Part shown: in pieces, positions 1 through 10,392 of the stretch | Position numbering within the stretch: the first letter of the stretch is position 1 | Layout: every line of letters starts with the position of its first letter | Source: a virus | Taxonomy: Duplodnaviria > Heunggongvirae > Uroviricota > Caudoviricetes | Virus record (IMG/VR): IMGVR_UViG_2534681697_000028 | Location: 1 to 10,392 of that record | Direction: 5' to 3' (one strand) | DNA length: 10,392 nt | Translations under genes and position numbers: made by a program | The notes under the pieces: model-generated | The model's input: only the letters and a program-made list of their open reading frames with translations | The model's database searches: none | Told to the model about the DNA's origin: nothing

Positions 1-300
1 TTACCGCCGTAAGTGCTCCGGCTTCCTCCACTGGTAAGTATTTTTCGCGCTCTCCCTCCGTTGTTGAGAACGGCGACGATATGCCAGCAACTCAAGGACT
101 CTTGTTCGTATGTTGCGCATATCCACGCCGTTAAGCTCAATACCGTCACGGCGCATCACCTCAGCCACCACACGCGCGTAATTTTCAGCGGTGACGCTGT
201 CCGGCTGCGTGGCCACCTGTTTGCCTGTTGCCTGACAGATTCCGGTAATACGGCGGATTACTTTCAGTAGTTCGGCGTCGGTCATGGTTATGGTTTCCAT
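1..300 (-). CDS. hypothetical protein (99-aa ORF); probably the C-terminal part of a ~125-aa HTH protein that starts at GTG 385 in another frame
   Basis: Complete ORF with stop at 1-3. Its own ATG at 300 has no Shine-Dalgarno, whereas GTG 385 (track ORF 185..385) has GAGGTG 4 nt upstream and encodes an HTH-like N-terminus (MATQTEVARHLSLTDRQLRRLQKLFP). The two frames meet at a G5 run (307-311); removing one G fuses them in frame. Confidence 0.5.
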   Translation of the reverse strand: METITMTDAELLKVIRRITGICQATGKQVATQPDSVTAENYARVVAEVMRRDGIELNGVDMRNIRTRVLELLAYRRRSQQRRESAKNTYQWRKPEHLRR

Positions 301-463
301 AGTGATGGGGGAACAATTTCTGTAATCTGCGAAGCTGGCGATCGGTCAGACTCAAATGCCTGGCAACTTCAGTCTGAGTAGCCACTGTTCACCTCGCCCA
401 AAAATCTCCCCTCATGCGTTTTAAACATGCATCTTGCGAACAACTTTATGAAACGCGGCATAT

Positions 464-560
464 ATGTCCGGTTTGAGTGTTCAATTTTTGCGCATGTCCG
501 GTTCGCAGAAAGCGCATTTCTATATTTTTCAAATGGTTAACCTTCAGAGAAACCGGACAT
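464..560 (-). promoter_or_regulatory. three copies of a 10-bp motif ATGTCCGGTT (464-473, 494-503 direct; 551-560 inverted) upstream of the gene starting at 385; candidate operator array
   Basis: Exact 10-mer repeated three times in about 100 bp between the capsid-operon terminator and the next gene start. The third copy sits inside the hairpin gaaacc-ggacat-ggtttc (548-565). An 8-bp palindrome ggttaacc lies at 535-542. Confidence 0.45.
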
Positions 561-641
561 GGTTTCCGAAAAATTTTCATAAATAGTGAAATTCTGCGCC
601 GCTCCCGCCCCGTGGCAGGCCACCCCACCGGAAGGACCCGC

Positions 642-665
642 AAAAAAAGCCGGATTTCTCCGGCC
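642..665 (-). terminator. rho-independent terminator of the capsid operon
   Basis: Stem gccgga/tccggc (649-654 / 659-664) with loop tttc, preceded on the plus strand by A7 (642-648), which is a U-run on the minus transcript. It lies directly after the stop of the 137-aa gene at 671. Confidence 0.7.
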
Positions 666-670
666 TTTTC

Positions 671-1084
671 TCAGATGGTTTTCAGTATGCGATCGATTTC
701 GCCGTCATCACCCTGATATCTGCCATCGTATGCCATGCCAGGGCTTACGGCCTGCGGGCTGTGCATGTCCATAAAGTTTTCAAAGGCTGCGGTAAGCTCC
801 GGCGCAACCTTCGGGCGTTCCTGCTCTATGGTCATGTTCAGGATTTCCCGGGCATTATCGACGCTAATACATGGCACGTTTGCCATTGCACGTAACAGCG
901 GCTGATAGTCGTCAGATTCATGAAGCGCCATAATCGCATCAGTGCGCGGCTTGTCCTGCTCTTCCAGTTTGTTAAGTTGATATATAGCCTCGTAGGTTGA
1001 TAAACCTCTGTCCGCCATTGCCCGCGCTTCGGCTTTAAATTTACTCGCTAGCGGTAGCGCCATGATAGCTTCATTGATTGCCAT
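671..1084 (-). CDS. hypothetical protein, 137 aa, last gene of capsid operon
   Basis: ORF with SD AGGGGG 4 nt upstream of ATG 1084; starts 10 nt after the stop of the upstream gene; followed by the terminator. No family recognised by eye. Confidence 0.6.
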   Translation of the reverse strand: MAINEAIMALPLASKFKAEARAMADRGLSTYEAIYQLNKLEEQDKPRTDAIMALHESDDYQPLLRAMANVPCISVDNAREILNMTIEQERPKVAPELTAAFENFMDMHSPQAVSPGMAYDGRYQGDDGEIDRILKTI

Positions 1085-1096
1085 CGTTCCCCCTGC

Positions 1097-1387
1097 TTAT
1101 CGCACCAGTGGCTGAACGGATACGCCAGAACCCGCAAAAGCGGCGCATTTTTTCGCGTCGGTGTCGACGCTCTCGGGCCAGTTAACGGCGGCGATATTAA
1201 ATATCCCCGTCTTGTAACACTGTGCTGATTTCTGCTTTGACGTGTCCACGGGGTACGCCGTCAGATAAACAGCCTTGCCAGATTCCTGACCATCCCACGC
1301 CTTAAACTCGCCATTGTCCGCCAGCATCAGCGGAAAAATGTACCAGCGTCGTGGCAACCTGCTGTGTGCCTGCATATAACTCAACAT
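1097..1387 (-). CDS. hypothetical protein (96-aa ORF); likely true start at ATG 1400 in another frame (apparent frameshift at the A5 run 1334-1338)
   Basis: ATG 1387 has no SD. ATG 1400 lies 11 nt after the capsid gene stop, has a strong SD GGGAGA, and encodes MGTPYVELYAGTQQVATTLVHF before stopping after 32 aa. Removing one base of the A5 run joins it in frame to the 96-aa ORF. Confidence 0.5.
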   Translation of the reverse strand: MLSYMQAHSRLPRRWYIFPLMLADNGEFKAWDGQESGKAVYLTAYPVDTSKQKSAQCYKTGIFNIAAVNWPESVDTDAKKCAAFAGSGVSVQPLVR

Positions 1388-1411
1388 ATGGAGTGCCCAT
1401 AGAATCTCCCG

Positions 1412-2467
1412 TTAACCAATTTTCACAGTAACAAATTTGCGGATATCTGCCGGAACCGGCTGTGGTGCGCTGTGCGTCTGCACGTACTCAATCGCCGGAT
1501 CGCCGCTCTCAATCCAGTTTTTCGGGTAGTACATGTTTTGCGTTGCGCCCGTTCTTACCGCTTCCGGATCCATAATCGCGCCATAGGCCACCAGACCTTT
1601 ATTGCTGGTGTTGCCTAGGACAAGCAAATCAGGCTCAAGGAAATATTTTTCGGTGCCGTCGCTGTCGGTGTATTTGCCGGAATAGACGATAAGGGCCAGA
1701 TCACCCAGATAGCCTTTAAAGCTCACCACTTCGCCCAGGTTTTTACACGCCAGCTCTGCGGCGGATTCTGAACCACGGGAAAGATCGTACAGCTCGCGGA
1801 ATTTTTTAAAGCTACGTAAGGTGCGCCATACGTCAGCGCCCATAATCATGACGTTGGCGGGGCAGCTGGCCTGTTCGGCGTATAGCTCGATGTCATCTGT
1901 CGGATCATGCGTCTCTTTATTCTGCTCAGACCATTTTTTTCCTGGCCCCTGATGGACAATGCAGTTTGCCGGCATATTCCAGTCGATTTCATAGCGTTCT
2001 ATGCCTTCGCCTTCAATGATGTTTTTTCCGGTCGTGACCGCATTCACTGCCAGCCATTCCACACGCGCTTTAATGGCGTTTATCTGGCGGCGCATGTTGC
2101 CAGTAATGAGGCGCATACGTCGCCAGGTGGGGTCGTTAAGCAGTGCCGGATCTTCTCCAGCCATGCGCATGATGGTTTTTGATGGATCGATTTCGTGTTT
2201 GGGTTTCATGTAGCCAGGGCGGATAGTGCTTGTTTCGTACCCTTTATCACGCTGAACCTGGCTACCCACCACAGGCGAACAAAACGCCGACATGGTGACT
2301 TCTTCAATGTCCAGGGTATCCAGCATGACATCTTGTGTGTTGAAGGTTGCTACTTTCGGGAAAAACAGCGTGGTAAACAGCGGACTGAATTTAAATTCCG
2401 GGATATCCCCGCGATTCAGGTACGCGAAAAGCTGGTTAGTGTTAAGTGCCGTTGCTTTGTCTGCCAT
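1412..2467 (-). CDS. phage major capsid protein, lambda gpE family
   Basis: 351 aa, close to lambda gpE length (~341 aa as recalled), with recognisable gpE-like blocks: KFSPLF..FF, PGYMKPKHE, DPTDDIE, FRSFKKF, RGSESAAE, YKGYLGD..IVYSGKY, VLGNTS..GL.AYG, YPKNW..GDPA.EY. Start overlaps the upstream ORF stop (TAATG). Confidence 0.9.
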   Translation of the reverse strand: MADKATALNTNQLFAYLNRGDIPEFKFSPLFTTLFFPKVATFNTQDVMLDTLDIEEVTMSAFCSPVVGSQVQRDKGYETSTIRPGYMKPKHEIDPSKTIMRMAGEDPALLNDPTWRRMRLITGNMRRQINAIKARVEWLAVNAVTTGKNIIEGEGIERYEIDWNMPANCIVHQGPGKKWSEQNKETHDPTDDIELYAEQASCPANVMIMGADVWRTLRSFKKFRELYDLSRGSESAAELACKNLGEVVSFKGYLGDLALIVYSGKYTDSDGTEKYFLEPDLLVLGNTSNKGLVAYGAIMDPEAVRTGATQNMYYPKNWIESGDPAIEYVQTHSAPQPVPADIRKFVTVKIG

Positions 2468-2673
2468 TATTCACCCCCATGAGTCTGATTCATGCCAAGC
2501 GCCGCACGTAAATAGGCGCGTACCTGCCAGCCTGTTGACGGCTCAACCATCGCCAGCGGATCAAGTCCTGCCGCAATGCCCGCTTTTACGTTCTGCTGGT
2601 GGCGTTCCTTGAGCGCCTCCACGATATCGGGGCTTATGTAAACTGTCACCCCGCCTTTTTTCTCTTCTGTCAT
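2467..2673 (-). CDS. hypothetical small protein, 68 aa, first gene of capsid operon
   Basis: ATG 2673 with SD GAGGAA upstream; stop overlaps the capsid gene start (translational coupling). N-terminus GVTVYISPDIVEALKER has a strand-helix pattern; no firm family. Confidence 0.6.
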   Translation of the reverse strand: MTEEKKGGVTVYISPDIVEALKERHQQNVKAGIAAGLDPLAMVEPSTGWQVRAYLRAALGMNQTHGGE

Positions 2674-2700
2674 AGTCAGAAATTCCTCTTCGACTTAAAA

Positions 2701-2732
2701 AATTATAACTGGATGTACATCCAGTTATAATT
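2701..2732. promoter_or_regulatory. 32-bp perfect palindrome aattataactggatgtacatccagttataatt overlapping divergent -10-like hexamers; candidate operator of the capsid operon promoter
   Basis: Verified base by base as a perfect inverted repeat. TATAAT on the plus strand at 2732-2737 and on the minus strand at 2735..2730. Centre lies ~44 nt upstream of the start at 2673. Confidence 0.6.
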
Positions 2733-2835
2733 ATAATCATAGTTGCATTTTGCGCAATAGAATTGAGTTGCGTTGCAAATTATGAAATGATTTACGGCAA
2801 CAGTAGTCACCATGCTGTTAACCTCGTAAGCAAAA

Positions 2836-2874
2836 GCCCGATAAGCTTCCTCCTGTACTTATCGGGCTTTTTTT
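2836..2874 (+). terminator. rho-independent terminator (plus-strand T7 tail; may also act on minus strand)
   Basis: Stem gcccgataag / cttatcgggc (2836-2845 / 2858-2867) followed by T7 (2868-2874); on the minus strand it is followed by TTTTG. Confidence 0.6.
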
Positions 2875-2880
2875 GGGTAC

Positions 2881-2902
2881 AAAAAGCCGGATTTTCTCCG
2901 GC
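2881..2902 (-). terminator. rho-independent terminator after the SSB-tail gene
   Basis: Stem gccgga/tccggc (2886-2891 / 2897-2902) with A5 (2881-2885) on the plus strand, a U-run on the minus transcript. Near-identical in sequence to the hairpin at 649-664. Confidence 0.6.
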
Positions 2903-2910
2903 CTGTGCGT

Positions 2911-3280
2911 TCAGAACGGAATATCATCACCGTAGGGGTCATCGTCTCCCGCTGGTGGCTGATTACCCTGTGTGCCTGTGGTTTTGCGTCTGTTCCCGCT
3001 AGGGCGTGCCGCTCGGGCACTGATTACGCTGTCGGCAATAACCTGATAACCCTGCCGCGTTTCCCCGTTCTGTCAGCGTGGCAAAGTTTGCCGCTGCTGT
3101 GGTCATGAATGCGCTTATCAGGTCGGGATGTTCCTTCGCGTATCCTTCCCCCGCGTGGCGGTCTATCGTTCTGATTGCCACCTTTAAAGCGTGCTCTGTC
3201 ATGTCTAACGCGCGATATTTCGGTTCTGTTCTGTCTCTGCGTTTTTTGAGTGATTTATTAAATTTTCCTGAAGTGTGCAT
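2911..3280 (-). pseudogene. small protein with SSB-like C-terminal tail (Gly/Gln/Pro-rich linker ending DDDPYGDDIPF), apparently frameshifted near the C4 run 3063-3066
   Basis: 93-aa ORF (3280..2999) in one frame. A second frame with no start codon is open 3072..2914 and encodes ...RPSGNRRKTTGTQGNQPPAGDDDPYGDDIPF-stop, resembling the E. coli SSB tail (...DFDDDIPF). Removing one base of the run fuses the two. The N-terminal part does not look like an OB fold. Confidence 0.55.
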
Positions 3281-3327
3281 GTTTATTTTTACCCCCTCGT
3301 TTAAAAAGTTTTGAGTTGTGCCTCCCC

Positions 3328-3555
3328 TTGTCTACCTTATCTACCTTGCTGGCCCTCATGCCAGTAATGGCGCGGCTTTCAGCGGGGTAGAGTGCTTTTA
3401 TCCACTATCTACCCCGTGTCTACCTCCCTGTCTGATTCAGGTAAAATCAGGTAGAGAGGGTAGATAGTGGGTAGACAGTAAAAAAAAGCTGTCTACCTAA
3501 CTTAATGTACTGAATTAAATGTATTTTCCTTTACTCAGGTAGACAGGGTAGACAG
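3328..3555. repeat. iteron array, putative origin of replication (consensus GGTAGACAG / CTGTCTACC)
   Basis: At least 11 copies of the core TCTACC/GGTAGA in both orientations (e.g. 3331-3336, 3340-3345, 3408-3413, 3419-3424, 3492-3497; 3386-3391, 3450-3455, 3459-3464, 3470-3475, tandem 3538-3546 and 3547-3555) plus an AT-rich stretch at 3478-3530, immediately 3' of the primase gene. Confidence 0.75.
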
Positions 3556-3568
3556 CAATTACAAAAAA

Positions 3569-5323
3569 TTATAAAAACGCGTCGCACTCGTCTGTTGTTA
3601 TTGCGTTAGTCTGCGTTACCCCCTTAACTTTCCGCGTAATATATTCATGTCCGTAAACTTTTGCGGCAGGCTTCATAGCCTTGCCAAAGTCATTTACGTT
3701 TAGCGGTTTGCTCCTGCCTGCGTATGCCATAAACGCCAGATAGACGCGGTAAAGGCTGTTCCTGGTCGTGTACTTCACTGAATCACCACCGCCACCCATC
3801 ATCAGGCCGCGCGCTTCCTCCAGAAAATTCAGGAACTGGCAAAACTCAATAACCGGATCCGTCTGTTGCTTTATTGCCAGTGCTTCATCACCGTCATGCT
3901 GTTCCAGTAGTAAAGCCCGTGCCTTCTCAGGGTCGGTAAAGTTCGCCAGCAATCGGCGGATAATAACGGGGATTTCAGCCGCAATCTTTTCCGGTAGCTC
4001 CCTGTCTTTTTCGGCCTCACTGACGATATTGTCGAAACGGAAAATCACGCGACGACGTGCCACACCTCCGGCCCGTTCGGTGAATATCATCGGGTTGTTG
4101 TCGGTCGCCAGCACCACCGCCCTGATTACCGCCGTGAAACGCTTTTCATATTTCGGGTTAATTTCCACGGGGTCGCCGCCCGTGATTTTCTTGATGCCCG
4201 TTCCTTCGCCTGTATATTTCGGCTGGTCAGCCAGGACGATAAGACGACTCCCGACAACCTGCGCACGTCCACCAGCATCATCAAGCGATGTCATTTCAGC
4301 GCTTACCGTGTTCTGTTTCCCTGCCAGAAGGCTGGCTATGTGTGTGAATGTACTTTTACCGCTCCCGCCGTCTCCGGTGGCCTCAATAAACATCTGCCAG
4401 TCGTACCGGTTCGCCATAATCATGTAAAGCGCGGCACATATGCGCATCATCTTGCGCGGGTCTTTTCCGGCTGCGTGATCAAGCCATTTATGAAAGTTTG
4501 GCGCGTTGTCGCGGATATTCTCCCCTGGTGCTGGTGGCGTGTACTCAATGCCGTTGTGCGTGGTGATCCAGTTCTCCGGCGTGTGCGGGGAAAATTCCCC
4601 CGTTTTCAGGTTAAGCACACCATTAGTGAACGGTAGCAAATCACTGGACGGCTCGCCCATCGGGTCAGCAATAACTTTTAACGCTTCAACGGCGTTATTA
4701 ATTGCCCGCTTGCTGAATGTGGCCCCGTGTTCTGAATAAACCGCCACCATTTCGCGGCTCAGTTCCATTGTGCTGACCGGACACCATATCCCGCCGCGCC
4801 ATACGTGAACGATTTCACTTTCCGGATGCACACAAACGCCATCAAATCGACCAGCAAGCATCTGTGCGCGCTCACTGTCTGCCATCTGCGAAAGTTGCGC
4901 CTTTTGCTTTACCGGAAGCTCAATGACCAGACCATCAGAAAGATTCTGGCGTTCACGGGCCAGATATTCGCGCCAGTTCTGCACCTCCTGGCCGTGCATA
5001 CCCTCAAGATAAAAATTTGCATCCTGTACACCTGCCGCCGCCAGCTTCTGACCAATCGCCTTGATCATTACAGGCTCAAGATGTCCGGCTCTGTATATGC
5101 GTGCTGATTTTCTGCCATCCGGCACAATTTGCAGATTATCCAGTTCGGATAGCTGCTGCTCTCCAAGCCACACAGGAGGCTCATTATCTCCGGCTGTACG
5201 CGCGTCATGTTCCTGCCACTGTTTCGCGTGTGCCCAGGCATCACTACCCGCAAAGATAATTACCTCTGTGTCTTTGTGTTTTATTCCGCGTGGCTGTTTT
5301 TTTACGTTCGGTGCCAGTTTCAT
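3569..5323 (-). CDS. P4-family primase/helicase (D5-like SF3 NTPase) replication protein
   Basis: 584-aa ORF with Walker A GDGGSGKST and downstream VLADQP / VLATDNNP motifs typical of phage/plasmid primase-helicases. SD AGGGG; start overlaps the upstream ORF stop (ATGA). Sits beside the iteron origin. Confidence 0.88.
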   Translation of the reverse strand: MKLAPNVKKQPRGIKHKDTEVIIFAGSDAWAHAKQWQEHDARTAGDNEPPVWLGEQQLSELDNLQIVPDGRKSARIYRAGHLEPVMIKAIGQKLAAAGVQDANFYLEGMHGQEVQNWREYLARERQNLSDGLVIELPVKQKAQLSQMADSERAQMLAGRFDGVCVHPESEIVHVWRGGIWCPVSTMELSREMVAVYSEHGATFSKRAINNAVEALKVIADPMGEPSSDLLPFTNGVLNLKTGEFSPHTPENWITTHNGIEYTPPAPGENIRDNAPNFHKWLDHAAGKDPRKMMRICAALYMIMANRYDWQMFIEATGDGGSGKSTFTHIASLLAGKQNTVSAEMTSLDDAGGRAQVVGSRLIVLADQPKYTGEGTGIKKITGGDPVEINPKYEKRFTAVIRAVVLATDNNPMIFTERAGGVARRRVIFRFDNIVSEAEKDRELPEKIAAEIPVIIRRLLANFTDPEKARALLLEQHDGDEALAIKQQTDPVIEFCQFLNFLEEARGLMMGGGGDSVKYTTRNSLYRVYLAFMAYAGRSKPLNVNDFGKAMKPAAKVYGHEYITRKVKGVTQTNAITTDECDAFL

Positions 5324-5619
5324 TTTTTACCCCTGAATACGTTAAGCATCTTTTTTATTTCCTGAATATTGGCGCGTGCTTTCTCCCTGCTGGTGGGCAC
5401 GTTACGCGGTACGGCCTGCACAAGAGAAAAATCACGGTCGAACTGATAAACAGGCATCACGCAATCATATTCGTAGCCTTCACGACGGTAGGTTACGCGC
5501 CGTTCCTCCACGCCCTTAATTATTACCGTGCCGCCGTACTTATCGCGGTAAATATCCCCGCGCATGAATTTAGTGCGAGTTTTGCCGCTGGCAGTTAAGC
5601 CAGGATATTTAAGTTTCAT
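5320..5619 (-). CDS. hypothetical protein, 99 aa, translationally coupled to the primase
   Basis: ORF with SD GGAGAA 9 nt upstream of ATG 5619; stop overlaps the primase start. Positionally analogous to small accessory genes upstream of the P4 alpha gene, but no sequence identification. Confidence 0.6.
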   Translation of the reverse strand: MKLKYPGLTASGKTRTKFMRGDIYRDKYGGTVIIKGVEERRVTYRREGYEYDCVMPVYQFDRDFSLVQAVPRNVPTSREKARANIQEIKKMLNVFRGKK

Positions 5620-5624
5620 TATTT

Positions 5625-5858
5625 TTATTCTCCGGTGTGGGGCGCTTTATACTGGTCGTGTAATGTCTCTATTTCCTGCAACTCATTTATTACAGACTCA
5701 AGAAGCGTTATTAATGCCGTGACAATCCTTGATTTCTGTTTATCACGCTCATTATCGCCAAATGTTTCCAGACACATTTGCAATATTTCCAACATATTTT
5801 CACTGTGAGAAAGTGCAAGAAATGCGCGGTCTGTTATTTCAATGTAAATATCACGCAT
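5625..5858 (-). CDS. hypothetical protein, 77 aa, first gene of the replication operon
   Basis: ORF ending 6 nt before the next gene's start; weak SD (GGGG). Function unknown. Confidence 0.5.
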   Translation of the reverse strand: MRDIYIEITDRAFLALSHSENMLEILQMCLETFGDNERDKQKSRIVTALITLLESVINELQEIETLHDQYKAPHTGE

Positions 5859-5894
5859 AACCCCGTTACTTTATTCGTACCCCTTATAATGGGG

Positions 5895-7440
5895 TGTTAG
5901 CCAGCCAGACCCGGCATGATTACTGCCCCCAGTCGTCCATGATCCGGGGGGTGATGTCACCGGGTCTGGTGGGGCGCTGGTAACCGCTAATAGGGGTCAG
6001 GTCAGGCACTTTTGCCGGGACCGTCTGTAACGTGGATGCCGGTACCTGCTCCCCGTGGTTATCTGGTTAACCCATATACAAGGGAGACAGAATGACCGAA
6101 TCCAGCGATTACGAATCCGTCCAGGTCTTTATCGGCGTTGATGTCGGTAAAGATACGCATCACGCTGTTGCCATTAATCGTTCAGGTAAACGCCTGTTCG
6201 ATAAAGCATTACCCAACGACGAAAACAAACTCAGGTCGCTAATATCTGACCTGAAACAACATGGTCAGATACTGCTGGTTGTTGATCAGCCAGCTACCAT
6301 CGGTGCGTTACCTGTCGCCGTTGCCCGCTCAGAAGGAGTCCTTGTCGGATACCTCCCTGGACTGGCCATGCGCCGCATAGCCGACTTACACGCCGGTGAA
6401 GCTAAAACTGATGCTCGTGACGCTGCCATCATTGCCGAAGCTGCCCGTACCCTGCCTCACGCGCTACGCACGCTGAAACTGGCTGACGAGCAAATCGCCG
6501 AACTCTCCATGCTCTGCGGCTTCGATGATGATCTTGCCGCACAGAAACGCAGGCCAGCAACCGTATCCGCGGCCTTCTGACCCAGATACATCCGGCACTG
6601 GAGCGCGTTCTCGGTCCGAGACTTGAGCACCCGGCGGTACTCGATCTTCTCCAGCGATATCCCTCACCAGAAAAACTCGCTTCGCTGGGTGAGAAGAAGC
6701 TGGCAGCCCAGCTCTGCAAACTTGCGCCTCGTCTGGGTAAACGCCTTGCAGCAGACATAGCTCAGGCACTGGCCGAACAAACCGTCGTCGTTCCCGGCAC
6801 GAATGCCGCTGCCGTAGTACTGCCACGTCTGGCACTCCAGCTCATCACGCTGCGTAAGCAAAGAGACGAGGTGGCGCTTGAGGTAGAACAGCGAGTTCTT
6901 GCTCACCCTCTTTACCCGGTCCTGACCAGTATGCCCGGAGTCGGTGTCAGGAGCGCAGCCAGACTCCTCACCGAGGTCGCCTGCCGCGCCTTCGCCTCTG
7001 CCGTACATCTCGCTGCTTATGCTGGCCTTGCGCCGGTAACTCGGCGATCCGGCTCGTCAATACGCGGTGAGCATCCCCCGCGACGGGGTAATAAAGCTCT
7101 CAAACGGGCGTTGTTCCTGTCGGCCTTCGCCGCGCTCAGGGATCCGCTCTCCAGGGCTTACTACACCCGCAAAATGAGTCAGGGAAAACGACACAATCAG
7201 GCGCTTATCGCCCTGGCGAGACGACGCTGCGACGTTCTGTTCGCCATGATGCGCGACGGGACTTTTTATACCCCGCAGGGGTCATAACATGCTTGACAAC
7301 TTAATAGGGGCACGTTACGCCCCGCCATAATGCGGGTATGGGTAGGTTTACGGACACAAAAAAACCGCATATCGGAATGTAAGCGGCTGTCCGCTTTGCT
7401 ATTCAGGCTGTCAAACCCGGTCGCCATGTGGGCGACGGGG
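5895..7440 (+). mobile_element. IS110-family insertion sequence (boundaries approximate)
   Basis: Contains the IS110-type transposase reading frame 6092..7287 with non-coding flanks. The family lacks terminal inverted repeats, so the ends cannot be fixed by eye. Confidence 0.7.
6092..7287 (+). pseudogene. IS110-family transposase (DEDD-type recombinase), split by an apparent 1-nt deletion in the A-run 6545-6547
   Basis: N-terminal ORF 6092..6580 carries the DEDD/RuvC-like start FIGVDVGKDTHHAVAI. The conserved continuation ...TQASNRIRGLLTQIHPALERVLGP... and the C-terminal MPGVGVRSAARLL...AAYAGLAPVTRRSGSS block are in a frame open from 6532 to 7287. SD AGGGAG precedes ATG 6092. Confidence 0.85.
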
Positions 7441-7479
7441 GAAGAATACAGCCCCACGGTAATTTTTTGCAAGTTGTTT

Positions 7480-10392: not shown

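Follow-up and report, generated by a model that had tools for sequence, protein, structure and literature searches.

For what purpose does a phage satellite carry three exact copies of the 10-mer ATGTCCGGTT in front of an open reading frame that opens with a helix-turn-helix (HTH)? In the window, i.e., the whole stretch of 10,392 nucleotides that was analysed, two copies are in direct orientation, with a start-to-start distance of 30 bp, and the third is inverted and lies 57 bp from the nearer one (Table 1). An initial annotation proposed that they could be the regulator site of an autoregulated or late-activator HTH gene. This tempting assignment of an HTH regulator with its operators is here replaced by that of a packaging site followed by a terminase stub: the sequence running from 640 to 386 on the minus strand is very probably a complete lambda-type cos, in which the three ATGTCCGGTT copies represent the predicted cosB elements R3, R2 and R1.

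The repeated 10-mer and its island

The triple repeat was confirmed both by its coordinates and by dinucleotide-preserving shuffles of the window, as 3 exact copies were observed versus 0.01 expected, a number reached in 0/200 shuffles. The sole other near-copy in the 10.4 kb is found at 5081, with 1 mismatch, and the repeat unit corresponds approximately to the 10-mer itself, pairwise extensions reaching 11 nt. The strand framing of the initial annotation was instead not maintained, the motifs lying opposite to the gene reading direction given: all credible genes of the window are on the minus strand, where one forward motif (560 to 551) is followed by two inverted ones.

The inverted copy is indeed embedded in a hairpin (GAAACC/GGTTTC, 548–565, with arms of 6 bp and a loop of 6 nt), as had been noticed, and a 5-pair version of it was also picked up by the terminator-like scan. 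However, the left arm reads TCC in place of ACC in 33/51 distinct related sequences, thus indicating that the hairpin is incidental. This weak terminator-like structure overlapping the inverted copy might speak for a chance repeat, or for an RNA or terminator hairpin without DNA-binding role, but such an explanation has to face the outcome of the shuffles, the invariance of the R3 motif in 51/51 relatives while the hairpin arm differs, and the lack of any RNA family match in the motif region when searched against Rfam. Conservation and the covariation reported below exclude it, and we consider its probability virtually nil.

Judged from its gene content, the element is a PICI (phage satellite) of the EcCICFT073 family. 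According to Pfam matches, its layout corresponds gene for gene to that of EcCICFT073 in CFT073: int, a regulator, DUF4222 and a D5-type primase come first, then gpE-like and gpD-like genes and one of 137 aa, and at the end cos with an ORF of 93/94 aa. Relatives are inserted in the chromosome between tRNA-Pro/yejM and yejO. The island also contains an IS110 insertion, with the transposase split into two ORFs, and in the closest relative an IS110 is located inside the primase gene.

Membership of this family raises the question of whether the sites are read by a satellite protein, alone or as a heterodimer with the helper TerS, as occurs at cos1 of EcCICFT073, where RppA redirects the terminase to the island's own cosB (PMC6739421). 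A conserved 94/99-aa ORF (phrog_1561), always found after the cos region, could be invoked in the same sense. Nevertheless, no rpp homologue was found in the element, and the slot of rppA is here taken by a terS stub. Moreover, prophages having no Rpp carry the identical motif in their cosB, and RppA failed to promote transfer through the second EcCICFT073 site, cos2, which carries these motifs (PMC6739421). The 94-aa ORF was evaluated as a hidden Rpp and rejected: it showed no HTH or PDB match, is present with every cosB type and, in the closest relative, closes the island next to the chromosomal yejO. A redirection of the Rpp type is, in our opinion, highly improbable at this locus.

Subsites of the predicted cos

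Subsites were assigned by alignment of 640 to 386 with the lambda cos junction, counting bp from the cohesive end, with lambda bp 1 corresponding to window 610 (Table 1). The cosQ, the nick site CG/GGGCGG (slash, nick) and the I2 segment were all in register.

Table 1. Features of the predicted cos region and of its borders, in the order in which they are met on the minus strand.
Feature	Coordinates	Strand	bp from cohesive end	Description
Intrinsic terminator	642..669	-		GCCGGAGAAATCCGGC hairpin followed by T7; scan hairpin 649–664; inverted repeat; closes the satellite capsid-gene block
cosQ-like GGGTCCTTCCGGTG	626..639	-		From alignment to the lambda right end; lambda has GGGTCCTTTCCGGTG, with one T more
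cosN	597..612	-		Predicted top-strand nick between 611 and 610; 12-nt cohesive end GGGCGGGAGCGG (610 to 599); CG flanks both sides
I2-region segment CACTATTTATGAAAATTTTTCGG	566..588	-	23–45	Right of cosN; matches lambda CGCTATTTATGAAAATTTTCCGG; columns nearly invariant in 51 relatives
R3, predicted TerS-binding element	551..560	-	51–60	Forward; position matches lambda R3 (bp 50–65) and N15 R3 (bp 48–60)
I1-like IHF site TTTCAAATGGTTA	527..539	+	72–84	Bottom strand, between R3 and R2; one mismatch to WATCAANNNNTTR
R2, predicted TerS-binding element	494..503	+	108–117	Inverted relative to R3, 57 bp away; lambda R2 at bp 109–124, also inverted
R1, predicted TerS-binding element	464..473	+	138–147	In the orientation of R2, 30 bp from R2
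terS stub	314..385	-		GTG start plus 24 codons, VATQTEVARHLSLTDRQLRRLQKL (helix 1, turn, recognition helix); the mechanical ORF continues to 185

The intrinsic terminator is located just upstream of the point where homology with phage begins. The cosQ, described as highly conserved in the literature, is in the window one base shorter, a form also found in 6/51 related sequences. As for the cut site, an independent marker is offered by the deposited linear genome of phage cdtI, the end of which coincides exactly with the base that aligns to 611 in the window. The left half of cosN, GGGCGG, is identical to that of lambda, and differences in the right half are limited to bp 7, 8, 9, 11 and 12, positions of the cohesive end at which variation is reported to occur naturally and to be tolerated (PMC4669245).

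The match to lambda I1 lies on the same strand as the window site and at a similar position (bp 79–91). Although the IHF match is by itself not significant in the window (8 hits versus 8.9 expected), a site with 0 or 1 mismatch was present at bp 72–74, on the same strand, in 11/13 diverged relatives of this TerS family, being perfect in 4 of them. With regard to R1, this element keeps its spacing in most close relatives and is also present in loci L007, L102 and L106; it is missing in several diverged relatives and is thus accessory. Its orientation, like R2 and not like R3, is shared with the phage relatives carrying this TerS class and is therefore regarded as a trait of the class and not as damage. 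The terS start, at 385, corresponds to bp 226, versus bp 191 in lambda.

Conservation is concentrated in the repeats. In 51 distinct upstream sequences, 26/30 motif columns were invariant, versus 36/81 elsewhere in cosB. The R3–R2 spacing was 57 in all the 80 IMG/VR loci with both copies exact, and the R2–R1 spacing was fixed at 30; even in 14 diverged loci, R3 was always found at bp 51 or 52 and R2 at bp 108 or 109. The distance between the cut site and the R elements is thus fixed, and the start codon of relatives lies anywhere between bp 145 and bp 226. The initial annotation had named, as one outcome that would refute its proposal, a motif belonging to a longer family of repeats without regulatory connection. 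This is in effect what was found, since the motif belongs to a cos unit of approximately 250 bp present in many prophages and satellites.

Phage origin of the segment and covariation with TerS

The segment 314..640 (minus strand) is 98.8% identical, with 4 mismatches over 327 bp, to a lambdoid prophage of E. coli CFSAN029787, and base-by-base alignment revealed sharp breaks of homology near 640 and at 314–316. In this prophage the matching segment is found within the order lysis genes, cos, terS, terL, head-tail joining and portal; the portal gene is frameshifted, and the donor lineage may thus be partly defective. More generally, phage homologues of the segment show a Nu1-family terS followed by terL. 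The gene downstream of cos in the phage version matched Pfam Phage_Nu1 with 65.8 bits (cut-off 30), i.e., it codes for a Nu1-family TerS, whose C-terminal half shares 44% identity with lambda Nu1 (E 1e-26) and whose N-terminal DNA-binding domain differs.

In the window, on the contrary, homology with the phage stops after TerS codon 24, beyond which the ORF continues, out of frame, through an unrelated gene of the satellite, and no terL follows. What had been described as an HTH gene behind the motifs is thus no gene but a recombination scar with a fragment of TerS, and the recombination joint at about 314–316 accounts for the difficulty met by the initial annotation in resolving its frame. 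The identical stub of the closest relative (L003) was annotated by the NCBI pipeline as an incomplete pseudogene. Furthermore, the model of the full-length TerS needs, in order to complete the domain, a wing and the helix 38–54.

In the AlphaFold model of the intact protein, the TerS N-terminus is organised as helix(4–10)-helix(15–22)-loop/wing-helix(38–54), with a pLDDT of about 80 for residues 1–50. Its Foldseek neighbours are almost all of the MerR class (RdfS, RacA, BldC, CueR, MtaN), with RppC ranking 35th, and every E-value exceeds 0.1; we take these matches as a hint to a MerR-like fold class and not as proof of it. The AlpA/MerR-like HTH recognised at first sight is in line with a MerR/excisionase-like class, with structural neighbours (MerR-family proteins, RacA, BldC, RdfS) of weak E-values. 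PDB sequence searches with the phage TerS gave no match to lambda gpNu1 or to Rpp chains, and those with a TerS-like protein of the Nissle island returned nothing meaningful.

These data bear on the possibility that the repeats are operators of an HTH transcription factor, autoregulated or late-activating, with its gene directly behind them. A set of three identical sites in which one is inverted, placed before an ORF opening with an HTH of MerR-like class, does recall such an operator array, and the idea of a multimeric site can be retained in that these are predicted sites for a multimeric winged-HTH protein, with a gene start directly downstream. That protein, however, is TerS and not a transcription regulator: the ORF is a 24-codon fragment of the terminase small subunit fused out of frame, the intact phage gene codes for the Nu1 family domain and has terL and the portal gene behind it, and the sites keep their distance from the cut site and not from the start codon. 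In addition, a promoter scan of 250–750 predicted no sigma-70-like promoter. An operator function has, consequently, only a very slight probability.

The reading of the 10-mers as TerS-binding elements was further examined through the pairing of motif and protein in the window and 13 diverged loci from Escherichia, Salmonella, Klebsiella, Citrobacter and Enterobacter. TerS proteins with ...LRRLQK were paired with ATGTCCGGTT in 7/7 loci, and those with ...R[D/N]LQK were paired with A[T/C]TTCCGGTT in 7/7 loci. Residue 20, in the recognition helix of TerS, and base 3 of the motif vary together, Arg being associated with G and Asp or Asn with T (14/14, although these loci are phylogenetically related and the independent changes are thus fewer than 14). 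Four of the 14 helix-motif pairings were predicted blind, ahead of retrieval of the DNA. A scan of genome contigs returned only 4 loci, two with IS-truncated TerS genes, which were uninformative, and two with a different DNA-binding domain, used as contrast. Finally, in an E. albertii phage whose TerS has an unrelated DNA-binding domain, GGTTGTTGTT repeats occur at bp ~50, ~110 and ~188; as also exemplified by the CGTTTCC-type elements of lambda, unrelated DNA-binding domains go with unrelated repeats at the same positions.

Proposed working of the site and comparison with known systems

The homology with cos in position and sequence, the phage origin, the conservation and the TerS-motif covariation are direct results of computation; binding, cleavage and packaging are inferred for this element from the established lambda mechanism. 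The island acquired 314–640 by recombination with a lambdoid phage, and 24 terS codons came along as a non-functional stub. As the element has no rpp, TerS would have to be supplied in trans, by a helper of matching specificity, through direct mimicry of the helper's cos, which is probably the packaging route, and not through Rpp-mediated redirection. The helper TerS would dock on the R elements as a dimer of winged-HTH domains, by means of its N-terminal domain VATQTEVARHLSLTDRQLRRLQKL, thus anchoring the large terminase on cosN; this would cut with a stagger of 12 bp, nicking the minus strand after 611 and the opposite one after 599, and the satellite concatemer would be pumped into the capsid until the next cosQ-cosN. 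Such a site would compete with the helper for unmodified TerS, whereas cos1-RppA re-targets TerS and blocks the phage.

It could be argued that the R elements are present by descent only, as an inert scar of a decaying island without packaging role. The 1-nt deletion in cosQ, the difference from lambda at 5/6 right-half positions of the cohesive end, the frameshifted portal gene of the best-matching prophage, the reduction of terS to a stub and the IS110 insertions, with a split transposase in the island and inside the primase gene of the closest relative, would all fit such a relic. Against it, the three 10-mers, their spacings and the I1-like site are all intact, mismatches to the phage copy are as few as 4 over 327 bp, and the right-half variation is of the kind reported as tolerated. 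The same cosB type is moreover joined to the satellite 137-aa gene in 33 complete E. coli genomes, at 84–88% identity, and has thus persisted through divergence; satellite L001 retains it without any terS stub, which suggests that the sites themselves are retained. We consider a mere relic unlikely. The packaging of this particular element appears somewhat more likely than not, our estimate being held down by the variant cosQ and by the IS110 insertion elsewhere in the island.

Among helper phages, candidates for the island are those with a TerS starting VATQ.EVA.HL.LT[DE]RQLRRLQK; PhiR12_1 and the CFT073 prophage on the potB side are examples with a TerS that begins VATQTEVARHLSLTDRQLRRLQKL. 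The covariation of helix and motif provides a simple and testable rule of packaging specificity for a widespread class of enterobacterial prophages, and the general picture of cos packaging and of PICIs is left unchanged. We also advance, tentatively and leaning slightly against it, a broader view in which satellites of the EcCICFT073 family would use two interchangeable packaging strategies, Rpp redirection at cos1 and mimicry of a helper's cosB, cos2 being a mimic fitted to the TerS of a further prophage resident in CFT073 and the present element an Rpp-less derivative that took its cos directly from a helper and is wholly dependent on that helper class. This may explain the second cos of EcCICFT073, as carrying the R elements of another lambdoid prophage of the same CFT073 genome. 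If this were true, satellites with two cosB types, such as L001, would hedge between two helper classes. From the covariation, TerS residue 20 versus R-element base 3 would moreover be a usable rule to tell which prophage mobilises which island.

When compared with lambda cos, the window shows the same order and spacing of subsites, with cosQ about 30 bp before the nick, CG/GGGCGG at the nick, a nearly identical I2, an IHF-like site between R3 and R2 on the corresponding strand, an inverted R2 and a TerS gene starting just after cosB. On the contrary, the lambda R sequence, a CGTTTCC-type 16-mer, is unrelated to ATGTCCGGTT, and the DNA-binding domain of this TerS class has no detectable sequence similarity to lambda gpNu1. 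R1 is also placed differently, being 30 bp from R2 and oriented like R2 in the window, and about 42 bp away and oriented like R3 in lambda; since the orientation of R1 is that of R3 in lambda, phi80, 21 and Gifsy-1, the window architecture is not a strict copy. As in the 21, N15/Monarch and Gifsy-1 cosB classes, a change of the TerS N-terminal domain goes with a change of the R sequence, with cosQ, cosN and the TerS C-terminal half staying similar, but both the R sequence and the recognition helix are distinct from those of these classes. Some relatives of the window class have R3 and R2 only, recalling the simplification of N15. Another CFT073 prophage carries a TerS and a cosB of the phage 21 type, as a contrast case. 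Our literature search found no description of a ATGTCCGGTT-type cosB class, cos2 having been published as raw sequence.

The cos2 of EcCICFT073, for which function as a cos site was demonstrated experimentally (PMC6092414), shares 75.7% identity with the cos of the window over 185 nt. It has one ATGTCCGGTT copy, at bp 51, and two AACCGGACAT copies, at bp 108 and bp 138. The supplements of Fillol-Salom et al. 2018 and 2019 give the cos2 sequence; these papers called the cosB sequences of PICIs "completely divergent" and left the repeats in cos2 unremarked. The two sites differ in their cohesive ends, that of cos2 being the lambda GGGCGGCGACCT and that of the window GGGCGGGAGCGG, and in their setting, since cos2 is inverted, lies downstream of rppA and is a second site beside cos1, whereas the window cos is the sole one, is forward, occupies the position of cos1-rppA and carries a terS stub. 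With cos1-RppA, in turn, the window shares the location just behind the 137-aa gene and the terminator, the type of cosQ and cosN, and the start of a winged-HTH gene adjoining cosB; cos1, however, is without repeated R sequences and needs RppA, in a heterodimer with the helper TerS, whereas the window has three R sites of phage type and no rpp.

The strategy of presenting a helper's own terminase site recalls other satellites. P4 is packaged by P2 through the presentation of the helper's own terminase recognition site. The same strategy is used by SaPIbov5 with cos phages, a SaPI example cited in PMC6092414. From both SaPIbov5 and P4/P2 the present case differs in phage families and cos chemistry, and the capture is in the window still visible, as a near-identical segment of 327 bp with its terS stub.

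The repeated motif and its place in a predicted cos site

The initial annotation had pointed to a triple motif at 464-565, upstream of an HTH-type gene, and this observation was correct: three exact copies of ATGTCCGGTT were found (Table), the mean being 0.01 copies in dinucleotide-preserving shuffles of the window, with none of 200 shuffles reaching three. The two direct copies lie 30 bp apart and the inverted copy 57 bp from the nearer direct one. As for the hairpin reported in the same place, a palindrome with a 6-bp stem (GAAACC / GGTTTC, 548-565) does surround the inverted copy, but, of 51 related sequences, 33 do not keep its arm and all keep the 10-mer unchanged, and the palindrome was therefore regarded as incidental.

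The motifs lie in a phage-derived segment (window 314-640), 98.8% identical to a lambdoid prophage stretch flanked by lysis genes and by the cluster terS, terL, a head-tail joining gene and a portal gene. Base-by-base alignment showed four mismatches, with homology ending sharply at about 640 and at 314-316, and the start codon of the prophage terS corresponds to window position 385.

Subsites were placed by alignment of the window minus strand to the joined lambda ends. The first motif copy falls precisely at the lambda R3 position, and a separate window segment, CACTATTTATGAAAATTTTTCGG, corresponds to lambda CGCTATTTATGAAAATTTTCCGG; cosQ reads GGGTCC-TTCCGGTG, with one T fewer than in lambda, and the nick context is ...ACG|GGGCGG. 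In lambda itself R3 occupies bp 50-65, the I1 match 79-91 (on the same strand as the IHF-like site of the window) and the inverted R2 109-124, with Nu1 at 191. Relative to the textbook site, R1 is oriented like R2 in the window but like R3 in lambda, phi80, 21 and Gifsy-1, and a compact 10-mer takes the place of the 16-mer R element. Both features characterise the TerS class as a whole and are not peculiar to the window copy.

Independent support for the predicted cut comes from phage cdtI, whose deposited linear genome terminates at the base that aligns with window position 611. The predicted cohesive end, GGGCGGGAGCGG, keeps the lambda left half and differs at bp 7, 8, 9, 11 and 12; the right half is naturally variable and functionally tolerant according to Feiss and colleagues (PMC4669245). 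The shorter cosQ and this cohesive end (window 599-639, minus strand) co-occur in 6/51 related phage sequences, and the pair may mark a sub-lineage with predicted non-lambda ends, unable to anneal with lambda-type ones. A related Logan contig (SRR34902440) has GGACGGCAGACG as predicted cohesive end and GG before the nick, departing from the flanking CG reported to be highly conserved; its cos may be a defective copy.

Table. Features of the window; bp are counted on the minus strand from the predicted cohesive end
Feature	Window position	Strand	bp	Remark
ATGTCCGGTT copy	464-473	+	138-147	exact; predicted R1
ATGTCCGGTT copy	494-503	+	108-117	exact; predicted R2, inverted
ATGTCCGGTT copy	551-560	-	51-60	exact; predicted R3
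IHF-like site TTTCAAATGGTTA		bottom	72-84
terS start			226
Hairpin then T7	642-669	-		closes capsid-gene block
137-aa gene	671-1084	-		phrog_1999
gpD-like decoration gene	1097-1387	-
Lambda gpE-like capsid gene	1412-2467	-
D5-type primase	3569-5323	-
IS110-family element	about 5900-7400	+		DEDD_Tnp_IS110 ORF 6092-6580; Transposase_20 ORF 6871-7287
c4 a1/b1 target	7400-7449	-		Rfam
C4 antisense RNA	7723-7810	-		Rfam
isrK	7835-7911	-		Rfam
DUF4222 gene		-
Integrase	9490-10392	-		cut by window end

The terminase protein and its covariation with the repeats

The prophage TerS (169 aa) matches Pfam Phage_Nu1 at 65.8 bits against a threshold of 30, and shares 44% identity with lambda Nu1 over its C-terminal 95 residues, while sequence comparison detected no similarity to the lambda protein over the first ~65 residues. 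An AlphaFold prediction based on 30 homologues (pLDDT about 80 over residues 1-50) gives helices at 4-10, 15-22 and 38-54, with a loop or wing preceding the last one. Foldseek returned only weak matches (best E = 0.26), almost all to winged-HTH proteins of the MerR class, RppC being also listed; this is consistent with the known fold class of gpNu1 and the Rpp proteins (PMC9026076), without proving it.

Of terS, the window retains codons 1-24 alone (VATQTEVARHLSLTDRQLRRLQKL). Past codon 24 the ORF departs from the phage sequence and runs out of frame over a conserved 94-aa island gene (phrog_1561), and the same stub in the closest relative is flagged as an incomplete pseudogene by the NCBI pipeline. 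Without the wing and helix 3, the stub therefore cannot form a DNA-binding domain. The earlier proposal of a multimeric site for an HTH protein was right in kind, but the function is very probably DNA packaging and the gene itself is a scar.

Of 80 IMG/VR loci encoding this TerS at ≥94% identity, every one with exact copies had the same R3-R2 and R2-R1 distances, 57 and 30 bp; for the distance to the start codon there were several classes. In a set of 51 distinct upstream sequences, 26/30 columns were invariant in the motifs versus 36/81 elsewhere in cosB (Mann-Whitney p = 2e-5, uncorrected for relatedness).

The strongest evidence is covariation, scored upstream of twelve full-length TerS homologues retrieved by protein search (60-78% identity; Escherichia, Salmonella, Klebsiella, Citrobacter and Enterobacter), PhiR12_1 and the window. 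Recognition helices differ among these homologues. All fourteen had one element in forward orientation (bp 51-52) and one inverted (bp 108-109), and 11 of 13 relatives had an IHF consensus (0 or 1 mismatches) on the bottom strand, at bp 72-74. The element sequence varies with residue 20 of the recognition helix: TerS with ...LRRLQK goes with ATGTCCGGTT (7/7), and TerS with ...LRDLQK, ...VRDLQK, ...LRNLQK or ...FRNLQK with ATTTCCGGTT or ACTTCCGGTT (7/7); for the last four loci the motif had been predicted in advance, correctly each time. Unrelated TerS N-terminal domains accompany unrelated repeats at the same coordinates. Lambda carries CGTTTCC-type repeats at equivalent R positions, and an E. 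albertii phage with an ...AFDKWGV... domain (L010 1200-1430) carries GGTTGTTGTT at the R3 (bp ~50), R2 (bp ~110, inverted) and R1 (bp ~188) positions, with a lambda-like orientation pattern. Such covariation would be expected if the TerS helix reads the elements, and other roles would hardly account for it.

On these sequence comparisons, the three copies are very probably cosB R elements. By analogy with lambda, helper TerS dimers would bind at R3 and at R2, spanning the IHF bend, and place TerL on cosN, where it would nick in staggered fashion and then translocate the DNA; R1 appears accessory, as about half of the diverged relatives lack it. The island encodes none of TerS, TerL and Rpp, so that an unmodified terminase of matching specificity must come from the helper. 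We lean towards the window cos being active in packaging, with real doubt arising from the missing T in cosQ, the possibility that the donor lineage is defective (the closest prophage has a frameshifted portal gene) and IS110 damage elsewhere in the island.

The island and its setting

All credible genes are on the minus strand, and the terminator is followed by a 255-bp gap holding the motifs and then by the ORF with a GTG start at 385. The layout matches gene for gene the phage-inducible chromosomal island (PICI) EcCICFT073 of strain CFT073; Fillol-Salom et al. (PMC6092414) described the cos sites of that island as well as its capsid and decoration homologues. Many E. coli genomes have this gene order, beside tRNA-Pro and between yejM and yejO. 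The 137-aa, gpE-like and gpD-like genes suggest that the island encodes a small capsid-remodelling set. The 137-aa protein, labelled 'head-tail connector' in some genomes, has a weak match to lambda-type head protease/scaffold proteins (phrog_53, E 1e-9), at their C-terminal end. In all island variants examined, irrespective of cosB type, the cos region is followed by the 94/99-aa phrog_1561 ORF (window 1-300, minus strand); this ORF is the island's final gene ahead of the chromosomal yejO side.

The three Rfam matches at 7400-7911, all above the gathering score, form a P1/P7-type antisense immunity module in the island control region; a 437-aa mechanical ORF (7480-8793) overlapping these RNAs is almost certainly no gene. 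The IS110-family element, with its transposase split into two ORFs, is inserted after the c4 a1/b1 target and ahead of the downstream replication genes; the closest relative instead has an IS110 within its primase gene.

Comparison with EcCICFT073 and other islands

EcCICFT073 carries cos1, then rppA, then an inverted cos2; in the window this whole stretch is replaced by one forward phage-derived cos and the terS stub. The published cos1 is without R repeats, and a heterodimer of RppA and helper TerS redirects TerS to it (PMC6739421; PMC9026076). Read in its own direction, cos2 carries ATGTCCGGTT (bp 51) and two copies of AACCGGACAT (bp 108 and bp 138), and is 75.7% identical to the window cos; in addition to the trio it has a degenerate fourth copy, AACCGAAAGT (L105 48130-48340). 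In experiments, cos2 supported low-level plasmid transfer by lambda and phi80 and was not stimulated by RppA, and island transfer was abolished once both cos sites were deleted (PMC6092414; PMC6739421). The cos2 sequence is in the supplements of both papers (Fillol-Salom et al.), PICI cosB sequences being called 'completely divergent', and our literature search found no text identifying its repeats. A second lambdoid prophage of CFT073, beside potB, encodes a TerS exactly of the window's class (L105 8728-9237); its own cosB has one mismatch each in R2 and R1.

A satellite of E. coli S1-CAM-02-A (L001 5590-6200) has two facing cos sites of differing cosB types, the forward one of ATGTCCGGTT type, with a fourth copy AACCGGAAGT and no terS stub, and the inverted one of the GGTTGTTGTT class, a pairing that may represent dual-helper hedging. 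The island of E. coli Nissle 1917 (L006 2347-2889) carries a full-length Nu1-family TerS-like gene of the GGTTGTTGTT class with the ...AFDKWGV... N-terminal domain. The junction between the 137-aa gene and the cosB described here occurs in 33 of 5,426 complete E. coli genomes. The locus is a further cosB specificity class, here in a PICI, and goes a modest way towards explaining the cos2 site published for EcCICFT073.

Follow-up and report, generated by a model that had tools for sequence, protein, structure and literature searches.

In the cos-packaged satellite SaPIbov5, the pentamers of the small T=4 capsids consist of the capsid homolog Ccm alone, which also causes interference (Carpena, 2016; Hawkins, 2021; PMC8569155). 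As cited in PMC6092414, the CpmB protein of SaPI1 has the same C-terminal, coat-binding tail as the scaffold of its helper (Dearborn, 2017, eLife), and the SaPI operon I morphogenesis genes are LexA-controlled (Ubeda, 2007, Mol Microbiol). The cf-PICIs, such as EcCIEDL933, produce their own small capsids from their own HK97-type head and packaging set, which comprises a portal, a protease, head-tail connectors, HNH, TerS and TerL (bioRxiv 10.1101/2022.09.08.507074), and published trees place PICI capsids apart from cf-PICI capsids (PMC10085698). A capsid gene is present in 21 of the 29 reference Gram-negative PICIs (PMC10111431), and one Gram-negative PICI with a capsid homolog, PmCI172, makes small capsids (PMC6092414). 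For the prototype EcCICFT073, helper-dependent excision, replication and high-frequency transfer have been established (PMC6092414), and its natural helper is the icd prophage of Escherichia coli CFT073 (PMC10111431). A Ccm-like redirection of capsid size was already raised for this island by Fillol-Salom et al. (2018; PMC6092414).

Identity of the operon and of its island

The analyzed DNA (IMGVR_UViG_2534681697_000028:1-10392), referred to below as the window, is a stretch of 10,392 nucleotides from a virus. Its features are listed in Table 1. Four co-directional ORFs of the minus strand, found where the first-pass annotation had placed a capsid gene with three small proteins, form an operon whose products are, in this order, a protein of 68 aa, a capsid protein of the gpE family, a decoration protein of the gpD family and a protein of 137 aa. 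The minus-strand region 642-2758 shares ~88-92% nucleotide sequence identity with c1498-c1501 of E. coli CFT073, the ORF numbers and lengths agree with the supplement of PMC6092414 (c1498-c1501), and the gene order matches that of CFT073 and other E. coli PICIs. The operon is almost certainly the capsid module of an EcCICFT073-type Gram-negative PICI, orthologous to c1498-c1501. There is equally little doubt that the host island is a satellite of cos-packaging lambdoid phages; dependence on lambdoid helpers had been guessed before, and it agrees with the EcCICFT073-type island and the lambda-like cos site adjoining the operon. The capsid-gene cassette of EcCICFT073-type PICIs has been described before, and the window brings no new type of element.

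The operon had been called a lone one, but the surrounding PICI is recognizable by its integrase, alpA, primase, iteron origin and cos site. The integrase gene lies at one end of the island and is co-directional with the remaining genes. The cos region contains (i) a cosN-like sequence GGGCGGGAGCGG (599-610), (ii) a motif TTCACTATTTATGAAAATTTTTCGG, and (iii) three AACCGGACAT elements, one of them inverted, resembling a cosB array. The downstream packaging region holds this cos site without rpp or terS, and only a 28-codon HTH-like remnant is present there; the closest relative, L085, likewise has cos without rpp or terS.

The likeness to EcCICFT073 extends to the four genes, their order, the promoter, the palindrome and the terminator, which are identical in kind (~88% identity of the operon DNA and 88-93% of the proteins). 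The window differs from EcCICFT073 in its frameshifted decoration gene, the missing rppA (c1503), an inverted cos region (80% identical to that of CFT073), an unrelated integrase (23% identity), the deletion of ssb, which is reduced to its C-terminal tail, a stop codon in alpA and an inserted ISEc20. The ORFs of the capsid, 68-aa and 137-aa proteins remain unbroken. Since the decoration gene is frameshifted and alpA carries a stop codon, the window copy is probably inert, and the island as a whole is probably decaying and immobile.

Table 1. Features of the window, with positions counted from its first nucleotide.
Feature	Position	Strand	Remarks
Lambda-type cos site	455..615	-	Adjoins the operon
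Operon terminator	642..665	-	GGCCGGAGAAATCCGGC followed by T7; identical in CFT073 and 2014C-4135
137-aa shortened Nu3-type scaffold homolog	671..1084	-	c1501 homolog; last operon gene
gpD-family head decoration gene, pseudogene	1097..1400	-	c1500 homolog; start ATG 1400
Major capsid protein, gpE family	1412..2467	-	c1499 homolog; full length, intact
68-aa protein	2467..2673	-	c1498 homolog; phrog_3255; first operon gene
LexA-box-like palindrome	2707..2726	.	AACTGGATGTACATCCAGTT; CTG-N10-CAG; 3 nt past the -10 hexamer
-10 hexamer TATAAT	2730..2735	-	Invariant in seven E. coli alleles and the Salmonella lineage
Upstream promoter element	2742..2778	-	TTGCAAC (2772-2778) and inverted repeat ATTGCGCAAAATGCAAC (2742-2758)
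Tandem intrinsic terminators	2831..2903	-	~2881-2903 and ~2831-2874; one also from the terminator scan
Iteron origin	3324-3558	-	At least 12 GGTAGAYA repeats; after the primase; context block 3281..5323
Primase/replicase	3569-5323	-	D5_N, DUF5906 and Pox_D5 (Pfam)
alpA	8811-9014	-	75% identical to L085 AlpA; in-frame stop at ~8982-8984
83-aa ORF	within 8811..10392	-	Context ORF of the integrase/alpA block
Tyrosine integrase	9490-10392	-	PF00589 and PF22022; cut by the window end

Proteins encoded by the operon

The capsid protein is a full-length member of the gpE family, as had been proposed: it matches PF03864 (E 1.5e-48; profile positions 14-328 of 329) and aligns end to end with lambda gpE (43% identity) and phage 21 gp7 (45%). 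It also matches PDB 3BQW, the crystal structure of the c1499 capsid protein (E 2e-217), and the lambda entry 7VI9 (E 1.5e-82). The nearest phage relative is that of Gifsy-1, with only 46.5% identity.

The ORF of ~100 aa listed in the first-pass annotation, which ORF calling places at 1097-1387, is an artefact; the true gene is a frameshifted gpD-family decoration gene. Its 3' part matches PF02924 (E 9e-15) in a frame that is not intact, and the tblastn match to the decoration protein is divided over two frames. The reading frame is lost after residue 27 through the deletion of 32 nt between direct repeats CCGCTGATGCTGGCG, and the DNA alignment with two intact alleles places the junction within ~1319-1335. 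The gene is intact (109-111 aa) in 7/7 relatives compared, the deletion being private to the window copy. The capsid gene has the decoration gene as its neighbor in all PICI lineages examined, and a natural capsid-decoration fusion protein was found (P0029).

The 137-aa protein is related to the scaffolds of lambdoid phages. It shares 39% identity over 70 aa with phage 21 Nu3 (blastp, E 2e-9) and matches Gifsy-1 gpC (blastp, E 9e-9) and the C-terminus of phrog_53 (E 1e-9); a library-wide hmmsearch linked it to a 195-aa Nu3-type protein (E 1e-8), and comparison of its family with the Nu3 family by hhalign gave a probability of 97% (E 7e-11). In an exhaustive HMM search the sole non-PICI relatives were Nu3-type scaffolds, whereas a tblastn search of the window with phage 21 Nu3 did not recover the match at E <= 0.01. 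The protein keeps two of the three Nu3 repeat modules and the C-terminal FExFMxxHSPxAV tail (137 aa vs. 200 aa for Nu3). Judged by these matches, it is a shortened homolog of the phage-21/Gifsy-type Nu3 scaffold, corresponding to its C-terminal part. The AF2 model, all-alpha with a disordered tail and built on a shallow alignment, is compatible with an internal scaffold, a fold that is not diagnostic. The gene is free-standing downstream of the decoration gene and is not nested in an S49 protease gene, none of which occurs in the window. It is missing from the Salmonella and Kluyvera-type lineages, so the scaffold is not a universal part of the set, and variants of 93 aa with an internal deletion also occur. 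The name "head-tail connector" used by NCBI was rejected, having neither HMM nor fold support.

The 68-aa gene and the capsid gene meet at an ATGA junction, where the stop codon of the former overlaps the start codon of the latter; this suggests translational coupling of the two genes. The AF2 model of the 68-aa protein comprises a beta-hairpin and two helices (pLDDT 78), and no fold (Foldseek) or sequence match was obtained in PDB or BFVD. Its identification as a ribbon-helix-helix regulator or a gpW homolog was discarded, as it has sequence similarity to neither and no Foldseek match in PDB/BFVD. Lambda gpW is likewise 68 aa long.

The statement of the first-pass annotation that portal, scaffold, protease and terminase genes are lacking holds for three of these functions and fails for the scaffold, a Nu3-type homolog being present. 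Searches of the whole window (tblastn) with lambda and phage 21 Nu1, A, W, B, C-protease, FI, FII, Z and U found no homolog, and portal, maturation protease, head-tail connector and large terminase gave no tblastn or Pfam match in the window and in the full-length islands L001, L002 and L085. It had also been considered that the small proteins might be ordinary FI/FII-type joining proteins. This is contradicted by the searches with the small ORFs, which yielded no blastp match to W, FI and FII of lambda and phage 21, no Pfam or NCBIfam match, and, for the modelled 68-aa and 137-aa proteins, no Foldseek match to any connector in PDB.

The operon resembles the head modules of phage 21, Gifsy-1 and lambda in its capsid, decoration and scaffold homologs (45, 43 and 39% identity to phage 21, respectively). 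It differs from them in lacking the portal, protease, W, FI, FII and terminase genes, in its free-standing 137-aa scaffold without one repeat, in the extra 68-aa gene and in a promoter that is predicted to be of LexA type and not a phage late promoter. Its gene order is E-D-Nu3', as opposed to Nu3-D-E in all ~50 phage and prophage head modules scanned.

Promoter and terminators

The operon is preceded by a sigma-70-type promoter that would be overlapped at +1 by a predicted LexA-type operator. A perfect palindrome ATAACTGGATGTACATCCAGTTAT directly follows the TATAAT hexamer; the box AACTGGATGTACATCCAGTT is the core of the 24-32 nt palindrome noticed in the first-pass annotation, by which the promoter was taken to be controlled. 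Using a weight matrix of 23 E. coli LexA boxes, we obtained a heterology index of 5.1 for AACTGGATGTACATCCAGTT (2.1-11.6 for the 23 boxes), and 5.4 when CTGGAT-type training sites were left out. The best sites of 200 window shuffles had a median index of 14.7 and a 5th percentile of 11.6, and the pattern CTGK-N8-MCAG was observed 4 times against 0.35 expected. Six E. coli PICIs and Salmonella L091 have the box at the corresponding position, with indices of 5.1-7.9 across the alleles; it is absent from the 62%-identity lineage (L089, L090) and from the Kluyvera-type lineage. On the strength of the index, the placement relative to the -10 hexamer and the conservation in E. coli and Salmonella, SOS/LexA control of the operon promoter appears reasonably probable. 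The operon would then be silent in the lysogen and switched on by SOS, which also induces the resident lambdoid helper.

Alternatively, the palindrome may be the site of a dimeric regulator encoded by the satellite or the helper, or a hairpin acting as a terminator or attenuator on read-through transcripts. Induction of the prototype depends on the helper via AlpA and not on SOS (PMC6092414), which favors such a non-LexA reading, as does the symmetry, which in the window and CFT073 exceeds the 20-nt LexA core and includes paired changes in the outer arms (TTATAA...TTATAA vs. TCATAA...TTATGA). The hairpin is moreover followed by a T-run, was scored as terminator-like and could act as a weak terminator. 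However, what L002, L086-L088 and Salmonella L091 conserve is just the CTGGATG-N-CATCCAG core, the indices across alleles fall inside the range of bona fide sites, and just 3/14 pairs of the hairpin stem are G-C. We therefore consider a palindrome other than a LexA operator a doubtful, if still serious, option.

The inverted repeat ATTGCGCAAAATGCAAC overlaps a weak -35 sequence (TTGCGC). Three diverged PICI lineages conserve the upstream element, which reads ATTGCAAAAAATGCAAT in L089 and L090 and GTTGCAAAAAATGCAAT in L091; this suggests that the repeat is a candidate operator for a further regulator. Both tandem terminators recur in CFT073 and 2014C-4135; they end the replication module that lies upstream and shield the capsid operon from it. 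The operon itself ends, as described earlier, with its own terminator (GGCCGGAGAAATCCGGC), beginning 5 nt past the stop codon of the 137-aa gene.

Distribution and selection

The same four-gene operon was sought in other islands, and the whole of it is present in 597 of 5426 complete E. coli genomes (~11%). An alignment-based scan of genome contigs yielded mainly genuine lambdoid prophages, along with contaminating lambda DNA. Apart from the window copy, all alleles examined carry an intact operon. It is under purifying selection: dN/dS is 0.15-0.28 for the four genes (0.15 for the capsid, 0.27 for the 68-aa and 0.28 for the 137-aa gene) over dS of ~0.1-0.4, compared with 0.09 for the primase gene. 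The four genes are kept together even where the replicase (AAA_25 vs. D5_N) or the packaging gene (rpp, terS or none) is swapped. A maintained function is indicated by these counts, rates and swaps.

The remnant of a larger, deleted head module had been named as an alternative origin. To judge from the 597 genomes, the purifying selection and the order E-D-Nu3', which is unlike that of phages, the operon is not a simple deletion remnant. A broader version of this idea takes the operon for cargo without a present function, left over from a phage head module or from an ancestor that formed capsids. It would fit the lack of a phenotype in the prototype (PMC6092414), the frameshift and the several other lesions of the window island, and the loss of the 137-aa gene or its shortening to 93 aa in some lineages. 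Against it stand the low dN/dS of all four genes, their integrity in all other alleles examined, the presence of the operon in 597 complete genomes, the frequency of capsid genes among the reference Gram-negative PICIs (PMC10111431), the conservation of the promoter architecture between lineages and a gene order that is rearranged rather than simply truncated; we regard it as highly improbable.

The capsid and decoration gene family also occurs in the helper-embedded PICIs (11capE; PMC10111431), to which we add two cases lying inside a prophage gene E (Cedecea L008 and Kosakonia L047). These lineages differ in being devoid of the 68-aa and 137-aa genes and in carrying an AlpA-like 127-aa gene after the decoration gene. 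The cf-PICIs resemble the window in their int-alpA-rep backbone of the same kind and in encoding a coat protein, while the module of the window lacks their portal, protease, connectors, HNH, TerS and TerL.

Possible role of the capsid operon

The first-pass annotation proposed that the operon redirects capsid size. In this explanation a Ccm-like coat protein and/or a CpmB-like short scaffold would force the assembly of small capsids excluding the helper genome. A satellite capsid paralog only 45% identical to that of the helper, a 137-aa protein that retains the Nu3 tail minus one repeat, an island of ~11 kb as against helper genomes of ~43-48 kb, and the small capsids of PmCI172 (PMC6092414) speak for it. 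The prototype, whose operon is ~90% identical, behaves otherwise: with lambda, the DNA packaged was all phage-sized; with the resident helper, the "PICI monomer" band was absent; and deletion of c1499 or c1500 left lambda interference unchanged and gave 3.8e3 and 8.7e3 transductants/ml, respectively, vs. 8e3 (PMC6092414). When genes were expressed singly, those of the operon did not reduce lambda plaques, and c1503 (RppA) alone interfered with phage (PMC6739421).

Two objections to these negative results were considered. The marker "c1501::tetA" did not break the 137-aa gene, as the recombineering primers put tetA immediately after the c1501 stop codon; the operon ORFs were thus intact in the published tests, and the results on size redirection stand. 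The notion that they are confined to lambda-type heads is weakened, since the icd helper gave neither a transfer defect nor a monomer band, and the head module of this prophage is 99.5-100% identical to that of phage 21. Size redirection, which is in any case a known idea, is therefore unsupported by the prototype tests, and we judge it very unlikely.

SaPIbov5 is likewise a cos-packaged satellite encoding a diverged paralog of the helper coat protein (HK97-fold); its Ccm differs from the coat protein studied here in that the latter is accompanied by cognate decoration and scaffold genes, and in that EcCICFT073 has no size change, interference or transfer phenotype. The likeness to SaPI1 CpmB and operon I, a scaffold-like protein with a shared tail in a LexA-type operon, is an analogy only, LexA control being predicted here; the 137-aa protein descends from Nu3 and not from the 80alpha scaffold, and small capsids were not seen in the prototype.

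The capsid, decoration and scaffold homologies, the adjacency of capsid and decoration genes and the P0029 fusion argue for a shell set instead of a single Ccm-like gene. We propose that the operon would supply a self-contained, cognate set of coat, cementing protein and internal scaffold, descended from a phage-21/Gifsy-like head module; the three proteins are about equally far from the head proteins of the natural helper (45, 43 and 39% identity). They may assemble with the portal, protease, terminase and tail of the helper into full-size capsids, and so add to or back up the helper's shell supply for packaging of the satellite. Redundancy with the helper genes under laboratory conditions would explain the lack of a phenotype; both the full size and the redundancy accord with the published prototype data (PMC6092414, PMC6739421). 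The unchanged transfer and lambda interference of the c1499 and c1500 deletions nevertheless count against a structural role, and in a set without a portal the coat protein, which shares only 45% identity with that of the helper, would have to recognize the helper's portal and protease. We hold this SOS-gated, helper-redundant role as a tentative proposal, with somewhat less than an even chance of being right. For the account as a whole, combining the identity of the operon, its SOS control and the shell set, we put the chances at about even.

A different function might be interference with other phages: satellite head proteins would co-assemble with, or titrate, the heads of competing lambdoid phages besides lambda, phi80 and HK97, and the poisoned capsid assembly would benefit both host and island. 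Interference and defense functions are common in PICIs (PMC6739421), purifying selection without a transfer phenotype fits a role against particular phages, and the over-expression experiments covered single genes, not the whole operon, challenged by three phages only, namely lambda, phi80 and HK97 (PMC6739421). On the other hand, lambda interference is fully accounted for by RppA (PMC6739421), and the predicted LexA-type switch would miss lytic phages and infections that do not induce SOS; this explanation seems quite unlikely.

A bolder form of the shell-set proposal, which we think unlikely, is an SOS-triggered kit that would build satellite-specific shells on stolen helper portals, giving chimeric particles with helper terminase and tail. 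The shortened scaffold would then be a CpmB-like competitor, and the effect (on composition, perhaps size, or immunity to capsid-targeting defenses) would be confined to certain natural helpers or conditions. If true, such islands would be a functional intermediate between classical and capsid-forming PICIs.

The role of the capsid genes that most enterobacterial PICIs carry is a small but genuine question, as these genes are widespread and conserved, yet phenotype-free in the model island. With the 137-aa protein as a truncated Nu3-type scaffold, the island would hold a complete cognate shell set, whose closest relative is the phage-21 head carried by the natural helper of the prototype, and the strong, conserved LexA-type box predicts that the operon would be controlled by SOS and not by AlpA or the helper.

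Identity of the island

By its sequence relationships, the window is an E. coli phage-inducible chromosomal island (PICI) of the EcCICFT073 type. In Megablast, the replication and capsid modules matched CFT073 and numerous further strains at ~90-92% identity, the CFT073 match being the island located between phoQ and roxA. The annotation of this prototype (supplement of Fillol-Salom et al., 2018; PMC6092414) lists c1498 (68 aa), c1499 (351 aa), c1500 (111 aa), c1501 (137 aa) and c1503 (RppA), and genes c1498-c1501 are exactly the operon of the window. For the c1499 protein a crystal structure is available (PDB 3BQW; match with E 2e-217). The capsid operon singled out in the first-pass annotation is thus real but already known, as is the hypothesis offered for it, and the window holds a damaged copy.

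Besides the operon, the window contains an integrase gene, a primase of the EcCICFT073-type family (domains D5_N, DUF5906 and Pox_D5), an iteron origin and, directly 3' of the operon terminator, a lambda-like cos site carrying three R-like repeats. Its immunity-type region comprises a C4 antisense RNA, isrK and an icd-like gene; the stretch 7400-7911 with the adjoining icd-like gene is a P1/P7/P4-style antisense immunity region placed within the PICI regulatory region. In the related island of strain 2014C-4135 (L002, positions 6001-7420), two lambda-identical cosN sites in inverted orientation flank a Nu1-like terS; EcCICFT073 has likewise been reported to carry two cos sites (PMC6739421).

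Features located in the window
Feature	Position	Strand	Remark
cos region	300-640	minus	inverted relative to CFT073
137-aa ORF	671-1084	minus	scaffold-like
Listed 96-aa ORF	1097-1387	minus	artefact of the broken decoration gene
351-aa capsid ORF	1412-2467	minus	gpE family, full length
68-aa ORF	2467-2673	minus	first of the tight ORF run
Palindrome core AACTGGATGTACATCCAGTT	2707-2726		CTG-N10-CAG box
-35 repeat and upstream TTGCAAC	2742-2778		common to three diverged PICI lineages
ssb remnant	2911-3280	minus	acidic C-terminal tail
93-aa ORF	2999-3280		upstream small ORF joined to ssb tail
ISEc20	5860-7313		IS110 family
c4 a1/b1 target	7400-7449	minus	Rfam, above gathering score
C4 antisense RNA	7723-7810	minus	Rfam, above gathering score
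isrK	7835-7911	minus	Rfam, above gathering score
alpA homolog	8811-9014	minus	in-frame stop at ~8982-8984
Second LexA-like box TACTGGTTTTCTGTACAGCT	9472-9491		overlaps integrase stop codon

Composition of the capsid operon

The layout described in the first-pass annotation is real. The tight run of ORFs includes the capsid gene; a pair of intrinsic terminators, the hexamer TATAAT and a perfect palindrome lie upstream, and a canonical terminator follows 3' of the 137-aa gene. The 351-aa product belongs, over its full length, to the gpE family of major capsid proteins (PF03864, E 1.5e-48; phrog_29, E 2e-104), and its alignments with lambda gpE (43% identity) and with phage 21 gp7 (45%) run from one end to the other. 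The capsid ATG is overlapped by the stop codon of the 68-aa ORF. The 68-aa product was modelled as a β-hairpin with two helices (pLDDT 78), and neither PDB nor BFVD yielded a match. Homologs of the lambda and phage 21 proteins Nu1, A, W, B, C-protease, FI, FII, Z and U were not found anywhere in the window.

The third gene, initially read as an ORF of ~100 aa, is in fact a gpD-family decoration gene (PF02924, E 9e-15) starting at the ATG at position 1400, whose reading frame breaks off after codon 27, owing to the loss of 32 nt between direct repeats CCGCTGATGCTGGCG. This gene is intact (109-111 aa) in all relatives examined. Since the operon matches in all top E. coli hits are 32 nt longer, the deletion is private to the copy in the window.

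The first-pass annotation had also stated that no scaffold is encoded, which does not hold, as the 137-aa protein is scaffold-like by homology to Nu3. It shares 39% identity over 70 aa with the phage 21 scaffold Nu3 (E 2e-9), and it matches the C-terminal parts of the PHROG head-protease family (E 1e-9) and of Gifsy-1 gpC (E 9e-9). In hhalign, the 137-aa family was matched to the Nu3 family with 97% probability (E 7e-11), and when 1.84 billion representatives were searched exhaustively with a profile, phage-21-type Nu3 proteins (E 1e-8) were the sole non-PICI relatives. The alignment suggests that, of the three Nu3 repeat modules, the protein keeps two, along with the C-terminal FExFMxxHSPxAV tail; in the AF2 model (pLDDT 72) it is helical throughout except for a disordered tail. 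An ordinary joining protein of the FI/FII or W type is ruled out, as no sequence, HMM or fold match to any of these was obtained. Its product name at NCBI, "phage head-tail connector protein", is unsupported. Some E. coli islands encode an internally deleted, 93-aa variant (P0086, P0088 and P0090) lacking the distal part of the first repeat and the start of the second.

Distribution, gene order and selection

Of 5426 complete E. coli genomes, 597 carry the whole operon. Pairwise Nei-Gojobori dN/dS values for seven alleles are 0.15 (capsid), 0.19 (decoration), 0.27 (68 aa) and 0.28 (137 aa), compared with 0.09 for the primase; these values contradict the view of the operon as functionless cargo, which we regard as very improbable. 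The four genes are kept in a lineage with a 62%-identical capsid and a replicase of a different family (AAA_25), and they are retained whether rpp, terS or neither lies downstream. The capsid and decoration pair occurs in all lineages, including those of Salmonella, Kluyvera, Superficieibacter, Cedecea and Kosakonia.

The order of the head genes is Nu1-A-W-B-C/Nu3-D-E-FI-FII in each of the true phage and prophage modules scanned; the satellite order is (68 aa)-E-D-(Nu3'). Within a collection of 50,697 records, no phage capsid exceeds 46.5% identity to that of the window. A stump of a recently deleted head module (a remnant of a deleted head module being among the outcomes that the first-pass annotation had listed as refuting its proposal) is therefore rejected on distribution, dN/dS, persistence across lineages and the permuted order of the genes. 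The module represents a long-established satellite lineage that has been maintained and rearranged.

In Cedecea sp. S5-13 (L008) and Kosakonia sp. S29 (L047), PICIs with capsid and decoration genes are inserted into gene E of a lambdoid prophage (protease and decoration gene, int...PICI..., 3' part of E, FI/FII), and these are further helper-embedded PICIs outside E. coli. One short contig encodes a 463-aa fusion of the PICI-type capsid protein with the decoration protein (P0029; PF03864 and PF02924), which may be real or a sequencing artefact. Head proteins 100% identical to those of lambda were found on short loci (L019-L035 and others) in many unrelated GTDB assemblies (Bradyrhizobium, Paenibacillus, Kitasatospora, Chromatium, an Akkermansia MAG and others), and these contigs almost certainly reflect contamination by lambda DNA used as a sequencing control.

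A predicted LexA operator in the promoter region

The palindrome core, which begins 3 nt after the TATAAT hexamer, has the half-sites of the E. coli ruvAB box. Against an approximate matrix of 23 E. coli LexA boxes (Lewis 1994; Fernandez de Henestrosa 2000) its heterology index is 5.1 (training range 2.1-11.6). With the CTGGAT-type training sites left out the index is 5.4, and the best sites in 200 shuffles of the window have a median of 14.7. Six other E. coli islands have the box in the same position (5.1-7.9 over seven alleles, including the window), and so does the Salmonella lineage (index 7.5), within diverged flanks; it is missing from the 62% lineage and the Kluyvera-type lineage. Given its score, its position after TATAAT and its conservation in the E. 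coli and Salmonella lineages, the operon is probably SOS-gated, the alternatives being that the palindrome is the operator of another regulator or a weak hairpin terminator. LexA control of the capsid operon is not mentioned in the PICI papers searched, and the closest parallel is operon I of SaPIs, which is under LexA control (Ubeda 2007, as cited in PMC6092414).

A second inverted repeat (ATTGCA-N5-TGCAAT) lies at -35 and is kept in all three close lineages. Together with the upstream TTGCAAC it is common to the window, L089/L090 (the 62% lineage) and L091 (the Salmonella lineage), and its conservation extends further than that of the LexA-like box. We regard it as a candidate operator through which a further regulator would act on the capsid operon.

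Another LexA-like box (index 8.8), at the integrase end, lies upstream of a conserved 76-83-aa ORF that precedes alpA, and similar boxes occupy the same place in L085:17202 (FDAARGOS_943, the closest relative), L001:14285 and L089:2223. These boxes hint at an SOS input into the regulatory region; alpA of the prototype was reported to be SOS-independent (PMC6092414).

State of the island

In the alpA homolog, which shares 75% identity with its counterpart in the closest relative, a stop codon interrupts the frame at about codon 11, and as AlpA is essential for induction of the prototype (PMC6092414), the island is probably not inducible. A ~300-nt deletion relative to CFT073 joins an upstream small ORF to what is left of ssb (...GDDDPYGDDIPF, then the stop codon). 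A copy of ISEc20 has inserted between a 77-aa gene and the icd-like region, with its transposase split into two ORFs in different frames. Its 99.7% identity to copies from E. coli assigns the window to E. coli or Shigella. Neither rpp nor terS is present in the window, where only a 28-codon, GTG-started HTH-like remnant (MATQTEVARHLSLTDRQLRRLQKL...) continues out of frame into the last gene. FDAARGOS_943 shares this arrangement of cos without rpp or terS, so a cos-only sub-lineage exists. The island in the window is probably immobile and decaying.

Possible role of the capsid genes

The first-pass annotation proposed that the operon, like Ccm of Gram-positive cos-PICIs, redirects capsid size. 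The discoverers of EcCICFT073 had already proposed and tested this analogy (PMC6092414), and their data disfavour it: with lambda as helper only phage-sized DNA was packaged, the resident prophages gave no monomer band, lambda interference and transfer were both unaltered when c1499 or c1500 was deleted, and replacement of c1499 by cat caused no loss. Two loopholes were considered. Disruption of the operon by the tetA marker is ruled out, as tetA lies just after the c1501 stop codon and the ORFs are intact. An unsuitable helper head is also ruled out: in the natural helper, the CFT073 icd prophage (L092:11900-19870), Nu1, W, B, C/Nu3, D, E, FI and FII are 99.5-100% identical to the phage 21 proteins (the tail genes Z and U being 96-99% identical to lambda), and the phage 21 head is the type nearest to the satellite's capsid genes. 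With both loopholes closed, size redirection is unlikely.

In single-gene expression lambda was inhibited by c1503 (RppA) only (PMC6739421); interference directed against phages outside the tested set is slightly less doubtful than size redirection, and still improbable. Capsid genes are frequent, occurring in 21 of 29 reference Gram-negative PICIs, yet dispensable (PMC10111431), and later papers speculate on capsid modification or remark on the puzzle. We tentatively prefer to see the operon as a cognate shell kit, a possible though far from secured reading. Coat, cementing protein and scaffold, each with ~40-45% identity to its helper counterpart, would be turned on by the SOS response at the same time as the prophage is induced and would assemble on the helper portal and protease into full-size heads, which would make the kit redundant in the laboratory.

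The modest new points are the assignment of the c1501 family to the Nu3 type, the predicted LexA operator, the permuted gene order and the selection figures; they make the role of PICI capsid genes easier to test, without answering it.

Follow-up and report, generated by a model that had tools for sequence, protein, structure and literature searches.

Host LexA, acting through an SOS box, serves as a direct sensor of DNA damage at the tum promoter of coliphage 186 and at the rstA promoter of CTXphi, where the boxes govern lysogeny or antirepressor decisions. Among phage satellites, operon I of the staphylococcal SaPIs, which is involved in packaging and capsid morphogenesis, has been described to be under LexA control (Ubeda et al. 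2007, Mol Microbiol 65:41, as cited in PMC6092414 and PMC6739421). In E. coli, LexA control has been established experimentally for chromosomal DNA-repair genes including ruvA (box CGCTGGATATCTATCCAGCA) and cho (box CACTGGATAGATAACCAGCA), both with half-sites of the form CTGG...CCAG instead of CTGT...ACAG, a 16-bp spacing and an AT-rich centre (PMC3009722, Table 4). For the E. coli island EcCICFT073, the prototype Gram-negative phage-inducible chromosomal island, the published regulation is the activation of early genes by AlpA (Fillol-Salom et al. 2018, 2019; PMC6092414); this island is packaged in full-sized capsids, and deletion of its capsid and decoration homologues, c1499 and c1500, detected no role for them in interference (PMC6092414).

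The stretch of DNA analysed here (10,392 nt, referred to as the window) is an EcCICFT073-type phage-inducible chromosomal island (PICI), that is, an E. coli phage satellite, and the core of a long palindrome found in it is most probably a canonical operator of host LexA, predicted from its sequence, at the promoter from which the capsid-homologue operon would be transcribed. This reading is supported by the match of the core to verified LexA boxes, by its position at a conserved promoter-like element and by a conservation pattern that is specific for LexA. LexA repression is itself a textbook mechanism; for its predicted operator on the capsid-homologue promoter of an EcCICFT073-type island, a search of the freely accessible literature for the exact cores, and for LexA in combination with PICI or EcCICFT073, found no earlier account. 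The locus resembles SaPI operon I in that a satellite would have the promoter of a head or packaging operon held by the host SOS repressor, so that expression would follow the signal by which helper prophages are induced, and in that the box precedes head-related genes in an element with an integrase, a primase and AlpA-type genes. It differs in that the SaPIs have a Gram-positive host, a different LexA motif, unrelated genes and experimental proof, whereas the operator of the window is a prediction. With 186 tum and CTXphi rstA it would share the borrowing of LexA by a mobile element for a promoter of its own, but the box of the window lies before a satellite structural-gene operon. In sequence it is closest to the ruvAB box, and it has the half-sites, spacing and AT-rich centre of the ruvAB and cho boxes; unlike them it belongs to a satellite, is embedded in a longer perfect palindrome and is predicted.

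All the genes surrounding this site are encoded on the minus strand. The integrase gene occupies one end of the window (10392->9490). Annotated relatives, to which EcCICFT073 also belongs, are located between phoQ and roxA (L001) or at tRNA-Pro (E. coli Nissle 1917). Upstream of the operon lie a D5/primase-helicase gene (5323->3569) and a 93-aa ORF (3280->2999). The operon itself is a tightly packed set beginning 28 nt below the palindrome with a 68-aa ORF (2467-2673, PHROG 3255), whose stop codon overlaps the start of a homologue of the lambda gpE-like major capsid protein (c1499-like, 1412-2467; Pfam Phage_cap_E, E=1.5e-48). A homologue of the lambda gpD-like head decoration protein follows (c1500-like, 1097-1387; Pfam HDPD, E=9e-15) and, 12 nt downstream of it, a 137-aa ORF (671-1084, PHROG 1999); these four genes would constitute the transcription unit. 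EcCICFT073 likewise carries a primase gene, the 68-aa ORF, c1499 and c1500, and it shares the promoter, with AACTGGATGAACATCCAGTT as its box; in most of the E. coli copies the primase gene and the 68-aa ORF are separated by a PerC-family gene. Unlike the prototype, the copy in the window looks partly decayed: its alpA contains an amber codon, and it bears an IS110-family insertion.

The palindrome is real and strongly non-random. It extends from 2701 to 2732 and consists of two arms, AATTATAACTGGATGT (2701-2716) and ACATCCAGTTATAATT (2717-2732), which are 100% complementary and are separated by no spacer; to this feature, as to the boxes and the bidirectional terminator described below, no strand is assigned. 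A repeat search found it as a single copy within the window. Its arm is 16 nt long; when the window was shuffled 500 times with its dinucleotide composition preserved, the longest perfect arm had a mean of 6.7 and a maximum of 11 nt, so that the perfect 32-bp inverted repeat reported in the earlier note holds, with the correction that the end coordinate given there, 2737, includes a flanking TATAAT and that the palindrome proper stops at 2732.

The transcriptional context of the palindrome is that of a promoter. A bidirectional intrinsic terminator hairpin, formed by the inverted repeat AAAAGCCCGATAAG...CTTATCGGGCTTTT (2828-2878) and conserved in L001, L134 and L241, is located just upstream, next to a second, minus-strand terminator, GCCGGAGAAAATCCGGC followed by TTTTTG (2880-2902), which is also kept in relatives; the capsid operon therefore needs a promoter of its own in the interval of ca. 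155 nt that bears the palindrome. Reading along the minus strand, this interval contains a putative -35 hexamer TTGCGC (2757->2752), 16 nt, a -10 hexamer TATAAT (2735->2730), 3 nt, a 20-bp core, a T-run (2702->2697), the Shine-Dalgarno sequence GAGGAA of the 68-aa ORF (2683-2688) and its ATG. We take the two hexamers as a predicted sigma-70 promoter. As the earlier note had it, TATAAT occurs on both strands, with two hexamers on each (2726-2731 and 2732-2737 on the plus strand; 2735->2730 and 2707->2702 on the minus strand), but the hexamer at 2735->2730 is alone in being kept in relatives and paired with a conserved -35, and those within the palindrome arms are not conserved. Among 23 distinct box-bearing haplotypes, the -10 is TATAAT in 22 and TATAAC in one, and relatives from E. 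coli, Salmonella and Pluralibacter, together with further ones, have TTGCNN at an unchanged distance from it. A generic promoter scan of the window did not call the capsid-operon promoter, because its predicted -35 is weak and matches only three of the six consensus positions. With a start site ca. 7 nt past the -10, the 20-bp core would extend from about -3 to +17 and the whole palindrome from -9 to +23; the box, which begins 3 bp after TATAAT, would thus contain the predicted start site of a promoter that is itself predicted.

The region upstream of the -10 (2736-2800, minus strand) carries TTGCA/TGCAA repeats, namely ATTGCR-N5-TGCAAY over the -35 and TTGCAAC farther upstream, which are kept in all relatives with or without a LexA box. 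A group of relatives with capsid proteins of ca. 55% identity, in which the box is absent, has three ATTGCAC-type repeats ca. 10 bp apart (L131-L133, at ca. 1330-1370), and the repeats are therefore older than the box. They may be part of the minus-strand promoter and possibly a binding site for an activator. The T-run and AGTCAAAGAGGAA also persist in box-less relatives. The short plus-strand transcript that had been proposed to start at the palindrome could not be substantiated: the -35 candidates on that strand match the consensus at only two or three of six positions, no RNA family was found by Rfam at the palindrome or over the proposed transcript, and the conserved upstream sequence is better read as the minus-strand -35 plus the repeats.

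For the comparison with verified LexA boxes, a Lewis-type heterology index (HI) was built from 18 verified E. coli boxes (PMC3009722, Table 4). The predicted box, AACTGGATGTACATCCAGTT (2707-2726), contains the 16-mer CTGGATGTACATCCAG (2709-2724), which has the 16-bp CTG-N10-CAG symmetry and the AT-rich centre of the gammaproteobacterial LexA consensus, TACTGTATATATATACAGTA. Its HI against the 18-box matrix is 6.25, within the range of 0.6-12.8 of the true boxes in a leave-one-out scoring (n=18) and better than those of ruvA (8.5), cho, uvrB, polB, dinG, dinB and ftsK. It is the top-scoring site in the window; sites this good are expected ca. 0.0015 times per shuffled 10.4-kb window and 5e-5 times per shuffled 158-nt intergenic region. 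The earlier note had recognized the LexA-box architecture of a palindrome lying on the capsid-operon promoter, which agrees with our results and fits a dimeric repressor of capsid expression, but had considered canonical LexA less plausible than a LexA-like or element-specific repressor on the grounds that conserved T/A positions are occupied by G/C. This objection is not supported, since ruvA and cho share the CTGG/CCAG half-sites and the arms of the window, CTGGAT...ATCCAG, are identical to those of the ruvA box; moreover, the HI lies among those of true boxes, and relatives swap exactly these bases for the consensus T/A.

Conservation of the site was analyzed in 80 IMG/VR loci that were selected by capsid homology alone (87-100% identity), blind to the box. 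A LexA-type box, with HI between 5.2 and 9.2, was found at the identical offset in 77 of them. The remaining three comprise two with a box-less promoter variant and one (L084) with a 1-nt insertion in the spacer (CTGGATGAACAATCCAG), which leaves the arms intact while disturbing the LexA spacing and points to decay of this copy or to a sequencing error. Among the 23 distinct haplotypes that carry a box, the columns without variation are CTG.AT...AT.CAG and, with its single exception, the -10 hexamer. The former are the most conserved positions of the LexA consensus. In 5 of these haplotypes the disputed G:C pair is broken, each time by bases of that consensus (CTGT, ACAG, TCAG). In these orthologous promoters, therefore, positions critical for LexA are kept while other positions drift.

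Seven more distant elements were reached through homologues of the 68-aa protein (56-68% identity), and a LexA-type box was found at or slightly downstream of the corresponding position in four of the seven lineages. At the box position, Salmonella (L119) carries GACTGGATAAATATCCAGAT (HI 8.3) and L125 carries GACTGGATGCACATACAGTT (HI 7.9); in Pluralibacter (L121) the box AACTGGATGTTTGTCCAGTT (HI 7.6) is displaced 13 nt downstream; and L126 and L127 have the fully canonical boxes CACTGTATATAAATTCAGTT and TACTGTATATAAATTCAGTT, with HI of 5.5 and 4.4, respectively. In Edwardsiella (L123), L128 and L130 the box is absent and the -10 hexamer is TAAAAT, which is a weaker -10 than TATAAT. A scan of IMG/VR with a promoter pattern in which the box was left unspecified, filtered for a downstream gene encoding YISPDI (a filter that removed 128 non-family AT-rich matches), agrees with this in that TATAAT goes with the box and TAAAAT with its absence. 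The coupling is strict, all box-bearing loci having TATAAT and the box-less L101, L116, L123, L128 and L130 having TAAAAT, and therefore suggests that the repressor site and the strength of the promoter evolve together.

The core motif is confined in IMG/VR to these satellites, save for two chance matches, and a BLAST comparison of the regulatory region with 50,697 phage records rendered chance matches only, so that nothing in those records indicates that helper phages share the site. A scan of genome contigs with the capsid protein found nothing, and its alignment-based repeat rendered only three relatives of ca. 55% identity (Kluyvera, Superficieibacter and Cedecea), which have neither the 68-aa gene nor the box and are uninformative as to the operator. 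Among complete E. coli genomes, the promoter is present in 597 of 5426 (about a tenth), and the box is found in the prototype EcCICFT073, in E. coli Nissle 1917 and in an O157:H7 strain.

From these features we infer LexA binding, the start site, inducibility by damage and the extent of the operon, which would act together as follows. In the undamaged cell, a LexA dimer would sit on CTGGATGTACATCCAG and cover the predicted start site, thereby blocking open-complex formation or promoter escape, and the 68-aa, capsid-homologue, decoration-homologue and 137-aa genes would be silent. Upon DNA damage, activated RecA would promote the self-cleavage of LexA and the strong TATAAT promoter would fire. 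The same signal would induce lambdoid helper prophages, and the head-related genes of the satellite would therefore come on together with the lytic cycle of the helper. Interference of EcCICFT073 with lambda works on plain infection, without SOS (PMC6092414), and therefore the interference gene, located farther downstream than the 137-aa ORF and separated from it by a gap, is probably expressed independently of this operator.

The weak predicted -35 that the promoter scan passed over, the insertion in L084, the minority of relatives without a box and the SOS-independent interference count against a LexA operator, and other explanations of the palindrome have to be considered. It could be the operator of an element-specific or helper-encoded dimeric regulator and be LexA-like merely in appearance, the candidates being the 68-aa protein, if it repressed its own operon, or a phage repressor of the LexA-like kind. 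The symmetry indeed runs past the 20-bp LexA site by 6 bp at either end and thus exceeds the LexA footprint, and the outer arms show some compensatory changes (TAT/ATA, CAT/ATG, CAC/GTG, CAGGA/TCCTG; most relatives have CAT/ATG instead of the TAT/ATA of the window) that are real but are neither required by LexA binding nor explained through it alone. Yet most haplotypes have mismatches in the outer arms, and all the changes in the box are within or towards the LexA consensus. As to the 68-aa protein, its AlphaFold model (pLDDT 77) is beta-alpha-alpha, an order of strand and helices like that of ribbon-helix-helix (RHH) proteins, and the box-less relatives have a diverged version of it, ca. 62% identical. 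Its designation as an RHH protein, however, received no positive support: no domain was found in Pfam, only family 3255, of unannotated function, was found in PHROGs, and a Foldseek comparison of the model with the PDB gave no match below E=2 (best E=2.2). Furthermore, its N-terminal strand, GGVS/TVYISPDIV, stays constant while the half-site shifts from CTGGATG to CTGTATA, which argues against this protein reading the site. The scanned ORFs of the window yielded no LexA-like or S24-type repressor, and the confinement of the core motif to the satellites, like the lack of a match of the region in the phage records, does not favour a regulator supplied by a helper. We therefore regard a dedicated dimeric regulator as improbable.

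The symmetry itself could have its reason in the RNA, as a 14-bp leader hairpin followed by a U-run that acts as a terminator or attenuator, or as a stabilising stem-loop at the 5' end, or it could have no function at all. A terminator scan does call the palindrome on the minus strand, with 14 pairs and a loop of 4 followed by TTTTTAAG; the predicted energy is -15.4 kcal/mol (z=-6.3), and one haplotype class has a G-U-compatible pair change, CAT/GTG. But only three of the 14 stem pairs are G-C, the energy varies from -17.7 to -5.5 kcal/mol in relatives and is shuffle-like in the distant ones (z of -1.0 and -1.8), the mid-stem pair is broken in 5/23 haplotypes and pair 11-32 in 9/23, and two genuine terminators are already located ca. 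100 nt upstream. Across the 23 haplotypes, 92.9% of the cells of the 14-pair stem are paired, compared with 91.6% in shuffles; double-change cells number 7, against an expected 3.3 +/- 1.4, a value reached in 9 of 500 shuffles and weak given the close kinship of the haplotypes. These covariation counts and the folding of the relatives led us to reject a terminator or attenuator. In addition, the palindrome has the conserved -10 at its 5' edge, so that transcription from the predicted start would begin within the 5' arm and leave the hairpin incomplete; and since the T-run and its ribosome-binding context are kept where there is no hairpin, the T-run is not part of a terminator. An RNA element of any of these kinds thus seems quite unlikely to us. 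As for a functionless quasi-palindrome in an AT-rich intergenic region, perfected by a template-switch mutation, the restriction of the perfect 32-bp form to a minority of haplotypes and the free drift of the outer arms are in its favour. Against it, the 16-bp core is kept at the promoter across genera while the flanks diverge strongly, the core varies only within the LexA consensus, and loss of the box is coupled to the change in the -10 hexamer, so that we give this explanation very little credence for the palindrome as a whole. The -10 region contains the self-complementary GATTATAATC, and quasi-palindromes do tend to become perfect by template switching ('correction'), which is a plausible neutral source of the symmetry of the outer arms, and the extra palindromic arms outside the 20-bp box are probably incidental to the LexA operator that we favour.

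If this operator is confirmed, poorly understood capsid and decoration homologues would be tied to DNA damage, being off until the SOS response and on together with the helper prophage, in a convergent parallel to the LexA control of SaPI operon I. It would also be predicted that SOS-inducing antibiotics alter the expression of satellite genes, and the strains known to carry these islands include CFT073, Nissle 1917, ATCC 25922 and O157:H7.

A second LexA-like box, TACTGGTTTTCTGTACAGCT (9472-9491, HI 7.66), overlaps the stop codon of the integrase gene. An 83-aa ORF (9412->9161) follows downstream, and the TATAAT in front of this ORF is ca. 31 nt away from the box. Two sites with an HI of 7.7 or better were found in none of 2000 shuffles. 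This box is conserved in Nissle 1917 and appears in a diverged lineage as CTGTACAAAAAACCAG, while CFT073-type islands have instead GTGTATAAAAAACCAG in the integrase-alpA spacer. It is conceivable, though in our view rather doubtful, that EcCICFT073-type islands sense SOS directly at two points, the capsid-operon box and this box on the integrase/alpA side, so that LexA would be a second, helper-independent input into their life cycle, and that the capsid box is perhaps a composite operator whose long arms are read by a further factor of the satellite or the helper.

Several other features of the window were noted. A search for a lambda-type cosN rendered only chance-level matches in the window, so that nothing points to the palindrome as a cos site. 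On the minus strand, Rfam places above the gathering score a C4 antisense RNA (7723-7810), an isrK Hfq-binding RNA (7835-7911) and a c4 a1b1 target (7400-7449), and the region 7400-7911 is a P1/P7-like C4-type immunity module in a satellite; it adjoins an Ash-family sequence, and relatives have an Icd-like gene annotated at the matching place. The AlpA-type HTH gene (8805-9014, minus strand) has an in-frame amber at codon 11, where the Nissle 1917 orthologue has Q, and activation of the early genes may fail in this copy of the island. An IS110-family transposase gene, split in two on the plus strand (6092-7287; DEDD_Tnp_IS110 at 6092-6580 and Transposase_20 at 6871-7287), lies in the early region of the island and is another sign of decay. 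Finally, at 1-385 on the minus strand two ORFs overlap in different frames (385->185, and 300->1, PHROG 1561), of which the former has a TerS/Rpp-like beginning, MATQTEVARHLSLTDRQLRRLQ, followed by low-complexity sequence; they may represent a frameshifted gene where relatives have a small-terminase-like or Rpp gene.

Follow-up and report, generated by a model that had tools for sequence, protein, structure and literature searches.

An SSB-type acidic tail beside the presumed origin of a phage satellite is very probably the stump of an ordinary ssb gene

The window, that is, the whole 10,392-nt stretch of DNA analysed here (IMG/VR record IMGVR_UViG_2534681697_000028, positions 1 to 10,392), carries on its minus strand an open frame ending in an acidic tail of the type found in single-stranded DNA-binding proteins (SSB). 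This region is very probably a pseudogene scar, in which the untranslatable 3′ stump of an ordinary ssb gene was joined to a neighboring small gene by an out-of-frame deletion. The original prediction had read the same letters as a single small protein ending in an SSB tail; in related islands they belong to two separate genes, and the tail frame of the window has no start codon. The features on which the argument rests are the following:

2832..2904, minus strand: two tandem terminator-like structures (hairpin plus U run), directly after the ssb stop codon (RNA fold)
2911..3072, minus strand: ssb remnant, codons 84-136 plus TGA stop (translation and homology)
2999..3280, minus strand: truncated, chimeric small gene (phrog_1231), a 93-aa ORF starting with ATG in a different frame from the tail
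3064..3074, minus strand: deletion junction with the single surviving 11-bp repeat GACAGAACGGG (blastn offsets and nucleotide-level comparison to the relatives L001 and L002)
3324..3558, no strand assigned: iteron array of about 12 motifs (GGTAGACA / TGTCTACC) spread over both orientations (repeat search)

The SSB-like tail and the deletion junction

Translation of the minus strand yields a tail reading ...AGDDDPYGDDIPF up to the stop codon at 2911-2913. The open stretch in front of this TGA comprises 53 codons (2914-3072) and encodes QNGETRQGYQVIADSVISARAARPSGNRRKTTGTQGNQPPAGDDDPYGDDIPF, including the peptide segment ...GNQPPAGDDDPYGDDIPF. It consists of the end of an OB domain, a Gly/Gln/Pro-rich linker and the acidic tip DDDPYGDDIPF, and both the linker and the (D)IPF-type tip that characterize an SSB can be read directly from ...TTGTQGNQPPAGDDDPYGDDIPF before the stop. 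These three parts, with a tip that ends in DDIPF, are homologous to their counterparts in bacterial and mobile-element SSBs, for example Escherichia coli SSB (PDB 1eqq), whose C-terminal tip (...DDDIPF) binds partner proteins. In an alignment, the tail shares 98% identity with residues 84-136 of P0053, an SSB of 136 aa, and it matches the profiles phrog_28350 (E=1e-29) and phrog_44 (SSB; E=3e-6), a similarity which, judged by these comparisons, is far beyond chance. The SSB character of the tail, its motif and coordinates, and the need for a change of frame to reach it had thus been recognized correctly in the original prediction.

The profile phrog_28350, listed as “unknown function” with 71 positions, corresponds to exactly the C-terminal 66 residues of the island SSB, which suggests that truncated ssb fragments have repeatedly been called as separate genes in phage records. 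Directly downstream of the stop codon, the terminator-like region folds with -37.3 kcal/mol (z=-5.1) into two hairpins, 2904-2884 and 2871-2832, with a run of U after each.

In the tail frame, neither ATG, GTG nor TTG opens an ORF of 20 aa or longer, and a TGA lies immediately upstream of Q84. The remnant lacks the start codon and uninterrupted frame of a translatable gene; the ancestral start was removed by a deletion of 316 bp, and the tail is not expected to be translated. The 53-aa remnant alone has no Pfam match, aligns only to residues 84-136 and does not represent the OB-fold domain of about 100 residues described by PF00436 and TIGR00621. As it stands, the ssb remnant of the window is presumably unable to bind single-stranded DNA or to be translated as such.

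The deletion was located by comparison with two annotated relatives, L001 (NZ_AP043606) and L002 (NZ_CP027310). The repeat GACAGAACGGG is present in two copies in the relatives, 316 bp apart (L001 6257-6267 and 6573-6583), and in one copy in the window. One alignment pairs the window down to position 3064 with L001 up to 6267, the other pairs the window from 3074 onward with L001 from 6573, and the two share these 11 bases. One copy lies in the small gene (codons 69-72) and the other in ssb (codons 83-86), and the window has lost codons 73-92 of the small gene (its last 20) together with codons 1-83 of ssb. Compared with a bacterial SSB, both the start codon and the OB-fold core are therefore missing. 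Since 316 is 3 × 105 + 1 and no multiple of three, the joined frames do not match. The C4 run at 3063-3066, at which the original prediction had placed a frameshift, overlaps the edge of the surviving repeat; the frame break at this site is real, whereas the supposed slip of a single nucleotide is replaced by the junction of a 316-bp deletion between 11-bp repeats.

The consequences for the upstream gene are visible in the 93-aa ORF, of which residues 1-72 are native while residues 73-93 (GNAAGLSGYCRQRNQCPSGTP) result from out-of-frame read-through into the ssb remnant, ending at a stop codon at 2999-3001 after 21 junk codons. The ORF matches phrog_1231 with E=9e-38, and only positions 3-65 of the 83 profile positions are covered. 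In an alignment with 23 relatives the C-terminus of the small protein (...EREIAEAEQVTTINVK...) is nearly invariant, and the window allele alone becomes aberrant, right after ...TLTER.

An AlphaFold model of the small protein, built on a shallow alignment, predicts a helical hairpin (H20-43, H52-80; mean pLDDT 67.5), for which a Foldseek search against the PDB returned no match (best E=7). The small protein belongs to no Pfam or NCBIfam family. These results confirm the earlier view that the N-terminal part is not an OB fold, since it belongs to a protein different from the SSB.

The following course of events is proposed. An ancestral island of the EcCICFT073 type would have carried, downstream of the primase and the iteron origin, the gene of a 92-aa helical protein and an ATGA-overlapping 136-aa ssb with a ...DDIPF tip. 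In a Shigella boydii lineage, 316 bp between the two copies of GACAGAACGGG were then lost, presumably through replication slippage or microhomology-mediated joining, as the repeat signature suggests. The small ORF has since read on in the wrong frame into what is left of ssb, with 21 junk codons before the stop at 2999-3001, and the last 53 ssb codons, tip included, are very probably still open only as recently orphaned coding sequence. The island appears to be left without an SSB of its own and with a partner protein deprived of its native C-terminus.

The overlap between the two frames was created by the deletion. A programmed ribosomal frameshift gene was considered and rejected, as this would call for a conserved slippery site with both frames kept as one product, and the relatives encode two separate proteins, with no fused family among 5.8 billion proteins searched. 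A +1 slip at the CCC-UAG ending the 93-aa ORF (window 2999-3004) would append SGNRRKTTGTQGNQPPAGDDDPYGDDIPF and give rise to a low-level tail product. If this were true, the last 29 tail residues would be added to yield a helical protein of about 122 aa that has a bona fide SSB tip but no OB fold and might recruit or titrate host proteins that interact with SSB. Weak translation of the tail through a slip of this kind would count against the reading as a pseudogene; nothing supports such a slip, and we consider it extremely unlikely.

The small gene and ssb in related islands

Each of the four related islands inspected has a small gene that extends 20 codons further before its end and is followed by a separate ssb with an OB fold. 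Downstream of the 584-aa P4-family primase, L001 encodes a 92-aa hypothetical protein (6051-6329) and then a 136-aa SSB (6326-6736), the two genes overlapping by ATGA, and L002 shows the same arrangement at 6051-6736. ATGA-overlapping pairs are also found in an island of strain Nissle 1917 and in an O157 island with a RepA-type helicase instead of the primase. The pair lies directly after the ori at 6051-6736 in both L001 and L002, at 2351-3048 in L006 and at 2378-3036 in L007. Across islands, the small protein measures 83-92 aa (phrog_1231) and the SSB 136-140 aa with a canonical tip, and the pair accompanies either a P4-type primase or a RepA-family helicase as initiator. Small gene and ssb look like a conserved module, and the ATGA overlap indicates that the two are probably translationally coupled.

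By its sequence, the intact 136-aa relative (L001, P0053) qualifies as a true SSB. It matches PF00436 over residues 5-99 with 62.4 bits (cut-off 26), TIGR00621 with 55.2 bits (cut-off 53.95) and phrog_44 with E=7e-40, as well as SSBs in the PDB including E. coli 1eqq. Furthermore, its C-terminus DDPYG(D/E)(D/G)IPF (DDPYG..IPF) is invariant in 13 aligned members of the family. The satellite SSB, at 136 aa, is shorter than that of E. coli (178 aa), and its linker spans roughly 25 residues. On the basis of established SSB biology, the SSB of intact islands presumably coats single-stranded DNA during island replication, while its tip engages SSB-interacting host proteins. Neither ssb nor single-strand is mentioned in PMC6092414 or in the cf-PICI preprint and, as far as the papers searched show, the small gene–ssb pair in many E. 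coli PICIs has been annotated but not studied.

Distribution of the deletion allele

A megablast search of window positions 2850-3330 against 5426 complete E. coli genomes matched 1511 genomes, with the best matches all in two pieces, spanning about 735 bases for the 481-base query and lying over “hypothetical protein | single-stranded DNA-binding protein.” With a 121-base query spanning the junction, 1333 of the 5426 genomes matched, and none of the matches listed (best first) or sampled down the ranking crossed the junction. Among these, matches to both flanks span 437 bases (121+316) in two pieces and matches to one flank stop at the junction. The junction 32-mer CCGCGTTTCCCCGTTCTGTCAGCGTGGCAAAG was not found by exact search in a collection of one genome per species. 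In a collection of 15 billion proteins, the exact 93-aa product (P0001) occurs only in Shigella boydii; its cluster contains two sequences and leads to one 67-kb contig (GCA_003572355.1, QWSH01000005.1), to which window positions 1-3774 are 100% identical. No more than one or two assemblies, possibly of the same strain, contain the deletion allele, so that independent confirmation of its sequence is limited.

This narrow distribution in draft-level Shigella boydii data, together with the short repeats flanking the missing segment, might be taken to indicate an assembly or sequencing artefact in a strain that keeps the intact two-gene arrangement. However, assemblies do not collapse at repeats as short as 11 bp, and a separate public record, listed for two samples and 100% identical to the window over 3774 bases, has the same junction along with the same 32-bp deletion in the head-decoration gene. 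Moreover, deletions flanked by repeats are a common class of real mutation, and gene decay in Shigella is generally known. The chance that the deletion is artefactual is therefore slight.

The protein searches bear on whether a fused protein exists anywhere. A search of 5.8 billion proteins for an in-frame fusion of the small-protein N-terminus with the tail revealed no fused family. The matches correspond either to the small protein of about 83-92 aa (some in longer calls starting further upstream) or to the 136-aa SSB, and the intact version of about 120 aa anticipated by the original prediction is represented by no family. The single exception, P0005 (165 aa), fuses the N-terminus of the small protein (to ...ELISAFMAT) in frame to the SSB from about residue 29. 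It is a singleton encoded at L005 73-570 on one 1289-bp ENA metagenome scaffold and derives from a different deletion of about 176 bp, and all it demonstrates is that these two adjacent genes undergo such deletions repeatedly. On the same scaffold, P0005 is followed by a ProQ-like gene.

It could still be argued that the window encodes a real non-OB protein of about 120 aa with an SSB tail, whose frame is restored once a sequencing error in the C4 run is corrected, or by a programmed frameshift there, and which acts at the origin as a recruiter of or decoy for SSB-interacting host proteins. The two frames do overlap by about 25 codons, the tip is of perfect SSB type, and P0005 is an in-frame fusion from a metagenome. 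Against this, the relatives carry two genes, the C4 run marks the junction of a 316-bp deletion and not a homopolymer indel, and the junction lacks a recognized slippery motif. P0005 itself stems from the other, 176-bp deletion, retains most of the OB fold and is known from a single 1.3-kb scaffold. Finally, no fused family appears among the 5.8 billion sequences, and the allele occurs in just one Shigella lineage, in which further genes are broken. The comparison with relatives and the protein search largely refute such a protein, to which we assign next to no probability, and with the fused family absent the proposed role as recruiter or decoy has no support. The juxtaposition in the window is instead the product of a single deletion event that broke the frame and is seen only in Shigella boydii.

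The surrounding island and its decay

The remaining features of the island in the window are:

1412-2467: homologue of the lambda-gpE-type capsid protein (PF03864)
3569..5323, minus strand: intact 584-aa P4-family primase (Pri-Rep), upstream and in the same orientation (ORF list)
7400-7449, 7723-7810 and 7835-7911, minus strand: c4-a1b1 target, C4 antisense RNA and isrK, respectively (Rfam, gathering level)
9490-10392, minus strand: integrase
further island genes: DUF4222, a 68-aa gene and a head-decoration homologue

The iteron array at 3324-3558 lies between the stop codon of the primase and the start of the small gene and is presumed to be the replication origin, so the placement of the tail beside a satellite origin in the original prediction holds. 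In phage-inducible chromosomal islands (PICIs), the ori is located 3′ of the replication-initiator gene (PMC6092414). The island matches a Gram-negative PICI of the EcCICFT073 type in having int, alpA, Pri-Rep with a 3′ ori, and capsid and head-decoration homologues; this assignment refers to an island of about 10-15 kb and is based on tblastn searches with L001 and L002 proteins, the annotation of the relatives, the iterons and the features described in PMC6092414. The primase is 95% identical to the “DNA primase family protein” of L001, and the window shows 91% identity to a CFT073 island over 88% of positions 1-6000. The layout int - alpA - icd-like/C4 RNA region - DUF4222 - Pri-Rep is shared with EcCICFT073-type PICIs (Fillol-Salom et al., 2018; PMC6092414) and continues in the window with the iteron ori, the small gene plus ssb, and the capsid-protein and head-decoration homologues. 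The window differs from these PICIs in that the small gene/ssb pair is broken, the head-decoration gene is frameshifted and ISEc20 is inserted. Assignment to the cf-PICI (EcCIEDL933-type) class was rejected, as the capsid gene is of the lambda gpE type (PF03864) and accompanied by a decoration protein, as in EcCICFT073 (PMC6092414).

In the regulatory region, the C4 and isrK RNAs adjoin the remnant of an Icd-like gene (7485-7651), forming a module resembling the C4-icd immunity of P1/P7 type, and the 437-aa ORF that overlaps these RNAs (7480-8793, minus strand) is probably spurious. The alpA homologue (8811-9014, minus strand) is 97% identical to the L001 protein and contains a stop codon where the annotated L001 CDS has Gln (KIIFR*EVKK), so that either the true start lies downstream of this stop or AlpA is truncated.

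Several further lesions are present in the same island. The head-decoration gene (1097-1400, minus strand) has lost 32 bp between two copies of the 15-bp sequence CCGCTGATGCTGGCG, with the junction at about 1319-1333, resulting in a frameshift that leaves ORFs at 1302-1400 and 1097-1387 where the relatives have an intact 111-aa gene. ISEc20 (IS110-like) occupies about 5860-7313, between a 77-aa gene and the Icd-like/C4 region, and is 99.7% identical to other copies, while its 398-aa transposase has lost 1 bp at about 6545, a frameshift that leaves ORFs 6092-6580 and 6871-7287. Searches by tblastn with L001 and L002 proteins detected neither terS nor the PerC gene in the window. Shigella genomes are known for gene decay, IS expansion and the accumulation of pseudogenes, and the second deletion, ISEc20 and the missing terS and PerC genes fit this pattern. 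As in other pseudogenes formed by repeat-mediated deletion in Shigella, the lost segment is flanked by short direct repeats without mismatches, of 11 bp at the ssb scar and 15 bp in the head-decoration gene, and one copy is kept, so that nothing about the window is unusual in this respect. This copy of the island is decaying and, given the lesions found, its mobility is doubtful.

A real deletion might nevertheless have been selected, if losing the satellite SSB or its small partner were advantageous, for instance by avoiding toxicity or the triggering of a defence system by a foreign SSB. Nothing speaks directly for such an advantage, although the island is partly intact, with open ORFs for the primase and the major capsid protein. 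Selection for the loss is very unlikely, as the deletion occurred once, the pair is intact in all E. coli matches listed or sampled, and the other frame-breaking lesions and the IS in the regulatory region fit the neutral decay of an immobilized island.

The tail is the stump of a known and annotated ssb gene and does not represent a new kind of tail-bearing protein; for the biology of SSBs, nothing new is implied. The case serves as a caution that a striking motif, if its open frame lacks a start codon, may be no more than the 3′ end of a gene that was orphaned recently by a deletion, a question which comparison with relatives settles in one step. What remains of interest is the origin-adjacent pair itself, a short SSB together with a conserved helical phrog_1231 protein, found in many E. 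coli PICIs.

Follow-up and report, generated by a model that had tools for sequence, protein, structure and literature searches.

The window (the whole stretch of 10,392 nucleotides analysed here, positions 1 to 10,392 of IMG/VR record IMGVR_UViG_2534681697_000028) resembles in its gene layout a Gram-negative phage-inducible chromosomal island (PICI), a type of phage satellite. Its main genes lie on the minus strand, with the exception of an IS110 fragment on the plus strand; pri-rep, encoding a P4-alpha-like initiator, is intact, and the minus-strand genes further along encode a lambda-E-type major capsid protein, a head decoration protein, a DUF4222 protein, an Ash/Icd-like ORF, and a tyrosine integrase, the last being cut by the window end. 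An array of short repeats in both orientations (iterons) occupies the gap between two minus-strand genes (3569–5323 and 2999–3280). The features of this region are as follows.

2999–3280, minus strand: 93-aa ORF after the origin (ORF list)
3281–3312, minus strand: ribosome-binding region of that next gene, GAGGGGG and then the ATG at 3280, outside the origin proper; near-invariant in seven ori variants
3328–3555, no strand assigned: whole iteron array, very probably the core of a PICI origin; 11 of the 12 cores in the window, 95.5% identity to the EcCICFT073 ori
3329–3346, plus strand: two iterons, TGTCTACCT and TATCTACCT, 9 bp apart; cores invariant in the seven ori variants
3359–3383, plus strand: G+C-rich box GCCAGTAATGGCGCGGCTTTCAGCG, not an iteron; conserved in the variants and recurring at other origins
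3386–3391, minus strand: lone iteron core GGTAGA, invariant in the seven variants
3399–3406, plus strand: degenerate iteron TATCCACT; variants L002 and L003 have a full iteron at the position aligned with it
3406–3425, plus strand: two iterons, TATCTACC and TGTCTACC, 11 bp apart (core matches, variant alignment)
3450–3478, minus strand: three iterons, GGTAGAG, GGTAGATA and GGTAGACAG, 9 and 11 bp apart (core matches, variant alignment)
3490–3498, plus strand: lone iteron TGTCTACCT beside the AT-rich segment (core match)
3498–3537, no strand assigned: AT-rich segment, putative DNA unwinding element (composition, duplex stability)
3538–3555, minus strand: tandem pair of GGTAGACAG, the iterons nearest to the pri-rep stop; within primer EcoCFT073-pri-4c (PMC6092414)
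3569–5323, minus strand: pri-rep, 584-aa P4-alpha-like SF3 helicase/initiator (Pfam D5_N, DUF5906, Pox_D5)
3587–3862, minus strand: region coding for the C-terminal winged-helix domain (aa 488–579), putative iteron reader (PDB 1KA8 match)

Iteron array downstream of pri-rep

Of the 12 copies of the core hexamer (TCTACC/GGTAGA) in the window, 11 fall within 3331–3552, five on the plus strand and six on the minus strand. Base composition predicts 0.11 copies per 228 bp, against the 11 seen; in 200 shuffles of the window, the mean was 2.66 copies and none reached 12 (0/200); and the binomial probability of 11 out of 12 sites falling inside the array span is 7 × 10−18. Read in the same orientation, the copies yield the consensus c-T-[G/A]-TCTACC-[T/C], with a repeat unit of 8–10 bp, and adjacent cores are spaced 9 or 11 bp apart. 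Nine cores (3331–3497) and two further cores (3538–3552) flank an AT-rich segment of 40 bp (3498–3537, 77.5% A+T). Of all 30-mers in the intergenic region, the least stable falls into this segment; it ranks 8th among the 10,363 of the window, 3.2 SD away from the mean. The two cores nearest to the initiator gene belong to a perfect tandem pair (GGTAGACAG GGTAGACAG, 3538–3555), with a gap of 13 nt between the end of the last iteron at 3555 and the pri-rep stop codon (3569–3571). The preliminary description of this DNA had reported at least 11 core copies in both orientations, a perfect tandem pair, and an AT-rich stretch, all directly downstream of the helicase gene (the 584-aa ORF), and each of these observations was borne out.

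Other signals were also considered. A candidate DnaA box (TTATCCACT, 3398–3406) was rejected, being at chance level and not kept in the ori variants; this 9-mer overlaps the degenerate iteron at 3399–3406, and TTATCCACA, allowing at most one mismatch, has 2 matches in the window versus 2.17 expected. No RNA family was placed in the array region by an Rfam scan of the window, and a scan of 2900–3800 for promoters and terminators found neither a sigma-70-like promoter on the gene strand nor a terminator. A reading of the array region as a packaging (cos) site was likewise rejected, because the tested cos sites of EcCICFT073 map at a distance of about 3.3–4 kb, close to the opposite end of the island. 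Elsewhere in the window, 569–601 (region 565–640) matches sequence flanking one of the tested cos sites of EcCICFT073 and is followed by no canonical cosN, and a cosN-like sequence (GGGCGGCGACCC) is found inside pri at 4170–4181 on the minus strand, as well as in the CFT073 pri gene.

Pri-Rep initiator

Residues 141–579 of Pri-Rep align at 40% identity with residues 324–762 of P4 alpha, a stretch that takes in the helicase and the C-terminal part, and residues 488–579 match the origin-binding domain of P4 alpha (PDB 1KA8, E = 7 × 10−7), the solved winged-helix domain by which alpha is described to bind DNA (PMC2777425). The identity between this protein and the Pri-Rep of EcCICFT073 is 94.5% over the full length and 99% in the C-terminal domain. 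The N-terminal part of about 140 residues (region 4859–5323, minus strand; residues 1–155) is the most variable among alleles (42–94% identity), and its 140 residues yielded no Pfam family, no similarity to the primase domain of P4 alpha, and only a weak PHROG match. Since no primase domain is recognisable in Pri-Rep, 'primase' is an annotation label and not a shown activity, and the use of the term in the preliminary description is to be corrected accordingly. The helicase core matches a 7OLA chain named 'DNA primase' (E = 1.7 × 10−15), which we take to be the primase-helicase of a staphylococcal island. A single-sequence structure model of Pri-Rep (pLDDT 39) was unusable.

Conservation of the cores and relatives in other genera

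In an alignment of seven ori variants from E. coli and Shigella, some of them only about 75% identical, 55 of the 66 core positions are invariant, as compared with 43 of the 170 non-core positions of the array (Fisher p = 2 × 10−16). The invariance of the cores, set against the drift of the spacers, points to selection on the hexamers and their positions and not on the intervening DNA. Arrays located 3′ of the initiator gene are also found in other genera, built from other units: TTCACC (nine copies) in Pectobacterium and TGTTCA (11 copies) in Morganella, both with an AT-rich segment alongside, and GCACTG (seven copies) in Aeromonas. The helicase part of the Morganella initiator is 59% identical to that of the window versus 44% to that of P4, whereas its C-terminal domain is closer to the P4 group (50%, as against 33% for the window); the Morganella iterons, too, are P4-like. 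As judged from these sequence comparisons, it is the C-terminal domain, and not the helicase, that iteron type follows in other genera. Together with the 1KA8 homology, this supports the earlier suggestion that the C-terminal domain of the initiator would be the part that binds the iterons. In Morganella morganii H1r (L009, 436–2862 and the next 300 bp), the initiator thus has the look of a domain mosaic, with a helicase nearest to that of the E. coli PICI protein and with a binding domain and iterons (TGTTCAT) nearest to those of P4.

Identity with the EcCICFT073 origin

The array region is 95.5% identical to the segment located 3′ of pri-rep in E. coli CFT073, with all 11 cores kept (11/11). 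Over 362 aligned columns the identity is about 96%, only few of the differences falling within the array; neither the AT-rich segment nor the tandem pair has changed. In CFT073 the locus is flanked by phoQ and roxA, and its gene order is that of the window, including the capsid and decoration genes. These two genes, c1499 and c1500, were assigned to EcCICFT073 by Fillol-Salom et al. (2018; PMC6092414), and the locus carrying them is EcCICFT073. In addition, six primers of that study (pri-3m, pri-4c, rep-1m, rep-3c, rep-4c, and rep-5m), which served for the pri deletion and the replication plasmids, match the CFT073 locus with no mismatch.

The segment downstream of pri-rep was described as the origin by Fillol-Salom et al. 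(ISME J 2018; PMC6092414), who placed three constructs in a thermosensitive vector: pJP2027 (pri-ori), pJP2028 (pri-Δori), and pJP2029 (Δpri-ori). Maintenance at 44 °C was good for pri-ori only, its differences from pri-Δori and from Δpri-ori both having p < 0.0001, and colony numbers of the Δori construct were reduced, not abolished (PMC6092414). As primer rep-3c corresponds to window positions 3565–3585 and rep-2c to about 3258–3278, the segment missing in pJP2028 corresponds to about 3258–3564 of the window and includes the whole array. The reading of the array as a replication origin, put forward in the preliminary description, is thus supported by its 95.5% identity to an EcCICFT073 segment whose deletion sharply cut plasmid maintenance (PMC6092414), and the cloning experiment proposed there has in effect already been done, because the near-identical CFT073 allele has been cloned and tested.

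The intergenic region has matches in 424 of 5426 complete E. coli genomes, all of them chromosomal and none under an annotated feature.

State of the island

The window island and EcCICFT073 have in common the array 3′ of pri-rep, the 11 iteron cores, the AT-rich segment, and the G+C-rich box. In contrast, the window island has another integrase and another regulatory region, a stop in the alpA-like gene, a truncated ssb, no perC, and an IS110 fragment. The alpA-like gene (8811–9014, minus strand) is 95.6% identical to an intact 68-aa gene of E. coli S1-CAM-02-A but its codon 11 is changed from Q to a stop, so that the activator of the island may be inactive. The 93-aa ORF after the origin (region 2914–3280, minus strand) is a fusion, the first ~64 residues of which match the small gene that usually follows the origin; the adjoining DNA encodes only residues 84–136 of SSB, the N-terminal part of SSB and perC being missing relative to EcCICFT073. 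On the plus strand, a 162-aa ORF (6092–6580) containing an N-terminal DEDD_Tnp_IS110 domain only is probably a fragment of an IS110-family element lying between the replication and regulatory modules. Rfam matches to C4 antisense RNA, isrK, and c4-a1b1 (7400–7911, minus strand), the only ones in the window, overlap a 437-aa ORF (7480–8793, minus strand) with Ash and Icd-like domains, and together they make up a P1/P7-type c4-icd-ant immunity module within a PICI. Judging from the alpA-like stop, the ssb truncation, the loss of perC, and the IS110 fragment, the island may be decaying; the origin and the initiator are intact. In an island that looks partly decayed, the origin may rarely fire in this host.

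G+C-rich box within the array

The only unexpected part of this origin is the 25-bp G+C-rich box (GCCAGTAATGGCGCGGCTTTCAGCG), which separates the first iteron pair from the iteron that comes next. Among the seven ori variants, 17 of its 25 positions are invariant, and its mean pairwise identity is 0.86 versus 0.56 in the remaining spacer DNA. The box is also present in the Aeromonas relative, whose iterons differ. Scanning IMG/VR for an exact 14-mer of the box gave 120 loci, of which 48 also match at least 7 of 11 flanking positions; nearly all of these 48 lie in arrays of repeated 7-mers, whereas the loci with at most four extra matches do not. With 0–6 mismatches, the 25-mer occurs at lambdoid, P1/P7, ColE2-like, and other origins, across which the flanks of the box are unrelated. 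At the IMG/VR loci the iterons are unrelated, and so are the initiators encoded nearby: Phage_rep_O proteins, whose gene contains the box and precedes one for a DnaB-like helicase or for a lambda-P-like protein, and a Toprim-AAA_25 protein. Among the phages whose O gene carries the box are CUS-3, Sf6, HK633, HK75, Kapi1, and many Stx2a phages. In three lambdoid contigs of IMG/VR (L076, L061, and L088), a near-identical AT-rich run (AATATAAATAATA) follows the last iteron about 75 bp past the box, and it is shared despite three different iteron types.

The box adjoins the rep gene in small plasmids, and it lies about 40 bp beyond the origin of a plasmid that we take to be ColE2-like. It is found in 1124 of 5426 E. 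coli genomes, where its contexts, among the matches listed, are unannotated DNA resembling the PICI origin, a prophage replication gene, or a plasmid of ~95–100 kb. A 19/25 match at position 7051 of P4 was judged unconvincing, as it lies inside ORF106 and not at ori or crr. Fold prediction of the box in four contexts gave no shared hairpin, and the idea of a hairpin or single-strand initiation signal was rejected, since only the plus strand of the window showed an effect (z = −2.3), through the flanking inverted iterons. A literature search by the box sequence found no paper.

At the P1/P7 oriR, the box is the G+C-rich stretch that sets the incC iterons apart from the GATC-rich repeats (19/25 match; 23/25 in the P1-like oriR of the SJ46 type), and its orientation relative to the AT-rich or GATC-rich side is the same as in the window. 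The P1 initiator RepA (annotated as RepB-family) is, however, unrelated to Pri-Rep, and the P1 box abuts the unwinding region, whereas that of the window is separated from the AT-rich segment by six iterons and 114 bp. According to Brendler et al. in 1991, the P1 stretch is reportedly a spacer, critical in length but tolerant in sequence; such a role does not explain the conservation of the sequence across replicons. In a review, the role of such G+C-rich flanks is said to remain unclear (PMC5043065).

Discussion

The results described above make it very probable that the array serves a Gram-negative, EcCICFT073-type PICI as its replication origin, an origin type that is already known and, for the CFT073 allele, experimentally tested. 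Comparison with P4 is instructive in this regard. Homology between the two initiators extends through the helicase and the winged-helix origin-binding domain (40% identity over 440 aa); octamer iterons occur in both orientations in either element, with paired copies 9 bp apart; and each element has an iteron array immediately 3′ of its initiator gene. The type I iteron of P4, TGTTCACC, shares six of eight bases with TGTCTACC of the window, the two central bases being different. The preliminary description had given this P4 iteron correctly, as the annotated P4 record confirms, and had rightly called the core of the window close to, yet distinct from, it (2 of 8 positions differ). The sole TGTTCACC of the window, at 386–393, is at chance level, the array using TGTCTACC. 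The origin of P4 is bipartite, in contrast to the single cluster of the PICI: a distance of about 4.7 kb separates ori from crr, both of which lack a G+C box. P4 alpha has an N-terminal primase region of ~320 aa without counterpart in Pri-Rep. The origin in the window works like that of P4 but departs from it in three features, namely iteron sequence, bipartite structure, and primase region. The layout of an origin next to its rep gene, which the preliminary description ascribed to P4 and PICI elements alike, holds for PICIs but not literally for P4, where the array beside alpha is crr (4291–4590 in the annotated record, directly 3′ of alpha) and ori (9086–9809) lies about 2.1 kb upstream of alpha.

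Staphylococcal islands offer a further comparison. The helicase core of Pri-Rep is related to the 7OLA chain, which is presumably staphylococcal, but DNA similarity is absent, the iterons are others, and the host belongs to another clade. The SaPI order in Gram-positive PICIs is pri, rep, and then ori (PMC6092414).

The position of crr in P4 also raises the question of whether the array might be a crr-like cis enhancer, with the true origin elsewhere in the island. Part of the array, read in the gene direction (one reverse, three forward, a gap, and two reverse), resembles in its orientation one P4 crr repeat, just as its place beside the initiator gene is that of crr. Such an enhancer would leave an origin to be found elsewhere, but neither the window nor the complete 18-kb CFT073 locus has a second TCTACC cluster, the copies outside the array numbering one in the former and two in the latter, and pri together with the CFT073 fragment alone sufficed for plasmid maintenance (PMC6092414). 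We therefore consider a crr-like role very unlikely; the PICI origin occupies the position of P4 crr, yet does the job of an origin.

We likewise see little chance that the repeats are operators for a transcription factor controlling the downstream ssb/perC/capsid operon. The array does lie directly upstream of a same-strand gene starting at 3280, and in other replicons the binding of an initiator at iterons often also affects transcription. Against this stand the negative promoter and terminator scan of 2900–3800, the homology of a domain in the neighbouring Pri-Rep to a known origin-binding domain, and the recurrence of arrays 3′ of homologous initiator genes, with an adjoining AT-rich segment in Pectobacterium and Morganella and with the array also in Aeromonas; moreover, the published Δori phenotype is a replication phenotype (PMC6092414). 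That the cluster arose by chance or is a decaying repeat without function, for which there speaks only the general caution that slippage can create short repeats, is practically negligible as a possibility and already refuted by the conservation pattern, the cores being kept while the spacers drift, in addition to the shuffle counts, the clustering probability, and the presence of the region in 424 of 5426 complete E. coli genomes.

With the array taken as the replication origin, the following mechanism can be proposed. The island's own initiator, encoded just upstream and composed of a P4-alpha-like SF3 helicase and a C-terminal winged-helix domain, would bind through the latter to the 8–10-bp iterons (CTGTCTACCY), which are arranged in both orientations and at roughly helical spacing and flank the 40-bp AT-rich segment. 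Binding of Pri-Rep as a multimer would distort the DNA and melt the AT-rich segment, where the helicase part of Pri-Rep would load itself, and the host replisome would then take over. For the CFT073 allele, the fragment and pri-rep sustain plasmid maintenance, and the loss of either sharply reduces it (PMC6092414). Beyond these functional data, we infer iteron binding, the melting site, and the self-loading of Pri-Rep, as well as the residues that would read the iteron, the start of melting, and the primer maker. By homology, the C-terminal winged-helix domain of Pri-Rep is the candidate iteron reader, and the AT-rich segment 3498–3537 is the putative unwinding element, its position being predicted from composition only.

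The G+C-rich box has no place in this scheme as it stands, and two readings of it are conceivable: a clamp or spacer passed on within a mobile origin cassette, or a site used by some common factor. We tentatively suggest, as a possibility that we would not rate as the likely outcome, that the box is a portable, initiator-independent origin element, which a shared trans-acting factor, for instance a host protein of replication or priming, might recognise, its role then going beyond that of a passive spacer or clamp.

Altogether, a published and tested type of PICI origin is widespread in E. coli, being present in 424 of 5426 complete genomes. If the tentative suggestion about the box were true, it would be an unnoticed general cis element of the origins of enterobacterial mobile elements and could explain how priming occurs with an initiator that has no recognisable primase domain. 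A functional box, occurring as it does with at least four unrelated initiator classes, would imply a shared initiation step beyond the standard model of iterons and an AT-rich segment.
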